Positions 1 through 64,000 of a DNA stretch of 64,000 nt are shown here, piece by piece. Numbering within the stretch: the first letter of the stretch is position 1; each line of letters opens with the position of its first letter. Below the pieces are notes generated by a model, which made no database searches, was not told the origin of the DNA, and saw only the letters and a list, made by a program, of their open reading frames with translations. A program made the position numbers and the translations under genes. This DNA comes from a bacterium (GTDB lineage Bacteria > SAR324 > XYD2-FULL-50-16): NCBI GenBank assembly GCA_032250835.1, contig JAVVEA010000002.1, positions 341,881-405,880 on the forward strand, in the 5' to 3' direction.

Positions 1-2616
1 CAGCTCGGCACTGGCGCTGTATTTTAAATGGAACCCACTCAATTGGTGCCGTCTCAAGACCAATTCTTTTAAATCAGCGGGGCTAGGGGTGGAAAGCGAT
101 AAAACCTGCTCAAACTGATGGGATATCTGCACCACCCGGTCTAGGTAGTTCCAAGCTAATTCGCCGCAAAAGTTGATCCACAGGATTTTGGCCTGGGTCT
201 GGTGTTGCAGCAAGATGAATTGGCGCAGCAGTTCAAAACCTCCAGGAACTCTTAAAAAGAGACGATCCAGGCTTTCCACGCCAACCACTCTGGCAGCGGT
301 CCAGGTCAGGATGTCCGCTTCGATTTCGCTAAGGCTTGGGCAAGGCCTCATTCCCAATGCATCGCACAAGACCTCGACCAAATCCGCCTCGGCAAGGCAG
401 CGGTGCTCTAGTTTGATTCTAGCCGTGGCGTAGTCACCAAAGGCGCGGCTTTGGGCTATCTGCCAGAGCGAACTTTTACCGGCTCCTTTGGCACCGACCA
501 CCGCCAGGGAACCATGCCCTTGGGCTTGGTGCTTCTCGAATACCTCGGAGACTACCGCCATTTCGGCCTGACGGGCCAAAAAGAAGCGGTCATCGGCCAG
601 CGGCTCGTTGCGGAAGAGGTGGCGGTAAACATGGGGCAGTGCAAAGATCCGGTCACGAGATTCACTGATCAGGGACTTAAGCCGTAATTCCTGGGCACTG
701 CCCACCGTAAGGCCCGTATATTGTCGGAATTGTTGGTAAAAATCGCTGAGTTTTTGGTAGTGGCTCTGGGTCCATTCGACCAACTGAGGCCAAGCCGCGC
801 TCAGGCTTTTTTGGAGGCTGCGCTGGATTTGGTGCAGCCGCTCGCGGCCCTTCACCTTGGCGCTCATCAATTGCAGGCTCAATACCTTTTCATGGTCCAC
901 CAGTGCCTGGGCGGTGGCCCCTAATTTAGAGGTTTCTTCTTGCATTAATTGGCGGGTCTGCTTGCGTAGCTTCTGGTCCAACTCTGCGAGATGGTCAAGG
1001 CGGTCCAAGGCCCGACCCATGGCATCGGTAAATAGGTGGGGACGATCTACAGGAGCGGTGCCTTCGTCGCGGATGCGCAGCAGTACGGAGCCAAAGTTGA
1101 CGTCCAAGAGTTGGTCCAATTCATGGACCGAGACGACTTGGGCGGTATATTCACGGCCGTTTTTTTCCCAAAAGCTATCGAGCCGCTCTTTTAGGGAAGA
1201 AAAAATTTCGCTGTCGATGATCTCATAAAAGGCCACCTGCCGGGTTTTTGTCTTGGGGTTTAACGGGTCTGCCTGTCGTTCTTGCAATAGCGACATCTCG
1301 GCGGGGAACTGCGCTAAAGTTGCCGTTAACGCATCCCTATAGGCTTGGAGGTCCAGTTTGGGGTGGTTGGTTTTTAAACATTCCAACAATTGGGGCTGTA
1401 GCTGGTAACGCAGTTCGTTGGTCAGGGCGCGCAATTGCTCGCCTGCTTGGTCGATTGAAGTTTGCGGGTCCTGCTGGTCCCGCCAAGAGATCAGGTGGTC
1501 GTGCAGAGCGTCGATCTGCTCATTAACGGCCTTTCCCTGGACTTGTAGCAGCTTAAAAATCAAGTCTTGGGTCACCGCTGCGGCGCGCGCACTTAAGAGA
1601 TAAAGCTCGCCGTCCTTTTTTTGGTCTTGGTCCCAGGCGGTCCAATAGGCGGCCCAAGCTTGGGTGAGCCCTTCGGCTCGGGCTTTTTGTTGTTTCTGGG
1701 CTTGGGCGGCGCGCCCCGGACGGTAACGAGAGGCCGGATAACCCCAACCACCAGCGTACAGGAATCCCTGGGCGAAGTCTGCCCATTGGCGCTCGAAGGC
1801 GAGTTTCAAGCGTGATTGGGAGTTTTCTTGTAGCTGAACCAACTGCCCGCACAGCTCCCTGAGCCGCTCGGCCAGGGACTCTTGATCGGTTTTGGCTTGC
1901 AAGATGGCCTCGTCGCTGCGCTCTTGCAACAGGCCATGCAAAGCCCAACAGGCCCGGTTGTGCCCCTCAAAGGCCTCGCCCAATTGGCCGTAAAGCTCCG
2001 CCAAATCCGCCGCCCAGCGGCCCGATTCTTCTAACCAAAAGGCATAAAGGGGGGTGCCCAGATGGGTAGCCAATAATCCGGCCAAGGAAAAACTGCGGTA
2101 AAACTGGGGTTCCGCAAGGGCCTCGCGGGAGCGCCAGGCGCGCCAACGGTTAGCCAAGGAGCGGGTGAACCGGGCCCAAGCAAAGCGCCTGCGCTGGCTC
2201 CACATCCAAAGCCCAACCCGAAGCGAAGGGGCCGGGCCGGCTACCAGGGGGTCAGTTAACTCTAAATCCAGTTTGCTGGGCCAAAGGGCCAAGCTTTGCT
2301 TAAGTTGCGCTTCCCAGGAATCGGCCCAAAGCTTCGGAGAAACCTGCCCTAGTTCTTGGATCAAGTCCCCGTTCCATTGCGGCAAGGCCTCAAAAAAGGC
2401 CAAGTACCCCAAAATAGCCTCGGCTAGGTCGTCGATCAAAAAGGGGGGCTCACGCTTGGTAATCGGTGCCGTCGCCTGCTCCAAAAGCCGCTCAAGCAGA
2501 CTTAACAGACGCCCAAATTCCGGCGCTACTTGCGCGCTCACCTGCCGGTCCAAGGCGGACAGCAGTTCCTTTTGGATCTGATCAAGCCAGCTTTGAATGG
2601 ACAAGACAGGGGCCAT
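1..2616 (-). CDS. Large helical protein with C-terminal P-loop (AAA/STAND-like) ATPase domain; 3' end lies outside the window
   Basis: My own translation: open frame from ATG at 2616 (MAPVLSIQSW...) to base 1, 872 codons. Walker A LAVVGAKGAGKSS at about 469-507, preceded by LPHVYRHLFRNEPL..RFFLAR. Absent from the ORF track because no stop codon falls in the window. Confidence 0.8.
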   Translation of the reverse strand, partial: MAPVLSIQSWLDQIQKELLSALDRQVSAQVAPEFGRLLSLLERLLEQATAPITKREPPFLIDDLAEAILGYLAFFEALPQWNGDLIQELGQVSPKLWADSWEAQLKQSLALWPSKLDLELTDPLVAGPAPSLRVGLWMWSQRRRFAWARFTRSLANRWRAWRSREALAEPQFYRSFSLAGLLATHLGTPLYAFWLEESGRWAADLAELYGQLGEAFEGHNRACWALHGLLQERSDEAILQAKTDQESLAERLRELCGQLVQLQENSQSRLKLAFERQWADFAQGFLYAGGWGYPASRYRPGRAAQAQKQQKARAEGLTQAWAAYWTAWDQDQKKDGELYLLSARAAAVTQDLIFKLLQVQGKAVNEQIDALHDHLISWRDQQDPQTSIDQAGEQLRALTNELRYQLQPQLLECLKTNHPKLDLQAYRDALTATLAQFPAEMSLLQERQADPLNPKTKTRQVAFYEIIDSEIFSSLKERLDSFWEKNGREYTAQVVSVHELDQLLDVNFGSVLLRIRDEGTAPVDRPHLFTDAMGRALDRLDHLAELDQKLRKQTRQLMQEETSKLGATAQALVDHEKVLSLQLMSAKVKGRERLHQIQRSLQKSLSAAWPQLVEWTQSHYQKLSDFYQQFRQYTGLTVGSAQELRLKSLISESRDRIFALPHVYRHLFRNEPLADDRFFLARQAEMAVVSEVFEKHQAQGHGSLAVVGAKGAGKSSLWQIAQSRAFGDYATARIKLEHRCLAEADLVEVLCDALGMRPCPSLSEIEADILTWTAARVVGVESLDRLFLRVPGGFELLRQFILLQHQTQAKILWINFCGELAWNYLDRVVQISHQFEQVLSLSTPSPADLKELVLRRHQLSGFHLKYSASAEL

Positions 2617-2980
2617 AACTCTGAGGGTATAAGGGGACGTTCCTCTATAGAGTAAAGGCCCGCCACCTAAAAGACTAGAAAATTCGTGGGTTGTGTGGCT
2701 GGCTCCGGGTTGGGGTAGTGGGCACTGAAAAAGCGGTCTAGACTCCGGTTGCATTTGAGTCGGGCTTTGGGTTAGCAGCTGATTTTAAATCTTAAATTTC
2801 CTTGACCGAGCGGTTGCTTAGGCCCGAATAATGGACCTAACAGAGCCTAAACCCAGACGGCCTAAGCTTAAGTTGAGTGAATTTGGTGCGAAGCTAACCT
2901 CACTTTTTAGCCGGACACCGCCCTACTTGGGTCGCTACATACGTTTTTTTGCTCATTAAATCCCACTACCGGAGATCCCT

Positions 2981-3622
2981 GTGATCAACCTGCTCAAAAC
3001 GATTCTGCGGGCCTCCCCGCTCTTCCCTGTCATCAAGGGTTATAAGTTACAACAAGAAGTGAAAGCCTGGGAAGCTCAGGGAAAAACCGGCCCCAGCCCG
3101 GCGTTGGTCAAGCGCCAAAACCTAAAGGAGGTGGCCCAGGCCCAGGGGACTAAGATTTTTGTGGAAACCGGAACCTTTATGGGCGATACCCTGGCGGCTT
3201 TGGCAGAGGATTTTGACCAGCTTTATTCGGTGGAGCTTGCCCCTGCCTTGTATGAGCGGGCTTGTAAGCGTTTTGCTGGCGTCGACAAGATAACCCTGTT
3301 TTTTGGCGACAGCGGCCAAGTTTTGGGGGAACTCTTACCGAAGCTGAAGGAACCGGCCCTCTTTTGGCTGGACGGGCACTACTCCGCCGGGGAGACGGCC
3401 AAGGGGGACAAAGAAACCCCGATTTTAGAAGAGCTAGGCCATATTTTCGCCACCGAGCCGAAACATGTGATCGTCATCGACGATGCCCGCTGCTTTGCCG
3501 ACGAAGCCCCCGAACCGGACTACCCCACCTTAAGCCGACTCCGGGCCTTCGTCGCCCAGCGGGCCCCGCACCTAGAAATGGAAGTCCGCGACGACGCGAT
3601 CTTTCTTTCGCCGAAGGGGTGA
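2981..3622 (+). CDS. SAM-dependent methyltransferase-fold protein
   Basis: Motifs FVETGTFMGDT, SVEL, GDS, FWLDGH, VIDDAR; GGAG upstream of the GTG start. Confidence 0.7.
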   Translation: MINLLKTILRASPLFPVIKGYKLQQEVKAWEAQGKTGPSPALVKRQNLKEVAQAQGTKIFVETGTFMGDTLAALAEDFDQLYSVELAPALYERACKRFAGVDKITLFFGDSGQVLGELLPKLKEPALFWLDGHYSAGETAKGDKETPILEELGHIFATEPKHVIVIDDARCFADEAPEPDYPTLSRLRAFVAQRAPHLEMEVRDDAIFLSPKG

Positions 3623-3732
3623 GAGGTTGGGCGGAGGGTTGTCGGTTCGGGCCAGCGGGCTGAATTTGGGGCTGCTTAAAATACAGTAGGTTGTCTATAT
3701 CCCTGGCTTATAAGGGGCCGAGGGTACTTCTC

Positions 3733-3769
3733 TTGACGATAGTTCCTAATATGCGTACAATATACGCAT
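3733..3769 (+). promoter_or_regulatory. Sigma70 promoter of the TA operon with an operator-like palindrome over the -10
   Basis: TTGACG (3733) - 17 bp - TACAAT (3756); inverted repeat ATGCGTA-N5-TACGCAT at 3751-3769; GGAGG RBS follows. Confidence 0.75.
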
Positions 3770-3784
3770 GACACCGGAGGAAAC

Positions 3785-4045
3785 ATGAGCAAGACCCGCA
3801 TCAATCTCAGCTTAGATGCCGATTTGGCCAGCTTCGCCAAGGACTTCGCCGCTGAGAACCGCACCACCGTATCGGAGGTGTTCACCCAATATCTCTTGGG
3901 GCTCAAGCGGCACGCCATGGGACGCCCCCAGCCAACCTTCCTGGCCGACCCAGCCTTTAACGAGGCCTTGGCGCAAGCCCAGCAACGCCTGCAACAAGGA
4001 AAGGCGAGCTGGTCTAGCTTCGATGAAGTCTTTAAAGAGCCTTGA
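3785..4045 (+). CDS. Ribbon-helix-helix antitoxin (DUF6364-like)
   Basis: N-terminal KTRINLSLD..LA..AK.FA....TTVSEVF RHH pattern; C-terminal SFDEVF; stop overlaps the toxin start (TGATG). Confidence 0.75.
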   Translation: MSKTRINLSLDADLASFAKDFAAENRTTVSEVFTQYLLGLKRHAMGRPQPTFLADPAFNEALAQAQQRLQQGKASWSSFDEVFKEP

Positions 4046-4356
4046 TGGAGGCGCTCTTTGAACGGGATTTCGTCAAAGCACTGAAAAAACATGCCTCGAT
4101 CAAAAAAGCCGTGGAGCGCAAGGTGTTGCCGATCATCGAGCACCCCTTGGTGTTCGGCGAGCCCCTTCAGGGAAACTGGCGGGGTTATTATTCCTGCCCG
4201 GTGCAACGAAATTTCATCATCATCTATCTGTACTGCGCCGCCTGTCGCTCCAAACAAGACGATCTAGCGGTGCAATGTAGCGACTGCAGCGAGCGAGCGG
4301 ATCAGACGTTAAAGTTTCTTGTGCTGGGGCCCCATGATCAAGCCTATGGTTTGTAA
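4045..4356 (+). CDS. RelE/ParE-superfamily toxin with CxxC...CxxC insertion
   Basis: F.K.LKK, GEPLQGNWRGYYS, FIIIY and terminal LGPHDQAY fit RelE/YafQ; insertion CAAC-x10-CSDC. Confidence 0.75.
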   Translation: MEALFERDFVKALKKHASIKKAVERKVLPIIEHPLVFGEPLQGNWRGYYSCPVQRNFIIIYLYCAACRSKQDDLAVQCSDCSERADQTLKFLVLGPHDQAYGL

Positions 4357-4529
4357 GCACAATATCTTGGGTTTGATTCGTAGCGAAACCTTGTGAGTGT
4401 GCTGTCGCCGGATTACCAGGGGGCTGAATTGGGGGCTGGCCAAAATACAGTAGGTTGCCTAGTTTAAAGGAGCGGTGCCGGTAAACTACCAATCCATTGG
4501 GGGCCAGTGCTCGAACCGGATAAAAAAAG

Positions 4530-4934
4530 ATGGGAACGGAAATGGATGCGAATGAACGGCCCGATAAGGGCGAAGACGAAAAGTTTTGTGCCGATTGCGG
4601 CCAATTGATCCACAAGAAGGCCGAAATCTGCCCCAAATGCGGGGTGCGGCAAATGGCCCCGCCAACAAATCTGGTCCAAACTCGGGGGCGTCAACGGATA
4701 GTAGCCGCGCTGTTCGCCTTTTTCCTCGGCGCGATAGGCATCCACCAATTCTACCTGGGGAGGGTCTTACTGGGTGTTGTCTACTTGCTCCTCTGCTGGA
4801 CTTTCATCCCCGCCATCATCGCCTTCATTGAAGCAATCCTGCTGTTAATTATGAGCGACGAAACCTTCGACTATAAATTCAACCCCCAACTGGTGGCTTT
4901 ATCTAAGCGGCAACAGGGCGAGACAGCCACCTGA
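4530..4934 (+). CDS. TM2 (NINE) domain membrane protein with N-terminal zinc ribbon
   Basis: KFCADCG...AEICPKCG, then AALFAFFLGAIGIHQFYLG and LLLCWTFIPAII. Confidence 0.85.
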   Translation: MGTEMDANERPDKGEDEKFCADCGQLIHKKAEICPKCGVRQMAPPTNLVQTRGRQRIVAALFAFFLGAIGIHQFYLGRVLLGVVYLLLCWTFIPAIIAFIEAILLLIMSDETFDYKFNPQLVALSKRQQGETAT

Positions 4935-4987
4935 CTTAGGGTGGAATGGGTGTTTACCTTCTGATTTCAACACAACCTATGTTTTAC

Positions 4988-5172
4988 AAAATCAGAGGAC
5001 AGCATACCTATTTTTTCGCAGCGGGGCGCACGGAGTTTGCAAGTACGTGATTCCTTGCCCAGATGGTAGCAAGTAGCGAATACAGAAGCTTGATTGGTGG
5101 AAAATCAGGGGACAGATACCTATTTTTCGCAGCGGGGTGCAAGGAGTCTGCAAGTAGGCGATTCCTTCCCAG
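4988..5172 (-). repeat. Two diverged ~73-bp direct repeats (4988-5062, 5101-5172), each beginning with a reverse CTGTCC-type motif
   Basis: aaaatcag(a/g)ggacag..atacctattttt.cgcagcgggg.gca.ggagt.tgcaagta...gattcctt.cccag; 6 mismatches and 3 gaps by hand. Confidence 0.9.
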
Positions 5173-5416
5173 TATAGAAATGGGCGAAACAAAATATGAG
5201 CAATATATTTTGGCACGATCAAGTGTTTTCGCTAAAGCCGCTAATCTCACGAAGGAAAGAATTTATTTCGTGTCTGAAAGTCGAAAGGACAAGGACTAAG
5301 AGTAGTCGTCCTATCTCCTGATTTCCCCCCTGCTTTTTTATGTAGGGACATGTCATGACATAAAGACAGGACAGAAGTTACGCCCATGTCGTGGAAATAG
5401 ATATACTGTCACCTGA

Positions 5417-5760
5417 TTAACGAAACAGGCCGCTGATCAAGGTCTGATAATTCACCCTCTCGTTGGCGGCCATGATCTTGATTCCGCCCCGGTCCGCTTT
5501 GGGGCGGATGATGGCGCGTTTCGATTTTTCAAGCTGTTGCGGGCCAGTCCTGAGCCTCTTTTTCGACCCCCTCAGGGCCCCTTCGCCGCCCCCAACCCGC
5601 TCACCACGCCCCAACTCGCCCAACAACTCCGCTTCTTCCGCGCCCAAGCGCTTGTGAGCTTGGGGGACGGTAAGGCTTTGTTTCTGGGGCTTGTGGAGAA
5701 ATTTGCGGTCGGATTCTTCAAGTAGCAATCAATGGTTTGGGCGGTTTCTACAAGAGGCAA
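5417..5760 (-). pseudogene. Decayed BrnT/CopG(BrnA-like) toxin-antitoxin remnant
   Basis: EEAELL..L.RGE and KRAIIRPKADRGGIKIMAANERVNYQTLISGL resemble CopG-type antitoxins; upstream fragments (EESDRKFL, PSPKLT in another frame) resemble a BrnT C-terminus; no clean starts. Confidence 0.5.
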
Positions 5761-5798
5761 TCAAAAGCTGAGGTGGCCGTACCTGAAAATCCGAGGCA

Positions 5799-6036
5799 AT
5801 AGGGCGTTCTAGGCCGCAGCCCTTAATCTCCTGAACGCAACCAGCAAGCGAAGGCATTTCATCCCATTTAATTCTATGTGTTAGGCTGTATAAATTGGTA
5901 TTCTGTCACCTGAGTTTATAGGGCGCTTTAGAGCACAGCAGCAAATGACTCGCGCATAACCGGCAAGTGAAGGAATTTCATTCCATTAAATTCTGTGGAT
6001 TAGGTTGTATAAATTGGTGTTCTGTCGCCAGATTTA
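5799..6036 (+). repeat. Tandem duplication of a ~119-bp unit, each copy ending in the CTGTC(A/G)CC(T/A)GA motif
   Basis: 5839-5913 vs 5958-6032 are 63/75 identical; atagggcg starts both units (5799, 5918). Confidence 0.9.
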
Positions 6037-6239
6037 GAATCTCATTTCCAGCTACAAAAAATTACAAGCAGTTAGCTAAAAAATGATCGCGGACCTCAGG
6101 CAAAGAAACTGAAGCCCAGGGCCGGATTCCGACTTTTTTACAGGTGGGTTTGGCAAGACCCCAATCTTTAGTCCAATTCTTAAGTAAGACTTAGCATGGG
6201 ATGACGTACCCGCCTTGGACGTTGCCCTAAAAGGAAAGA

Positions 6240-8969
6240 TCAGACCCCGCCAATCCGTTGATCAATGGCTTCCAAAAAAAACTTTTGTTCGCGTTGGGCC
6301 CGAGCCAGCAGGTCGGCATCGAGCTGAACTCCCTTGCTAGCCAGCAACTCGCAGACTTCCATCACCTCCGAAAGTGCTAGCCCACCAACTTGGGCGGCAG
6401 TTCCCTTAAGCTCGTGCGCCATCTCAAAGGCCTCGTCGAAGCGCTGCTCGGACCAGTGCTCAAATAGCTGCTCAACTCCGTGGGCATGTAACTCGCGGTA
6501 AAGCTCAAGCAGCCGATCGAGTCTTTCGGCCTTGCCACTGAAGTATTCCAAGGCCACAGAGAAATCGACTGCCCGGGTACTCTCAGGTTTACTCATTCGT
6601 TCACCGACCAGCGGTTGCTCCTCATTTTTCCGAGAAAGCCAGCGGATCAGACAGGCTTCCAGTAGAGCGACTTCAATCGGCTTGGTAATGATGTCGTCCA
6701 TCCCCACCGAACGGCATTTTTCCTGCTCCTCCAAAAAGGCATGGGCAGTCATCGCCACGATGGGGATACGCCGCGCCGCTTGCGTATCGGCTTCGTATTT
6801 TCTGATTGCTTGGGCCGCCGCGCGTCCGTCCATCTGAGGCATCTGGATATCCATCAACACCAAATCGTAGGCTTTAGACTGAAACTGCTCGGTTGCTGCG
6901 ACTCCGTTATCGACGACATCGACCTTCAAGCCGTAGGATTCTAACAGGTCGACGGCCAACTCCTGATTGATTTTATTGTCCTCGGCCAGCAGTAGACTGG
7001 CTCCGACGATGGCCTGCAATGCCACCGGTTTTCTTTGGGGCGAATCTGGATACAGGCTGGATTTAGAGTCTGTGAAGAGATCAATGATCATTTGGCGTAG
7101 GTGGCTGGGACCGACCGGTTTGAACAGTTGGGCATCGAAGGAGCCTTTTTCGTAGATTTCGTCGATGCTGGTCGGGTCGGAACCGGAGACCAAAACAATT
7201 TTTGGCGTTGGTTGCAGTTTTGGATCTTGGCGAAGGATCTGGCACAATTGTGAGCCATCTATCCCAGGCATCCTCAGATCCAGCAGCACCAGATCGACCG
7301 GACCGCTTTGTTCGTAATGGTTGTAGATACTCTCCAACGCTTCCTCACCGGACTCAAAGAACTCCGTTGGCCGTTCGAATGGGGGCATGATCTCTTTCAG
7401 GTGCTCCAGCATCATCGGGTTGTCCTCGACCACGTATACTTTGAGAGCAAGCAGTTCAGGGGGATATTCGACAGGGTAATCGGCTCCAGGAGACTGCCGG
7501 CCAAAGGGCATCGAAACCGTGAATTTCGTCCCCTGGTCCGGCTGGCTGGAAACACCCATTTTACCACCCATGGCTTCGACCAACCGTTTGGCGATTGACA
7601 AACCCAGTCCTGTGCCACCGTATTTTCGGCTGGTCGAGCTGTCGGCTTGGCTAAAGGGTTGGTACAATTTTTCTATAGTCTGGACTTCCATGCCGACGCC
7701 AGTATCGGTCACCTCAAAGACTAATTCGACCCAATCCCTTTGCGCCTGTATTTGGCTGATCGACAGCGTTACAGATCCCGCTTTGGTATATTTAATTCCG
7801 TTCGAAAGCAGGTTGATCAAGACCTGTTCGACCCGCAGGATATCCCCCTTCAACTCTACCGATATATCCGGTTCTACGTCGAAGCGAAGTTCGATTTTCT
7901 TGCGGCGTGCTAACACCCCCACCGCCGAAGCTACGTTGCCCAGTAGGACCGATAGGTCAAAGCAACTATTTTCCAACTCTAATTGCTGGGCCTCAATCTT
8001 TGAAAAATCCAAGACGTCGTTGACTACCCGCAACAGCAACTGAGCCGATAGGTCGACTTTTTTAAGATAGTTGGCCTGTTTGACGTCTAAGTCAGTTTTA
8101 AGGCAAAGCTGATTCATCCCGATGATCGCGTTGAGCGGTGTGCGGATTTCATGACTCATATTGGCCAGGAATTCTGATTTGGCTTGAGTTGCCGCTTGGG
8201 CCTCCTTTTGAGCCAGGAACAAGACGCCGATTTTTTGAGAAAAGAGCCTGAAGAAGTAAAATAACAAAACGAAGTAAGCCAAGGCGCGTAGAAAATGCCA
8301 AAGCCACCAAAGCGGGTCCCAAAGGGTTGAGCTTTCAAAGAGGATCCCCGCCATGCCAAAGAGAAGACAGTGATTGGCAAGAATGATCTGATCTTCACGG
8401 TGGGTTTGTGCATTCCGCTTGGTGAAGGTCCACCAGGCGAAGATAAAGCCGACGCCTCCGGTAACGTTGAGCACAATTGCCGCTGGAGTGAATCGTCCCA
8501 TCTCCAACATGGCAGGCAGTAAGCTCTCATTGGCCATCGAAAAAATGCCCAGTACTATGGCGATGGCCGAGGCCGCAAAGGCGATCTGGTTGGCTGCCCG
8601 GTTGAGGTGGTCACGATGGACGGCTACCAAAGCGATCATCATACCGCCAAAAAAGGTTGCTGTACTATGCAGCCAGACGAAGTTGTTTCCAGGGCTGGTG
8701 CAGGAATGAAATCCGTCGAGTAAGCCCATTGATAAGAGCGCAGCTGCCACCCAGAGATAGTAGGTTTCGACTTGGCGGTCGCGCAGTAGCAGCAAAATGA
8801 ACGTTGAGATGATCAGTGCCGCCAAACTGCCCACCGACTCGATGAAGCCATGAAAAAGCTCATGATTCCACCTCGAGTCGGGAAAGAAGTGCATCAAACT
8901 GAACCCGAGCAGCAGCGGCAATACCAAAGAGGGCAGCAGCGAGGTGAGCGACGAGATCAGGATTTTCAT
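6240..8969 (-). CDS. Membrane-bound hybrid histidine kinase (multi-TM sensor, HisKA, HATPase, two REC, Hpt)
   Basis: [15 protein letters not shown]-box, [29 protein letters not shown] and LMDIQMP receivers, AHELKG Hpt. Start taken as MKILIS (8969); the track extends to 9095. Confidence 0.93.
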
Positions 8970-9316
8970 TAGAATTGTCCGAGCCGAGTTCAGTGTATAG
9001 GGAGGTGATCGAGCGAATCCATTGTCTTTCCCATTGCGTAAAAGGATAGCATTGCCCTTCCCAAAGGGAAAGATATCAGATGCTAGATCTGACATGGTGC
9101 CAATCTCTGGACCCTTTTCGGGCGCAACGTCAATACCGAAGGGAGATCAAATTTCTGGTGACAGATTAGTAACAACTCAACCGGCTTCAACCGGTTTTCA
9201 GTGGACTTGAGTGGATTCAGGACAGCTTAGTGAATGGTCTGTCGTTACTGATGGGGACTGAAATTAGCCTGTATATCAGAGCTTCGGGGAGAATCGAGGA
9301 TTTTTGTGGCTTCCTT

Positions 9317-9354
9317 TTCCCAAGCTGAGAGTCGCGAGTTCGAATCTCGTTTCC
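9317..9354 (+). other. 3' half of a tRNA-Gly(CCC) gene; probable att-site relic
   Basis: TTCCCAAGCTGAGAGTCGCGAGTTCGAATCTCGTTTCC: anticodon loop, T-arm GCGAG-TTCGAAT-CTCGT; no D-arm, 5' half or CCA. Confidence 0.75.
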
Positions 9355-9400
9355 TAACAAACTTTGTTCGTTTTTCATAAACATCAAAGGCAGCAGTGCG

Positions 9401-9534
9401 AGTTCCACTCCAGTTCCAGAAAGTTCCAGCGAAGGGTAAAAATCCGCAAAAAAGAGAAGAAAACGGAAAAGGACGGCTCAAGCAGGCGACCCGGAAGCCC
9501 ATGGCTAAGGGCTTTTGGAATCTGGCTTGGAACT
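9401..9534. repeat. Helically spaced AGTTCCA repeats (integrase arm-site-like)
   Basis: AGTTCCA at 9401, 9412, 9422; inverted TGGAACT at 9528 and near-match TGGAATC at 9516; immediately 3' of selC. Confidence 0.55.
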
Positions 9535-9563
9535 CGGCGGCCCACTGAACTGCAATTTGTAGA

Positions 9564-9662
9564 TGGCGGAGGCGTGAAAGAATCGAACTTCCCAGGGAAC
9601 TTTTACAGCCCCCTCACGCGGTTTTGAAGACCGGGGGGTGCACCAGCAACCCAACCGCCTCC
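9564..9662 (-). tRNA. selC: tRNA-Sec (anticodon UCA)
   Basis: Reverse complement GGAGGCGG...CGGT-CTTCAAA-ACCG..., long variable arm AGGGGGCT/AGTTCCCT, GGAAG-TTCGATT-CTTTC, ends GCCA; 99 nt; 4-nt TGGT D-loop. Confidence 0.93.
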
Positions 9663-10106
9663 TGATGGGGTCAGGTTAAAGGATGCGGAGCGGGAAGTCT
9701 ATGGCTTGCTGGGGTGTCTTGCCTGGGTGGGTCTTTGAGCGCATTAGGAGCGGGCTTTATCTGTGAGTTTGAGCGTCTTGAAGGGTGGCTGAGCCTGTAC
9801 TTGAGTTTTTAGCCAGCTTGTACGTTGCGCAGTTGGCCTTAAAGGGGAGGCAAGGCCCGGCGGCGCTTAGGTTTTGGTGGCGCATGACGCGAGCTTGGAT
9901 TTTAAATCGGTTGAGTCTGGGCGGTCTTGGGGTCCCGAGGGCTGCGCACCGATAGCCTGGGGGTTCTAGGGGGTTGCGTCTTGGCAGGCTCAGAATTCTA
10001 GCGGGCTGCGGTCTGGCTGGCCTAGCGGCACGCCCCCCCCCAGCGGCGTTGCTTGACATGGGTCTTGGGGGCGCTTACCCTTACAAGAAACCCTTTGGAG
10101 CAGTTT

Positions 10107-10394
10107 ATGGACGTTGTGATTTTAGGGCTGCGCGATGTGATCAGCGGCGGTTTGACCCTCTTTACCTGGGCCGTGATCATCCGGGCGATTCTTTCCTGGT
10201 TTCGCCCCGATCCGTACCATCCGGCGGTGCGCATCTTGGTGCGCTTTACCGACCCGGTCCTGCTGCCGATCCAGCGCTTTATGCCCGACCTGGGCGGCCT
10301 GGACTTAAGCCCCATTGTGGCGATTTTTGGGGCCCAAATCGTCCAGAGCGTTGTGGGCCAGTTGCTGACCCGCATTGCCTACAGCTTTACTTAA
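10107..10394 (+). CDS. yggT: YggT family membrane protein
   Basis: IIRAILSW..PDPYHP...TDPVL.PIQR..P.LGGLDLSPI signature; GGAG RBS before ATG 10107. Confidence 0.9.
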   Translation: MDVVILGLRDVISGGLTLFTWAVIIRAILSWFRPDPYHPAVRILVRFTDPVLLPIQRFMPDLGGLDLSPIVAIFGAQIVQSVVGQLLTRIAYSFT

Positions 10395-10396
10395 AG

Positions 10397-12415
10397 TCAT
10401 TCTTCCTCAGAGGTGGGCTGCTGCAAGTCCACCAGCTCAAAGCGGACCTCCTCATAAGCGGGGTCCACCTCCAATATCTTCACCTGATAGACCCGCCCCT
10501 CTTCTAAGCCCTCACTGCGCGTAGGCAGCTTGAGGTCCAGCTTGGGCAAGAGCAACAGCGAACGCCCGCCGCGCAGTTCCTTAAACAACTCGGCCTCGTA
10601 AATTTCGTCGGCATTTTGGGCCAGATAGCGGTACTTGAGGTGCTCCCAAAGCCGCCGTTCCAGTTGTCCCAGACGCTTCACACGGGCCTCGGCGTCCACC
10701 GCCCAACGGCTCAATTGATCAGGCGTGAAGCTGGGCGCTCGTTCGGCTAGGTTTTCGAGCAATAACCGCTGGGACACTAAATCCAAAAACCGGCGGATCG
10801 GCGAAGTGCACTGCAAATAAGCATCTAGGCCCAAGGCGGCATGACCCTGGGCTTGTAGGCCCACCGCCGCCGGGCGGATGTTGAGGTCTTGCAGCCGGGG
10901 CTTTTCGCCGGGCTCCATAGGCCGGTTGAAGCTGTAGGGTTCCTGGTTGCGGAACAGGTTGGGCTGGCCGCTGGCGGCGGCCCAATCGCCTGCTTGGCCG
11001 TTGACCAAAATAGCCAACTCCTGCACTAGTTTGTGGGCGCGGGTTTCGCGGCTCTCCTCGATCAACACCAAGTGAGCTAAATCCTGGGTTTCGAAGCGCA
11101 CCTCGGCGCGGTCCAACTCCAACGCCCCGTTCTCTAAACGGCGGGCCAGCAAACGCTCCGATACCGCCTCCAAGCGGGGCCAGAGCCCGGTCCCGGCTTC
11201 TAGTAGCTCGTTGCACTGCCCATAGGTCCAGTTGCCTTCGAGATGCACCACCGACCGGCAATAGTCACTTTCAACCAACTTCGATTGGGCATCAAAGCGA
11301 AACCGGAAACTGACCGCCGCGTGGTCCTCGCCTGCGTTGAGCGACAAAAAACGCTCGGACAAGACCGGCGGTAGCATGGGGAAGGTCCTTAAGGGGCTGT
11401 AGAGCGAAGCCGCCCGGTCCCAGGCCTTACTAAAGAGCAAGTTGTCTGGCGGCAGGTAGCTGGCCACTTCGGCGATGTGGACCCATAAAATCAAGTCCTC
11501 ACCCTCTAGTTCTAGGCTGAAGGCGTCGTCATAATCCTGGGTGCTTTCGTTGTCGATGCTGTGGCCGCCCAGGTGGCGGAGGTCGCGGGTTTCCAAGCCA
11601 AAAGCATTGGTGAAGGGGTCCGCTTGGGCCAAGGCTTCGGCGGCAGCCAGTTCTTCGGGCGTAAAGCCCTCGGCCACGCCTTCCCGCTCGATCAACAAGC
11701 GGCCCCAGCTGATCGGGTCGCCGCTTAGGTTCAAGGCCTCGATCACCCGGCGCTCGTCGTAGAGCCCACCGCGAAGGTTCAGCTCAAAAAGTTGGGCAAA
11801 GTGTTCGGCCTCGGGGTTGTGCTCCCAGAAAAATAAAAAGTTACGCAGCCGCCCGATAAATTTATCCCAGGTGGCCTGCTCGGTGGGCTCTAGCAGCGGC
11901 AACTCGCCTTGGCGTAACGTCGCCGCCCACTGGCGCTCGCGCTCCGCCTGGGCTGCCGCTTCGGCCTCACGGGATTCCTTGGCCTTAAGGAGTTCGATTT
12001 CCTCTTCACTACGGGCGAAGAAGTCCGTCTTTTTTTGGTGGAACAGGTAGGTTTCGTCCTTGAGAGCTAAGTACAGAGCCGCCATCATCCAGCCGTTTCC
12101 TGGCTCGTCTAACAGCAGTTCGGCTAACTCTTCGATAGTATAGGGCTGTCCCTTGTCCAGTAATTCGTGGAAGGTCTTTAAGTCCAGCTCGCGGGCCTGT
12201 GCCTCGACCCAAGGGATCTTCTGGCTGAGGATTTCTAAGCCTTCGGCCTCATTGGCGAAGGATGCGCCGCTGAAGGTGAGCGCCGTTTGGCCTTTGTTGA
12301 GGTGGACTTCCTTACCCTGATCGGGCAAGACCACCCACTTGTTTTTCTTGAAGTCGGTGATCAAGCCGAAGGCTAAGCGGCCGCCTTTGTAAAAAAGGCA
12401 ATAATTGGGACCCAT
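10397..12415 (-). CDS. rnb: RNB-domain exoribonuclease (RNase II family)
   Basis: SIDNESTQDYDDAFS catalytic motif, WVHIA, PMLP, TSPIRRFLDL; C-terminal S1-like domain. Confidence 0.88.
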   Translation of the reverse strand: MGPNYCLFYKGGRLAFGLITDFKKNKWVVLPDQGKEVHLNKGQTALTFSGASFANEAEGLEILSQKIPWVEAQARELDLKTFHELLDKGQPYTIEELAELLLDEPGNGWMMAALYLALKDETYLFHQKKTDFFARSEEEIELLKAKESREAEAAAQAERERQWAATLRQGELPLLEPTEQATWDKFIGRLRNFLFFWEHNPEAEHFAQLFELNLRGGLYDERRVIEALNLSGDPISWGRLLIEREGVAEGFTPEELAAAEALAQADPFTNAFGLETRDLRHLGGHSIDNESTQDYDDAFSLELEGEDLILWVHIAEVASYLPPDNLLFSKAWDRAASLYSPLRTFPMLPPVLSERFLSLNAGEDHAAVSFRFRFDAQSKLVESDYCRSVVHLEGNWTYGQCNELLEAGTGLWPRLEAVSERLLARRLENGALELDRAEVRFETQDLAHLVLIEESRETRAHKLVQELAILVNGQAGDWAAASGQPNLFRNQEPYSFNRPMEPGEKPRLQDLNIRPAAVGLQAQGHAALGLDAYLQCTSPIRRFLDLVSQRLLLENLAERAPSFTPDQLSRWAVDAEARVKRLGQLERRLWEHLKYRYLAQNADEIYEAELFKELRGGRSLLLLPKLDLKLPTRSEGLEEGRVYQVKILEVDPAYEEVRFELVDLQQPTSEEE

Positions 12416-12423
12416 AGGCCCCC

Positions 12424-13398
12424 TTAACCGGCGATCTTTTTCTGGAGGAACTGGAACCAGTTGGGCCGCGCGAACAGCGCCTTGTCGATGCCGTACATGG
12501 TGGCTTTGTCGATGGCCAAGACTTCTTTAAGTACCTGGGTCGACTTGATGTTCCCTTCCACGATGATCGAACGGTCGGTGTACTTGCTGACCCACTCCAA
12601 GAGGGTTTCTTCCGAGTCGAAGAACTTGTTCATCACGTGGATGGTGATCGGGTGGAAGATGTCCACGCCCGATTTTTCCAGCGTTTTGATCATAGTCTTT
12701 AAGGCCTTTTCGTTGAAGCCGTCTTCTAACTTGTCGTGGATCGAGAAGAAGTAACCAACCATCAGGCGGTTGTCCACCCGCGCCTTCATGGCCTCAACAA
12801 TCTCGCAAGCTAAGCGCAGCCGGTTTTCCAACTTGCCGCCGTATTCGTCTTCGCGGGTGTTGTAGCGGGGGTGTAGGCACTGGTCTAAAAGCTGCTGCTG
12901 GGCTCCGTTGAGCTCCACAAAGTCAAAGCCCGCTTCCTCGGCCCGCTCGATGGCGTGGCTGTAAAAGAGGCAAAGCTCCTCGACATCGTCTTTGTCGAAG
13001 GGGCGGCTCATGTCGTAGTCCTTGCCGAAGTTGATGGCCGAAGGACCAATGGGCTGCTCGCCGCAGACCTTTTCGTTGGTCTTGGCACCGGCATGGCTCA
13101 GCCGGACCCCGGCGATAACGCCTTCGGCCTTGATGTGCTTGACGAGGTTCTTCAGGCCTGCCAAATGATCTTCTTCGGCAATGCCCATCTGCATCCCATG
13201 GGACTTACCCTGCTGGGTCACGTAAGCCGAGTTGAGGATCACCACCCCGGCACCTTGGCGGACCAAGCGCATCACATGTTCGTAGATGGCATGGGAGACC
13301 TTCCCATCCTTTTGGGCAAGCCCGTCGTGGTAAGGGGGTACCAGGATGCGGTTCTTGGCTCGAAGGTTGCCGAGCTTGAAGGAATCGAACAAGGACAT
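12424..13398 (-). CDS. Old yellow enzyme / NADH:flavin oxidoreductase-family protein with altered active-site motif
   Basis: KNRI, LSHAG, AGFDFVEL, NTREDEYGGKLENRLR; canonical H-x-x-H/N-G-Y reads N-G-A-Q-Q-Q. Confidence 0.85.
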   Translation of the reverse strand: MSLFDSFKLGNLRAKNRILVPPYHDGLAQKDGKVSHAIYEHVMRLVRQGAGVVILNSAYVTQQGKSHGMQMGIAEEDHLAGLKNLVKHIKAEGVIAGVRLSHAGAKTNEKVCGEQPIGPSAINFGKDYDMSRPFDKDDVEELCLFYSHAIERAEEAGFDFVELNGAQQQLLDQCLHPRYNTREDEYGGKLENRLRLACEIVEAMKARVDNRLMVGYFFSIHDKLEDGFNEKALKTMIKTLEKSGVDIFHPITIHVMNKFFDSEETLLEWVSKYTDRSIIVEGNIKSTQVLKEVLAIDKATMYGIDKALFARPNWFQFLQKKIAG

Positions 13399-13486
13399 CT
13401 AAGGTTACCTTATGAGGGTTGGGTGCATTAATGTTTACGAAGCCCAGCCGACCCCCTATAGTAGGGCCGATCAGGAGTTATCGAAC

Positions 13487-13681
13487 ATGGCCGAGCGACA
13501 GGAAAATCCCCGCTGCCATCTATGTCGGCACCATTACGTGACTTGGGACCCGGCGATGCCTTACGGCTGTCGCCAATGGGGCTTTAAGTCCGCCCGTTTG
13601 CCGTCGATGGAGGTATTTACCGCTTCCGGTAAACACTGCCTATTGTTCGAACCAAAAAATCCAAACTTAAAGGGCCTATGA
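13487..13681 (+). CDS. Small conserved Cys-rich protein
   Basis: CxxCRH..VTWDP..PYGC...GFKS..LPS..V...SG..C..F pattern; AGGAG RBS; stop overlaps the coaD start. Confidence 0.75.
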   Translation: MAERQENPRCHLCRHHYVTWDPAMPYGCRQWGFKSARLPSMEVFTASGKHCLLFEPKNPNLKGL

Positions 13682-14169
13682 GTCAGCCGATCGCCATTTA
13701 CCCGACCAGCGCCAGCCCACCCACTTGGGGCCATGCCGACATTCTGCGCCGTGCCGCCGGGGTTTTTAGCCGCGTCCATTGGGTCGCCGCCATCAACCCG
13801 AGCAAGGAGACCTTGTTCTCAACCCAAAGCCGATTGGACATGATGCAGGATTATGTCGAATATTTCAAGCTTAACAATGTGGTGGTGGACAGCTTTGAGG
13901 GCTCCATTGCCCGCTACGCAAAGGCTCAAGAGGCAGGAGTGATTTTGCGCGGCCTGCGCGGTTCCCAAGACTTTGCCACCGAATTTGAGCTTTCGGTAGG
14001 CTACCGGGGCATTGATGATTCTTTGGAAGTCCTGGCCCTCTTCGCCGACCCCGAACGGGTGGGTGTCTCGTCTAGCATGGTGCGTGAATTGGCCCGCCTG
14101 GGCGAGGACATCACCGCCTACGTCTCCCCCGGCGTCGCCAAGATCGTCCTGAACCATCTGCATCGTTGA
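13678..14169 (+). CDS. coaD: Phosphopantetheine adenylyltransferase
   Basis: AIYP..PPTWGH.DI, NPSK..LF, LRGLR...DF..E, VSSSMVRELA. Confidence 0.92.
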   Translation: MSQPIAIYPTSASPPTWGHADILRRAAGVFSRVHWVAAINPSKETLFSTQSRLDMMQDYVEYFKLNNVVVDSFEGSIARYAKAQEAGVILRGLRGSQDFATEFELSVGYRGIDDSLEVLALFADPERVGVSSSMVRELARLGEDITAYVSPGVAKIVLNHLHR

Positions 14170-14255
14170 TCGGTTTATAGTTTAGGCAGGCGAGGGTTAT
14201 AGCCGAATTGGTTTACCCAGGATGTCAGCTGGCCTTAAGTTTCCCTTACTGAGAG

Positions 14256-15332
14256 TCATCTCTGGTGGGGGCCTGCCAGCAGCAGGTATAACCCTTGGTT
14301 GATATAATAATTGCTCTTACCCACCCGTTCCTTTTTTAAAAAACCTGCTTCCGAGAGTTGGTCCAGGTATTTGGTCGCCGTTAGGCGGCCTACCTGTAGG
14401 TCTTTCATCAAAAAGGCGATTTTGGTGTAGGGATGGGAGAAGAGGTTGTTGATCAAATCTTGGCTGTAAAACTTAAACTCACTGCGGATACGGCGTTTGT
14501 AGTCCTGCATGGCCCGCTGGATCCCCTGCACCAATTCAATGGTATCTTGGGCGGTTTCCTCGACGGCTCTTAACATATACAATACCCACTCTTCCCAGGC
14601 ATCGTCGTCTCGCACCGCTTGTAGCAAACGGTAATATTCTGCCTTGTGTTGGATGATGTACCGGCTTAAGTACAAAACGGGGATATTCAGTAGCTGCTTC
14701 TGCACTAGATACAGCACATTGACGATCCGTCCGGTCCGACCATTGCCGTCGTAAAAGGGGTGGATGCTTTCAAACTGGTAGTGGATCAGCGCCATTTTAA
14801 CCAGGAGATCGGCCTCAAAAAAATCCTCGTCGTTGATAAACCGTTCTAAGTTGCTCAACAGTGCGACAATTTCATCGTGGCGCTGGGGAGGGGTGTAAAC
14901 CAATGCGCCAGTTTCCTGGTTCCTTAGATCGGTTCCCGGTAGCTTTCGGATGCCCGAACGGTGGCCTTCTAAAACCCGGTGGATTTCGATGACTTGGTTC
15001 ATGGTTAAGAGCCGGTGTTCCAGTACTTGGCTATAGCCTTTTTTCAGGGCCGTTGCGTAACGAGAAACTTCCTTAGCCGCTGGGTCGCCACCAGCTTTTG
15101 GGAACAGGGCCCCCTTGTAGAGACTGTCGTGGGTGGTGATAATGTTTTCTATGGCCGAGCTGTCCTTGGCTTCTTGCATCGACAAGGTGTTGATCAAAAT
15201 GGCCTGATTGGGGATGGAATTACAGATCCCCTTAAGCTCCGCCAACCAGCGGTGGGCAACGGCGGCTTGTTTTAAGACCCTTTTGGTTTCGATTTCCGCC
15301 TTGGGGGGCAGCGGGGCTAGAAAAAAGCTCAT
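14256..15332 (-). CDS. Fic-family adenylyltransferase (class II, C-terminal winged helix)
   Basis: HPFYDGNGRTGR Fic motif; N-terminal inhibitory SSAIEN motif; start taken as MSFFLAPLPP. Confidence 0.92.
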   Translation of the reverse strand: MSFFLAPLPPKAEIETKRVLKQAAVAHRWLAELKGICNSIPNQAILINTLSMQEAKDSSAIENIITTHDSLYKGALFPKAGGDPAAKEVSRYATALKKGYSQVLEHRLLTMNQVIEIHRVLEGHRSGIRKLPGTDLRNQETGALVYTPPQRHDEIVALLSNLERFINDEDFFEADLLVKMALIHYQFESIHPFYDGNGRTGRIVNVLYLVQKQLLNIPVLYLSRYIIQHKAEYYRLLQAVRDDDAWEEWVLYMLRAVEETAQDTIELVQGIQRAMQDYKRRIRSEFKFYSQDLINNLFSHPYTKIAFLMKDLQVGRLTATKYLDQLSEAGFLKKERVGKSNYYINQGLYLLLAGPHQR

Positions 15333-15476
15333 GTCTTTAGGTGTTGGCGATGTAAAATGACTAGCAGTGGAAAGTTTTTCTACATGTATAAAAACTTCCT
15401 CTTTAATATACCTATCACCGATCATGTGTATAGATTTTCGCGAATTTTATGCATGAGAGAGATCAGGCAGACGAAA

Positions 15477-16055
15477 CTACCGCCCCAACCATTCCCGCAA
15501 AGCTTCCACTGCCCGCCTTCGGTGGCTGATTTGGTTCTTTTCGTCGGCGCTTAGTTGGGCGTAGCTTTTTCCGGCCGCTTCTTCAGGAAAGAAAATCGGG
15601 TCCCAGCCGAAGCCTTCGCTCCCTTGGGGTGCGCCGATTTTCCCGGCCACAACTCCTTCAAAACTAAAGACCTCTCCGGTGGCAATGACTGCTAGGCTGA
15701 GTTGGCAGAGCGCCTGGGCGGAACGGTCTTCTCGCTCGGCCACCAAGTCCGCCAATCCGGCGGGGCCCAGGGCGTCTAAGCAATATTTGACCAAAGGGCC
15801 GGGGAATCCACCGAAGGTGTTAAAGGCTAGGGAGGTGTCGTCGGTCAGGACAGCATCAAAGCGGCGGGCGAGGTCCGGCTTCAATTGGCCCAAGGCCTCA
15901 AGGGCTTTGTGGCGGCCAATTTCACGGGCAGAAAGGCTTTGGATTTCGATTAGGTCTAAAGCAGCGTGACCCAACTCCAGGCCGGGCAGGAGCGCCGAAA
16001 ACTCGGCCGCCTTGCCCGGATTGGAGGTGATCAGCAGGATACGCCTAGGCTTCAC
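15477..16055 (-). CDS. rdgB: Non-canonical purine NTP pyrophosphatase (Ham1/ITPase)
   Basis: TSNPGK..E, EIQ, DDTSL, FGWDPIF, KNQISHR. Confidence 0.9.
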
Positions 16056-17637
16056 CTTTCGGCTTGGGGCCGACGGCAGCCAACTGGGGATCTTCGGCAG
16101 CGTACTGCTCGAAGTTTTTCAGGAACATCTGGGCTAGATGGTCGCGGGCCTTGTCGTAAGCGTGGTGGTCGTCCCAGGTGTTGCGCGGCTTGAGGATCGC
16201 CGAGTTGACCCCTTCGATGTGCTCGGGGATTTCAAAGCCAAAGACCGGGTCCTGGTGCCACTCGCTTTCGCCGATGGTGCCGTTGAGGATCGCGCTGATC
16301 ATCTTACGGGTGTCGGGTAGGTTCATGCGCTTGCCCACGCCGTACGCGCCGCCGGTCCAACCGGTGTTGACCAAGTAGGCGTTGACCTTGTGGGTCCGCA
16401 TCTTTTCTGCCAATAAGTCCGAGTATACCTTGGGCCGCAGGGTCATGAAGGCTGCGCCGAAGCAGGTCGAGAAAGTCGGCTGCGGTTCTTTAACGCCGCG
16501 TTCGGTACCGGCTACCTTGGCGGTATAACCGCTGAGGAAATGGTAGCTCGCTTGTTCGGGGGTCAAACGCGCCACCGGCGGCAAGACGCCAAAGGCGTCG
16601 CAGGTTAAGAAGATGATGTTCTTAGGGTGTCCGGCGACCGAGGGGATCTTGGTGTTTTCGATCAGGTGCAGAGGATAAGAAACCCGAGTGTTTTCGGTCT
16701 TCGACTTGTCTGCATAATCCACTTTGCGGTCTTCGTCGTAGACCACGTTTTCTAAGATCGACTCAAAACGGATGGCATTGTAAATGTCCGGTTCCTTTTC
16801 GGGGTCTAGGTCGATCACCTTGGCGTAACAGCCACCCTCTAAGTTGAAGATGCCGTCGGCCGACCAGCCGTGCTCGTCGTCGCCGATCAAGCGGCGCTCG
16901 GGGTCGGTAGACAAGGTGGTCTTGCCGGTGCCCGATAGGCCAAAGAACAGGGCCACATCGCCCTTCTCGCCCACGTTAGCCGAGCAGTGCATGCTCATCA
17001 CGCCCTTTAAAGGCAGCAAGTAGTTCATCACGCTGAAGATGCCTTTCTTCATCTCGCCGCCGTAATGCGTGCCGCCGATGATGGCAAACTTCTGGGCCAA
17101 GTTGAAGATCACGAAGACCTCACTGTTCAAGCCCAGTTCTTTGTATTCTTTTTCGGTGTACAGCGCCGCGTTGAGGATCGTGAACTGGGGCTCGAAGCCT
17201 TTGAGTTCTTCCTTCTTGGGGCGGATGAACATGTTGCGGACAAAGGCGGCGTGCCAGGGCTTTTTGGTGACGATGCGGATGGGCATCTGGTACTTCTTGT
17301 CGGCGCCGCAGAAGCCATCAAACATGTAGAGGTCTTTTCCGCTAAGGAATTGGGTGACCCGTTCTTTGAGGGTCTCGAAAACTTCGGGCTTGATCTTTTG
17401 GTTGATAGCACCCCACCAGATGTTTTCGCTGGTGCTGGGCTCGTCGACGATGAATTTGTCTTTAGGGGAGCGGCCCGTAAACTTGCCGGTGTCTACCATC
17501 ATCGCCCCGTTGGGGCCGATAACACCTTCTCCGTGCCGGATTTCGTGCTCCCAGAGTTCTTCAGGAGTCAGGTTGCGGTGGATGGTGCCAAGATTGACAA
17601 AACCAAGTTTCTCTAAGCCATATGTTTCGTTAGCCAT
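16045..17637 (-). CDS. pckA: Phosphoenolpyruvate carboxykinase (ATP)
   Basis: [45 protein letters not shown]. Confidence 0.97.
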
Positions 17638-17716
17638 TTCTCTTCCCTAGGGTGGGTTCGTAGTGGTCGAGCTCCGAGTGGGGCGGATTCGATAAAATTC
17701 TAGAACAGATGGGCTT

Positions 17717-18463
17717 TCAAGGCAAGGGGGAATCAGCCGCTGCTGATTTGGGTAGATCGACCAGCAGTACCCCTTCGCCTGACGGTTCCAGTGCCGCCAT
17801 CAGCGCTTGGCCCCAGTAGGCAGCGGATCGGCCGCAAAAGGGGGTGCCTCGGTCGGCCCCAAAGGCGTTGGCGATCAGCGTGATTCCGTCGAAGCGCCGC
17901 AAACGCCAACGCCAATAAGTGCATACATCTTGTCCTTCCTCAACCCAATGCATACTTAAACAGAGGATTTGGGTTTCTTGCTCTTGGTGAAACCTCAGTA
18001 AATCATCAAAATTGAAGTCCATGCAAATACCCAAGCCGATCCGGCCCAAGGTTGTGGGGCACGAGACGAAGGGGCTGGGGCCCGGCGTGGCCCAGGGGCG
18101 ATCCGCCTCAAAGAGATGGCGTTTTTGGTAAGTCGCCAGGAGCTGCCCCTTGGGGCCGATTAGGTTTTGGCTGTTGAAGAGTCGCCTGCCCTCTGATTGG
18201 GGGAAGCCGTACACCAAAAAGAGTTGCAGGCGGCGGCACAACTGGGCAAAAAATTCAAAGCTCGGGCCTTCGGCATCTTCGGCTAAGGGGCGGATTTCTA
18301 GGGGCGAGAAAAAAACATAGCCAGTGGTGCACATCTCGGGCATCACCACCAATTGGGCCCCTTCCTCGGCGGCCTGTTCCAACAAGCTACCCAAGCGGGC
18401 TAGATTGGCTTGTTTTTCACCCTTAAGTGATTGGTATTGGATGATAGCAGCTTTTGTTTGCAT
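17717..18463 (-). CDS. Carbon-nitrogen hydrolase (nitrilase superfamily)
   Basis: E-K-C triad: PEMCTTGY, YQKRHLF, GICMDFN. Confidence 0.9.
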   Translation of the reverse strand: MQTKAAIIQYQSLKGEKQANLARLGSLLEQAAEEGAQLVVMPEMCTTGYVFFSPLEIRPLAEDAEGPSFEFFAQLCRRLQLFLVYGFPQSEGRRLFNSQNLIGPKGQLLATYQKRHLFEADRPWATPGPSPFVSCPTTLGRIGLGICMDFNFDDLLRFHQEQETQILCLSMHWVEEGQDVCTYWRWRLRRFDGITLIANAFGADRGTPFCGRSAAYWGQALMAALEPSGEGVLLVDLPKSAAADSPLP

Positions 18464-18672
18464 TGTTCTTGCAAAGATCAATAAGGCACAGCATTGGGTG
18501 CTGCGTCTCAGCGCAGCGTCCCCTAGGTGGCTACATTAAGTTGCTTGGGGCTCAAAGGGGCCTTCCCAACCGATTTGGGTTATTGTTCCCCTTTTGGCTT
18601 GGCTAGAGCAAGCTGCAAAATTGTCGAACTGGCTCCCCCGTTGAGGGGGGCAAAACCACCGAACTGGTCGAT

Positions 18673-19599
18673 ATGAACAACGGACTAAAACTTCTTTTGG
18701 TGGGCCTCTTTTTGGTCGTGGTGCCTAAGGTAAACGCTCAGGTGGCTACGCCTCCAATCGACCCCGCTGAACCGACGCTAATCTCCGCGGCATCGAGTTG
18801 GCGTTTTGGTGGTTCTATGGCGCTGGGGACGGACTACGGGTATCAGGAAACCCAAGCCACAAAAACGGACGCCAAAGTTACCGGTCCTAGCGCGTTGCTG
18901 GTTTTTTCGGGTAAAGAGGTGATCTGGGAGTTTTACAATAAAAGCAGCGACACCGCCTATGAATGGGATTCCACCAGCGACCAACTTTACCAGTATACCC
19001 GCAGCAACCAACAGCTCAACCTTTCGGTGCGTGGCGAGGGTCGGGTTTCGGTTGGTTTAGGGGCAATTGCACGCAGCGACGATAGCCGGGGGATTCAGCG
19101 CAAACAGTCGGGATTTGCCGGTAGCTTTGGGGTGCGCATAGGCGATGGCTTCTTTTTAGGTGCCGGCATGAACCGCGTTACCGAGAAGGTGGCGGACTTT
19201 GAGGACAAACAATGGAACGAATATATGGGCGGTGCCGGGTTTGCCTATGGGTCGCCGGAAAAAAACATGTTCCGCCTGGAAGTCTCAGGCACCAGCGAGC
19301 CGGAAGTCTCGGGCGGGACGTCGTTAGAACAAGTCCACCACAAGCGCACCCGGGCGATTGAAGAGATGGAAGTGCTTTGGCATAATTATCTGGTCACCGT
19401 CCGCGCGGTACAGTCTAAGTCGTTCGCGGCTTTAGACGGTGAATCGGACCGGCAGGAGAACCAGATGCGCTACGGGCTGGGCCTGCGGAGTTTGGGGTTT
19501 TCTTGGATCTTGTACCGGACCTTGGCTGATGAACGAGTGGGCGACAATTGGTACAAAGAACGTTATTATAAGATGACCCTTGGATTTGGATTCTTATAG
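18673..19599 (+). CDS. Predicted outer-membrane beta-barrel protein
   Basis: Signal peptide ending VNA-Q, alternating beta-strand pattern, C-terminal YKMTLGFGFL. Confidence 0.65.
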   Translation: MNNGLKLLLVGLFLVVVPKVNAQVATPPIDPAEPTLISAASSWRFGGSMALGTDYGYQETQATKTDAKVTGPSALLVFSGKEVIWEFYNKSSDTAYEWDSTSDQLYQYTRSNQQLNLSVRGEGRVSVGLGAIARSDDSRGIQRKQSGFAGSFGVRIGDGFFLGAGMNRVTEKVADFEDKQWNEYMGGAGFAYGSPEKNMFRLEVSGTSEPEVSGGTSLEQVHHKRTRAIEEMEVLWHNYLVTVRAVQSKSFAALDGESDRQENQMRYGLGLRSLGFSWILYRTLADERVGDNWYKERYYKMTLGFGFL

Positions 19600-19606
19600 A
19601 GGACTT

Positions 19607-20584
19607 ATGATGAAAGGCCTAACTATATGCGCGGCGCTGTTGGCGCTCTTTTGGACTGGCGCAGCCCCAGCCCAGGTGATCACACCCTCGCTAGATCCTA
19701 GTGTGGCTTCGATGGGGCCAGCGGCGACTGGCTGGAAAACCGAAGATGTGGTGGCGCTTGCCTACACGGACCGAACGGGCAAACGTGAGCAATCAGGGGT
19801 CCAACAATATGAATTTACTGGATCGCAGTCTGATGTGATGTTGGCCTTGACTATGGAAGGGGCTGCCTTTGAGCTGGCTTCAAGCAACCAAAGCACCGGC
19901 ACGAAGCCCGAAGGCGTCTACGACCAACCGGTACCGATCAGCAACAAGACCGCCCAGGCTAATTTGGCCATCCAGGGCAACGATTTCTTCAGTATGGGTC
20001 TCGGCTACCGTACTGAAGAAAAAGAACGCTGGCTTAGCCAAAGCTATCCGCATGATCGAACTAAGCTCACCTACGCCGGAGGGGCGTTAAGCGTTCGTTT
20101 GGGCGAGAGTTTTTATGTAGGCGGCGGGGCTAGCCGGGTGCGGGAGGCCAGCGACCTGTATGTGGACAATAATTGGGTCGAAAGCCAGATTGGCTTGGCC
20201 ATGTTATTTGGCCAGCCAGGGGACACAAGGTTCCGTTTTGAGGCTTCCTTAACCCAAACCCCCAAGGCGTTGCAAAATGCCGCTGCTGACCGCGCCCCTG
20301 CTGCGCATCCCGGCTCGGACCTACAACGCGGGGCCTTGGAATTGGAATTTAGTGGGTTACTCTTTTCCTTCCAAGGAGACCAATTGATCGAACGAGTCGT
20401 CACCGTGGATGCCGCCACCGGGCAAACTAGTTCGCAGACCGAGTCGGTTTCGAGCCGAGCCGGTGTGCTCTGGGTGCCTGAAATGGGTATGTCGCTGGGT
20501 TTTTACTTCGGCAACCAGCAGGTCAAACAGCTGTATACTGATAGCTTTTCCGACTTCCAGGTCAAGCTAGGATACCTTTTTTAA
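19607..20584 (+). CDS. Predicted outer-membrane beta-barrel protein, paralogue of the upstream gene
   Basis: Signal peptide; AQVITPSLDP..AATGWK matches upstream AQVATPPIDP..AASSWR; ends FQVKLGYLF. Confidence 0.65.
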   Translation: MMKGLTICAALLALFWTGAAPAQVITPSLDPSVASMGPAATGWKTEDVVALAYTDRTGKREQSGVQQYEFTGSQSDVMLALTMEGAAFELASSNQSTGTKPEGVYDQPVPISNKTAQANLAIQGNDFFSMGLGYRTEEKERWLSQSYPHDRTKLTYAGGALSVRLGESFYVGGGASRVREASDLYVDNNWVESQIGLAMLFGQPGDTRFRFEASLTQTPKALQNAAADRAPAAHPGSDLQRGALELEFSGLLFSFQGDQLIERVVTVDAATGQTSSQTESVSSRAGVLWVPEMGMSLGFYFGNQQVKQLYTDSFSDFQVKLGYLF

Positions 20585-20592
20585 GGCCCTAT

Positions 20593-21633
20593 TTATCTTA
20601 GCGCCGCCAATTCTTGGCGGCGGCCTTCCCCGACCTTTTGAAGCAGTTCGCGGCAGCCTTTAAGCACCAGTTCGGCAGGGGCTTGCAGGCATTCCAGTTG
20701 GCACTTTGGGTAGTGGCAGCTGCGCTTGCAGCCCGGGTCCCACTCCACATAACGGTGCCGGGGCGACCCCGGCGGCATCCAGTTTTCCGCCAGTGGCCGC
20801 CCGAACACTGCCAAACTGGGGCACCCGGTGGCGATGGCAAAATGCATGGGGCCGTTGTCATTGCCCAGGTGGAAGTCCGCCAACCGCAATAAACCCACCG
20901 TCTCACTCAAGCTAGGAACCGGGTAGTCGCCTAGGTCGGCTTGGCTCAACTGGCTACGGACCGCCTCTACAAAGTGGGCTTCGCCGGGGCCCCAGAGGAA
21001 TAACAATTGGGCTTTTTGGTCTTGCACTAACGCATTGGCCACCTGTGCGAACCGCTCGGCGGGCCAGACCTTGTAAGGCTGCCGTGAGACGGGGCTGAGG
21101 GTGATTAAGGGGCGGTGGGGGTCCCAGTCTAGGGAGTCTAAGATTCTGCGGGCTCCGGCTTGATCCTCGGGGGAGATCGGCAAGGCTAATTGGGGATTGG
21201 CTGCTTGAATGCCTAAGGGCTCTAACAGCGCCAAGCGCTCGGCCGCTGAATAGGGGCTAGTAGGCTGCGGTTGGACCGGGTGGGTGTAAAACCACCGCCG
21301 ACCTTGGCGGTTGTACCCAATCCGCATCTTCGCCCCGCTCAGCCAGCTGAGGGCTGCACTGATCGGCTTGTTGTAAAAGTCCACCGCTAGCTCAAAGCGC
21401 TGCTCGCGTAGTTGGGTGATCAGGTGTAACACTGCCGAAGCCCGCGCTTTTTTGGGGAATAACCAAGTCTTATATATATTCGGGTTGGCGGCTACCAGTT
21501 GGTCTGCTGGGGCCATGGTCAGTAGGTGTAACCGCGCTTCTGGGTATTGGGCGGTCAGGGCGGCAAAGGTAGGAGTGCACATCAAGACGTCGCCTAGCTG
21601 TTTGAGCTGGATCAGCAGGATGTCTTTAGGCAT
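20593..21633 (-). CDS. GT9 glycosyltransferase (LPS heptosyltransferase family)
   Basis: LGDVLMCTP, KVWPAERF, GNDNGPMHFA. Confidence 0.9.
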   Translation of the reverse strand: MPKDILLIQLKQLGDVLMCTPTFAALTAQYPEARLHLLTMAPADQLVAANPNIYKTWLFPKKARASAVLHLITQLREQRFELAVDFYNKPISAALSWLSGAKMRIGYNRQGRRWFYTHPVQPQPTSPYSAAERLALLEPLGIQAANPQLALPISPEDQAGARRILDSLDWDPHRPLITLSPVSRQPYKVWPAERFAQVANALVQDQKAQLLFLWGPGEAHFVEAVRSQLSQADLGDYPVPSLSETVGLLRLADFHLGNDNGPMHFAIATGCPSLAVFGRPLAENWMPPGSPRHRYVEWDPGCKRSCHYPKCQLECLQAPAELVLKGCRELLQKVGEGRRQELAALR

Positions 21634-22306
21634 CAGTGCCCTCGGGCTTGATTAGGCCGAATAGCTCCAGCGCAAAGCGGCCCGAATCTTGGGCCGAATA
21701 ATAATCCAAGGCCCCACCGACCAGACCGCCAGCCAAGGGGATGGCTTTGCCCAAGCGGGTCAGTCCCTTTTGCCCCGCCATTTGGCTTAACTTCGAAACG
21801 ATCCGCTGGTTGATCATCAACAGGGTTTTTTTGGGTAGGCGGTTGAAGTTGCCTTGGGCCAACTTGACCTGCAACTCGTTGAAGTCCGACTCCACCAACT
21901 CCTTGCCTCGGTTACCTAAGAGGGCAAGACCGATGGCGGTGCGCACCGGAGGTTCGTTGACGTCGAATCCGGCCAAATCCGCAATGGCGGCGATGCAGCG
22001 GATTTGCAGCACCCAACTAGCGGCCATTGAAGCGGGGATCGCCAAGGGAAGAGAGACGAATCCACCTAAGCTAGTGAAAAAACCACTGGCAAAGTTTTTG
22101 CGCAGTTCATTCTTGAGAAGTGCTTCGGCGGCTTGTAGTCGGTCCAAGGGTAGGCCTGCTTGCTTATAGCCGGCGGCCAAAGCTGAAGCCCCTTTGAGCG
22201 GCCCAACTCCTTGAATCCCGTAATCCAATAGATGATTCAGCGTCTTAACGCCCGTTTCCAAGAATCGCTTGGCTTGTTCTAGTTCCTTAGGATCGATCGA
22301 AATCAT
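21626..22306 (-). CDS. EcsC family protein
   Basis: SGFFTSLGG...LP..IPA, QIR..AAIA...G.D, LGKAIPLAGG.VGG.LD. Confidence 0.8.
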   Translation of the reverse strand: MISIDPKELEQAKRFLETGVKTLNHLLDYGIQGVGPLKGASALAAGYKQAGLPLDRLQAAEALLKNELRKNFASGFFTSLGGFVSLPLAIPASMAASWVLQIRCIAAIADLAGFDVNEPPVRTAIGLALLGNRGKELVESDFNELQVKLAQGNFNRLPKKTLLMINQRIVSKLSQMAGQKGLTRLGKAIPLAGGLVGGALDYYSAQDSGRFALELFGLIKPEGTDA

Positions 22307-22712
22307 TTTTTTCTTTTTTGGTACTTCAAATTGGTTCCCCGCTATGGTACTCCCCAACGAAGTCTCCTGTCTTCCCCCAAGTTGAATTTTGGACTTGAAA
22401 AAATCAAACGCTGTTTGGTTTGTAGTTTTCAGGTCTAGATTTGACGGAACTTTTTGGGGGGACTCGGGGCGGATATTCGCGGGATGATAAAAAAGCGGAT
22501 AAAAGCTAATTCAGCTAATTAAGCCCCAGCACCGTGAATATTCTAAAATATGAATTAAATAATGTTCTAAAAGTCGATTGCAATTTGGATTACGTTATGC
22601 TGTGATCCTTGCACTTTCGTTTGCCATAAAACGAACAGGACTTCAACCAGAGCCTTTGATCCCGCCTGCTGTCAGGCGGACCGAAAACCAATCGATCATC
22701 ACCGGTTTACGA

Positions 22713-23339
22713 ATGAAGAGACAAGGTCAAAACGTAGTGCGGAGGGTCTTAACGATCCTTGCTGCCACCATGCTGGTCTTTCCCTCGCTTATCTTAGCTG
22801 AAGGAGAGTTTACCCAGCCCATAAAATTCAGTCATGTGACCCACGCAGGTGCGAACGAGATTCCTTGCGAATTTTGTCACATCTACGCCAGCCGCTCCAT
22901 CGTTTCGGGCATCCCTCCTGTGCGGACCTGCTTCGGCTGCCATCAGGTAGTTCGGGGCACCGACGAAGCACAGCAGAAAGAGATCGAAAAGGTTCTGGGC
23001 TACTGGGAACGCAAAGAACCTATCCCCTGGAAAAAGGTCCACGATGTACCCGATTTCGTGAGCTTTTCGCACAAGCGCCATATCCAGATTGGTTTTGACT
23101 GCAACCAATGCCACGGAGATATGGCCAAGGTTGCCGAAGTGAGCTTCGATACCATGAAGCAACCCTTAAGCATGGGCTGGTGTGTTGAGTGCCACATGAC
23201 CAAGCACCCCACCGCCAATGGCAAGATCGCAGGGCCGGTACGTAAAACCCGCGGTGCCCAACCGATCAGTAATGCCGCAAAAGTCCAACCCGATGGCGAC
23301 ATCTCGGGTAGCAAAGATTGTTTCATCTGCCACAAGTAA
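22713..23339 (+). CDS. actA: Alternative complex III pentaheme cytochrome c subunit
   Basis: Five CxxCH motifs (CEFCH, CFGCH, CNQCH, CVECH, CFICH), QPIKFSH..HAG, LSMGWC; start uncertain. Confidence 0.88.
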   Translation: MKRQGQNVVRRVLTILAATMLVFPSLILAEGEFTQPIKFSHVTHAGANEIPCEFCHIYASRSIVSGIPPVRTCFGCHQVVRGTDEAQQKEIEKVLGYWERKEPIPWKKVHDVPDFVSFSHKRHIQIGFDCNQCHGDMAKVAEVSFDTMKQPLSMGWCVECHMTKHPTANGKIAGPVRKTRGAQPISNAAKVQPDGDISGSKDCFICHK

Positions 23340-23351
23340 TCAGGAGCGAGA

Positions 23352-26300
23352 ATGACTAAAGTCAACCGCAGAGACTTCTTTAAAGTGGCCGCCGTTAGCG
23401 GCGCCGCGGCTGCTGTTGCCGGGTGCGGGAGCGACCCGGTCGAAGAAATCATCCCCATGTTGGTCCCGCCGACCGAATACAAACCCGGCGTAACCATTTC
23501 TTTTGCCTCAACCTGCAACGAGTGCTCTGCTAACTGCGGTATGGTGATCCGTACCCGAGAAGCACGTGCCATCAAAGCCGAAGGCAACCCGCACCACCCC
23601 ATGAGCCAGGGTAGCCTGTGCAACCAGGGCCAAGCGAGTATGCAGGCCATGTACAGCCCCTCCCGCTCTAAGGGCCCTAACAAAAAGGGTGCTGCGATTA
23701 AGTGGGACGAAGGCTTGAGTGAATTGGCCGCCAAGATGAAAGAGGCCAACCGGGTCTTATATATTGGCCGCCCCCAGTCGGGCAGCTTGAAGAAATTGTT
23801 GGCTGAGACCTTGGCTGCCTCGGGCGGCGGCGACGCCTTACAATTCGATATGATGCCCGTCTCTACGTTAAAGAAGGGCAACGAGATCGCCTTCGGCACT
23901 GCCGAAATCCCCGAATACGCGATTGGGGAAGCCAAGACCTTGGTCACCTTTGGTGCCGATATTTTGGACTCTTGGCTGAACAACCAACTGAACATGCGCG
24001 AATTTACCCGGATGCATGCTTACAAGCATGGCGAAAAGGGCAAGTTCATCCACGTTTCGCCTCACATGAGCTTGACCGGTGCCAACGCAGACCAGTGGGT
24101 CGGTGTCAAGCCCGGCGACGAAGCCTTAATCGCGTTGGCGGTGGCTGGTGAGCTGCTGCCTAGCTCGGCAATGTCAGGTAATGGCGCATTGAAATCTTAT
24201 CTTGATGGCTTCACCACCGATTCGGTCGCCAGCAAGACCGGCGTCTCGGCGCAAGTGATCAAGGGACTAGCCAAAGACTTCAACCAAGGCGGCATGTCGC
24301 TGGCTATGGCGGGCGGCAACACGGCCATGTCGGGCGAAGGAACCAAACTGCAAGTGGCGGTGAACCTGCTCAACGCAGTGGCCGGTAACCTGGGCAAGAC
24401 CGTTAAGTTCGGCGCTGATTACAAAATCGGCGGTGATTCGGCCCAGTCTTTTGCCGATGCTGCTCAAAAGATGAAGTCTGGGGCCTATCAAGTGGTTTTG
24501 ATCGAAGGGGCCAACCCGGTTTACGCTCTGCCTAAAGACTCGGGCTTCGCCGAAGCACTGGCGCAGGTTCCTTTGGTCGTTAGCCTCTCGACCGAAGAAG
24601 ACGAAACTTCGGCCTTGGCCCATATGCATCTGCCCACTAGCCACTCAGTAGAGGCCTGGGGCGACAGTATGCCCCGCAAAGGCGTTTACGGCTTGCAACA
24701 ACCAGCTATGGCCAAGTTGCCGGGCTACGACACCATGTCTCTAGGCGACTTGATGGTCGCCTTGGCGGGCAAGCTGGGCGCTGCTGCACCAGCAGACTAC
24801 AAGACTTATTTGATGGCTCAGTGGAAGGGCTACCAAAAGGATCTGGGGCTAGGCGGTGCCTTTGAAGATTTCTGGAAGAAGTCTTTGCAGCAAGGTGGCC
24901 AGTTTACCGGCTACAGTTCTAAGGGAGCCAACCTTCAGTCTGGCGCATACGCTTCGGCTATGGCCCCTAAGGGCGGCCAAACTGGTTTGGCCATCGTTGC
25001 GGCCAACTCGCCGAACCACCGTGCCGAAGGGACCAACGGCAACCGCACTTGGTTGCTCGAAATCCCCCACCCGATCACGCAGTTGGTCTGGGACTCTTGG
25101 GTTGAGATCAGCCCCGATACGGCGGTTCGCTTGGGCGTGAATCACTTCGACGAAGTGGAAATCACTACCGCTAAGGGCAGCCTCAAGGCGGGTGTTTGGG
25201 TCAACTACGGCATCGCTGATAACGTGCTGTCGATGCCTACCGGTTTGGGCCGCGAAGTTCCCTTCCCGACCTACGTGAGCACCCGCAACAAGTCGATCTT
25301 CCTGCCGCACGTGGAGATGAGCTCGGACATTAAGATCAAACCCTTGAAGGTGGGCACAAATGTCATGGACCTGATGGGTTTTGACACCGATGCCCTCTCG
25401 GGCGACCTACAGTTCGTCACCGCCGTTAGTGCGCTTAAAGCTACTGGTGAAACCGCCTATATGGTGACTCCCGAAGGCCAAGCGCACCACCATGACGCCG
25501 CAGCGTTGTCTAAGGAATACACCAAGGCTTATATGGGTGACCGCAGCCAGAAAGGCCGCGGCTTTGCTCAGTCCACCTCGGTTGAAGCCATGAACGGCCA
25601 CGGCGGACATGAAGGAGATGGCGGGCACCACCTGCGCCACCGCCACTACACCACCGACCTACCCAGCAACACCGATATGTACCCCGAGCGGGCCGCTGAC
25701 GTAGCTTATCACGTAGATTGGAGCGGACGCGACAAGCCCGTGTACTACGAAACCAATAAGTGGGAAATGGCCGTTGATCTGGACCGTTGTACCGGTTGTG
25801 CCGCCTGTGTGGTTGCTTGTTACGCCGAAAACAACGTGGCCGTCGTCGGCAAGGAACGCATGTCAACGGGACGCGAGATGTCTTGGCTGCGCGTAGCTCG
25901 TTGGCAAGACCACAACGAAGAAACCGGCGATCTAGAGACCTACTTCTCGCCCAACATGTGTGGCCAATGCGCCAACGCTGGTTGCGAAACGGTTTGTCCC
26001 GTATACGCAACCTACCATAATGACGAGGGGATCAACGCAATGGTGTACAACCGTTGTGTGGGCACTCGCTACTGCGCGAACAACTGTATTTATAAGCAAC
26101 GTCGGTTCAACTGGCGGACTTATGAGTTCCCCGCGCCGCTACACATGCAGCTCAACCCCGCCATGACCGTGCGGGAGAAAGGCGTCATGGAAAAGTGTAA
26201 CTTCTGTTATTCTCGGATTCGCGAAGGTAAGGATCTTGCCAAGGACATGGGCCGCGAGGTCTTCGACGGTGAGATCAAAACCGCTTGCCAGCAGACCTGC

Positions 26301-26462
26301 CCGGCGGATGCGATCAGCTTCGGGAATATTAAAGACCCCAAGGCTAAGGTTACCCAAATTGTAAATACCACCAAGCGTGGCTACCACCAGCTTGAAGAGG
26401 TAAACTTCAAACCTGCGGTGACCTACTTGAAAAAGATCAATCACGATAACAAGAAAGCATAG
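23352..26462 (+). CDS. actB: Alternative complex III molybdopterin-oxidoreductase-like / Fe-S fusion subunit
   Basis: Tat signal NRRDFFK plus lipobox Cys, EGNPHHP, C-terminal CTGCAACVVAC, CGQC...CETVCP, YNRCVGTRYCANNC, GVMEKC.FC. Confidence 0.93.
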   Translation: MTKVNRRDFFKVAAVSGAAAAVAGCGSDPVEEIIPMLVPPTEYKPGVTISFASTCNECSANCGMVIRTREARAIKAEGNPHHPMSQGSLCNQGQASMQAMYSPSRSKGPNKKGAAIKWDEGLSELAAKMKEANRVLYIGRPQSGSLKKLLAETLAASGGGDALQFDMMPVSTLKKGNEIAFGTAEIPEYAIGEAKTLVTFGADILDSWLNNQLNMREFTRMHAYKHGEKGKFIHVSPHMSLTGANADQWVGVKPGDEALIALAVAGELLPSSAMSGNGALKSYLDGFTTDSVASKTGVSAQVIKGLAKDFNQGGMSLAMAGGNTAMSGEGTKLQVAVNLLNAVAGNLGKTVKFGADYKIGGDSAQSFADAAQKMKSGAYQVVLIEGANPVYALPKDSGFAEALAQVPLVVSLSTEEDETSALAHMHLPTSHSVEAWGDSMPRKGVYGLQQPAMAKLPGYDTMSLGDLMVALAGKLGAAAPADYKTYLMAQWKGYQKDLGLGGAFEDFWKKSLQQGGQFTGYSSKGANLQSGAYASAMAPKGGQTGLAIVAANSPNHRAEGTNGNRTWLLEIPHPITQLVWDSWVEISPDTAVRLGVNHFDEVEITTAKGSLKAGVWVNYGIADNVLSMPTGLGREVPFPTYVSTRNKSIFLPHVEMSSDIKIKPLKVGTNVMDLMGFDTDALSGDLQFVTAVSALKATGETAYMVTPEGQAHHHDAAALSKEYTKAYMGDRSQKGRGFAQSTSVEAMNGHGGHEGDGGHHLRHRHYTTDLPSNTDMYPERAADVAYHVDWSGRDKPVYYETNKWEMAVDLDRCTGCAACVVACYAENNVAVVGKERMSTGREMSWLRVARWQDHNEETGDLETYFSPNMCGQCANAGCETVCPVYATYHNDEGINAMVYNRCVGTRYCANNCIYKQRRFNWRTYEFPAPLHMQLNPAMTVREKGVMEKCNFCYSRIREGKDLAKDMGREVFDGEIKTACQQTCPADAISFGNIKDPKAKVTQIVNTTKRGYHQLEEVNFKPAVTYLKKINHDNKKA

Positions 26463-26470
26463 GAGAGGCC

Positions 26471-27793
26471 GTGAGTAACGTCACCTACGCCAGCATCAAT
26501 GACGATATCCTTCATTCGATGAAGCCACCGGGCAAGTCCTGGTTTGCGAGCATGGCCATCATCCTGGTTATGTTGGGAATGGGGATCTTCGCCTTTGGCT
26601 ACCAGATCCGCCACGGTATGGAAGGCAGCGGTATCAACAACCCAATCGGTTGGGGTGTATACATCACCAACTTCGTATTTTGGGTTGGTATCGGCCACGC
26701 AGGCACCCTGATTTCAGCGGTGCTCTACTTGGTTCGTGCCCCCTTCCGGACCTCAATCTACCGCGCCAGTGAGGCCATGACCGTGTTTGCGGTCATGACG
26801 GCAGCTCTGTTCCCGCTGATCCACATCGGTCGGGTTTGGAACTTCTACTGGTTGATTCCTTATCCTAACCAGCGGCTCTTGTGGGTTAACTTCAAGTCGC
26901 CCCTGCTGTGGGACGTGTTCGCGGTGAACACCTACATGTCCGTTTCGATCCTCTTCTTCTTAGTCGGCTTGGTGCCTGACTTTGCCGTGGTTCGAGACGA
27001 ATCAAAGGGCTTAAAGAAGTTATTCTACGGAATCGCTTCCTTGGGCTTTAAGGGAACCAACCATGAGTGGAAACACTACATGCGGGCTTACCTGCTCTTT
27101 GCAGCTATCGCCACCCCCTTGGTGTTCTCGGTACACTCGATTGTATCCTGGGACTTCGCCATGAGTTCGATCCCCGGTTGGCACACCACCATCTTCCCGC
27201 CTTACTTTGTGGCGGGCGCAATCTTCTCGGGTTGTGCCATGGTGTTGACACTGTTGTTGCCTCTGCGGGCGATCTTCCCGGGCTTTAAAGACATCATCAA
27301 GATCAAGGATATGGAGGCTATGGCCAAGATGATCCTCTTTACGGGTTTCATCGTCACCTATGCCTACAGCATCGAATTCTTCATCGCCTGGTACTCGGGG
27401 GCCCGCTACGAGCGAGCGCTCTTCTGGTTCCGCCCCTTCGGCGAGTTGAAGTTTTTCTTCTTCCTGATGATCTTTTGTAACTGTATTTCGCCGCTGCCGC
27501 TTTGGTCGAAGAAACTTCGCACCAACGTCCCGGCGCTGTTCATCGTCTCGATTTTTATCAACATCGGGATGTGGATGGAACGTTTCAACATTGTGGTGAC
27601 CTCCTTGGCTCACGACTTCGATCCCTACGCTTGGGGCACCTATACCTTCGAGTGGGTTGAGATGTGGATCACCATCGGCAGCTTCGGCTGGTTCTTTATG
27701 TGGTTCTTTATCTTCGTCAAGATCATGCCTTCCTTGGCTGCGGCGGAACTCAAAGAAGCCCTGAACCCACCCATGAGGAGTGCACATGAGTAA
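26471..27793 (+). CDS. actC: Alternative complex III NrfD-type quinol-binding membrane subunit
   Basis: NFVFWVGIGHAGTLISA, SPLLWDVFAV, SVHSIVSWDFA, PGWHTTIFPPYFVAGAIFSG. Confidence 0.95.
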   Translation: MSNVTYASINDDILHSMKPPGKSWFASMAIILVMLGMGIFAFGYQIRHGMEGSGINNPIGWGVYITNFVFWVGIGHAGTLISAVLYLVRAPFRTSIYRASEAMTVFAVMTAALFPLIHIGRVWNFYWLIPYPNQRLLWVNFKSPLLWDVFAVNTYMSVSILFFLVGLVPDFAVVRDESKGLKKLFYGIASLGFKGTNHEWKHYMRAYLLFAAIATPLVFSVHSIVSWDFAMSSIPGWHTTIFPPYFVAGAIFSGCAMVLTLLLPLRAIFPGFKDIIKIKDMEAMAKMILFTGFIVTYAYSIEFFIAWYSGARYERALFWFRPFGELKFFFFLMIFCNCISPLPLWSKKLRTNVPALFIVSIFINIGMWMERFNIVVTSLAHDFDPYAWGTYTFEWVEMWITIGSFGWFFMWFFIFVKIMPSLAAAELKEALNPPMRSAHE

Positions 27794-28316
27794 GCAATTT
27801 TCCGGAGTCTGGGCGACCTACGAGTACCTAGACGACTTTTGCGGGGCGATCCGGGAGCTGCGTGAATCGGGCTTCCAGCGGCTCACTACCTTGAGCCCTT
27901 GCCCGCGCCACGAGATCGACCATGCCCTGGGCGACCCCCAGAGCCGGGTGCCTTTTTTCACCCTGGCCGGTATGTTTGTGGGCTTCTCTTTGGCCCTGAC
28001 GCTCATGATCTTCATGAGCCTCGACTGGATCTTGCCGGTTTCGGGTAAGCCGGTGGTGTCTTATCCGATCATGGGTCCGGTACTCTTCGAGTTGAGCGTT
28101 TTGGTCGCGGTTTGGTTCACGCTGATCTCTATGGTCGGCTTGATCCTACGCGATCTTTCCAAGCACCCCTTCCCCAAGGGAAAGGTCTGGAAGGCATATA
28201 CCCGCTTCACCCGGGACCGTTTCGGCGTGATCGTGCCTTGCACTCAGCACGACTTGGAAAAGGTCGAGAGCATTTTGAACAAATTCCAAGCCGAGGAGGT
28301 CAACCGTGAAGCATAA
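27786..28316 (+). CDS. actD: Alternative complex III subunit D (DUF3341)
   Basis: SPCP.H, DW...VSGKP, FELSVL, FT.DRF; operon position. Confidence 0.88.
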   Translation: MSKQFSGVWATYEYLDDFCGAIRELRESGFQRLTTLSPCPRHEIDHALGDPQSRVPFFTLAGMFVGFSLALTLMIFMSLDWILPVSGKPVVSYPIMGPVLFELSVLVAVWFTLISMVGLILRDLSKHPFPKGKVWKAYTRFTRDRFGVIVPCTQHDLEKVESILNKFQAEEVNREA

Positions 28317-28863
28317 AGCTCTGCTCTTGGCAGCGGCCCTGATGTTAGCTGGGGCTCCTGTCGCTTGGGCTAAATCCTCCATTTGGATTGCCATCACCGA
28401 CATGTACGATCAAAAAAGCATCAAGCCCCAAGAACAGGGTAGCATGACCAGCTTTCCGCTCGGCTCGGTAGACACCCGCGGCAATTTGATGGAGTCACCT
28501 GACGGCAACACCGATTGGCTGTTGCGCGAGTTGGACCCGGCCACTTCGACGCCTAACCCGATTCCGGCTACGCCGGAGTCCTTGGCTAATGGTGAGCTGA
28601 AGTACAACACCTATTGCGCGGTCTGCCACACTGACTCGACCGAAACTAGCGAGATGGGTACGGCAAAGTCCAAGGTCAACGAAAAGGGCATGCTGGCTCC
28701 GGCTTTGCTGCTGATGACTCCGGGCTTTCCTGACGGCTATCTTTACTTTAAGGCCAAGTATGCCAGCGGCGCGATCATGCCGCCCCTGGGATATGCAACC
28801 ACCGATAAAGACCGCTGGGATATTGTCAATTACATCCGCAATAAACTGGAGAAGCAGCAATGA
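28306..28863 (+). CDS. actE: Alternative complex III monoheme cytochrome c
   Basis: DMYDQ.SIKPQE, NP.PAT, YCAVCH, MP.., DRWDIVNYIR. Confidence 0.88.
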   Translation: MKHKALLLAAALMLAGAPVAWAKSSIWIAITDMYDQKSIKPQEQGSMTSFPLGSVDTRGNLMESPDGNTDWLLRELDPATSTPNPIPATPESLANGELKYNTYCAVCHTDSTETSEMGTAKSKVNEKGMLAPALLLMTPGFPDGYLYFKAKYASGAIMPPLGYATTDKDRWDIVNYIRNKLEKQQ

Positions 28864-30164
28864 CGAGACATGAAGAGATGAAGGCCGTTCTCGAGAATTC
28901 GGTCTTCAAGCTAAGCGGAGGTCTGCGCGGCATGCTGGTCCTGTTTGTAGCCATCGGACTCGTTGGCTTCATCGTCGGGGCCGCCGGCAGTCACCCCCAC
29001 GAAGCCTGGCAGGCGTTGTTGATCAACACCATGTTTTTCGGTGGGATCGGCTTTGGTGCTTTAGGCTTTTCGGTAATCTGGCAGATAACCGACGCTAACT
29101 GGGGGCGCCCCTATAAGCGTTTTGCTGAGGTTTTGGCATCCTTCGCGCCGGTTATGTTCCTCTTGATGCTGGTGCTCTTTTTTGGTGCATCGCACTTCTT
29201 TCAATGGGTGGACCATGACAAAGTGATCCATTCGAAGGCAGCGTGGCTTAACTTCCCCTTCTTCGTTTGGCGCAACGTCCTGCTCTTCTTGTTGGTGATG
29301 GGCCTAGGTTGGTACTATATTAAAAACTCCTTGCGCCCGGACATCGGTCTGGCCAAGCAGCTGACCAACTTCTCCAATGGCTTCGCCGACAAATTGGTGA
29401 GCAACTACGGCTCTCAAGAAGAAGAAGAGAAGGCAGCCCACAAGCGTGCGATTTGGGTTGGGCCTCTGGTTGGTATGGGCTGGGGCTTGCTTTCATCGCT
29501 GCTGGCCTTTGATTGGATGATGTCCATCGACCAAGAGTGGTTCTCTACCATGTTCGGTGTACAATACCTAGTCGCTAGCTTGATCAGCGGCATGGCCGCA
29601 TTGAACCTGATCAGCGGCGTGGTCTGGAAGAAGTTTAAGCTCGACGGCTACATCAACACCAGCCGCCACCATGACACCGGTAAGTTTATCTTCGCTTTGT
29701 GTCTGCTCTGGACCTACATGTGTTTCTCTCAGGTGATCGTGATCTGGTACGGCAACATCCCCGAGGAGACGCCTTACTTGATTTTGCGGATGCAGAGCCA
29801 CGAGTGGAGCTGGATGTTCTGGGTGATCATGGTGATCATGTTCCTGATTCCTTTCTTCGGCTTGATGAGCCGTACCGCCTGCAACACGCCTTGGTTCAGC
29901 CGGATCATCGCGATTGACGTGCTGGTTGGCTTGTGGTTGGAGAAGTACTTCATGATCGTTCCCTCGATCCAAGAAAACATGGCCGACAACGCGGCTCATG
30001 GGGCCGCCGTCCACGGCTTGCCGGGCTTCCAGTACAACGTCTTCGATTTCTCGGTGACCTTGGGCGTGCTGGGCTTGTTCTTGTTGACCTTCTTCTGGGT
30101 CTTGCAACGGGTGCCGGTGGTGCCCATCAGCGACCCTCGCTTCTTCAAAGACGGCGGCCACTAG
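28860..30164 (+). CDS. actF: Alternative complex III membrane subunit F
   Basis: DWMMS....WFSTMFG, HD.GK, W.Y..FSQ...IWYGNIPEE. Confidence 0.92.
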   Translation: MTRHEEMKAVLENSVFKLSGGLRGMLVLFVAIGLVGFIVGAAGSHPHEAWQALLINTMFFGGIGFGALGFSVIWQITDANWGRPYKRFAEVLASFAPVMFLLMLVLFFGASHFFQWVDHDKVIHSKAAWLNFPFFVWRNVLLFLLVMGLGWYYIKNSLRPDIGLAKQLTNFSNGFADKLVSNYGSQEEEEKAAHKRAIWVGPLVGMGWGLLSSLLAFDWMMSIDQEWFSTMFGVQYLVASLISGMAALNLISGVVWKKFKLDGYINTSRHHDTGKFIFALCLLWTYMCFSQVIVIWYGNIPEETPYLILRMQSHEWSWMFWVIMVIMFLIPFFGLMSRTACNTPWFSRIIAIDVLVGLWLEKYFMIVPSIQENMADNAAHGAAVHGLPGFQYNVFDFSVTLGVLGLFLLTFFWVLQRVPVVPISDPRFFKDGGH

Positions 30165-30188
30165 GCCGACGCCTTTTGTTGGATATCG

Positions 30189-30217
30189 AAAAAGCCCGAC
30201 CTAGGTCGGGCTTTTTT
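30189..30217 (+). terminator. Rho-independent (bidirectional-type) terminator after actF
   Basis: AAAAA-GCCCGAC-CTAG-GTCGGGC-TTTTTT. Confidence 0.9.
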
Positions 30218-30275
30218 GTTCCCTCTGTTCAAAGATTCCCCCTCTGGGTATCCTGCTAAGAAAACAGCAGGCCAA

Positions 30276-31301
30276 ATGACCCGAGATCTCCACCAGCAGA
30301 AAAATCCGCGACTAGCCATCGAAGAGACTTTGGCGTCTCAGGCCTTGGTGATCGACGTGCGTTCGCCCAAGGAATTTGAATCCGGCCATGTGCCCGGTGC
30401 GGTCAACATCCCCCTCTTAGACGACCAGGAACGCCACCTGATCGGTATCTTATACAAACAATCGGGTCCCCAAGCGGCGGTAGACCAGGGGTATCAATAT
30501 TTTGAGCCCAAACAGGTTCAGCTATTGGGTCAGTTGCAAGCGCTGCCTAAAGACCGCCCCTGGGCGGTGCTTTGCGCCCGAGGTGGGATGCGCAGCCAGG
30601 TGATGGCGGGCTTTATCCGCCACAGCGGCTTTGAAGCACGGCAGGTTACCGGCGGCTATAAGGCCTACCGTAGCTATTGCTTGGAGCGCTTCGCTCAGTT
30701 TGATTTTAGCCAGTTAGTGGTGCTACATGGGCAGACCGGTGTGGGCAAAACACTGGTGATCCACCACTTGGACAATGCCTTGGATTTAGAGGGCTACGCC
30801 AACCACCGGGGTAGTATGTTCGGCGGGGTGGGGCTGGTTCCGCACAGTCAAAAGCAATTTGAGGGGCTTTTGGAAGCCCAACTGCGCGCCGCCGATTGGG
30901 GGCGGCCGGTTTTTGTCGAAGGAGAAAGCCGCAAGATCGGGCCGGTGTCGGTACCCTCCGAGTTATTTGCGGCCATGCAGGGGGCGCGCTGTTTGTTGCT
31001 TAAGGCACCCTTAGCCTTGCGGGCCCAGCGGATCATTGCCGAGTATATCGAACAGCAGGCCCCGCACCGCGCCCGCATCCGGGAGTTGATCAGCCGCCTG
31101 TACCCGGATTTGGGGCATGCGCGGGTCGCTGAATTGTTGCAGTGGTTCGACGCCGAAGACTTTCAACCCTGCTTTGAGGCCATTTTGGCAGAGTACTACG
31201 ACCCCAAATACAACCACAGCCTCAAACACTATTCTTTTGAAGCGGAGCTGGACGTGCTGGAGATCGAGTCGGCCTCAAAGCTATTAAATCAGTGGGGTTG
31301 A
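30276..31301 (+). CDS. mnmH: tRNA 2-selenouridine synthase
   Basis: Rhodanese DVRSP.EF..GH.PGA.NIPL, CARGGMRS, GGYKAYR; P-loop GQTGVGKT; DLEG.ANHRGS.FG; EGESRKIG. Confidence 0.93.
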   Translation: MTRDLHQQKNPRLAIEETLASQALVIDVRSPKEFESGHVPGAVNIPLLDDQERHLIGILYKQSGPQAAVDQGYQYFEPKQVQLLGQLQALPKDRPWAVLCARGGMRSQVMAGFIRHSGFEARQVTGGYKAYRSYCLERFAQFDFSQLVVLHGQTGVGKTLVIHHLDNALDLEGYANHRGSMFGGVGLVPHSQKQFEGLLEAQLRAADWGRPVFVEGESRKIGPVSVPSELFAAMQGARCLLLKAPLALRAQRIIAEYIEQQAPHRARIRELISRLYPDLGHARVAELLQWFDAEDFQPCFEAILAEYYDPKYNHSLKHYSFEAELDVLEIESASKLLNQWG

Positions 31302-31302
31302 G

Positions 31303-32337
31303 TTGATTAAAGCGCTTGTTTTTTGGGGGCTTTCTTGGATTGGTCGGGCCTTTTATTGCGGTTGGAAGGCCCTTTATGTTACGGGAATAAAGAAGCCCTA
31401 CCGCAGCCGTGTCCCGGTGGTCAGTATCGGCAACTTGACCGTCGGCGGGACCGGTAAGACGCCTGTGGCCGATTGGTTGGTGGGGCAGTTGGAATCTTGG
31501 GGGCACCGTCCCGCCTTACTGAGCCGTGGCTATGGCCGCGGGGCAGGGCCGCGCACCCTATTGTTGGATGCTACTAAACCCGAAGGCGGACCGGAGCTCT
31601 ACGGCGATGAGCCCTGGCTCCTGCACCAACACCACCCAGACCTACTTTTAGCCATTGATTCGAAACGGGACCGGGCGGCTCAGCTGGTAGAAAATCAGGT
31701 GGATTTATTGCTTCTGGACGATGGCTTCCAGCATTGGCGTATCCACCGGGACCTGGATTTGGTCCTGATCGACGCCTTGGCCGGGTTAGGCAACGGGGCC
31801 CGCATTCCGGCAGGCCCGCTGCGTGAACCTTTGAGCGCGCTTAAAAGGGCCCATGCCTTGCTTGTCACCAAGAGCAATTGGGCCGATCCAGCACCGCTGA
31901 TTGCCCGAGTCCGGCCTTATCTGGCCGAGGGGACGCCGGTCTTTGAGTTGAGCTACCGGCCTAGTGCTTGGGTGGCCTTGGACGGGGCGGCGCGTTTGGC
32001 GGTCTCGGAACTCATCGGGCGCAAGGTCTGGGCCTTCTGTGGGATCGGCAACCCGCAAGGGTTTGTTAAGGCTTTAGAGGGGCTATCGGTAGCAATAATG
32101 GGGCTTACCGTTTTAAGAGACCATCAGGCCTATGATGCCGAACTAATGGCCGCTATTGAGGAACAGGCCGTTGATGCCGGGGCCGAGTTATTGGTCTGCA
32201 CCGAAAAAGATGCCGTCAAATTAGCCGGGCTAGCCAGTCCGAACTTGGGCTATTTGGCGATGGAATTGGGCGTACCTGACCGGTTGACGGAATTCATTCG
32301 AACCGGGCTTGACACCGCAACCTCACGAAGAACATGA
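31303..32337 (+). CDS. lpxK: Tetraacyldisaccharide 4'-kinase
   Basis: SIGNLTVGGTGKTP, SRGYG, GDEP, LDDGFQH, PAGPLREP, TEKDAVK. Confidence 0.95.
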   Translation: MIKALVFWGLSWIGRAFYCGWKALYVTGIKKPYRSRVPVVSIGNLTVGGTGKTPVADWLVGQLESWGHRPALLSRGYGRGAGPRTLLLDATKPEGGPELYGDEPWLLHQHHPDLLLAIDSKRDRAAQLVENQVDLLLLDDGFQHWRIHRDLDLVLIDALAGLGNGARIPAGPLREPLSALKRAHALLVTKSNWADPAPLIARVRPYLAEGTPVFELSYRPSAWVALDGAARLAVSELIGRKVWAFCGIGNPQGFVKALEGLSVAIMGLTVLRDHQAYDAELMAAIEEQAVDAGAELLVCTEKDAVKLAGLASPNLGYLAMELGVPDRLTEFIRTGLDTATSRRT

Positions 32338-33278
32338 ACCGCGAAGAACGCATCAGAGCTGCCCACCAGGGGATTTTAGAAACCTACGAAATCCATGGCG
32401 GCATCAACCACATCGACGAAACCAATCTCCCCTCAGTCGGAGAAGTGGTGGACATCATCAAAAAGACGATGTTTTTGCTCTTTCCGGGTTTTTACAACCT
32501 AGAAAAGATCCACAAGGGAAACCTGGAGAGCTGGAGCGGTTACCTACTAGACAGCCTCTTCGAGCGCCTCTACCGCCAGATCACCAAAAGTATCTGCTTC
32601 GTGGACCGCGACTCGCCGCACAGCAAACATGTTTCGGAGGCCGAGCGGGTCACCTTAGAAATTTTAGAAAGCATCCCCAAGATCCGCAGCCTGCTCAAAA
32701 AAGATGTCAGTGCCGCTTACTTCGGTGACCCTGCGGCGCGCAATCATGAGGAGGTGATCCTCTCTTACCCTTCGGTCCAAGCGGTGGCCATGTACCGGTT
32801 CGCCCATGAAATGTACCTGCGGGATGTGCCTTTGATCCCGCGCATGATCAGCGAATATGCCCATGGCCAGACGGGGATTGATATCCATCCGGGGGCCAGG
32901 ATTGGCGAGAGCTTTTTTATCGACCACGGAACCGGGGTGGTGATCGGCGAAACCTGCGTGATCGGCGAACGGGTCAAAATATACCAAGGTGTCACCCTCG
33001 GTGCGTTGAGCTTCAAAAAAGACGTGACCGGGGCTCTGGTCAAGGGCCTCAAACGCCACCCCACTATTGAAGATGACGTGATCTTGTATGCAGGCTGCAA
33101 TATCCTGGGCGGTACCACCACCATCGGCAAAGGATCAGTGATCGGCGGTAACGTTTGGATCACTGAGTCCGTCGAACCTGGTACGGTGATCACCTTTGAC
33201 GTGACCAAACAAGAGTACCGGCGGATTCAGAAAGGCGTTGAAATTGATCTAGATTTTTTCTTAGGCAGCGGGATTTAA
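32334..33278 (+). CDS. cysE: Serine O-acetyltransferase
   Basis: GDPAA, TGIDIHPGA.IG..FFIDHGTGVVIGET, QGVTLG, KRHPT. Confidence 0.93.
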   Translation: MNREERIRAAHQGILETYEIHGGINHIDETNLPSVGEVVDIIKKTMFLLFPGFYNLEKIHKGNLESWSGYLLDSLFERLYRQITKSICFVDRDSPHSKHVSEAERVTLEILESIPKIRSLLKKDVSAAYFGDPAARNHEEVILSYPSVQAVAMYRFAHEMYLRDVPLIPRMISEYAHGQTGIDIHPGARIGESFFIDHGTGVVIGETCVIGERVKIYQGVTLGALSFKKDVTGALVKGLKRHPTIEDDVILYAGCNILGGTTTIGKGSVIGGNVWITESVEPGTVITFDVTKQEYRRIQKGVEIDLDFFLGSGI

Positions 33279-33362
33279 ATTAGACTGAATTACTGGCCTC
33301 TTGGTTCAAGCTTGTTTATACTGGAACCATGCGGGTCCCCAGGAATAACCCTTTGGAGCTTT

Positions 33363-35534
33363 ATGGATAGCGCAACCAGAGAAACCATTCGAGAACAGTT
33401 GGCCGGGCCTAGGGCCCAGTTGGAAGCCAATCTACTCAACGCTGACCTGCGCGAATGTAAGCTCACCGATCTGGGCGACATCATGCTGCCCTTCGATGCC
33501 TTAACCCAGGTCTACCACCAACACGGCCTGAGCGACTTTGAACAGTCCATTGCCTTCTGTAACAACCTCTTAGGTGACATTGCTACGGAGCACATCAGCC
33601 ATTTTACTGGTTTGAGCTACGTTTTGGCGGTCTACGAATTGATGGACGAGGTGACCGCCAGCTATTTAGAGGGCAACGAAGACCTGAGTAACTTCCATCA
33701 GTTTCTAGAAAAGATCCAGCAAACCTTCAAGGGCGTTGAAAACGTTAAGGCGGCGTTAGCGGCGCCAGAACAAACCATCGTCCAAGACATGCCGCCGATG
33801 GACATTGTCCAAGACGGCTCGGTATCGGACTTTATCAGCGAAGTGACCGAAGGGTTGGAGTTAGTTGAAGAAAGCTTGTTGGAATTAGAACGCGACCCCG
33901 GCCAATTAAGCTTGGTGGATACCGTGTTCCGCATGATGCACACCATCAAAGGTACCTCCGGCTTTTTGGGTATGCCCACCATCGGCAAGATCGGCCACCG
34001 CACCGAAGATATTTTAGGCGAAATCCGCGACGGCAAACGGGGGCTAGACGCCAACGTATTTGACCTCATGTTCCGGTCCGTGGATACGCTGAAAAACTTG
34101 ATCGCCCAGTTGGTGGCTATGGTTCAGGGCAAACCAGTAGAGCCGGTGAACATTGGCAAGTTCTTTAAGGCGCTAGAAACGGTCCAAGGAAGCCTGACCG
34201 AGCCCGGAGCGACCCCCGCCCCGCCCCCGCCCCGCCCGCCAGCGGCCAGTCCGGGCGAAGCCGAAGAATCTATTGAGGAGGTCGAGGAATCTTCTGCCAG
34301 CAGTGAAGCCCCTGCTGCTCCCGCCGCCGAAGCTAGTGGCCGCAAAGGGAGCGCCGGTAAGATCCAAGAGATGTTAAAAGTCCCTGCCGAACGGCTTGAT
34401 GAGTTGTCCAATCTGGTGGGCGAGATGGTGGTGGCCTTGAGTTTGCTGACCCAAAACCCGGTGGTTTTCGAGCTGGCAGACCGCAACGTACACGCTCAGT
34501 TAGATCACCTTGACAAGATCACCGAAAGCTTACGCGACAAGGTTTTGGGCATCCGCATGTTCCCGATCGGTACGGTCTTTTCGAAGCTGAGCCGTCAGGT
34601 GCGCGACCTTTCGCAAAAGTCAGGCAAAAAGATTAATTTGGAAGTGATCGGTGCTGATACCTTGGTGGATAAGTCGATTATCGACAACATCTACGCCCCT
34701 TTGATGCACTTAGTCCGCAACTCCATCGACCACGGCATTGAGCCGCCCGGAGAGCGAGGCGACAAACCCGAAGAGGGCTTGGTGCAGCTAAAGGCCCAGC
34801 ATTTGGGCGATGCTATCGAGATCGAAATCAGCGACGACGGCAAGGGGCTTGACCCGGTCAAGTTACTGGACAAGGCCGAAGAAAAAGGGTTGGTTAAAAA
34901 CCGTGAATCGCTGACTGAAAAGGAAATTTTCGCCTTTATCTTCGCCGCTGGATTCTCTACCGCTAAGGTGGTGACCGATATTTCGGGCCGTGGGGTCGGT
35001 ATGGACGTGGTTCGGCGGACCATTGAAAGCTTGCGGGGGAAGATCGACACGCAGTCTAAATTGGGCGAAGGGACCCGCTTCAGCCTCAAGATGCCCTTGA
35101 CCACCTCGATCATCGAAGGCTTGGTGATCGCTGTGGGCGGGCACCGATTTATCATGCCGATCCTGGACGTCTTACAGACCATCACGCCCACCTCCGGCGA
35201 CCTCAAAGGGGTGCAGGGCAAGGAAGACGAATTCTTCTTGCTCGCCGGGGAGATGATCCCCATCCTGCGGCTTTACGAGATTTACCGGATCGAGCCGAAG
35301 ATCACCAATCCCTCTAAGTCGGTCGTGGTGGTGGTGACCGCCGGGAACCGCAAGTATGGGATCATGGTCGACGAGTTGTTGCACCGCCAACAGATTGTGA
35401 TCCAACCGCTAGGCGAGCGTTTTAAACACCTCAAAGGGCTTTCGGGCGGGACCATCTTGGGCGACGGGCGGGTTGGCTTGATTTTAGACCCCGTCAGTTT
35501 GATCCAAGGGCTGCATTTGCACCAGGAAAGCTGA
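33363..35534 (+). CDS. cheA: Chemotaxis histidine kinase CheA
   Basis: Hpt FRMMHTIKG, LVGEMV, HLVRNSIDHGIE, GFSTA..VTDISGRGVGMDVV, C-terminal CheW domain. Confidence 0.95.
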   Translation: MDSATRETIREQLAGPRAQLEANLLNADLRECKLTDLGDIMLPFDALTQVYHQHGLSDFEQSIAFCNNLLGDIATEHISHFTGLSYVLAVYELMDEVTASYLEGNEDLSNFHQFLEKIQQTFKGVENVKAALAAPEQTIVQDMPPMDIVQDGSVSDFISEVTEGLELVEESLLELERDPGQLSLVDTVFRMMHTIKGTSGFLGMPTIGKIGHRTEDILGEIRDGKRGLDANVFDLMFRSVDTLKNLIAQLVAMVQGKPVEPVNIGKFFKALETVQGSLTEPGATPAPPPPRPPAASPGEAEESIEEVEESSASSEAPAAPAAEASGRKGSAGKIQEMLKVPAERLDELSNLVGEMVVALSLLTQNPVVFELADRNVHAQLDHLDKITESLRDKVLGIRMFPIGTVFSKLSRQVRDLSQKSGKKINLEVIGADTLVDKSIIDNIYAPLMHLVRNSIDHGIEPPGERGDKPEEGLVQLKAQHLGDAIEIEISDDGKGLDPVKLLDKAEEKGLVKNRESLTEKEIFAFIFAAGFSTAKVVTDISGRGVGMDVVRRTIESLRGKIDTQSKLGEGTRFSLKMPLTTSIIEGLVIAVGGHRFIMPILDVLQTITPTSGDLKGVQGKEDEFFLLAGEMIPILRLYEIYRIEPKITNPSKSVVVVVTAGNRKYGIMVDELLHRQQIVIQPLGERFKHLKGLSGGTILGDGRVGLILDPVSLIQGLHLHQES

Positions 35535-35629
35535 TAGAAAGCATTGAAGGGCAACGGAAAATGGGTTATCCTTTGAGTGAGGATTATCCGCAAGAATTAT
35601 GAAATGGCCGGCGCAGCCGAGGAGGCAAG

Positions 35630-36154
35630 ATGGGAGACAAAGCAAAACAGCTATTTGAAGATTCCGGTGGCAAGCTGCTGACCTTCATTATCGGCAACCA
35701 AGAATATGGGATCCAGATTTTAGAAGCCCGCGAGGTGGTGGGGATGATGCCCATCGAGCCGGTACCGCAAACGCCGAAATTCATGAAAGGGGTGATCAAC
35801 CTGCGCGGCAGCATCATTCCGGTGATCGACCTCCGCACTAAGTTCGGTATGGAGGCCAAAGAGGCCACGGCGGAATCCTGTATCGTCAAGGTGGACATCA
35901 AGGGCCGGGCGACTGGCTGCATCGTTGATTTTTTGGTTGGTGTGGTGACCATTGACGCCAAGGAGTTTGAGGAAAGCCCCGAATTAGGCCACAACATCCA
36001 TACAGACTTTATTTTGGGGATGGCCAAATTGGATAAGCGGGTGATCATCATCCTCGACATGGAAGCCGTACTTTCCAATGACGAGCTGCTGGAAATCCAC
36101 GAAAACCATCAGACCGTGGAGGCTACGAAAGCCGAGGCCAGTGCCGCTGAATAA
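35630..36154 (+). CDS. cheW: Chemotaxis coupling protein CheW
   Basis: VP.TP..MKGVINLRGSIIPVIDLR.KFG. Confidence 0.95.
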   Translation: MGDKAKQLFEDSGGKLLTFIIGNQEYGIQILEAREVVGMMPIEPVPQTPKFMKGVINLRGSIIPVIDLRTKFGMEAKEATAESCIVKVDIKGRATGCIVDFLVGVVTIDAKEFEESPELGHNIHTDFILGMAKLDKRVIIILDMEAVLSNDELLEIHENHQTVEATKAEASAAE

Positions 36155-36221
36155 GTCGAATTCTTGGGCTCCGGCTGCCGCCGGACGCTCTTCCTGCCAA
36201 CCAGTCCTTTAAGGGGGAGGC

Positions 36222-38438
36222 TTGCGCTATCCTCTGTATCTTATTCTTTTGTTGCTGGCCCTGCCGTTGCTGATCACTGGGTGGTACGCAGACCGTAGCC
36301 TAGGACGTTTCCAACAGGAATTAGCCCAGCTGCTGTTGTCGCGCCACTTGAGTGAGGATTTAAGCGAGCAGCCCCGCCCCTTGGATGACATTGCCTTGGC
36401 CCAAATGGTAGCTCGTCAGGAGATGGGTCTTTGGGTCTACTGGCTCGACAGCACCAACCAAGTCCGGGCCGTCAACCGGGCCGAGTCCCCGGCTGAGTTA
36501 GAAGCCAAAGACTTGATGGATTGGTCGATCCGCCAACCAGCCGCAGCGCCTCTGCACTCGGCCCAAGGTCGTTGGGTCATGGCTCGAAGTTCGTTGGAGG
36601 TTTACGGAAGGCCCGGTGAATGGCTGTTTTATCTGCGCGCCAGTGAAGACTTTGGCGACCGGTTGCTGCCCTTCCACCGGACTTTTTGGGCCATGGCCCT
36701 CTTCGGCGGTTTGGCGGCCTTGTTGGTCGGTTGGTATTACTGGATGCGGGTCCAGCGCCCGATTGACCTGATCTTAAAAAAGGACCGGCTCTTTTCTAGG
36801 CAAGGTTTGGTGCAGGAAGCCCAAATCGACCGCAGCCTGATCGGACGCCATGACTTGGGCGACATCATGACCTCGCGCAACGAGATCTTAGAGAAAATAT
36901 TTCTCGACTCGGCCCGCCAAGACATTATCCTCAACAGCCTGCACGATGCGCTCTTTGTTTTTGGCCCCGACGCCAAAATCAAGAAGATCAACTTCCCCGC
37001 CGCTATGTTGGTCGGCAAAAGCGAACCGGAACTGATCGGCAAACAGGCCGCTGATTTGGCGACCAACCCAAACCAGCCATGGATCGATCATTGGTGGAAT
37101 AACTACCGCTTTTCCAGTGAGCACCCGACCTTCGAGGCGCAACTCAAAAGCAGCACCGATGAGGCGATTCCGGTGCTCTGTTCAGCGGAACTTTTGATCA
37201 GCCCTTCAGGGCAATTTGATGGTATGCTGTTGGTTTGCCGTGATTTAAGCCATGCCAAACAGCTCCAAGCCGAGGTAGACCTACTTTCGATGGTAGCCGA
37301 ACAAAGTCCGGTGGGGCTCTTGGTGATGGACTTGACGGGGCAGGTAGAACAGGTCAACCAAGCCTTTGAAGAAATCAGCGGACGCCTCTCTAGCGAGTTG
37401 GTTGGCGAGCCTTGGGACTTACTGGGCTCCCCGGAACTGCCCCCACCGCTGCGCACGGAATTGGGTGCGGCGCTCAATACCCGCAGCGGGTGGACCGCAG
37501 AGCTACGTTTTGAACGCCCAGGCGGCAGCATCTGGCAGCGCCACCGGTTGATTCCGGTCCGCGACAGCTTAGGGCATGTGGTCCGTTTTGCTTTGTTGGT
37601 CGAAGACATCACCGAGCCCAAGCGGCTGGAACTGGCCTTAAAAGAAGCGAACCGCGACCTCGAATTTAAAGTGGAAGAACGGGTGGCAGAGCTCAAAGAA
37701 GCCACCGAAAAGCTGGAGCGCGCCAATCAGGATTTGACCAGTCTGGACCGGCTTAAAGATGAGTTCCTGGCGGTGGCCTCCCATGAGTTGCGCACCCCCT
37801 TGGCGGCGATCATCGGTTATGCCGAAAGCTTGATTGAGTTAAACCTGGACCCGGGCCAACGCAATAAATTTCTCAACACCATCTTAAGCGAAAGCGAGCG
37901 TTTGAGTCTGTTGATCAATGAAGTCTTGGATCTTTCGGCCATGGCGGCGGGCAAGCTGGAATTCCGCTGGACCCAAGTCGACCTAGACGCGGTGGTCGGT
38001 TCGGCCTTAGATACGCTGGCTGGATTGGCCGGGGACAAGAAAATCCAGCTAGATTTTGAGCCCAGCGGACTCAAGTTGTCAGGTGACCCAGACCGGTTGG
38101 TCCAGTTGCTGATTAACTTAGTGGGTAATGCCTTGAAATTCTCGCCCATTCAGGGCAAAGTCGAGGTCCGGGCTGGGGTCGAAGGGCCGGAAAGTATCCG
38201 CCTCGAGGTGCGTGACTTTGGCCGAGGGATCCCCGAAGGGGCCATGGATCAGATATTTGACCGCTTCCATCAGATCGAAAACCCCGAAACGAACCGCAAG
38301 GGCACCGGTTTGGGGTTGACCTTGGCGCGCATGATTGTCGAAGCCCATGGCGGGCAAATTTGGGCTGAAAATAGAGAACCGGGGGCTTTGTTTATCTGCC
38401 TTTTTCCGGTCAACCATCAGGGGGAAAGCGATGTTTGA
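36222..38438 (+). CDS. Membrane sensor histidine kinase with two PAS domains
   Basis: Two TM segments, PAS-PAS, ASHELRTPL, NLVGNALKF, GTGLGL. Confidence 0.92.
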   Translation: MRYPLYLILLLLALPLLITGWYADRSLGRFQQELAQLLLSRHLSEDLSEQPRPLDDIALAQMVARQEMGLWVYWLDSTNQVRAVNRAESPAELEAKDLMDWSIRQPAAAPLHSAQGRWVMARSSLEVYGRPGEWLFYLRASEDFGDRLLPFHRTFWAMALFGGLAALLVGWYYWMRVQRPIDLILKKDRLFSRQGLVQEAQIDRSLIGRHDLGDIMTSRNEILEKIFLDSARQDIILNSLHDALFVFGPDAKIKKINFPAAMLVGKSEPELIGKQAADLATNPNQPWIDHWWNNYRFSSEHPTFEAQLKSSTDEAIPVLCSAELLISPSGQFDGMLLVCRDLSHAKQLQAEVDLLSMVAEQSPVGLLVMDLTGQVEQVNQAFEEISGRLSSELVGEPWDLLGSPELPPPLRTELGAALNTRSGWTAELRFERPGGSIWQRHRLIPVRDSLGHVVRFALLVEDITEPKRLELALKEANRDLEFKVEERVAELKEATEKLERANQDLTSLDRLKDEFLAVASHELRTPLAAIIGYAESLIELNLDPGQRNKFLNTILSESERLSLLINEVLDLSAMAAGKLEFRWTQVDLDAVVGSALDTLAGLAGDKKIQLDFEPSGLKLSGDPDRLVQLLINLVGNALKFSPIQGKVEVRAGVEGPESIRLEVRDFGRGIPEGAMDQIFDRFHQIENPETNRKGTGLGLTLARMIVEAHGGQIWAENREPGALFICLFPVNHQGESDV

Positions 38439-39252
38439 ATCGCTTGAGATGAGCGACGAAGAGTTCCGGCTGTACCAACGGCTGATCTATGACTCGGTGG
38501 GTATAAATTTCACGGACAACAAGAAGCAGTTGCTCGTCTCTCGGTTGCGTAAGCGGTTGGAAGTGACGGGCATCAAGTCGTATAAGGAATACCGACAGTT
38601 TGTCCAAGAAGCGGCCCATGGCGACGAGTTTGTGCAGATGCTTAATGTAATCAGCACCAATAAAACCGATTTCTTCCGTGAGCCCCAGCATTTTGAGTTC
38701 CTCAAACGCATGGTTTATCCCATGCTGGCCGGTAAAAACAAGATCCGCATTTGGAGCGCCGCCAGCTCTTCGGGCGAGGAACCCTACACGCTGGGGATTA
38801 CACTCTTAGAAGCTTTGGGCAGCATGGCGGGCAAAGATGTGAAGATCCTGGCCACCGACATCAGCACCAAAGTTCTCGGCGAAGCCGAACAGGGGGTCTA
38901 CAACGAAGAGGCCGTCTCCCCCATTGCCCAGCCCCTTTTACGCAAGTACTTTTTAAAGGGACACAATCGTTGGGCCGGTTACTATTCGGTCCGCGACGAA
39001 CTGCGCCATCTGATTTCCTTTAGGCGGCTTAACCTGATGGAGCCTTTCCCCTTAAAGGGGCAATTCGACTTCATCTTCTGCCGCAACGTAATGATCTATT
39101 TTGACAAACCAACTCGTGAAGATTTGGTCAACCGATTGGGAGAACAGCTGCTTCCTGGCGGGTATCTATTCATCGGCAACGCCGAGAGCTTAAGCGGGCT
39201 CAAAACGAACTTACAATATGTCCAGCCTGCCATCTACCAGCGCAGCAAATAG
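38431..39252 (+). CDS. cheR: Chemotaxis methyltransferase CheR
   Basis: TNKTDFFRE, RIWSAASSSGEEPYT, ATDIS, IFCRNVMIYFD. Confidence 0.95.
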   Translation: MFESLEMSDEEFRLYQRLIYDSVGINFTDNKKQLLVSRLRKRLEVTGIKSYKEYRQFVQEAAHGDEFVQMLNVISTNKTDFFREPQHFEFLKRMVYPMLAGKNKIRIWSAASSSGEEPYTLGITLLEALGSMAGKDVKILATDISTKVLGEAEQGVYNEEAVSPIAQPLLRKYFLKGHNRWAGYYSVRDELRHLISFRRLNLMEPFPLKGQFDFIFCRNVMIYFDKPTREDLVNRLGEQLLPGGYLFIGNAESLSGLKTNLQYVQPAIYQRSK

Positions 39253-39260
39253 GAGGTTCT

Positions 39261-39629
39261 ATGGGATATAAAATTTTGGTGGTAGACGACGAAACGACGA
39301 TCCGTGATTTGGTGGCCTTCCGGCTAGAATTCCATGGGCACCTGGTGCTCACAGCCGAAAACGGGACTAAGGGGCTCGAAAAACTCCGTGCCGAAAAACC
39401 CGATCTGGTGGTTTTGGATGTGATGATGCCGGACCTGACGGGGTTAGAAGTCTTAAAGACCATGAAAGCCGACCCTGAATTGGCCTCTATTAAGGTGATC
39501 ATGTTGACCGCCAAGGGGCGTAAGCAAGACGAAGACGAAGGCCTAGCGGCCGGAGCCGACGCCTATATGGCCAAACCCTTTAGGGCCACCATACTGCTAC
39601 AAAAGATCGAAGGCTTGATGAATGCCTGA
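39261..39629 (+). CDS. Single-domain response regulator
   Basis: VVDD, LDVMMP, MLTA, KPF. Confidence 0.92.
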   Translation: MGYKILVVDDETTIRDLVAFRLEFHGHLVLTAENGTKGLEKLRAEKPDLVVLDVMMPDLTGLEVLKTMKADPELASIKVIMLTAKGRKQDEDEGLAAGADAYMAKPFRATILLQKIEGLMNA

Positions 39630-40149
39630 ACTCACCTCCTTCGGTGGGATGCGCAAACAGTATCACCTGCACCCCGGAGAAATCTTCGTCACTTCCGAAG
39701 ATATGGTGATCAGTACCGTGCTAGGCTCCTGCGTGGCCGTTTGTTTTTGGGACCCCATCAAAAAGGTCGCGGGAATGAACCACGTGATGTTACCCCGAGT
39801 CCCTGCCGACCAGTCCCCCACCACCCGCTACGGTAATGTGGCTACCTTTGTCTTGCTGGAGATGATGCAAGAGCAGGGCTGCCGCAAAGCCAATCTACTG
39901 ACCCGCGTCTTCGGCGGAGCCAATGGCCTCTCTCGCACTTCCAACGGGGCCGCTTCGGTGATGCAGGTAGGCGAAAAGAATATGGAAGTGACCCTCAAGG
40001 TGCTCAAACATTTGGACTTAAGAATCTCCGAACAAGACACCGGCGGAGAAATTGGCCGCAAGATTCTGTTGGACTGCAAGACCGGCCAAGTGTCGATGAA
40101 TTTCTTGCGGCGCTTTGATTTCAAGGAAGAACTTAAGGAAGTTTTATAG
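39622..40149 (+). CDS. cheD: Chemoreceptor glutamine deamidase CheD
   Basis: TVLGSCVAV, GMNH.MLP, FGGA, VGEKN, DTGG..GR. Confidence 0.93.
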   Translation: MPELTSFGGMRKQYHLHPGEIFVTSEDMVISTVLGSCVAVCFWDPIKKVAGMNHVMLPRVPADQSPTTRYGNVATFVLLEMMQEQGCRKANLLTRVFGGANGLSRTSNGAASVMQVGEKNMEVTLKVLKHLDLRISEQDTGGEIGRKILLDCKTGQVSMNFLRRFDFKEELKEVL

Positions 40150-40156
40150 GAGTCCT

Positions 40157-41179
40157 ATGGCCAACAAAGTACGGATGCTGGTGGTCGACGACTCTCCTCT
40201 GGTCCGCCGCCTCCTGAGCGAGAAACTAGGCAGCGATGAACGGATTGCTGTGATTGGTTCCGCTAAAGATGCTTACGAAGCGCGGGACATGATTGTGGAA
40301 CTTAAGCCCGATGTCATCACGCTGGACATCGAGATGCCGCGGATGAGTGGCCTGGAATTTATTGAAGTGTTGATGAAACACTGGCCTCTGCCGATCATTG
40401 TGGTCAGTAGCCACCTCAAAGACGACCCCAACATGAGTATTAAGGCCCTTGAGGCTGGGGCGGTCGAGGTCTTTCCGCTGCCGAAGGTAAGCGACGAAGC
40501 GGGCTTTAAGGAACTTTGTAACCTAGTGGTTCAGGCCCGTAAGCTCCCCCAGGGGCGTCCCCAATTAGGCAGTGCCGCCTTATTAGAACCCAGGACTCAT
40601 TTGCTGGGGGCTGATCGGGTGATTGTGATCGGTGCTTCTACGGGAGGGACCGAAGCCATCAAAGAGGTCTTGACCCGTTTGCCTGCGGGGATGCCGGGGA
40701 TAGTGATGGTCCAGCATATGCCTGCGGGCTTCACCACCAGTTTTGCCGAACGCCTAAACATGCTGTGCCCCCACCTTGAGGTCAAAGAAGCCCAAAATGG
40801 GGACGAGGTGCGCCCCGGTTTGGCGCTGTTGGCACCGGGCAGTTTTCAGATGTACCTACGCCGCCGCAGCGGAGGGGGGTATTATGTGGAGGTCAAAGAT
40901 GGACCGCTGGTTAACCGGCATAAACCTTCGGTTGACGTGATTTTTGATTCTGCTGCGGAATCGGCGGGGAATAAGGCGGTGGGGGTGATCTTGACCGGTA
41001 TGGGGGCAGACGGGGCCAAGGGGCTGTTGAAGATGCGTCAGGCCGGTGCGCGCACCCTTGCGCAGGACGAAGCAACCTGCGTGGTCTATGGGATGCCCCG
41101 CGAGGCTATGTTGATCGGAGGTGCCGAAAGCGAGGCTCCGTTGCAAGAAATTGCCCGGCGGATCACCGAATTGATCTAA
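40157..41179 (+). CDS. cheB: Chemotaxis response regulator methylesterase CheB
   Basis: REC (LDIEMP) plus GASTGG, QHMP, PSVD, LTGMGADGA, VVYGMP. Confidence 0.95.
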   Translation: MANKVRMLVVDDSPLVRRLLSEKLGSDERIAVIGSAKDAYEARDMIVELKPDVITLDIEMPRMSGLEFIEVLMKHWPLPIIVVSSHLKDDPNMSIKALEAGAVEVFPLPKVSDEAGFKELCNLVVQARKLPQGRPQLGSAALLEPRTHLLGADRVIVIGASTGGTEAIKEVLTRLPAGMPGIVMVQHMPAGFTTSFAERLNMLCPHLEVKEAQNGDEVRPGLALLAPGSFQMYLRRRSGGGYYVEVKDGPLVNRHKPSVDVIFDSAAESAGNKAVGVILTGMGADGAKGLLKMRQAGARTLAQDEATCVVYGMPREAMLIGGAESEAPLQEIARRITELI

Positions 41180-41964
41180 GCGCCCGGCTGTTCTAGCTGG
41201 GCTTCCAATTCCTTTTTCTTGGACCGCGAGACGCTGAAGGGCTGCGCGAGGCCTTTCAGTTTTAATTCGGGATTGCGCCCCTTACCTAGGTCTTCGATGG
41301 CTTCGGGCCGCACCAAGGCAGAGCGGCTGATTTTAAAGAGCTGTCCTTCGGTGGCTGCTTCGTAGTCCACCAAACGACCATAGACCCGTAAGCTTTTGAC
41401 CGCTGCCGCTTCACGGTAGTGTAGCGTTACATAATGGTCTTCTACGCTAACGGCCAACAACTGCTCTAAGGGGATGGTCCGTTGGTTTCCTTGCACTTCC
41501 ACTTGTACCCAGGCCTTTTCTTCTGGTTGCATCGGTGCCGCTACTGGGTCCAAGAGTCCGGCGTAGAGTAAGGCCCCGTGTAAAGCCAGTGAGGCGCAAA
41601 GCAATTGCCCCATCAGTCCGGCCCAGGCGAGTAGGCTTTCGGCCTGGGCCTGGAAGGCGATCATGCTGAAGCTCAAGATCCAGGCGGTACCTAAATAGGC
41701 GGCCTGATCTTTGAGTTGCGGGCCAAAGGGACGGGCCTGCCACTCATGCCAGATAAACCAAGCAAGCCGGTGCCCCAGGGCGGCTTTGAGCAAGAACAAC
41801 AACCCACTAAAGCCGCGTTGCCAGGGCGCTTCGCTGCTGGGCACTTCCAAGCTCAACCAAGCGAAGGCTAAAGCGGCAAAGACGGGCAGCGCCAAAAGGC
41901 TGGCGTCTTTTTGGATCAATTTTCGTGAAATCAGTCGTAATGCGGTCATAGCTATCCTTGGCAT
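41176..41964 (-). CDS. Membrane-anchored LytTR-domain regulator
   Basis: About four TM helices, then LytTR-like V.VEDHYV, ISRSALV, FSVSRS; start uncertain. Confidence 0.75.
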   Translation of the reverse strand: MPRIAMTALRLISRKLIQKDASLLALPVFAALAFAWLSLEVPSSEAPWQRGFSGLLFLLKAALGHRLAWFIWHEWQARPFGPQLKDQAAYLGTAWILSFSMIAFQAQAESLLAWAGLMGQLLCASLALHGALLYAGLLDPVAAPMQPEEKAWVQVEVQGNQRTIPLEQLLAVSVEDHYVTLHYREAAAVKSLRVYGRLVDYEAATEGQLFKISRSALVRPEAIEDLGKGRNPELKLKGLAQPFSVSRSKKKELEAQLEQPGA

Positions 41965-42145
41965 ACCGAGGGCCACCTCGCGAAAGGAGGCCGATTGACG
42001 GGGTATAGAGTCCTTACGCCAACGGCCCAATCCCTTTGGGCTGGGGCTTTAGGATGGTTTTTCCCTGGCCCCCTGGCGTTGCTCGCTCTTGAGAATGCAA
42101 GGGTCTTTCCAGAAGCGGGGACCGGTGGCGAAAAAAAGGAGGGAT

Positions 42146-42620
42146 TTAGGCCAATTGACGCAAGACCTGGGCTTGGTTGGACCGACTCACGCTAAAGGGT
42201 TCGTCGATGCCCACTAAATACAGCAGAAATTTTGGGTTGGTTTCATGCCGCCAGACGGCCCCCAAGTTGACCAGGGAGCTGCGGTTGATCCGCTGCAGAA
42301 AGCCCGAGGTGGCCCGTTCATAATCCTTAAGCGCCCCGTAGATCATCGCGTGACGCAATTCGGAGCCTTCTTGGTACCAAAGGATAAGGTAAGGACCCGC
42401 TACTTGGATCGCCCGTAAATCTAACTTGGGGATCAGCCGGTTATTCTCTTTGAACTCCAGTTGCAGGCTGGCGTTTTACCTGCCGATGCTCCTCCTGCTG
42501 GCCCGCAAAGCGGGGGACTATCCCGGTAGAATACATCAACGCGTGGATCAGCTGAGAGATAGACACCACTTGAAGGCCCATCCAACTTATATTTTGGATG
42601 ATTTGCGGCGTCTGTTCCCC
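42146..42620 (-). pseudogene. Frameshifted paralogue of the LytTR membrane regulator
   Basis: LytTR domain (LQLEFK...INRSSLV...FSVSRS) is open 42475-42146 behind an in-frame TAA; the paralogous TM segment (SWMGLQ..QLIHALMYSTG) is in another frame; 5' limit approximate. Confidence 0.7.
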
Positions 42621-43077
42621 TTTTTGAGGCAGCGAATACCAAGCCACGGAGAGCGGAGACGCCGGTAGAGTAGGCCCGGGGCTTAAAAAAGAAACCAACT
42701 GATCCGGTGGCTTAGCCTGCCCAAAAAGACCATCAGGGCCTAAAAGAAAAATATCGAGCCCAGACCTTCCTGGCCCGGTTGGGCCTTTACCAGTGCCAAT
42801 ACAAGAGCCACCGGGAACGGCAACCTCCGCAGAGCAAGTTATAGCACAACAGAGGCGGTTTAAATGGTTGGGAAAAGGAGGGGTTCTTTGGCGTGGGCAT
42901 CTCATCTATAGGCCTATAGAGGCGGCAAAGATGCGCTGGAAGCTTTTCTAATGATTTGATTTAAATTGGATCAATCAAAATTAGGCCTTACTTGGCCTTT
43001 GGCAAGGCGCCGTTTCTTGGGGTGGGACCGCCAGAAATTGGCTGACCTTGGGCCGCGTGGGGTTTTATTTTCTACCT

Positions 43078-43911
43078 CTAAAGCCCTTCAAGCCGCCCGA
43101 TCAACTGCCCCATGCGTAACTGCTTGCCCGGCTTGAGGTCTAAAGGGGTGAACCGCCCCTTTTCAAAGAGCAGGATCACCGTACTGCCCAATTGGAACTG
43201 GCCAATTTCTTCGCCCTTGTCAAAGGACATGGCCGGAAAGACGGGCAGGTTGATCGCCGTACCCCGGCCTTCGTTGCTGGCCAGATCAGTATAGCGGGTC
43301 TTGATCTTTCCCACCACGGTGGCTCCTACCTTGATCAAACCCACCAAACCACCGGTCGATTCGATGGGGGTGACTAGGCGCTCGTTGACGCTGAAAAGGC
43401 CCGCCACATGGGAGACGCCAAATTTGTTGACCGGCCACAACTGCCCCGAGAAGTAGGCAAAGCGGCTGACCTTGCCGGGGACCGGGCTGTGGATGCGGTG
43501 GTAGTCCGCCGGACTTAGGTAGATGGTCAGGAAATACCCCTGGGCCCATTGGGCGGCCATCTCTTCACCCACCAAGTCGGATAGGCTGTAATAAACGCCC
43601 TTGGTCTGGGTCAAGAGCCCTTCTTTGATCTCCCCAAATTCGGCAATGGTCCCGTCTACCGGACTGACCACGGCATCGCGTTCAGGATGGATCGGGCGGG
43701 CACCGTCTTTTAATTCGCGGGTAAAAAACTCAGTGAAGTTGGCCATCTGCTCTAAGGGACGCTTTACCTCGTCGAGCCGGATCTTATAGGTCTTGGCATA
43801 GATCTTTAGGACCGACAACAACAGGGGCGAAGGTAACTTGGCATCGGCCAAGACGCCCATAAACCGGCTGAGCAGGTTTTTGGGCAACAGTTTGAGCAGT
43901 TGGTAGCGCAT
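43078..43911 (-). CDS. psd: Phosphatidylserine decarboxylase
   Basis: FFTR.LK, SPVDG, YLSPADYHRIH, GATVVG, LGSTV cleavage motif. Confidence 0.95.
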   Translation of the reverse strand: MRYQLLKLLPKNLLSRFMGVLADAKLPSPLLLSVLKIYAKTYKIRLDEVKRPLEQMANFTEFFTRELKDGARPIHPERDAVVSPVDGTIAEFGEIKEGLLTQTKGVYYSLSDLVGEEMAAQWAQGYFLTIYLSPADYHRIHSPVPGKVSRFAYFSGQLWPVNKFGVSHVAGLFSVNERLVTPIESTGGLVGLIKVGATVVGKIKTRYTDLASNEGRGTAINLPVFPAMSFDKGEEIGQFQLGSTVILLFEKGRFTPLDLKPGKQLRMGQLIGRLEGL

Positions 43912-45878
43912 TAGTGGTTTTCCTTGTCGTCCCGATCGGGAGCGTTTTCTTCTTTCTCTTTCGGCGTTTCATCCGGTGTCTCGGTGTCTTCACCCTCGGC
44001 CCGCTGTTGGACTTCGTCGAAAGAGATCGGTCGATCCGGCTTGTCGTCGCCTTCGGTAGTGATCGGTGGAGCTTCCGATTCGGGCTGGGGTGGGGTTTTG
44101 CCGACGAGCGCAAAAAACTGCTCTTGGGTGACCGTTTCGGTTTCCATCAGTTGTTTTGCCAGTTGGTCCAGTTGGTCGCGGTGGTCGGTCAGGATTTGCT
44201 TGGCTACTTGGTAGCTTTGGTCCATCAACTCCTTGACCTCTTGGTCTACCATCTGCTGCACCTCGTCAGAGACGGGGTCTTCTTGGTTATAGTCCATGGC
44301 CAAATAGTTGCCGCTATCGCCCAAGGGCACAGTCAACGCGCCCATGCGCTCGCTCATGCCCCAGAGACAGACCATTTTATAGGCCAAGTCGGTGGCGCCG
44401 TGTAGGTCGTTTTCGACGCCGGTGCTGAAGTCATTAAAGACCAAGTCCTCGGCGGCGCGGCCCCCTAAAGCGACGCGGATTCGGGCGGTCAGGCCCTCTT
44501 TGTCCATCGAGAGCCGGTCCGTATCGGGCAGGTAGGCGGTCATGCCTAGGGCGCGGCCTCGGGGGATCACGGTGATCTTGTGGACCGGGTCGGTTCCTTC
44601 GGTATACACGGCCACCAGGGCGTGTCCTGCTTCGTGGTAGGCGGTAGCTAGTTTTTCTTCTTCGACCATGATCATCGAGCGCCGCTCGGCACCCATCATG
44701 ACCTTGTCACGGGCCCATTCCAAGTCGTCTAATTCCACCTGCTTTTTATTTAACCGGGCGGCGTGCAGCGCTGATTCATTGATCAGGTTAGCCAGCTCGG
44801 CACCGGAAAAACCGGGCGTGCCCTTGGCGATGCTGTCCATCTGAGTGTTCGGGGCCAGCGCGATTTTTTTGGCATGCACCTCTAATATCTGCTTACGGCC
44901 GCGGATGTCGGGCAAGGAGACCACCACTTGGCGGTCAAAGCGGCCCGGCCGGGTCAGGGCGGGGTCTAAGATGTCCACGCGGTTGGTGGCGGCGATGGTG
45001 ATGATCCCTTCGGTGCCGTCAAAACCGTCCATCTCTACCAACAAAGCGTTGAGCGTTTGTTCCCGCTCGTCGTTGCCGCTACCCAATCCGGCCCCGCGGT
45101 GGCGGCCCACCGCGTCGATCTCGTCGATGAAGATGATGCAGGGTTTGTTTTTATAGGCCTCTTCAAAGAGGTCGCGGACCCGGCTGGCACCGACGCCCAC
45201 AAACATTTCGACAAAGTCCGAACCGGAGATGCTAAAGAAAGAAACCCCGGCTTCTCCGGCCACTGCTTTGGCCAGCATGGTCTTACCGGTGCCCGGAGGC
45301 CCGACCATTAAAACGCCCTTAGGGATCTTACCGCCTAAGGTTTGGAACTTCATCGGATCGCGCAGGTACTCGACGATTTCCACCAATTCTTCCTTGGCTT
45401 CTTCAACGCCCGCCACCGAATGGAAACGGATTTCGTTGGTGTCTTCTTCATACTTGCGGGCTTTCGACTTGCCGATCGACATGATTTTTCCGCCCCCGCC
45501 CCCGCCGGGCATGCGGCGCATCATGAAAATCCAAACGCCGACCAATAACAAGAGGGGACCCCACTGCAACAATAAAGCCAGGTACCAGGGGGTGTCGTCT
45601 TCAGACTCGACCTTGATCGAGACTTGATGTGCCCGCAGGCGGTCCAACAAAGTCGGGTCGTAGGTGCCGTTGGTCGAAAAGGCCTTGCCCCCGGTGGTGG
45701 TGCCCTTGATCCGATCGCCGTGCAGGTTCACTGAACCCACTTGCCCCCGGTCGAGGTAGGTCAGAAAATCGCTGTAGGCGATTTCCGTAACCGGTTGGCT
45801 GTTCCAGTTGAAATTGTTAATTATAGAAAAGAACAAAACCAGAATGGCCAGACCGGTTAAGATGGATCTGCTGTTCAC
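43911..45878 (-). CDS. ftsH: ATP-dependent zinc metalloprotease FtsH
   Basis: [29 protein letters not shown]; two N-terminal TM helices. Confidence 0.97.
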
Positions 45879-45899
45879 GCTAGGGGCTCCAAATTTGGG

Positions 45900-46505
45900 T
45901 TAAGCGTCGATTTTAGAGGAGGCAAGGATAAAATCCCGTGATGTTTGATACAGTTCCTTGTCAATGCGCCCCCGTTCTAGGGAACGCTCTAAAATCTCAA
46001 AGATGTCGATCAAGGCGTGCAGGCGGTATCCCGCCTTTTCTAGGGTTTCGCGCCCGCCCTGTTTTCGGTCGATCAATACGGCCACATCGGTCACTCGCAA
46101 CCCCGCAGATTCAAAAACCGAGAAGCTTTCGAATTTACTCAAGCCGTTGGTGATCAAGTCGTCTAAGATCAAAACGCGCATGCCCCGTTTAAAGACCCCT
46201 TCGATCTGTCGCTTGGTGCCATAACATTTGACCTCCTTGCGTGCGTAGACCATGGGGATGCGGGTTTCATAGCTATAGATGGTGGCCAGCGGCAGCGCCG
46301 TGTAGGGGATGCCGGCCACCAAATCAAATGGCAGCGATTCGGTCATTTGACGGAAGACTTTGACGATGCGCCCCATCAATTCGGGCGCACCGACGATCAT
46401 CCGCAGGTCGATATAAACCGGAGAGATCAGGCCACTCTTTAAGGTAAAGGAGCCAAACTTAACCGCACCTAGGTCGATCAACCCATCGATGATGGCGTCT
46501 TTCAC
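45900..46505 (-). CDS. pyrE: Orotate phosphoribosyltransferase
   Basis: FTLKSG..SP.Y.DLR, RKEVK.YG, ILDDLITNG.S. Confidence 0.92.
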   Translation of the reverse strand: MKDAIIDGLIDLGAVKFGSFTLKSGLISPVYIDLRMIVGAPELMGRIVKVFRQMTESLPFDLVAGIPYTALPLATIYSYETRIPMVYARKEVKCYGTKRQIEGVFKRGMRVLILDDLITNGLSKFESFSVFESAGLRVTDVAVLIDRKQGGRETLEKAGYRLHALIDIFEILERSLERGRIDKELYQTSRDFILASSKIDA

Positions 46506-47389
46506 GCTTGGCCTCCGCGCAGTTTGTCGTACACCTCCTGATAGCGGGCTAGGCTGTGTTGGATCACCTCTTCGGGTAGCGACGGACCGGGGTAAGTTTT
46601 GTCCCAGGTTAATGTCTCTAGGTAGTTACGGATGATCTGTTTGTCATAGCTGGGCTGCTCTTGGCCGGGTTGGTATAGGTCCGCGGGCCAGAAACGAGAC
46701 GAATCGGGGGTTAAAATTTCATCAATCAAGATCACCTCACCGTCCACTAAGCCAAATTCAAATTTGGTGTCGGCGATGATGATGCCCCTTTGGGCGGCGT
46801 AGTCGCGCGCCTTACTGTAGAGATAAAGGGACTTCTCTTTGACTTGGTCTACCAACTCGGGGTCCACCTCTTTTTTGAGGTCCGCCTCGCTGATGTTCAT
46901 GTCGTGCCCTTCGTGGGCTTTGGTGCTGGGCGTGAAGAGCGGTTCTTCCAACTTGGCGGCGTTGACTAAGCCGCTGGGTAGCTCGATGCCGCAGACCTTG
47001 CCGGTCTTTTTGTAGTCCTTATACCCAGAACCCGACAGGTAACCCCGCACGATGGATTCAAACTGAATCATCTCGGTTTTAGTCACCAATACAGCCCGGC
47101 CTTCTAAAATCTCCGCATACTTTTGGCACTCGGCGGGGAAGTCTTTGACCTCTGTGGCCACGATATGATTGGTGATTTGGTCTTTGAAGAAGTCAAACCA
47201 GAAGTTTGAAATCTGGGTCAGCAGGGCCCCCTTACCCGGGATTAGGCTAGGTAAGACCACGTCAAAGGCGCTAATCTGGTCGGTTGCGACCATCAATAGC
47301 TGTTTACCAAAATCATAGACCTCACGCACCTTACCTTTGCGGTAGAGTTTGAGGTCTGGGCAGAGTAGGCTTTGGGGTTGTTGGCTCAT
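46502..47389 (-). CDS. purC: SAICAR synthetase
   Basis: GKVREVY, SAFDV, VRGYLSGS, DTKFEFG, DEILTPDSSRFW. Confidence 0.96.
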   Translation of the reverse strand: MSQQPQSLLCPDLKLYRKGKVREVYDFGKQLLMVATDQISAFDVVLPSLIPGKGALLTQISNFWFDFFKDQITNHIVATEVKDFPAECQKYAEILEGRAVLVTKTEMIQFESIVRGYLSGSGYKDYKKTGKVCGIELPSGLVNAAKLEEPLFTPSTKAHEGHDMNISEADLKKEVDPELVDQVKEKSLYLYSKARDYAAQRGIIIADTKFEFGLVDGEVILIDEILTPDSSRFWPADLYQPGQEQPSYDKQIIRNYLETLTWDKTYPGPSLPEEVIQHSLARYQEVYDKLRGGQA

Positions 47390-47551
47390 CGTTCCAAAAA
47401 GCTGAAGGTTCAGGTTGACGGAAAATCGTCCCAGAGTAACAAGAAATTTGTGTTCTGGCCAGAGCCGAAAGGAGGGAGGTGCCTTGCTTTTCCTTGCCCT
47501 CGGGGGGCTTTTCCATTAGGCTTATAAACGGACCTGTAGCCCTAAAAATAT

Positions 47552-48064
47552 ATGCGATTTTGGATCTGGTTGAGCTTGGCGGTATTTGCCCTGGTTAGTT
47601 GTACCTCTACTGAGGAACTGCGCCTGGGGGCCATGCAGCACTTCAACCGAGGCAACGACCACTTCGCCGCATTAGACTACAAATCGGCCATCGGCGAATA
47701 CCACCAGGCCATCGCCCTGTTTGATGAGCAGCCCGCTTTTTTTTATAATCTGGGCCTGAGTTATTATAATCTGGTGCTTTATGAGCGCGCCGAAAGCGCA
47801 TACCGGCAGGCCTTGAAGCTGGACCCTCGACTGGGCGAGGCATGGTATAATCTCTCTTTGGTGCTCGACAAGCAGGGCAAGAGCGACGAGGCCTTTGTGG
47901 CTTATGACCGCTACCAAAAACTGAATGCAGAAAGAGTCAAAGAGCCCCCCAAACCTAAGCCTCAAGTTGAAATGCTGGGCCAACCCAAGCCCATGGGTAA
48001 TCTACCCCAACGGCCCGAAACTCCGGTCGGTGCCAAGGTTCCTGAGCGCCCCCAAGGCCGTTGA
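47552..48064 (+). CDS. TPR-repeat lipoprotein
   Basis: Lipobox LVSC, YNLG/YNLS TPR repeats, Pro-rich tail. Confidence 0.85.
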   Translation: MRFWIWLSLAVFALVSCTSTEELRLGAMQHFNRGNDHFAALDYKSAIGEYHQAIALFDEQPAFFYNLGLSYYNLVLYERAESAYRQALKLDPRLGEAWYNLSLVLDKQGKSDEAFVAYDRYQKLNAERVKEPPKPKPQVEMLGQPKPMGNLPQRPETPVGAKVPERPQGR

Positions 48065-48148
48065 TCTTTGCCCTACATTCGGCTAATTTGGCCAGCAAAA
48101 GGGCCGAAACCTAAGGCCCCAACCACTTAAAGGCCCCATTAAAAACCT

Positions 48149-49129
48149 ATGAGCAACGCCGACCTCCAAAAGATTTTATCGCCTATCCAGGCCGAACTCC
48201 AGCAGGTGGAAACCTTGGTGATGGCCAACTTGGAGACCGACATCCCCCTGCTCACCGAAGTAGGGCAATACATCCTCAAGGCGGGTGGAAAAAGAGTGCG
48301 CCCGGCGATGTTGCTTTTTGCCGCCGGTTCCTTAGGGGAGATCAATCAGGGCTGTTTTGAGGCCGCCAACATCATCGAATATATCCACACCGCAACCTTG
48401 CTGCATGACGACGTGGTAGACAATGCGGATCTGCGCCGCTCGAAGCAATCGGCCCGCTCGATCTGGGGCAACGAAGCCAGTGTTTTAGTCGGTGACTACC
48501 TCTTTACTGTTTCGTTCCGCGAATTGGCTAAATTGGACCGGATGGAGCTGGTCCATTCGCTTAGCCGCAGCACCACCTTGATGGCCAAGGGCGAAATCCT
48601 ACAACTGATCCGCAGCAACGACAGCGCCACCGAAGCCGACTACCTAGAGATCGTCTTACACAAAACGGCAACGCTAATGGGCTGCGCCATGGAGATGGGG
48701 GCTTTGTTGGCCGGAGGCAGCCCGGAACAGGCCGCCGATTATTACGAGATCGGCAAAAATATCGGCATGGCCTTCCAGATCATTGATGACGCGTTAGATT
48801 ACCGGATGGACGCCACGGATTTGGGCAAAGACCAGGGGATGGACCTGAAGGAACGCAAGATCACCCTGCCCCTAAGCCACCTCCTGCTAGTCGCCGATGA
48901 GGCCCACCAAGAGCAGGTCCTAGACGTGCTGGATGAAGAGGTGATCACCGACGAACATGTGCGCCAGATTGCCGGGCTGGTTGAGCAGTATAAAGTGGTG
49001 GATTACTGTTTGGGTCGGGCCGACGACTATGTGAAACTGGCCCAAAAAGACTTGGCTAAAATGCCCCAGAACCGGTTCACCGAAAGCATCGGCCAGTTGG
49101 CAGGTTATGTGGTCCGGCGGGACCGCTAA
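48149..49129 (+). CDS. ispB: Polyprenyl (octaprenyl-type) diphosphate synthase
   Basis: GGKRVRP, LHDDVVD...RR, KTA, FQIIDDALD. Confidence 0.9.
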   Translation: MSNADLQKILSPIQAELQQVETLVMANLETDIPLLTEVGQYILKAGGKRVRPAMLLFAAGSLGEINQGCFEAANIIEYIHTATLLHDDVVDNADLRRSKQSARSIWGNEASVLVGDYLFTVSFRELAKLDRMELVHSLSRSTTLMAKGEILQLIRSNDSATEADYLEIVLHKTATLMGCAMEMGALLAGGSPEQAADYYEIGKNIGMAFQIIDDALDYRMDATDLGKDQGMDLKERKITLPLSHLLLVADEAHQEQVLDVLDEEVITDEHVRQIAGLVEQYKVVDYCLGRADDYVKLAQKDLAKMPQNRFTESIGQLAGYVVRRDR

Positions 49130-49208
49130 GTCCAGTCTTCCCCTTTCGCCTCGCTTGATTTAGAATCAAGAAAGTGTCGGCATGTACCGGCCTTTCAAAC
49201 CCCCAACT

Positions 49209-50456
49209 ATGCGCTATCTGAAGATCGTCCAATTTTTGTTGATCGTTTTAGTGACGATCAATGGCTGCTCCAAGCAGAACTACGGCATTGAGTCCTTAAA
49301 GGACTCTCCGTTGTCTTCAAAGAATATGTACCTGTTTACACAGGATATAGACGATATTTTTCAAGGCGACATGCTGGCTCGTGAAGGGTTGATCCAGTCG
49401 GCCAAGGAATCGATTGGCTATTTTGGGCGGATTGACCCGGACCGCACCTTTTATTACGGCAAGGTGCCCTATTCGGCGGCCGAGATGGTCGAGTCCACCC
49501 GCCTTTTTTTAGAACTCCTCCAGCAGCACCCCGACCGCGACGACTTTGTCGAGGCCATGCAAGAAAACTTCTTGGTCTTCAGTTCGGCAGCCAACGAGGT
49601 GGAACAAGGGGTTTTGTTTACCGGCTACTATGAGCCCATCTTCCCCGGTCAGTTGACCCGCTCTAAGCAATACAACGTTCCGGTCTACCGGCGGCCTGAC
49701 GATCTTCAGGTCTTAGAACTCGGCGAATTCCGCGACAGTCTCAAACGCCGCACCATTGTTTATCGTACCGACCCACAGGGGCGACCGATCCCCTACCATA
49801 CCCGAGAACAGATTATGGGAGAGGGTATTTTAGGGGGTAAGGGACTAGAAATCGCCTATATGAGTGACCCGGTGGACCTCTTTTTCTTGCAGGTGCAGGG
49901 CTCCGGGATCTTGATGACCCCCGAGGGGGAACGGATCAAAGTGGGCTATGACGGCAGCAACGGACGCCCCTATTCCTCTATCGGACGTTATCTGATCGAC
50001 GAAGGGGCCATGCGGCTCAGCGAGATCAGCATGGGCAGCATCCGCCGCTACATGGCGGACAACCCCAAGTTGCGCGACCGGGTGTTGTACCACAACGAGT
50101 CTTATGTCTTTTTCCGTATCAATCCCGACTCAGGCGGACCTAGGGGCAACATCAACGTACCCTTGACCCCGCTGCGCTCGGTGGCCGTCGATTCGATGGC
50201 CTTCCCGAAGGGTGCATTGGCCTATATTGTCACCGAAGTGCCTGAATTTGACGAAGAATGGCGGCATCAGGGCAATAAACCGGTCAGCCATTTTGTGATG
50301 ATCCAAGACACCGGCGGCGCCATCAAAGGCCCCGCTCGGGTTGATCTCTTCTGGGGTAATGGGGAGTTGGCGGAAAACTCCGCCGGGGCGATGCGCGGCT
50401 TTGGCAAGCTCTATTTCTTCGTGGCCCGCAAAGAGATCCTCAAAGCGCGGATGTAG
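49209..50456 (+). CDS. mltA: Membrane-bound lytic murein transglycosylase A
   Basis: Lipobox INGC, FTGYYEP, LQVQGSG, QDTGGAIKGP.RVDLFWG. Confidence 0.93.
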   Translation: MRYLKIVQFLLIVLVTINGCSKQNYGIESLKDSPLSSKNMYLFTQDIDDIFQGDMLAREGLIQSAKESIGYFGRIDPDRTFYYGKVPYSAAEMVESTRLFLELLQQHPDRDDFVEAMQENFLVFSSAANEVEQGVLFTGYYEPIFPGQLTRSKQYNVPVYRRPDDLQVLELGEFRDSLKRRTIVYRTDPQGRPIPYHTREQIMGEGILGGKGLEIAYMSDPVDLFFLQVQGSGILMTPEGERIKVGYDGSNGRPYSSIGRYLIDEGAMRLSEISMGSIRRYMADNPKLRDRVLYHNESYVFFRINPDSGGPRGNINVPLTPLRSVAVDSMAFPKGALAYIVTEVPEFDEEWRHQGNKPVSHFVMIQDTGGAIKGPARVDLFWGNGELAENSAGAMRGFGKLYFFVARKEILKARM

Positions 50457-50471
50457 CGCCGCACGGTGACC

Positions 50472-51704
50472 CTATTCTTTGGGCTTGAGGGTGATGTAGA
50501 ACTTACGCGAGGCGCTTTCGGTCACCTTGCCTTGGCTGTTTTTAGCGACCACCCGCCAGAAGAGGTGGTCCATTTCTCGGGTCTCCATCAACCCAATGCC
50601 CATCTGGGGCATCTCCCCCTTCATCGGATTGATCTTAAAGCTCGGCGTCCAAAGGTCCCCTTTGGGTAGGTAGAAGCTATCAGCGTCGTTGGTAAAAGTC
50701 GGGTCCGCCGAGATTTGCAACTTAAATTGGTTGTAGTCCTTAGAGCGCCATTCGAACTGAAACAAACCTTCTTCGGCGAAAGAGTAGTTGTTGTCCGGGA
50801 AGACCAGTGCTACGTCACCAAAGATTAAGAGGTTGTCGGTTGTCGCTTGGTTGTTGGTTTCATCCATTTCTTTGAGCGAGCCGCCTTCGTCTAACACCGC
50901 TAAGACCTGATATTTACCCTGTTGTTCTGTCGCAGGAATGGTCAAGGGGACTTCGAGCACCTTGCGTTCTCCCGGCGCGATCAGGTCAACCCGATCACGG
51001 AAGAAGCTCACCTTGCGGTTGGGTCGCTGGCTAAAGAACCAGTAGAGGCTATAGGTCGCATTGGCGGCGACGTTGCCTCCATCGTTATTGATGTACATCC
51101 GAACATGGGTCGTCTCGCCGCGCAAAACCGAGGCGTTGATTAAGGTCACCTGAGAAAACTTAAGGTCCGGCGGATCAAAACTTACGTCGCTGGCTTTAAG
51201 CGTTTCGGCTTCCTTGTTTTTGCGCAGTTCGGCCATTTCTTCTTCGGTCAATTTCTTTTGACGGCGCTTCTCTGGCGGGGCGTCACGCTGGCTGCGGTCG
51301 AGGCCATAAAAAATTTGCTCTTGCACCTTGGTAGTGGTCAGTACCACTTCATCGGCGCGGTTAAAGACCCTGGCGGCGACGGTGTAGTCCCCGCCATCGT
51401 GCTGGCCTAAGGGGTAGGGGATCAGGGCGCGGGTGTCCGAGTAGGCGTTGGCGATAATGTGTTTGTTGCCATAGGTGATGATGTTTCGGTTCGGCAGGGT
51501 GACCACCAGCCGCACGATCAAGGGTAGGTCCTTCGCGCCCGAGTTGCGCACCGTGACCTCCACCAACTGCTCGCGCCCGGTGTCCACCACCTCTTCTCCG
51601 ATCAGCATCTGCTCCAGGCTTAAGCCGGGGATGCTTACGGGCTCTTGGGCCAGCAGGCCAAAACCCCAGGTAAGGGCCAGCAATAGGGCTAAAATTCGCT
51701 TCAT
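50472..51704 (-). CDS. Exported Ig-like/CARDB-domain protein
   Basis: Signal peptide; PDL....., I.N.G, D......E.DETNN CARDB pattern. Confidence 0.7.
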   Translation of the reverse strand: MKRILALLLALTWGFGLLAQEPVSIPGLSLEQMLIGEEVVDTGREQLVEVTVRNSGAKDLPLIVRLVVTLPNRNIITYGNKHIIANAYSDTRALIPYPLGQHDGGDYTVAARVFNRADEVVLTTTKVQEQIFYGLDRSQRDAPPEKRRQKKLTEEEMAELRKNKEAETLKASDVSFDPPDLKFSQVTLINASVLRGETTHVRMYINNDGGNVAANATYSLYWFFSQRPNRKVSFFRDRVDLIAPGERKVLEVPLTIPATEQQGKYQVLAVLDEGGSLKEMDETNNQATTDNLLIFGDVALVFPDNNYSFAEEGLFQFEWRSKDYNQFKLQISADPTFTNDADSFYLPKGDLWTPSFKINPMKGEMPQMGIGLMETREMDHLFWRVVAKNSQGKVTESASRKFYITLKPKE

Positions 51705-51707
51705 CAA

Positions 51708-54518
51708 CTACTCGGAAAGGGGCGCAATCTCTTCGTTTCTAGTGTCTCGCACGATGGCGTCGTTTCGGTACATCAAGACATATCCTTGATCGGTGCCGGT
51801 GACCAGGTCTAGGTCGCCGTCGTGGTCTAGATCGGCGGCCACGGGGTTGCTGCCCTTAGGCGGGCTGATCCGGTCGCCGATTTCGGGCTGCAAGGTCCAG
51901 GTCCCCGAAAGGTCGGCAGCTTCGTTTTTATAAAACAGGATCTTCCCATTGTCTGACCCGACCATTAAATCAGGAATCTCGTCGTTATTCAAGTCGGCAA
52001 AGGCGGGCGTCGAGCCGATTCCCAGGTCCATTTTCTGGTAGTCCCTACGCACGATCACAAAACGGTTGGATTCGTTGCTGATGAAGGTCAGCTTCCCGTT
52101 GAGGGTACCGACCAGCAGGTCCAAAATGGCGTCATGGTTCAGGTCCATCACCGTCGGCTTGGCGTTGGGGCCGAGCCACAATCCCTTGAAGTAATCCTTT
52201 TCTAAGATAAAGTTGGGCTCTTCGGTGGTGCCTTGGTTGACGTAAAACCGCAACCGGCCCAGAGAAGTGCCGACCACCAAGTCTAGGTCGCCGTCTTGGT
52301 CAAGGTCATATAAGACCGGCGTGGTGTTGGCTAAATCCGAAGTGTTCAAGAAATCCTCGGAGACCAGTTCAAAGTTCCACTGTTGGTCTGTCCCCTGATT
52401 TTTGTAATAATAAATTTTTCCGCTTTTTGAGCCGATCAGCAGGTCGAGATCTCCATCGGCGTCTAAATCGCCGAAGGTGGGGCTGGATTTTTGGATCAGG
52501 CGGTTCTTGACCAAGTGAACCGGAGTCTTGTTAAAGCGGGGTTCGGCGACGATCTTTTGGACGCCCTCTTCCATCATAAAGGCTTCAAAGGGCTGTTCTT
52601 CCTCTTCGGCAGGTGCTTCGCCGGTCGCTTCGGTGAGGTCTAACTCAATGGGCCCTTCGACGTTTTCCACCACCAAGGAACCGGACTTCTGGTCGATGCT
52701 GTTGTCCACCACCACCTGCATATCTTCAGCACCGGAGCCGATGCCGCCGTTCAAATAGAGCAAAAAGTCCCCTTCATCGTTGCCCAAAAGCAGGTCTAGT
52801 TCCTTGTCGCCGTTAAAGTCGGTGAAGTAGGGGTGGCTTAAAAGGTCCACGTTGAATTGCCCAAAGGCTTTATCGGTAGTGTCCCAGTTGAGCTGGTCTT
52901 TGGCGTCAGGACCGGGGGATATATAAGTTAATAGTTTGCCGTCTTCGCCGCCGACGATCAAGTCCACATACTTGTCCCCGTTCCAGTCGAGCAAAGCGGC
53001 CACCGAATTTTGAGAGGTCTTGGCAGAGGCGAAGCGGGTTGATTCTAGGGCGAAGACCGGGTCTTTGGCGGTGCCTTTGTTGAGGTAGAGCACCACCCGG
53101 CCAGTGAAGTTACCGACCAGTAGGTCCAAATCGCCGTCCCCATCGATGTCTACCAATCGGGGAACTGAGTTGGAACCGACATCGATCTGGAAGTAGGTTT
53201 TGTCTTTTAGCTCCCACTTCGGCTCGGTCTTGCTGCCCACATTTTCTATATAGGCTAGCAGGCCTTGTTTGTCGCCCACCAGCAAATCCAAATCACCGTC
53301 TCCATCCAGATCGCCTAGAGCGGGCGCGCTGTTTTCCATGCCGGTGATGAACAGTAATTCCTCAGCGACCAGCGTCCAGTCCGGCTCTTGGGCGTTGCCA
53401 TCGTTGCGGAAGAAGTTGAGGTTGCCCGCCTTTTCACCAACGATCCAATCGGGGTCTCCGTCTCCGTCTAGGTCGCCGGTGGCGATCGAGGCCCGGTGGC
53501 CGGTGATCACTAATTTGTTGAAGTTGAAGATATTGGTGTTTACGCTCCAAAGCACCCGGCGGCCCAACTGCTCGCGGTTTTCATAGAGCGCCACGGTGGG
53601 GTTGGAGCTACCCATCACCATGTCGTCGTCGCCGTCTTGGTCGAAGTCAATAAAGTAAGGGGCCGACTCGCCGCCCACGTCGATCAGCAGATAGTTTTCG
53701 GACTTGAGCTTCCAGTCAGGAAAGAATCGGTCCCCTTGGTTCTCGAAATAAGAGATGGTGCCGTTCTTCATGCCCACAAAGAGGTCTAAGTCGCCGTCAT
53801 TGTCCCAGTCCGTCAGACTCGGCGAGGCGTGGGTCTCTAAGCCAAACTCGGCAACCTTTTGGGGGGTGTCTTTGTTGAAGGCCGGTTTTTTTCGGGTGCC
53901 TCGGTTATAAAAGAGGAAAACCTTGCCCTCTACGGTGCCCACGATCAGGTCGATTTTTCGTTGCAGGTTCACATCGGCAAAGACCGGCACTGAGTTGTGC
54001 CCCACATAAATCCCTTCAAACTTCGCCGTAAGGAGCTTAAAGACCGGGATCAGGTTGTTGCCGATGTTCTCGAAGTGCCAAATATTGCCTTGGGCGCTGC
54101 CAATAAAGAGGTCTAAGTCGCCATCGTTGTCGATATCCACCAAAAAGGGGGCCGAGCGCTCGCCCACGTCGATAGCGTTCCAGACCTTGACCTTGCGGAC
54201 ATTACGGCGCTGTTCGAAGATGCCTTTATACTGTTGGGTAACCAAGACGTAGTCCGCCTTGTCGCGGGTGCCTCGGTTCTCGAAGTAGGCCAACTCACCG
54301 TTGGCTTGGCCCATGAAGATGTCTAAGTCACCATCCCCGTCGATATCGCCAAAGGCCAGCTTGGAGTTGCGCATCTCGCGCGCGAAGATCAGCGCCCGCT
54401 CACCGTTGAGTTTGCTGTAATACTGCTGGGTCCAGGCATATTTCATGTCCTTCTGCTGGGCCTGTAATACCGGGGCCAGCAAAAATGCCAAGAGCAGCAA
54501 GAGGAGGTTGGGTCTCAT
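51708..54518 (-). CDS. Exported FG-GAP/VCBS-repeat protein (15 DxDxDG-type repeats)
   Basis: Signal peptide MRPNLLLL..LQA; repeats such as GDLDGDGDLDLLVG...G.L.Y..N.G. Confidence 0.9.
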   Translation of the reverse strand: MRPNLLLLLLAFLLAPVLQAQQKDMKYAWTQQYYSKLNGERALIFAREMRNSKLAFGDIDGDGDLDIFMGQANGELAYFENRGTRDKADYVLVTQQYKGIFEQRRNVRKVKVWNAIDVGERSAPFLVDIDNDGDLDLFIGSAQGNIWHFENIGNNLIPVFKLLTAKFEGIYVGHNSVPVFADVNLQRKIDLIVGTVEGKVFLFYNRGTRKKPAFNKDTPQKVAEFGLETHASPSLTDWDNDGDLDLFVGMKNGTISYFENQGDRFFPDWKLKSENYLLIDVGGESAPYFIDFDQDGDDDMVMGSSNPTVALYENREQLGRRVLWSVNTNIFNFNKLVITGHRASIATGDLDGDGDPDWIVGEKAGNLNFFRNDGNAQEPDWTLVAEELLFITGMENSAPALGDLDGDGDLDLLVGDKQGLLAYIENVGSKTEPKWELKDKTYFQIDVGSNSVPRLVDIDGDGDLDLLVGNFTGRVVLYLNKGTAKDPVFALESTRFASAKTSQNSVAALLDWNGDKYVDLIVGGEDGKLLTYISPGPDAKDQLNWDTTDKAFGQFNVDLLSHPYFTDFNGDKELDLLLGNDEGDFLLYLNGGIGSGAEDMQVVVDNSIDQKSGSLVVENVEGPIELDLTEATGEAPAEEEEQPFEAFMMEEGVQKIVAEPRFNKTPVHLVKNRLIQKSSPTFGDLDADGDLDLLIGSKSGKIYYYKNQGTDQQWNFELVSEDFLNTSDLANTTPVLYDLDQDGDLDLVVGTSLGRLRFYVNQGTTEEPNFILEKDYFKGLWLGPNAKPTVMDLNHDAILDLLVGTLNGKLTFISNESNRFVIVRRDYQKMDLGIGSTPAFADLNNDEIPDLMVGSDNGKILFYKNEAADLSGTWTLQPEIGDRISPPKGSNPVAADLDHDGDLDLVTGTDQGYVLMYRNDAIVRDTRNEEIAPLSE

Positions 54519-54613
54519 GTACGCCAAGTCGAAGGATTTGGACCAAGCCACCAGTCGGCCTTGAGGTCCTCTAAGAAGACCCATGCAAAGATAGGGCACT
54601 TTTGATGGCACCG

Positions 54614-55579
54614 CTAGATTTCTCTGCCAAACCAAACCACCCGACCGACGATTTGCAACTGTTCGTTGAGGTCGGTTGGGTCTACGGTTTGCTCAGAATA
54701 GCTGCGGTTATCGCTGCTGAGCTTGATCTTACCGTTGATCAGCCGTTCTAGCCGTTTGACGATCAAATCATTTTCAATCCGCAACACAAAAAGCAGGCCG
54801 TCTTTGACTTCGCGTTGGGCCATGTCCACCAAGATCAGGTCATTGTTGTGCAAGGTAGGGGTCATGGAATCGCCGATCACGTTGATCAAGGCCAGTCCGT
54901 CGACGCTAACCCTTAGGTGGTTGCGCACCCAGTCTTTGTGGAAGGCTAAATGGTCAATGATTTGTTCTGAGTCGATTTCGCTCCCGAAGCCCGCCGAAGC
55001 GGAAATTTGGTAGTGGGGGACATAGATAAATTGGTCTTCTATGCGGTTGCGGCCCCAAGGCAGGCCGTCTTCGGCGACCAGTAAATCTTCTTGAGACTCG
55101 CTTTGCTCGGTTAGGTCGGGAAAACGCTCCAATAAGGCCTGACGGGCCTCGGGGCAAAGCCCACGGCTCTTGCCGTCATGCACTCTCTTTTGGTGGCCGC
55201 CCAACAGGTGATCCCTGGTGATGCTTTGGTAGTAGCGGGTGCGAAGGCTCATGGAAAGGGCCGTTTGGGCCTCGCTGCGGCCCACCGGGCCGGGGATACG
55301 GTTGGGCCGGGCCTGCTCTCCCCTGGCTTGTTCCTTGGCGATGGCTGCATGTACTTTGGCTTCGTCCCAGAGGGACCAAGCAATTTGCAGATCGTCGGGC
55401 AGGCCCGAAAGGGGGTAGAGGTGGATCGGGCTTCCGTACTCGCGCTGCTGTTTTAAATGGGGCCAGTTCTGTTTGCGGGCCTTGTTGTTCAGACTTTTGA
55501 AGGAACTGAGCCCGGCAATATAGGAGAGCTCTACAATGTCCAGCAACAGGTACTTGGCTTTGTCGTTGGGGGTCGTCAT
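54614..55579 (-). CDS. Phage-type repressor: Mu-type N-terminal DNA-binding domain plus S24 autopeptidase
   Basis: KARKQNW...LYPLSGLP..LQ resembles the Mu c/MuA N-domain; SASAGFG cleavage site, GDSMTP Ser, VKRL Lys, IVGRVVW end. Confidence 0.82.
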   Translation of the reverse strand: MTTPNDKAKYLLLDIVELSYIAGLSSFKSLNNKARKQNWPHLKQQREYGSPIHLYPLSGLPDDLQIAWSLWDEAKVHAAIAKEQARGEQARPNRIPGPVGRSEAQTALSMSLRTRYYQSITRDHLLGGHQKRVHDGKSRGLCPEARQALLERFPDLTEQSESQEDLLVAEDGLPWGRNRIEDQFIYVPHYQISASAGFGSEIDSEQIIDHLAFHKDWVRNHLRVSVDGLALINVIGDSMTPTLHNNDLILVDMAQREVKDGLLFVLRIENDLIVKRLERLINGKIKLSSDNRSYSEQTVDPTDLNEQLQIVGRVVWFGREI

Positions 55580-55635
55580 AGCGGAATGATCAAAATAGAT
55601 GTAATATCAGTAGTAAACCATATCTACAGGTTTAA

Positions 55636-55764
55636 TACTTGACTTTTACTTCATTACTACTTCATACTTCAACCATCAAAGGGGCTGAAGTACTTCCATC
55701 TTGGCTGCCATTACTATAGTAATCCTAGGGCAAGTCGGCAAGTCATTACTTCAAGGATGAAGTA
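55636..55764. promoter_or_regulatory. Divergent control region with TACTTCA operator-like array
   Basis: TACTT(G/C)A at 55636, 55647, 55658, 55665; TGAAGTA at 55686; TACTTCA-N4-TGAAGTA at 55747-55764; candidate -35 TTGACT at 55639. Confidence 0.65.
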
Positions 55765-55820
55765 TTGTTCCTCTGGTGGGAAGCACCGAGGCAGCAACCC
55801 ATAATTTTAGGAGACCGAAG

Positions 55821-56444
55821 ATGGCCAAAATAACTTATATCGACAAAGAACCCTTTTGGGAAGACGCCCAAGGCCGGTTAATCCCGCAGACTCAGGTCCG
55901 CGCCGAGGATCAAGCCAAAGACCAACTGATCGAAAACATCGCCCAAAGCTGGCAAGAGGCGCATAAGCAATTGCAGGCCCTAAAAAAATGGGTTTATGCG
56001 GAAGTGGGTGCCTATCTATCGAATCTCTACACAAAATATGGCACCCAACCTCGACCGTCTGGCGGGGGCGTGACGCTCAAGGATTATTCAGGGCGTTTTA
56101 AGCTACAAATCCAGGTAGCCGCGATCATCTCCTTCGACGAAAAACTTCAGGTTGCCAAGGAACTGATCGACAACTGCATCGAACGTTGGAGCCAAAACTC
56201 GGAACCAAAACTGGTCGCGGTGATCAAAGACGCCTTCCGGGTCAACCAGCAGGGCAAGATCAGCATCCCCAGGATTTTGGGGCTGCGTAACCTAGATATA
56301 GATGACGAGGAATGGCAACGGGCCATGGAAGCCATCAGCGACTCGGTGTTGATCGAACACACCAAAAAATATGTGCGTCTTTATGAACGCGATTCCGTTG
56401 AGGGCCGCTACATTGCCCTCCCCCTGGACATCGCCGCATTGTAG
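55821..56444 (+). CDS. DUF3164-family protein (Mu-like phage early gene)
   Basis: DAQGRLIP, FDEKLQVAKELID.C, AF.V...G.I....ILGLR...I.D.EW..AM.AI.DS, YVR.YER, LDIA.L. Confidence 0.85.
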   Translation: MAKITYIDKEPFWEDAQGRLIPQTQVRAEDQAKDQLIENIAQSWQEAHKQLQALKKWVYAEVGAYLSNLYTKYGTQPRPSGGGVTLKDYSGRFKLQIQVAAIISFDEKLQVAKELIDNCIERWSQNSEPKLVAVIKDAFRVNQQGKISIPRILGLRNLDIDDEEWQRAMEAISDSVLIEHTKKYVRLYERDSVEGRYIALPLDIAAL

Positions 56445-56455
56445 GAGGTCCCCAA

Positions 56456-56962
56456 ATGCAAACCTTAAATTTAAGACGCCTCAAGGCGGAGTTGCTCCGC
56501 CACGAGGGATTGCGCCTCAAACCCTATCTGTGCCCGGCGGGCAAATTGACCGTCGGCGTGGGACGGAATTTGGAAGACCGCGGCCTGAGTGAAGAGGAGG
56601 CAGACTATCTATTGGAAAATGACCTGCAATATTGCGCCGATGCCTTGGCTACGCAGTTGCCTTGGACGGTCCAGTTGCCCTTGGAGGTGCGTGAAGTCTT
56701 GATCAACATGACCTTCAATTTAGGCATCACCGGTCTTTTGGGCTTTAAAAAGACCTTGGAGTCCCTGCAACGCCGCGACTGGAAAGCGGCCGCCCAGGAA
56801 ATGCTCGATTCCCGTTGGGCCACTCAGGTGGGTCCCAGAGCTGAAGAATTGGCCCAAAAAATTGTCCAAGTGGAGCTAGGACAGCGCCAGAGTTTAGAAA
56901 TTCTGATGGAAATCAAACAGCAGATCCAATGGATCGAGAAGCAGATGGAGGGAACATGTTAG
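56456..56962 (+). CDS. Phage-type lysozyme (GH24/T4-like) with C-terminal helical extension
   Basis: HEGLRLKPY.C.AGKLT.GVGRNL, NM.FNLG..G...FKK, EMLDSRWA.QV..RA. Confidence 0.88.
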   Translation: MQTLNLRRLKAELLRHEGLRLKPYLCPAGKLTVGVGRNLEDRGLSEEEADYLLENDLQYCADALATQLPWTVQLPLEVREVLINMTFNLGITGLLGFKKTLESLQRRDWKAAAQEMLDSRWATQVGPRAEELAQKIVQVELGQRQSLEILMEIKQQIQWIEKQMEGTC

Positions 56963-57303
56963 AAGAATTGGTGAGTATCTTAGGTCAAGAAGGGGCCCTT
57001 AAATTGATCCAGCGCTTTGGCGGAACGGCCTTATACATTCCGCACAACCCGCCCCAAAACCACGCATTGAGCTTGGTTTTGGGGCCCGAAGGGGCCGCGA
57101 GATTGGCGAGCTATTATGGCGGGGAAAACCTATACCTCCCGCTGGGGCGCCAATGGTTGCGCGAACAACAACGGCGCATGATCCATGACTTAAAGGCCCA
57201 GGCGGTCCCTAATAACCAGATTGCCCAGCGCATCGGCTGCACCAGCCGCTGGGTGCGGATGGTGATCCGCGACTACCCGCCGGTTGAGGCAACGGGGCTT
57301 TAA
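56956..57303 (+). CDS. Mor/C-family transcription activator
   Basis: G.EGA..L...FGG..LYIP and YGGENLYLP repeats, C-terminal HTH (IAQRIGCTSRWVR.V); start overlaps the lysozyme stop. Confidence 0.8.
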   Translation: MLEELVSILGQEGALKLIQRFGGTALYIPHNPPQNHALSLVLGPEGAARLASYYGGENLYLPLGRQWLREQQRRMIHDLKAQAVPNNQIAQRIGCTSRWVRMVIRDYPPVEATGL

Positions 57304-57364
57304 CAGAGACTTGCCTCAACGGGGCCAAAAGATCATAATAAGCCGATTATTAACGGTGATTGTT

Positions 57365-59161
57365 ATGAGGCTTTGGCCCCGTTTAGCTATATATGTTTTC
57401 CTGGTCGCCTCCTGTGCCCCTTCGGCTTATGAGCAAGCCGTCCAGCAGGATAACCCAGCGGCGTATCAGGATTTTTTAAGCCAGCATCCCCAAGACGAGC
57501 ATGCTGGAGCGGCCTCGGCGCGCCTTGAAGAATTATTGTGGTCCAAGGTCCAACGCAGTCCCAACCTAGAGGCTCTACAGGCCTATTTAGAGGCCTTCGC
57601 CGAAGGCGAGCACGCGGAGGAGGCGAAACAAAAACGCGAGCCCTTGCTCTTCGAGCGGGCCCAAAAATCCGGCCTTTCGGCTGATTATTCGGCCTATCTC
57701 TCTGCGTATCCCCAGGGACCCCATGCCGAGGAAGCCAAACGGGCCCAAGACCAAGCCGCCTACCACCAAGCCCGCCAGGAAGACAGCCTACAAGCCTACC
57801 AAGACTACCTTGAAAACAACCCCCAGGGAGCTTACCTAAAGGCCGCCAGCGAGCGGATGGAAGCGCTCGCTTGGGCCGCTGCTCGTAGTGAAAACTTGGC
57901 CCGTAGTTATGCCGCATACTTGGCAGATTTCCCCAACGGAGCCAATGCCAACCGGGCCCGTATTGTCTATGACGACCGCGCCTTTGAAGAAGCTAAAGCC
58001 TTGGACAGTAAAGAGGCCATGGACCGCTATTTAAGCGAGTTCCCCACCGGAATCCACTTGGCCGAAGCCCACGAACTGCGTGCCAAAGCTTGGTACGAGG
58101 ACGCCAAGGCTTCGGGCCGGGCCGAAGAGCTACAGGCCTTTTTAAAGGCCTACCCCCAAAGCAGTTACACGCTGGTTGCTTGGAAATCATTGATATCCAT
58201 TAATGTGGAGGCTTTGGGGTTAAATAAGGGCTGTCCTGGCTGTGATCTCTCGGGGGCGAACCTCAAGGGGCGCGATCTGCGGGATATGAATTTTTCAGAA
58301 GCGATCTTAAAGGGTGCTAACTTAGCGGGAGCCGACCTGCGCGGTGCCAAGCTCTCGGGCGCGCAACTTGAGGGGGCTAATCTTTCGGGGGCTCTGTTTG
58401 TCAACGGGGTGCGTTGTTCGATGCGCTCCATCAGCCTCTGTGCGACCTATGTTGCCGCGGACCTAAAGCGCCTGATGGAGACGATGAAATGCTCTAGTTG
58501 CATGTTACATGGTGCTCCTTTAGAAAAAGCTGAATTAGAAGGTGCGGACCTGAGGGGGGCGGATCTGCGCGAAGCGGATATGAAAGGGGCCAACCTGAAG
58601 AATGCCGATTTGAGCGGTGCGGACCTGCGCGGGGCCGACGGACGAGAGGTGAACATGCGCTTTGTTAAACTACGCGACGCCGATTTGAGCAACGCCCGTT
58701 TCGATCGTGCGGTAATGAAAGAGGTGGATTTTAGGGGGGCCCTGTTAGAGCGGACCAATTTCGAGCGCGCGGACCTCCGGCGTTCTTTTTTTAGCCGCAC
58801 TCGTCTGGCGGGACTTAACCTGCGCCTAGCGGACCTGCGCCGCGCCGAATTTGAGGAGGCCGAGTTGGTCCCGTTGGGGGACCGCAGCTTGGATCTGCGC
58901 CAAGCGGACCTGCGGTGGGGCTATTTTCAGAAAGCCAAGATCAGCGCGGACCTGCGCGGAAGTAACCTGAGCGAAGCCCGCTTTGAGGGGGCCCGTTTTG
59001 TAGGGAGTGACCTGCGTGGTGCTGACTTGAGCGGAGCGAATCTGAGCGAGGTGGAGTTCAGCCGAACCCAATTACAGTCCGTGAACTTCGTCGGGGCCAC
59101 CTGGGTGGACGGGAAGAAATGCGTCAAGGGCTCCGTCGGTGTTTGTTATAAGGCCGATTAG
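57365..59161 (+). CDS. Lipoprotein with ~31-aa helical repeats fused to pentapeptide repeats
   Basis: Lipobox VASC; about eight AY..YL..YP.G.HA.EA repeats; A(D/N)Lxx pentapeptide tracts with CPGC, CSSC and terminal Cys pairs. Confidence 0.85.
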   Translation: MRLWPRLAIYVFLVASCAPSAYEQAVQQDNPAAYQDFLSQHPQDEHAGAASARLEELLWSKVQRSPNLEALQAYLEAFAEGEHAEEAKQKREPLLFERAQKSGLSADYSAYLSAYPQGPHAEEAKRAQDQAAYHQARQEDSLQAYQDYLENNPQGAYLKAASERMEALAWAAARSENLARSYAAYLADFPNGANANRARIVYDDRAFEEAKALDSKEAMDRYLSEFPTGIHLAEAHELRAKAWYEDAKASGRAEELQAFLKAYPQSSYTLVAWKSLISINVEALGLNKGCPGCDLSGANLKGRDLRDMNFSEAILKGANLAGADLRGAKLSGAQLEGANLSGALFVNGVRCSMRSISLCATYVAADLKRLMETMKCSSCMLHGAPLEKAELEGADLRGADLREADMKGANLKNADLSGADLRGADGREVNMRFVKLRDADLSNARFDRAVMKEVDFRGALLERTNFERADLRRSFFSRTRLAGLNLRLADLRRAEFEEAELVPLGDRSLDLRQADLRWGYFQKAKISADLRGSNLSEARFEGARFVGSDLRGADLSGANLSEVEFSRTQLQSVNFVGATWVDGKKCVKGSVGVCYKAD

Positions 59162-61092
59162 TAAAACTCGGGCTTTAGTTTGAGTTCTGTGTAGAGATAA
59201 TCCACCAATTTTTGTACCGGCTGGCTCTCCCAGTCGGACTCGTCCACTAAGTGCAATAAATCCAGTAAAACCGAAAGACAGGCCTGGGCGTAGGCGGTGC
59301 TGCGTAAATTGATGGCCTTAAATTCTAGACCCTTTAGGCCCGGGTCTTCGGTGAGGAGTTTGCGGGAGCGGGCGTTCATGGTGGTTTCGCTGTTCTTGAC
59401 GTGCATCAAGAAACAATAGGGGTCCATGTAGGCGTCGGCCACGTCTTTGGCGTCCCGGTCGCCGCCGAGCATATTTAGGTCTTTCTCAAAATACCCGATT
59501 CCGGCGCAGAAAAGCATGGGGTCGTCACCGGGCATAGGGATCAGATAGGCGCCGTAAAACTCAGTGACCTGCGCGGAGGCTTGGGGGTGCTTAAACTCGT
59601 TGGTGACCACCTGATGTCCCGGCAGATCAGCCAAGGTTTTGATCAAGACCATAAAGGCCTCTTTAAACTGTTTGAGATTCTCTTCGTTTTTAAAGAGCTG
59701 CAGGTTCACCGCATGGCCCCGTTTGCCGCCGTCAGACATGGCTGAGCGGTAGCCCACCTCAGTGGTGGAGACACAAATATATTCCTCGGCCCGCTCCGAA
59801 AAACTCGAATCCTTTGAGATCACCCGGTATTCTTCGATGTCGTCTACCTCGGGCATTTCGTCGAATAATTCGTCTAACGGGCGCTGGGGGCGGTCTTTGG
59901 ATGGGCCGGTCAAGCCTGCTTTGAGCTTGCCCACAAATTCTTCTAAGGTTTCCACCACTTCTAAGCCAACCACCTTTAAGTCCATCACCGCGTCGTGGAA
60001 ACGCCCCAGTAAGGTGTCGTCGTTGCGCAGTCCGGCTTCATATTTGACGCGGGCCTGTTCAAAGGTCGCCTCGATGTCGTGCAGCGGGCTGTCGGCTAAG
60101 AGTTTAAGGAAGTCGCGGATGTCTTTGAGTGAAGCGTCGATGGTGGTCGGGGCCAGTTGGTCCATGAACTCGCGCTTAAATAGGTCCGTTTCGGGCTCGT
60201 CGTATGCGGTTTCGGAAATCATCTTTTCAATCAACCCTTCGGGCGGGCGCAGCTGTTCGTTGGTGTATAAGAAACAAGCGGCGACGCGGCTCATATCCAC
60301 CGATTGGACCCCTTCGACCCGTCCCGGCGTGCTTAGGTCGATCAAAAAATTCTTTAAGAAATCACTGCGCTTTTTGGCGTAGATCGGCATCATCCGGTGG
60401 CCTTGGATGTAGGCGATCAGCTTGGCGGTCTGTAGGGCCAACATACGCCCACTGACCAGGTGGGGGTTGATCGCTGCCGGGCGGTTGCGGTTGACGATAG
60501 CGCGTAGCAGGTCTAAGGAAAGGTCCGATTCGATCTTGGCGGCTTTGGCTTCGGCGAGCACAAAGTCTTGCTTGAGCAGCGTCAGTAGCTTTTCGGCCAT
60601 GTCGTAGCGGAACGCGTTGAGCGCATGCATCTGGCTGTCTTTGGTTTTTGCCTCAAACAGTTCGTCGTGTTTGGTTAGGGTGGTGATCACCGCATCGGTG
60701 CCTTTAAAAGCTGAAATAAAATTCAGCGCAATCGGGCGGATGGCGTCGTCGCCCGCAAAAATCAAGGTTTCGGCGGTGAGCGTCAAATGCTCAATATTAC
60801 CCAGGTAATTAAAGGTTTCCAGCGCGAAAAACCGCCGGCTTGGGTTGAGGTGGTTTAAGGAACGGACAGCGTCGATGAAGCATTCCTTGACCTGACGCAG
60901 TAGCTCTGCGTCTTCGGGCAATTCGTCCATCAAGGTGGTGAACCCGTCTTTGACCTCCTCAACGCTCATGGGTTCCATATCTTCGAGCAAATCCATCAAG
61001 GTCACGTCTCGGGTCTCCGAAACGATGCGCTTGCGCTTTTGCAGGCGTAAGAATTGGTCAACGGTGCGCGAAAAGTCTTGGCTGGAATTCAT
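59158..61092 (-). CDS. Hypothetical 644-aa acidic cytoplasmic protein
   Basis: Long ORF with host-like codon pattern; no motif recognised. Confidence 0.75.
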   Translation of the reverse strand: MNSSQDFSRTVDQFLRLQKRKRIVSETRDVTLMDLLEDMEPMSVEEVKDGFTTLMDELPEDAELLRQVKECFIDAVRSLNHLNPSRRFFALETFNYLGNIEHLTLTAETLIFAGDDAIRPIALNFISAFKGTDAVITTLTKHDELFEAKTKDSQMHALNAFRYDMAEKLLTLLKQDFVLAEAKAAKIESDLSLDLLRAIVNRNRPAAINPHLVSGRMLALQTAKLIAYIQGHRMMPIYAKKRSDFLKNFLIDLSTPGRVEGVQSVDMSRVAACFLYTNEQLRPPEGLIEKMISETAYDEPETDLFKREFMDQLAPTTIDASLKDIRDFLKLLADSPLHDIEATFEQARVKYEAGLRNDDTLLGRFHDAVMDLKVVGLEVVETLEEFVGKLKAGLTGPSKDRPQRPLDELFDEMPEVDDIEEYRVISKDSSFSERAEEYICVSTTEVGYRSAMSDGGKRGHAVNLQLFKNEENLKQFKEAFMVLIKTLADLPGHQVVTNEFKHPQASAQVTEFYGAYLIPMPGDDPMLFCAGIGYFEKDLNMLGGDRDAKDVADAYMDPYCFLMHVKNSETTMNARSRKLLTEDPGLKGLEFKAINLRSTAYAQACLSVLLDLLHLVDESDWESQPVQKLVDYLYTELKLKPEFY

Positions 61093-61158
61093 GGGTCCCT
61101 GATTCAGTCGGTTGAGCTTTCAGTCTAAGAGGAAAGAACCCTGAAATAAAGGGAAAAG

Positions 61159-61980
61159 TCACAGGGCCGTGCCGCAGCGCTGGCAAAACTTCGCCTCCGA
61201 CCCGTGCCCCTCGACGCCACAGCCAGGGCAGGCCCGCTGATCGACCGGGGGCCGTCCGCGCAGCGTCGCTTGGGAAAGTTCGGCGCTGACGATGCCGGTG
61301 GGCACGGCGATGATGGCATAACCTAAGATCATCACCACCGAAGCCAGGGCTTGGCCCCAAGGGGTCTTGGGCGAGATGTCCCCATAGCCGACGGTGGTTA
61401 GGGTGACGATAGCCCAATACATACTGCGCGGGATGGAGGTGAAGCCGCCTGCTTCACCTTCGATTAAGTACATCAGACTGCCTAAGATCACCACCAGACT
61501 CAAGACCCCGGCGATAAAAACCTGGATTTTACGCTGGCTGGCCTTTAGCGCCTTGGCCAAAACCTGCGCCTCGCTTAGGTGCTGGGCTAACTTAAGCACC
61601 CGAAAGACCCGGAGTACACGTAAGATGCGGATCACCAACAGGAACTGGGCCCCCGGCAAAAGCAAGGCGATGAAGGTCGGCAAGATCGCCAGAAGGTCCA
61701 CGACCCCAAAGAAGCTGGTCGCATAACGCCAGGGTTTTTGGATCGAATATAGCCGCAGCAGGTATTCTACGGTGAAGATGGCCGTAAAGACCCACTCCGC
61801 GAAGTGCAACAGGCTGTAATACTCGGCGGCGATTTCATGCACCGAATCCAACATAACCACCACGACACTGGCCAAGATACAGCCAATCAGCAGGATATCA
61901 AACCGACGCCCCGCTGGCGTATCGGCCTCAAAAATAATTTCGTATAACTGCCGCCGCAGTCCCGTCGATTCTGGCTTCAT
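61159..61980 (-). CDS. Voltage-gated potassium channel-type ion transporter
   Basis: S4 RILRVLRVFRVLK, pore TTVGYGD, C-terminal CPGC/CQRC zinc ribbon; start taken as MKPEST. Confidence 0.92.
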   Translation of the reverse strand: MKPESTGLRRQLYEIIFEADTPAGRRFDILLIGCILASVVVVMLDSVHEIAAEYYSLLHFAEWVFTAIFTVEYLLRLYSIQKPWRYATSFFGVVDLLAILPTFIALLLPGAQFLLVIRILRVLRVFRVLKLAQHLSEAQVLAKALKASQRKIQVFIAGVLSLVVILGSLMYLIEGEAGGFTSIPRSMYWAIVTLTTVGYGDISPKTPWGQALASVVMILGYAIIAVPTGIVSAELSQATLRGRPPVDQRACPGCGVEGHGSEAKFCQRCGTAL

Positions 61981-62194
61981 GGCTCCTCTGTTGGTGCGCA
62001 CCAAGCTACCACGGAGCTTCGAAGGGGGCAAGGGGGTGGGGGGTGCCGCGAGGACTTTCATTTTGATTTTATCAAAGCATCTCGGGGCCCGTAGGGCCCC
62101 GCATCCCTTAAAGGCTATTGACAATTCTATAGCAAGTTGTTAATGTAGAAAGCCTAAATAGCCTCCTTCCTTCGTCCCTTTTCCAGGCGCATTG

Positions 62195-63511
62195 ATGACC
62201 TCTAATATACTGAACCAAGAGTTTTTCTTGGACTATTTCCGAGCGGCCGAAAAGCCCCGCGACCAGTGGAAGCTTGGATTGGAGCAGGAGGTGATGGGTT
62301 ACCGGTGGAAGACCCAAGAGCGCTTGAACTATAAAGACCATGTCCTGGGGCTGTTGCATTCCTTTGAGGATCGCTTCGGCTGGAAGGGCTATTATGAGAA
62401 AGAAAACCTGATTGGCCTCAAGAAGGACGGGTCTTCGATCACCATCGAACCGGGCGCGCAGTTGGAACTGAGCATGAAGCCCATGGCCACCATTGGCGAG
62501 ATCGCCGCTGAGTTGCAAACCTACCGCGAGCAGTTGGCCATCTTGACTTCAGAGACGGATTGGACTTGGCTGAGCATGGGCTATGACCCCATCTGCCAGC
62601 CCGAACAGGTCCAATGGGTGCCTAAGGACCGCTACCGGGTGATGGGGGAATACCTGCCCGGCTTGGGCGAGGGGGCTTGGCATATGATGAAAACCACTTG
62701 CACCGCCCAGTCCAACCTAGACTACTCCTCCGAAGCCGACATGGTCGCCAAGCTGCGCGCCACCACCGCACTGGCCCCTTATGTAAACATCCTCTTTGCT
62801 ACCTCCCCTTTCTGTGGCGGCCAGCCTTCGGGCTGCAAAAGTAGGCGGGGCTGGGCTTGGCGGCATATGTCGCCCCAGCATTCGGGCTTTTTGGATTTCA
62901 TCTTTGACGAGGGATTTGGTTACCAACAATATATAGACTATATAATAAACGTTCCCATGTTGGTTTTGGAGCGTGACGGCCAGGTGATCGATACACGGGG
63001 GCTGGACTTTAAGCAGTTCATGAACGAAGGCTTTAATGGCCTAAGCCCCGCAGCGGTGGATTGGAAGGTCCAGCTGGGCGCTACCTTCCCGGTGGCGCGG
63101 TTGCGCAACGCCATCGAAACCCGTACCGCCGACGCCGGTCCGGTGCCTTTGCTTCTAGGTCAGGCGGCCTTCTGGAAGGGGTTGGTCTATGACCAGACCT
63201 CCTTGGATCGCGCTAATGCCTTGATAGAAAAGATGGGTCCCGGTTTCTTTAAGTCTCTGCACCAAGAGGCCTATTGCCAGGGGTTTGATTATCTCAAGCA
63301 ACATGCCGAAACCGAATGGATCTTAGGTGACCTGCTCGAATGGTCCCAGGCGGGCTTGGAGCGCCTAGGGGCCGACGAAGCCAAGTATCTAGAGCCCGTA
63401 CACCGCATCTTCGAGCGCAAAGAATCCATCGCCGACAGGCTGTTGGCCGGTGTAGCCCAGGGCCGCCCCTTGTTGGAACTCTTTGAAGAAGAAGCGGTGG
63501 TCTTTGTTTAA
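62195..63511 (+). CDS. gshA: Glutamate-cysteine ligase (GCS2, plant/alphaproteobacterial type)
   Basis: GLEQE, TIEPGAQLELS, PK.RY..M, MM..TC..Q.NLDY.SE.D, FP..RL...IE.R.AD. Confidence 0.88.
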   Translation: MTSNILNQEFFLDYFRAAEKPRDQWKLGLEQEVMGYRWKTQERLNYKDHVLGLLHSFEDRFGWKGYYEKENLIGLKKDGSSITIEPGAQLELSMKPMATIGEIAAELQTYREQLAILTSETDWTWLSMGYDPICQPEQVQWVPKDRYRVMGEYLPGLGEGAWHMMKTTCTAQSNLDYSSEADMVAKLRATTALAPYVNILFATSPFCGGQPSGCKSRRGWAWRHMSPQHSGFLDFIFDEGFGYQQYIDYIINVPMLVLERDGQVIDTRGLDFKQFMNEGFNGLSPAAVDWKVQLGATFPVARLRNAIETRTADAGPVPLLLGQAAFWKGLVYDQTSLDRANALIEKMGPGFFKSLHQEAYCQGFDYLKQHAETEWILGDLLEWSQAGLERLGADEAKYLEPVHRIFERKESIADRLLAGVAQGRPLLELFEEEAVVFV

Positions 63512-63567
63512 AGGCCCACTAAAGCTCCGCTGATCCAGTGGTTTAGCGAAAAGCTTCAAAAAGGTGA

Positions 63568-63596
63568 TTGACAGTCGGGCGTGACTTCGGTTTAAT
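63568..63596 (+). promoter_or_regulatory. Promoter of tRNA-Phe
   Basis: TTGACA - 17 bp - TTTAAT. Confidence 0.65.
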
Positions 63597-63611
63597 GCCT
63601 CTTTGCCTGAT

Positions 63612-63687
<76 letters not shown>

Positions 63688-63743
63688 GATCCTCCTCGGA
63701 ACCACCCGAAACAAGAAAAAGTTTCAAAAACGAAATTTTTCTC

Positions 63744-63815
63744 TTGCACGAGTAAAACGGGTTGGGTATTCTGACTGAGTTTGCTGGAAACAGCGAAAGG
63801 TTCATTGACAACAGA
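63744..63815 (+). promoter_or_regulatory. rRNA operon promoter and boxA-like antitermination site
   Basis: TTGCAC - 17 bp - TATTCT, then GTTCATTGACAAC at about 63800. Confidence 0.55.
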
Positions 63816-63967
63816 ATAAGGTTGGAAACAAGAAACCGCAAAGTAGCGGAGTCTTAGTTTGGCTGGGCCTTCGGGCTTAGTTGAATTACTGATTTCCGTC
63901 GATTCGAGTTTTTGTAAATATCGATCTCGCTAGAGTGAGATCTTTCAGTTGAGGGGCTTCGGCCCCA

Positions 63968-64000
63968 TAAATTGAGAGTTTGATCCTGGCTCAGAACGAA
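63968..64000 (+). rRNA. rrs: 16S rRNA, 5' end (truncated by the window)
   Basis: AGAGTTTGATCCTGGCTCAG (27F site) at 63975-63994. Confidence 0.95.

What the first reader, a model, noticed from the sequence alone, without database searches (positions are those of the whole stretch)
3652..9164. Cassette-like array punctuated by a short CTGTC(A/C/G)(C/T)C(T/A/G)GA motif
Seen: an 11-bp core (approximate full site aaatAGGTAT-CTGTCNCCTGA-TTT) at 4402(+), 4992(-), 5105(-), 5406(+), 5903(+), 6022(+) and 9154(-), with degenerate copies near 3695, 4924, 4954 and 5311. The copies sit at the edges of the TA pair, the TM2 gene, the decayed TA and the hybrid kinase. All three local duplications begin or end at a copy. 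I saw no attC hairpins, integron integrase or transposase. Inference: an integron-like gene capture and shuffling platform using short sites acted on in trans. I recall similar CTGTCCCC/CTGACCCC motifs beside REP-associated HUH (Y1) transposases, but could not verify this here.
Basis: partly seen in the sequence, partly recalled or inferred. Interest (0 to 1): 0.72.

Follow-up and report, generated by a model that had tools for sequence, protein, structure and literature searches.

The report
Transposase end repeats stitching accessory genes
The short repeats are the end sequences of a known but little-studied single-strand-cutting transposase whose gene lies elsewhere in this genome; their fixed tips are joined to cut-off pieces of neighbouring DNA, which likely reflects that enzyme reshuffling non-essential gene patches rather than an integron-like cassette system.

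Summary
The motif is real. All seven copies lie at the stated positions; five are full ~26-bp sites, while 4402 and 9154 keep only the core. It is the terminal inverted repeat (TIR) flanking the genome's only detected Y1/HUH transposase gene (contig C43). That makes it a TIRtron/TIRYT (Di Nocera 2013), with about 70 clustered copies genome-wide.

The 'integron-like' part does not: no IntI was found, orientations are mixed, junctions cut into genes and a tRNA, and homologous cargo in relatives lacks TIRs.

What the footprints add:
- The site ends at CCTGATT(T).
- Sites share flanks on their inner side.
- The tip is fused to variable points, giving short stutters and 46-270-bp direct duplications.
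- One 5.6-kb Rhs block between older mini-elements is flanked by a 97%-identical 228-bp duplication, so cargo probably can be carried.

In a related genus with real integrons, identical 52-bp TIR dimers sit inside cassette-like arrays and cut attC-like sites, so they arrived second. The scan reported this repeat family before, in this genome and others. No reads or close strains were available.

The parts
3652..3697 (+). 46-bp segment X, upstream copy of the DNA that follows the 4402 site
   Evidence: D4, 87%; copy 750 nt upstream, junction offset 0
3785..4045 (+). DUF6364 antitoxin-like gene of a type II TA pair
4045..4356 (+). RelE/ParE-like toxin gene; homologues in G010 and G008 (two copies) have no TIR next to them
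4402..4415 (+). TIR core only (inner half decayed); its tip is joined to the second copy of X
   Evidence: (9.4 bits)
4416..4461 (+). second copy of X, starting at the TIR tip
4530..4934 (+). zinc-ribbon + TM2 domain gene; no match at E<=1e-15 in 87 other genomes searched
4924..4934 (+). degenerate TIR core whose TGA is the TM2 gene's stop codon
4989..5014 (-). full TIR (38.6 bits), end of the outer copy of a 113-bp tandem duplication
5102..5127 (-). full TIR (34.1 bits); with 5406+ it forms an outward-facing pair 291 bp apart, a likely non-autonomous element
5311..5321 (+). degenerate TIR core
5394..5419 (+). full TIR (38.0 bits); its tip is fused into the 3' end of the decayed antitoxin gene
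5417..5686 (-). decayed CopG-type antitoxin gene lacking about the last 10 codons of its intact paralogues on C13 and C33
5799..5916 (+). first copy of a 119-bp tandem duplication, ending in a full TIR (core 5903, 35.7 bits)
5918..6035 (+). second copy of the duplication, ending in a full TIR (core 6022, 30.4 bits)
6036..6137 (+). copy (84%) of the 3' end of tRNA-Gly(CCC) plus its downstream DNA on C14, cut in the T-arm at the TIR tip
6240..9095 (-). hybrid histidine kinase (MASE3-like sensor, HisKA, HATPase, two receivers, Hpt) inside a tRNA-Gly att-bounded block
9154..9164 (-). weak TIR core (6.9 bits on the full matrix)
9317..9354 (+). 38-bp tRNA-Gly(CCC) fragment (97%), att-like right border of the kinase block
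9564..9662 (-). tRNA-Sec gene bordering the variable region

Best explanation
The repeats are terminal inverted repeats of a TIRtron, the same sequence that flanks the genome's single detected Y1/HUH transposase gene on contig C43, and that enzyme likely acts on them in trans, cutting single-stranded DNA at the fixed CCTGATT(T) tip and joining it to loosely chosen DNA nearby. Shown: identity of the motif with the transposase's TIRs; outward-facing pairs around the gene and around short mini-elements; a fixed tip at which homology to other DNA starts; flanks shared on the inner (AAAT) side; stutters and long direct duplications that end or begin at the tip. Inferred: joining the tip a short way upstream gives 13-119-bp stutters; joining it further away gives deletions that truncate neighbours (the antitoxin, tRNA-Gly) or 46-270-bp direct duplications; use of two outward ends occasionally moves a cargo block. 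The copies would pile up in dispensable DNA (TA modules, islands, cassette arrays) because only there is such cutting tolerated, which makes the region look like a cassette array. The chemistry is taken from related Y1 enzymes and is untested for this subclass.
For: One Y1_Tnp match in the genome, flanked on both sides by the motif. 26 of 49 homologous loci have such cores on both sides, many with stutters at the outer tip. The closest homologue (64%, G085) has perfect-consensus TIRs, and its genome has 97 pattern matches against 0 controls. An inverted core lies within 130 nt on the inner side of 22 of 72 sites and on the outer side of 1 of 72. Inner flanks are shared by 25 of 83 sites (10 of them only through dimer partners) and outer flanks by 2 of 83. 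11 of 15 anchored copies of a long hairpin-rich repeat end in a TIR. 9 of 21 downstream homology blocks start within -12..+8 nt of the tip, inside genes or a tRNA. An upstream same-strand copy of the post-tip DNA is found for 6 of 84 sites (5 places, one marginal at 33 bp) against 4 of 246 controls. On C5 a 228-bp repeat (222/228 identical) flanks a block whose two mini-elements are only 65/81 identical. L105 shows a >=290-bp repeat starting 4 nt after the right TIR. In G085, 3 of 7 aligned junctions with congeners or a paralogous copy break within 2 nt of a tip, and 2 attC-like sites are cut at the same position. Y1 chemistry: PMC3479197 (passages).
Against: No activity was observed: no sequencing run was listed and no close strain exists in the held data. 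G007 and G001 carry these TIRs without a detected close transposase, so co-occurrence is imperfect; loss or incomplete assembly could explain it. Long duplications at the tip were seen at only 2 clear and 1 unclear of 45 TIRtron loci elsewhere. A left end for the window's TA block was sought at 3710-3735 and is not significant (6% of background). Short stutters could come from replication slippage, and their apparent end at +2..+4 (10 of 10) is partly built in because the motif itself ends there. 4 of 7 G085 junctions do not coincide with the tip.
Confidence: 0.7

Rival explanations
1. An integron-like platform: the domesticated Y1 enzyme uses TIRs or TIR dimers as recombination sites to capture whole gene modules between inward-facing sites and stack them in arrays.
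For: Across gaps over 150 bp, adjacent opposite-strand sites face the cargo in 14 of 17 cases in G000 and 20 of 21 in the fetched G085 regions. Cargo is rich in TA and defence-like genes. HigBA on C14 is trimmed by TIRs about 16 and 10 nt from its homology limits. G007 has sites at the orthologous phzF and cyclase positions with different cargo, and a HicAB between facing sites at another place than in G000. Dimer polarity is uniform within each of two G085 arrays (4/4 and 4/4), and dimers fold into strong hairpins.
Against: Facing orientation follows automatically from outward-facing mini-elements landing between genes. Array edges face inward only 21 to 12. Junctions cut mid-gene. Cargo homologues in relatives lack TIRs (16 loci gave only two weak hits, none at a cargo border). 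Outer flanks are not shared between sites. The G085 arrays contain attC-like sites and that genome has IntI. The GC contrast across sites (53.1 vs 49.3%) is confounded by the GC-rich long repeat on the inner side.
Confidence: 0.17
2. Passive remnants: TIR mini-elements once inserted into accessory DNA, and the duplications and truncations around them arose afterwards by slippage, homologous recombination between repeats and ordinary island decay, with no end-directed joining.
For: Copies in G000 are diverged, and several are reduced to the core. The region is independently an integration hot spot with tRNA-Gly att pieces and tRNA-Sec. Direct repeats promote host recombination (established knowledge).
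Against: Host recombination does not explain why homology to unrelated genes starts within a few nt of the tip in 9 of 21 cases, nor the non-tandem 46-270-bp duplications that begin there, nor two attC-like sites cut at one position.
Confidence: 0.1
3. The sites are binding sites of a regulator, or terminators, placed at the borders of accessory operons.
For: The sites are mostly intergenic and often follow gene 3' ends (crude gene calls). The sequence is weakly palindromic.
Against: They flank the transposase gene as inverted repeats across phyla, occur in stutters and in identical 52-54-bp dimers, are not called as terminators, and single sites show no stable fold or convincing covariation.
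Confidence: 0.03

Closest known systems
TIRtron / TIRYT, TIR-associated tyrosine transposases (Di Nocera et al. 2013, PMC3733652; passages read) = probably TnpA-Y1 subclass 2.1 (Quentin et al. 2018, PMC6006769; abstract, one passage and first part of section 15 read) = Group 1 RAYT (PMC5581495, passages; equivalence stated in 10.1101/2020.03.09.984088)
   Same: Y1 HUH gene flanked by inverted repeats with the GGGGWSAS-type motif; moderately abundant dispersed TIR family arranged as singles, dimers and clusters; single gene copy.
   Different: The passages read describe no cut point, stutters, long direct duplications, cargo carriage or insertion into attC-like sites. The core here is mostly GGTGACAG, a one-base variant. 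Figures and supplements of these papers were not seen and may bear on this.
REP/REPIN-RAYT systems (TnpA-REP; PMC3479197, passages)
   Same: Single-copy Y1 enzyme acting in trans on a dispersed repeat; inverted dimers that fold into hairpins; cleavage at a distance and strand transfer offer a model for variable second endpoints.
   Different: No GTAG-footed hairpin in the single site; the fixed junction is at the repeat's own tip; tens rather than hundreds of copies.
Integrons / attC arrays (recalled; listings only)
   Same: Unrelated small genes, many TA modules, separated by repeats at variable loci.
   Different: No IntI found in G000, no attC-like match in G000, mixed orientation, mid-gene junctions, HUH rather than tyrosine recombinase.
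MITE-bounded composite elements such as TIME-COMP (PMC13367494; search listing and start of abstract only)
   Same: Cargo between two miniature elements moved by a transposase supplied in trans, as on contig C5.
   Different: Tn3-family enzyme there (short target duplications, recalled); Y1 HUH enzyme and a 228-bp duplication here.

Membership tests
TIRtron / TIRYT | Y1 transposase with HUH motif and catalytic Tyr | tested here: met
   219-aa ORF, PF01797 42.9 bits over cut-off 23, NHIH and YVERNP motifs
TIRtron / TIRYT | Gene flanked by terminal inverted repeats, not REPs | tested here: met
   sites about 50 nt before the start and at the stop, 32.1 and 38.5 bits
TIRtron / TIRYT | GGGGWSAS motif in the TIR | tested here: met
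   exact GGGGACAG in copies such as window 5105-5115; GGTGACAG (one change) in most copies and in both gene-flanking TIRs
TIRtron / TIRYT | Dispersed TIR family as singles, dimers, clusters | tested here: met
   68 sites >=20 bits; 8 short inverted dimers among adjacent pairs
TnpA-Y1 subclass 2.1 | Subclass motifs, length about 238 aa and C-terminal HTH extension | tested here: inconclusive
   class 2 Y---NP motif and 219 aa fit; no HTH family hit in Pfam; NF047646 63 bits, under its cut-off of 80; the subclass profiles were not available
TIRtron / TIRYT | Enzyme cleaves and joins its TIRs | not testable with these tools
   needs biochemistry; only genomic footprints here
Integron | Integron integrase IntI | tested here: not met
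   best TIGR02249 match 67 bits against cut-off 265; none at E<=1e-30 while 8 of 19 family genomes pass the cut-off; genome 97% complete
Integron | attC hairpin sites, one per cassette, all in one direction | tested here: not met
   mixed orientations; single sites do not fold; an attC-like profile from relatives finds nothing in G000 (home-made profile from 6 copies)
Integron | Cassette borders lie outside whole genes and travel with the gene | tested here: not met
   mid-gene junctions; cargo homologues without TIRs
REP/REPIN-RAYT | GTAG- or CGTC-tagged hairpin REP beside the gene | tested here: not met
   consensus has no such tag; 1 of 8 proposed pairs shows covariation, p=0.019 uncorrected
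REP/REPIN-RAYT | Inverted doublets forming hairpins, single-copy enzyme | tested here: met
   dimers fold at z -5 to -12; one gene found
IS200/IS605 | Short TnpA with Y---Q motif, subterminal hairpins, no inverted ends, no target duplication | tested here: not met
   Y---NP motif, inverted ends, direct duplications; class features and recall

The most novel reading that the evidence does not exclude
TIRYT enzymes are in-trans genome shufflers with an undescribed reaction: each TIR tip is joined independently on single-stranded DNA, so blocks of genes between outward-facing ends move with target duplications of tens to hundreds of bases. Their mini-elements home to existing TIRs and to attC hairpins, so over time they take over integron arrays and keep replacing TA and defence modules at fixed chromosomal spots after IntI is lost.
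Probability: 0.25. Interest if true: 0.75.

Novelty: new member of a known kind. Interest (0 to 1): 0.42.

Why it matters
Subclass 2.1 Y1 transposases occur in 14.9% of the species sampled by Quentin et al., yet my literature searches found no biochemical study of them. This genome and G085 supply what a bench test needs: a predicted cut point (CCTGATT|), natural substrates (52-bp dimers) and predicted products (stutters, adjacent deletions, long direct duplications, cargo movement). If these hold, a HUH enzyme moving DNA between inverted ends with long variable duplications would be an unusual route to accessory-gene turnover. The window's array itself is one more example of a family already described and already noted by this scan.

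Tried and rejected
Reads: the look-up of sequencing runs listed no run, so no circle or empty-site test was possible; this is no evidence either way.

Close strains: no same-genus genome was among the 20 relatives returned, and the metagenome scan with the RNase II neighbour gave only 25-29% relatives. Empty-site searches at three G000 clusters in five other genera were uninformative because gene order is rearranged.

Single-site hairpin: not supported. GC asymmetry as evidence of capture: set aside as confounded by the long repeat. A decayed left end for the window's TA block at 3710-3735: not significant. Relation of the window's 113-bp units to the end of the long repeat: no profile hit. 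Rfam found only tRNA-Sec in the region and nothing for the long repeat. Promoter and terminator scans were at shuffle level.

The gene caller is crude, so its 19 of 71 'intragenic' count is not used. A class-wide search around G089 at E<=1e-60 returned 0 of 209, missing even G089 itself, so the threshold was too strict and the result is uninformative. PMC8266576 holds none of the four terms searched. The outputs were cut; counts come from the compact reruns. In one search two reverse-strand artefact hits were dropped before counting cluster edges.
Full report
OBSERVATION. A matrix trained on the genome extends the site to about 26 bp, consensus AAAATAGGTATA-CTGTCACCTGA-TTT, with 68 sites at 20 bits or more against none in the reversed genome. 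57 of 72 sites have a neighbour within 3 kb, against a random mean of 7.8. Five window copies are full sites; 4402 and 9154 keep only the core. The three duplications are real and end or begin 3-4 nt past a core.

IDENTITY. The genome gives one Y1_Tnp match, a 219-aa ORF on contig C43 with NHIH and YVERNP motifs. The motif flanks it on both sides as inverted repeats, AAAT half inside and CCTGATT tip outside. This is the TIRtron/TIRYT arrangement of Di Nocera et al. 2013, who also describe TIR families in dimers and clusters (PMC3733652, passages). Quentin et al. place most TIRYTs in subclass 2.1 (PMC6006769). Among 49 homologous loci, 26 have cores on both sides by a simple pattern, and many carry stutters at the outer tip. 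The closest homologue found, in G085 (64%), has perfect-consensus TIRs, and that genome has 97 pattern matches against 0 controls. Against strict co-occurrence, G007 and G001 carry the TIRs without a detected close enzyme, and G008 has a close enzyme with a variant TIR and no match to this pattern.

WHICH SIDE MOVES. An inverted core lies within 130 nt on the AAAT side of 22 of 72 sites and on the tip side of 1 of 72. Among adjacent opposite-strand pairs 150 bp or less apart, 8 face outward and none inward. G004 holds two identical 54-bp dimers 186 bp apart. AAAT-side flanks are shared by 25 of 83 sites, of which 10 only through dimer partners, 13 through a long hairpin-rich repeat and 2 through another repeat; tip-side flanks are shared by 2 of 83. 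11 of 15 anchored copies of the long repeat end in a TIR, 8 of them 48-52 nt on. The unit is therefore the site plus the DNA on its AAAT side, ending at the tip; it is not the gene that the tip faces.

WHAT THE TIP IS JOINED TO. Of 70 sites examined, 21 have a downstream block homologous to DNA elsewhere in the genome, and 9 of these start within -12 to +8 nt of the tip, a bin that covers under a tenth of the range. They start inside genes. Window 5406 removes about ten codons of a CopG-type antitoxin; window 6022 cuts a tRNA-Gly copy in its T-arm; two sites on C39 and C43 cut copies of a 142-aa gene that is intact on C2. For 6 of 84 sites (5 places, one marginal) the DNA after the tip is a direct copy of DNA 0.4-5.8 kb upstream, against 4 of 246 controls: 46 bp in the window, about 120 bp on C1, 270 bp on C14 and 228 bp on C5. 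On C5 the repeat (222/228 identical) abuts both outward tips of a 5.6-kb block holding an Rhs-core gene. The two mini-elements at the block's ends are only 65/81 identical, so the block is older than the duplication and probably moved, or was rejoined, as a unit. A Phycisphaerae TIRtron shows a repeat of at least 290 bp starting 4 nt after its right TIR, but only 2 clear and 1 unclear of 45 such loci show this.

THE WINDOW. Read this way it holds: X, the TA pair, a decayed site at 4402 and a second X; the TM2 gene, whose stop lies in a degenerate core; an outward-facing pair 5115/5406 with a 113-bp stutter on the left; a truncated antitoxin; a 119-bp stutter; then a kinase block bounded by two tRNA-Gly pieces (6036-6137 and 9317-9354) beside tRNA-Sec. 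The kinase block thus looks like an older tRNA-targeted island into which a TIR tip was joined. A left end for the TA block was not established.

CASSETTE PLATFORM? In favour: across longer gaps opposite-strand sites face the cargo in 14 of 17 cases. Cargo is rich in TA modules and includes TIR-domain, PLD-like and CARF-like genes. HigBA on C14 is trimmed closely by two TIRs. G007 has sites at two orthologous positions with other cargo. Against: no IntI; array edges face inward only 21 to 12. The window's TA pair lacks TIRs in all three homologues found in 87 other genomes. HigBA (88% identical), TumE-type and CopG-type modules lack them in G007.

G085 gives the clearest test. Twenty regions chosen for their site matches held 91 sites, with 32 short outward dimers separating unrelated genes. 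Those genes occur in congeners or elsewhere in G085 at scattered loci, and the 16 loci fetched had no TIR at a cargo border. Homology breaks within 2 nt of a tip in 3 of 7 junctions aligned. G085 has IntI, and 2 of 7 attC-like matches in its fetched regions are cut at the same position, 1-3 nt from a tip (the attC label rests on recalled TAAC...GTTA borders and a six-copy profile). There the dimers are later arrivals in cassette-like arrays, not their builders.

MECHANISM. Y1 enzymes nick single-stranded DNA, hold the 5' end on a tyrosine and free a 3'-OH; TnpA-REP can cut at a distance and transfer strands (PMC3479197, passages). I infer that the TIRYT frees the 3'-OH at CCTGATT(T) and joins it to a second, loosely specified nick. 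Near targets give stutters; far ones give deletions or long duplications; two outward ends can move what lies between. Survival in dispensable DNA explains the clustering. The dimer folds into a strong hairpin but the single site does not, so how the site is recognised is open. None of this chemistry is tested for the subclass. [quoted passage not shown]

NOVELTY. The family is known, and earlier notes of this scan reached the TIRtron reading in eight listed findings from other genomes and for two other pieces of this genome. Eight literature searches found no report of a TIRYT cut point, long duplications, cargo carriage or attC insertion; subscription papers, figures and supplements were not covered. 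Verdict: a new member of a known kind with useful mechanistic footprints; interest 0.42. The bolder reading has probability 0.25.

Noticed in passing
G000, about 39 loci, e.g. L067:5025-5610 and 6700-7300; none in the window: A modular, hairpin-rich non-coding repeat of 50-1300 bp with no Rfam match in five loci scanned; among 20 relatives only two weak hits in G007. 11 of 15 anchored copies end in a TIR.
   Followed up: partly
L064:2200-8230 (G000:C5:40200-46227): 5.6-kb Rhs-core/lipoprotein block between two TIR dimers, flanked by a 228-bp direct repeat at 97%: the best case of cargo moved between TIR ends.
   Followed up: yes
L203, L204 (G085:C84): Arrays of unrelated genes separated by near-identical 52-bp TIR dimers of uniform polarity within each array; two dimers cut an attC-like repeat at the same position. 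A good system for experiments.
   Followed up: partly
window 6036-9662: Nested integration hot spot: a tRNA-Gly(CCC) att-bounded kinase block beside tRNA-Sec, whose downstream DNA (9400-9563) is partly conserved in G003 and G006.
   Followed up: partly
L090:84-667; L078:2588-2711; L075:1-90: IS remnants lie a few tens of bases from TIR tips: IS66-like fragments in G007 and an IS3-like end in G000 (both labels recalled from the translations, not tested), and a 77-bp sequence shared by many G000 contig ends.
   Followed up: no
L071:2776-2790; window 4924-4934 and 5417-5420: TIR sequence supplies or creates the stop codon of adjacent genes (a CopG-type antitoxin on C38, the TM2 gene, the decayed antitoxin).
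   Followed up: partly
L209:2775-8325 (G085:C56): About ten tandem genes for 106-132-aa proteins with signal-peptide-like starts, interspersed with longer TIR dimers; a 127-bp duplication starts at a TIR tip.
   Followed up: no
L078:2721-6912, L067:3616-4983, L076:2848-3723: Defence-like cargo next to TIRs: a PLD-like two-gene module, a TIR-domain protein and a CARF-like protein (partial PADLOC matches).
   Followed up: partly
window 52388-52398: An eighth core match inside a 958-aa ORF, without the AAAT half; probably chance.
   Followed up: yes
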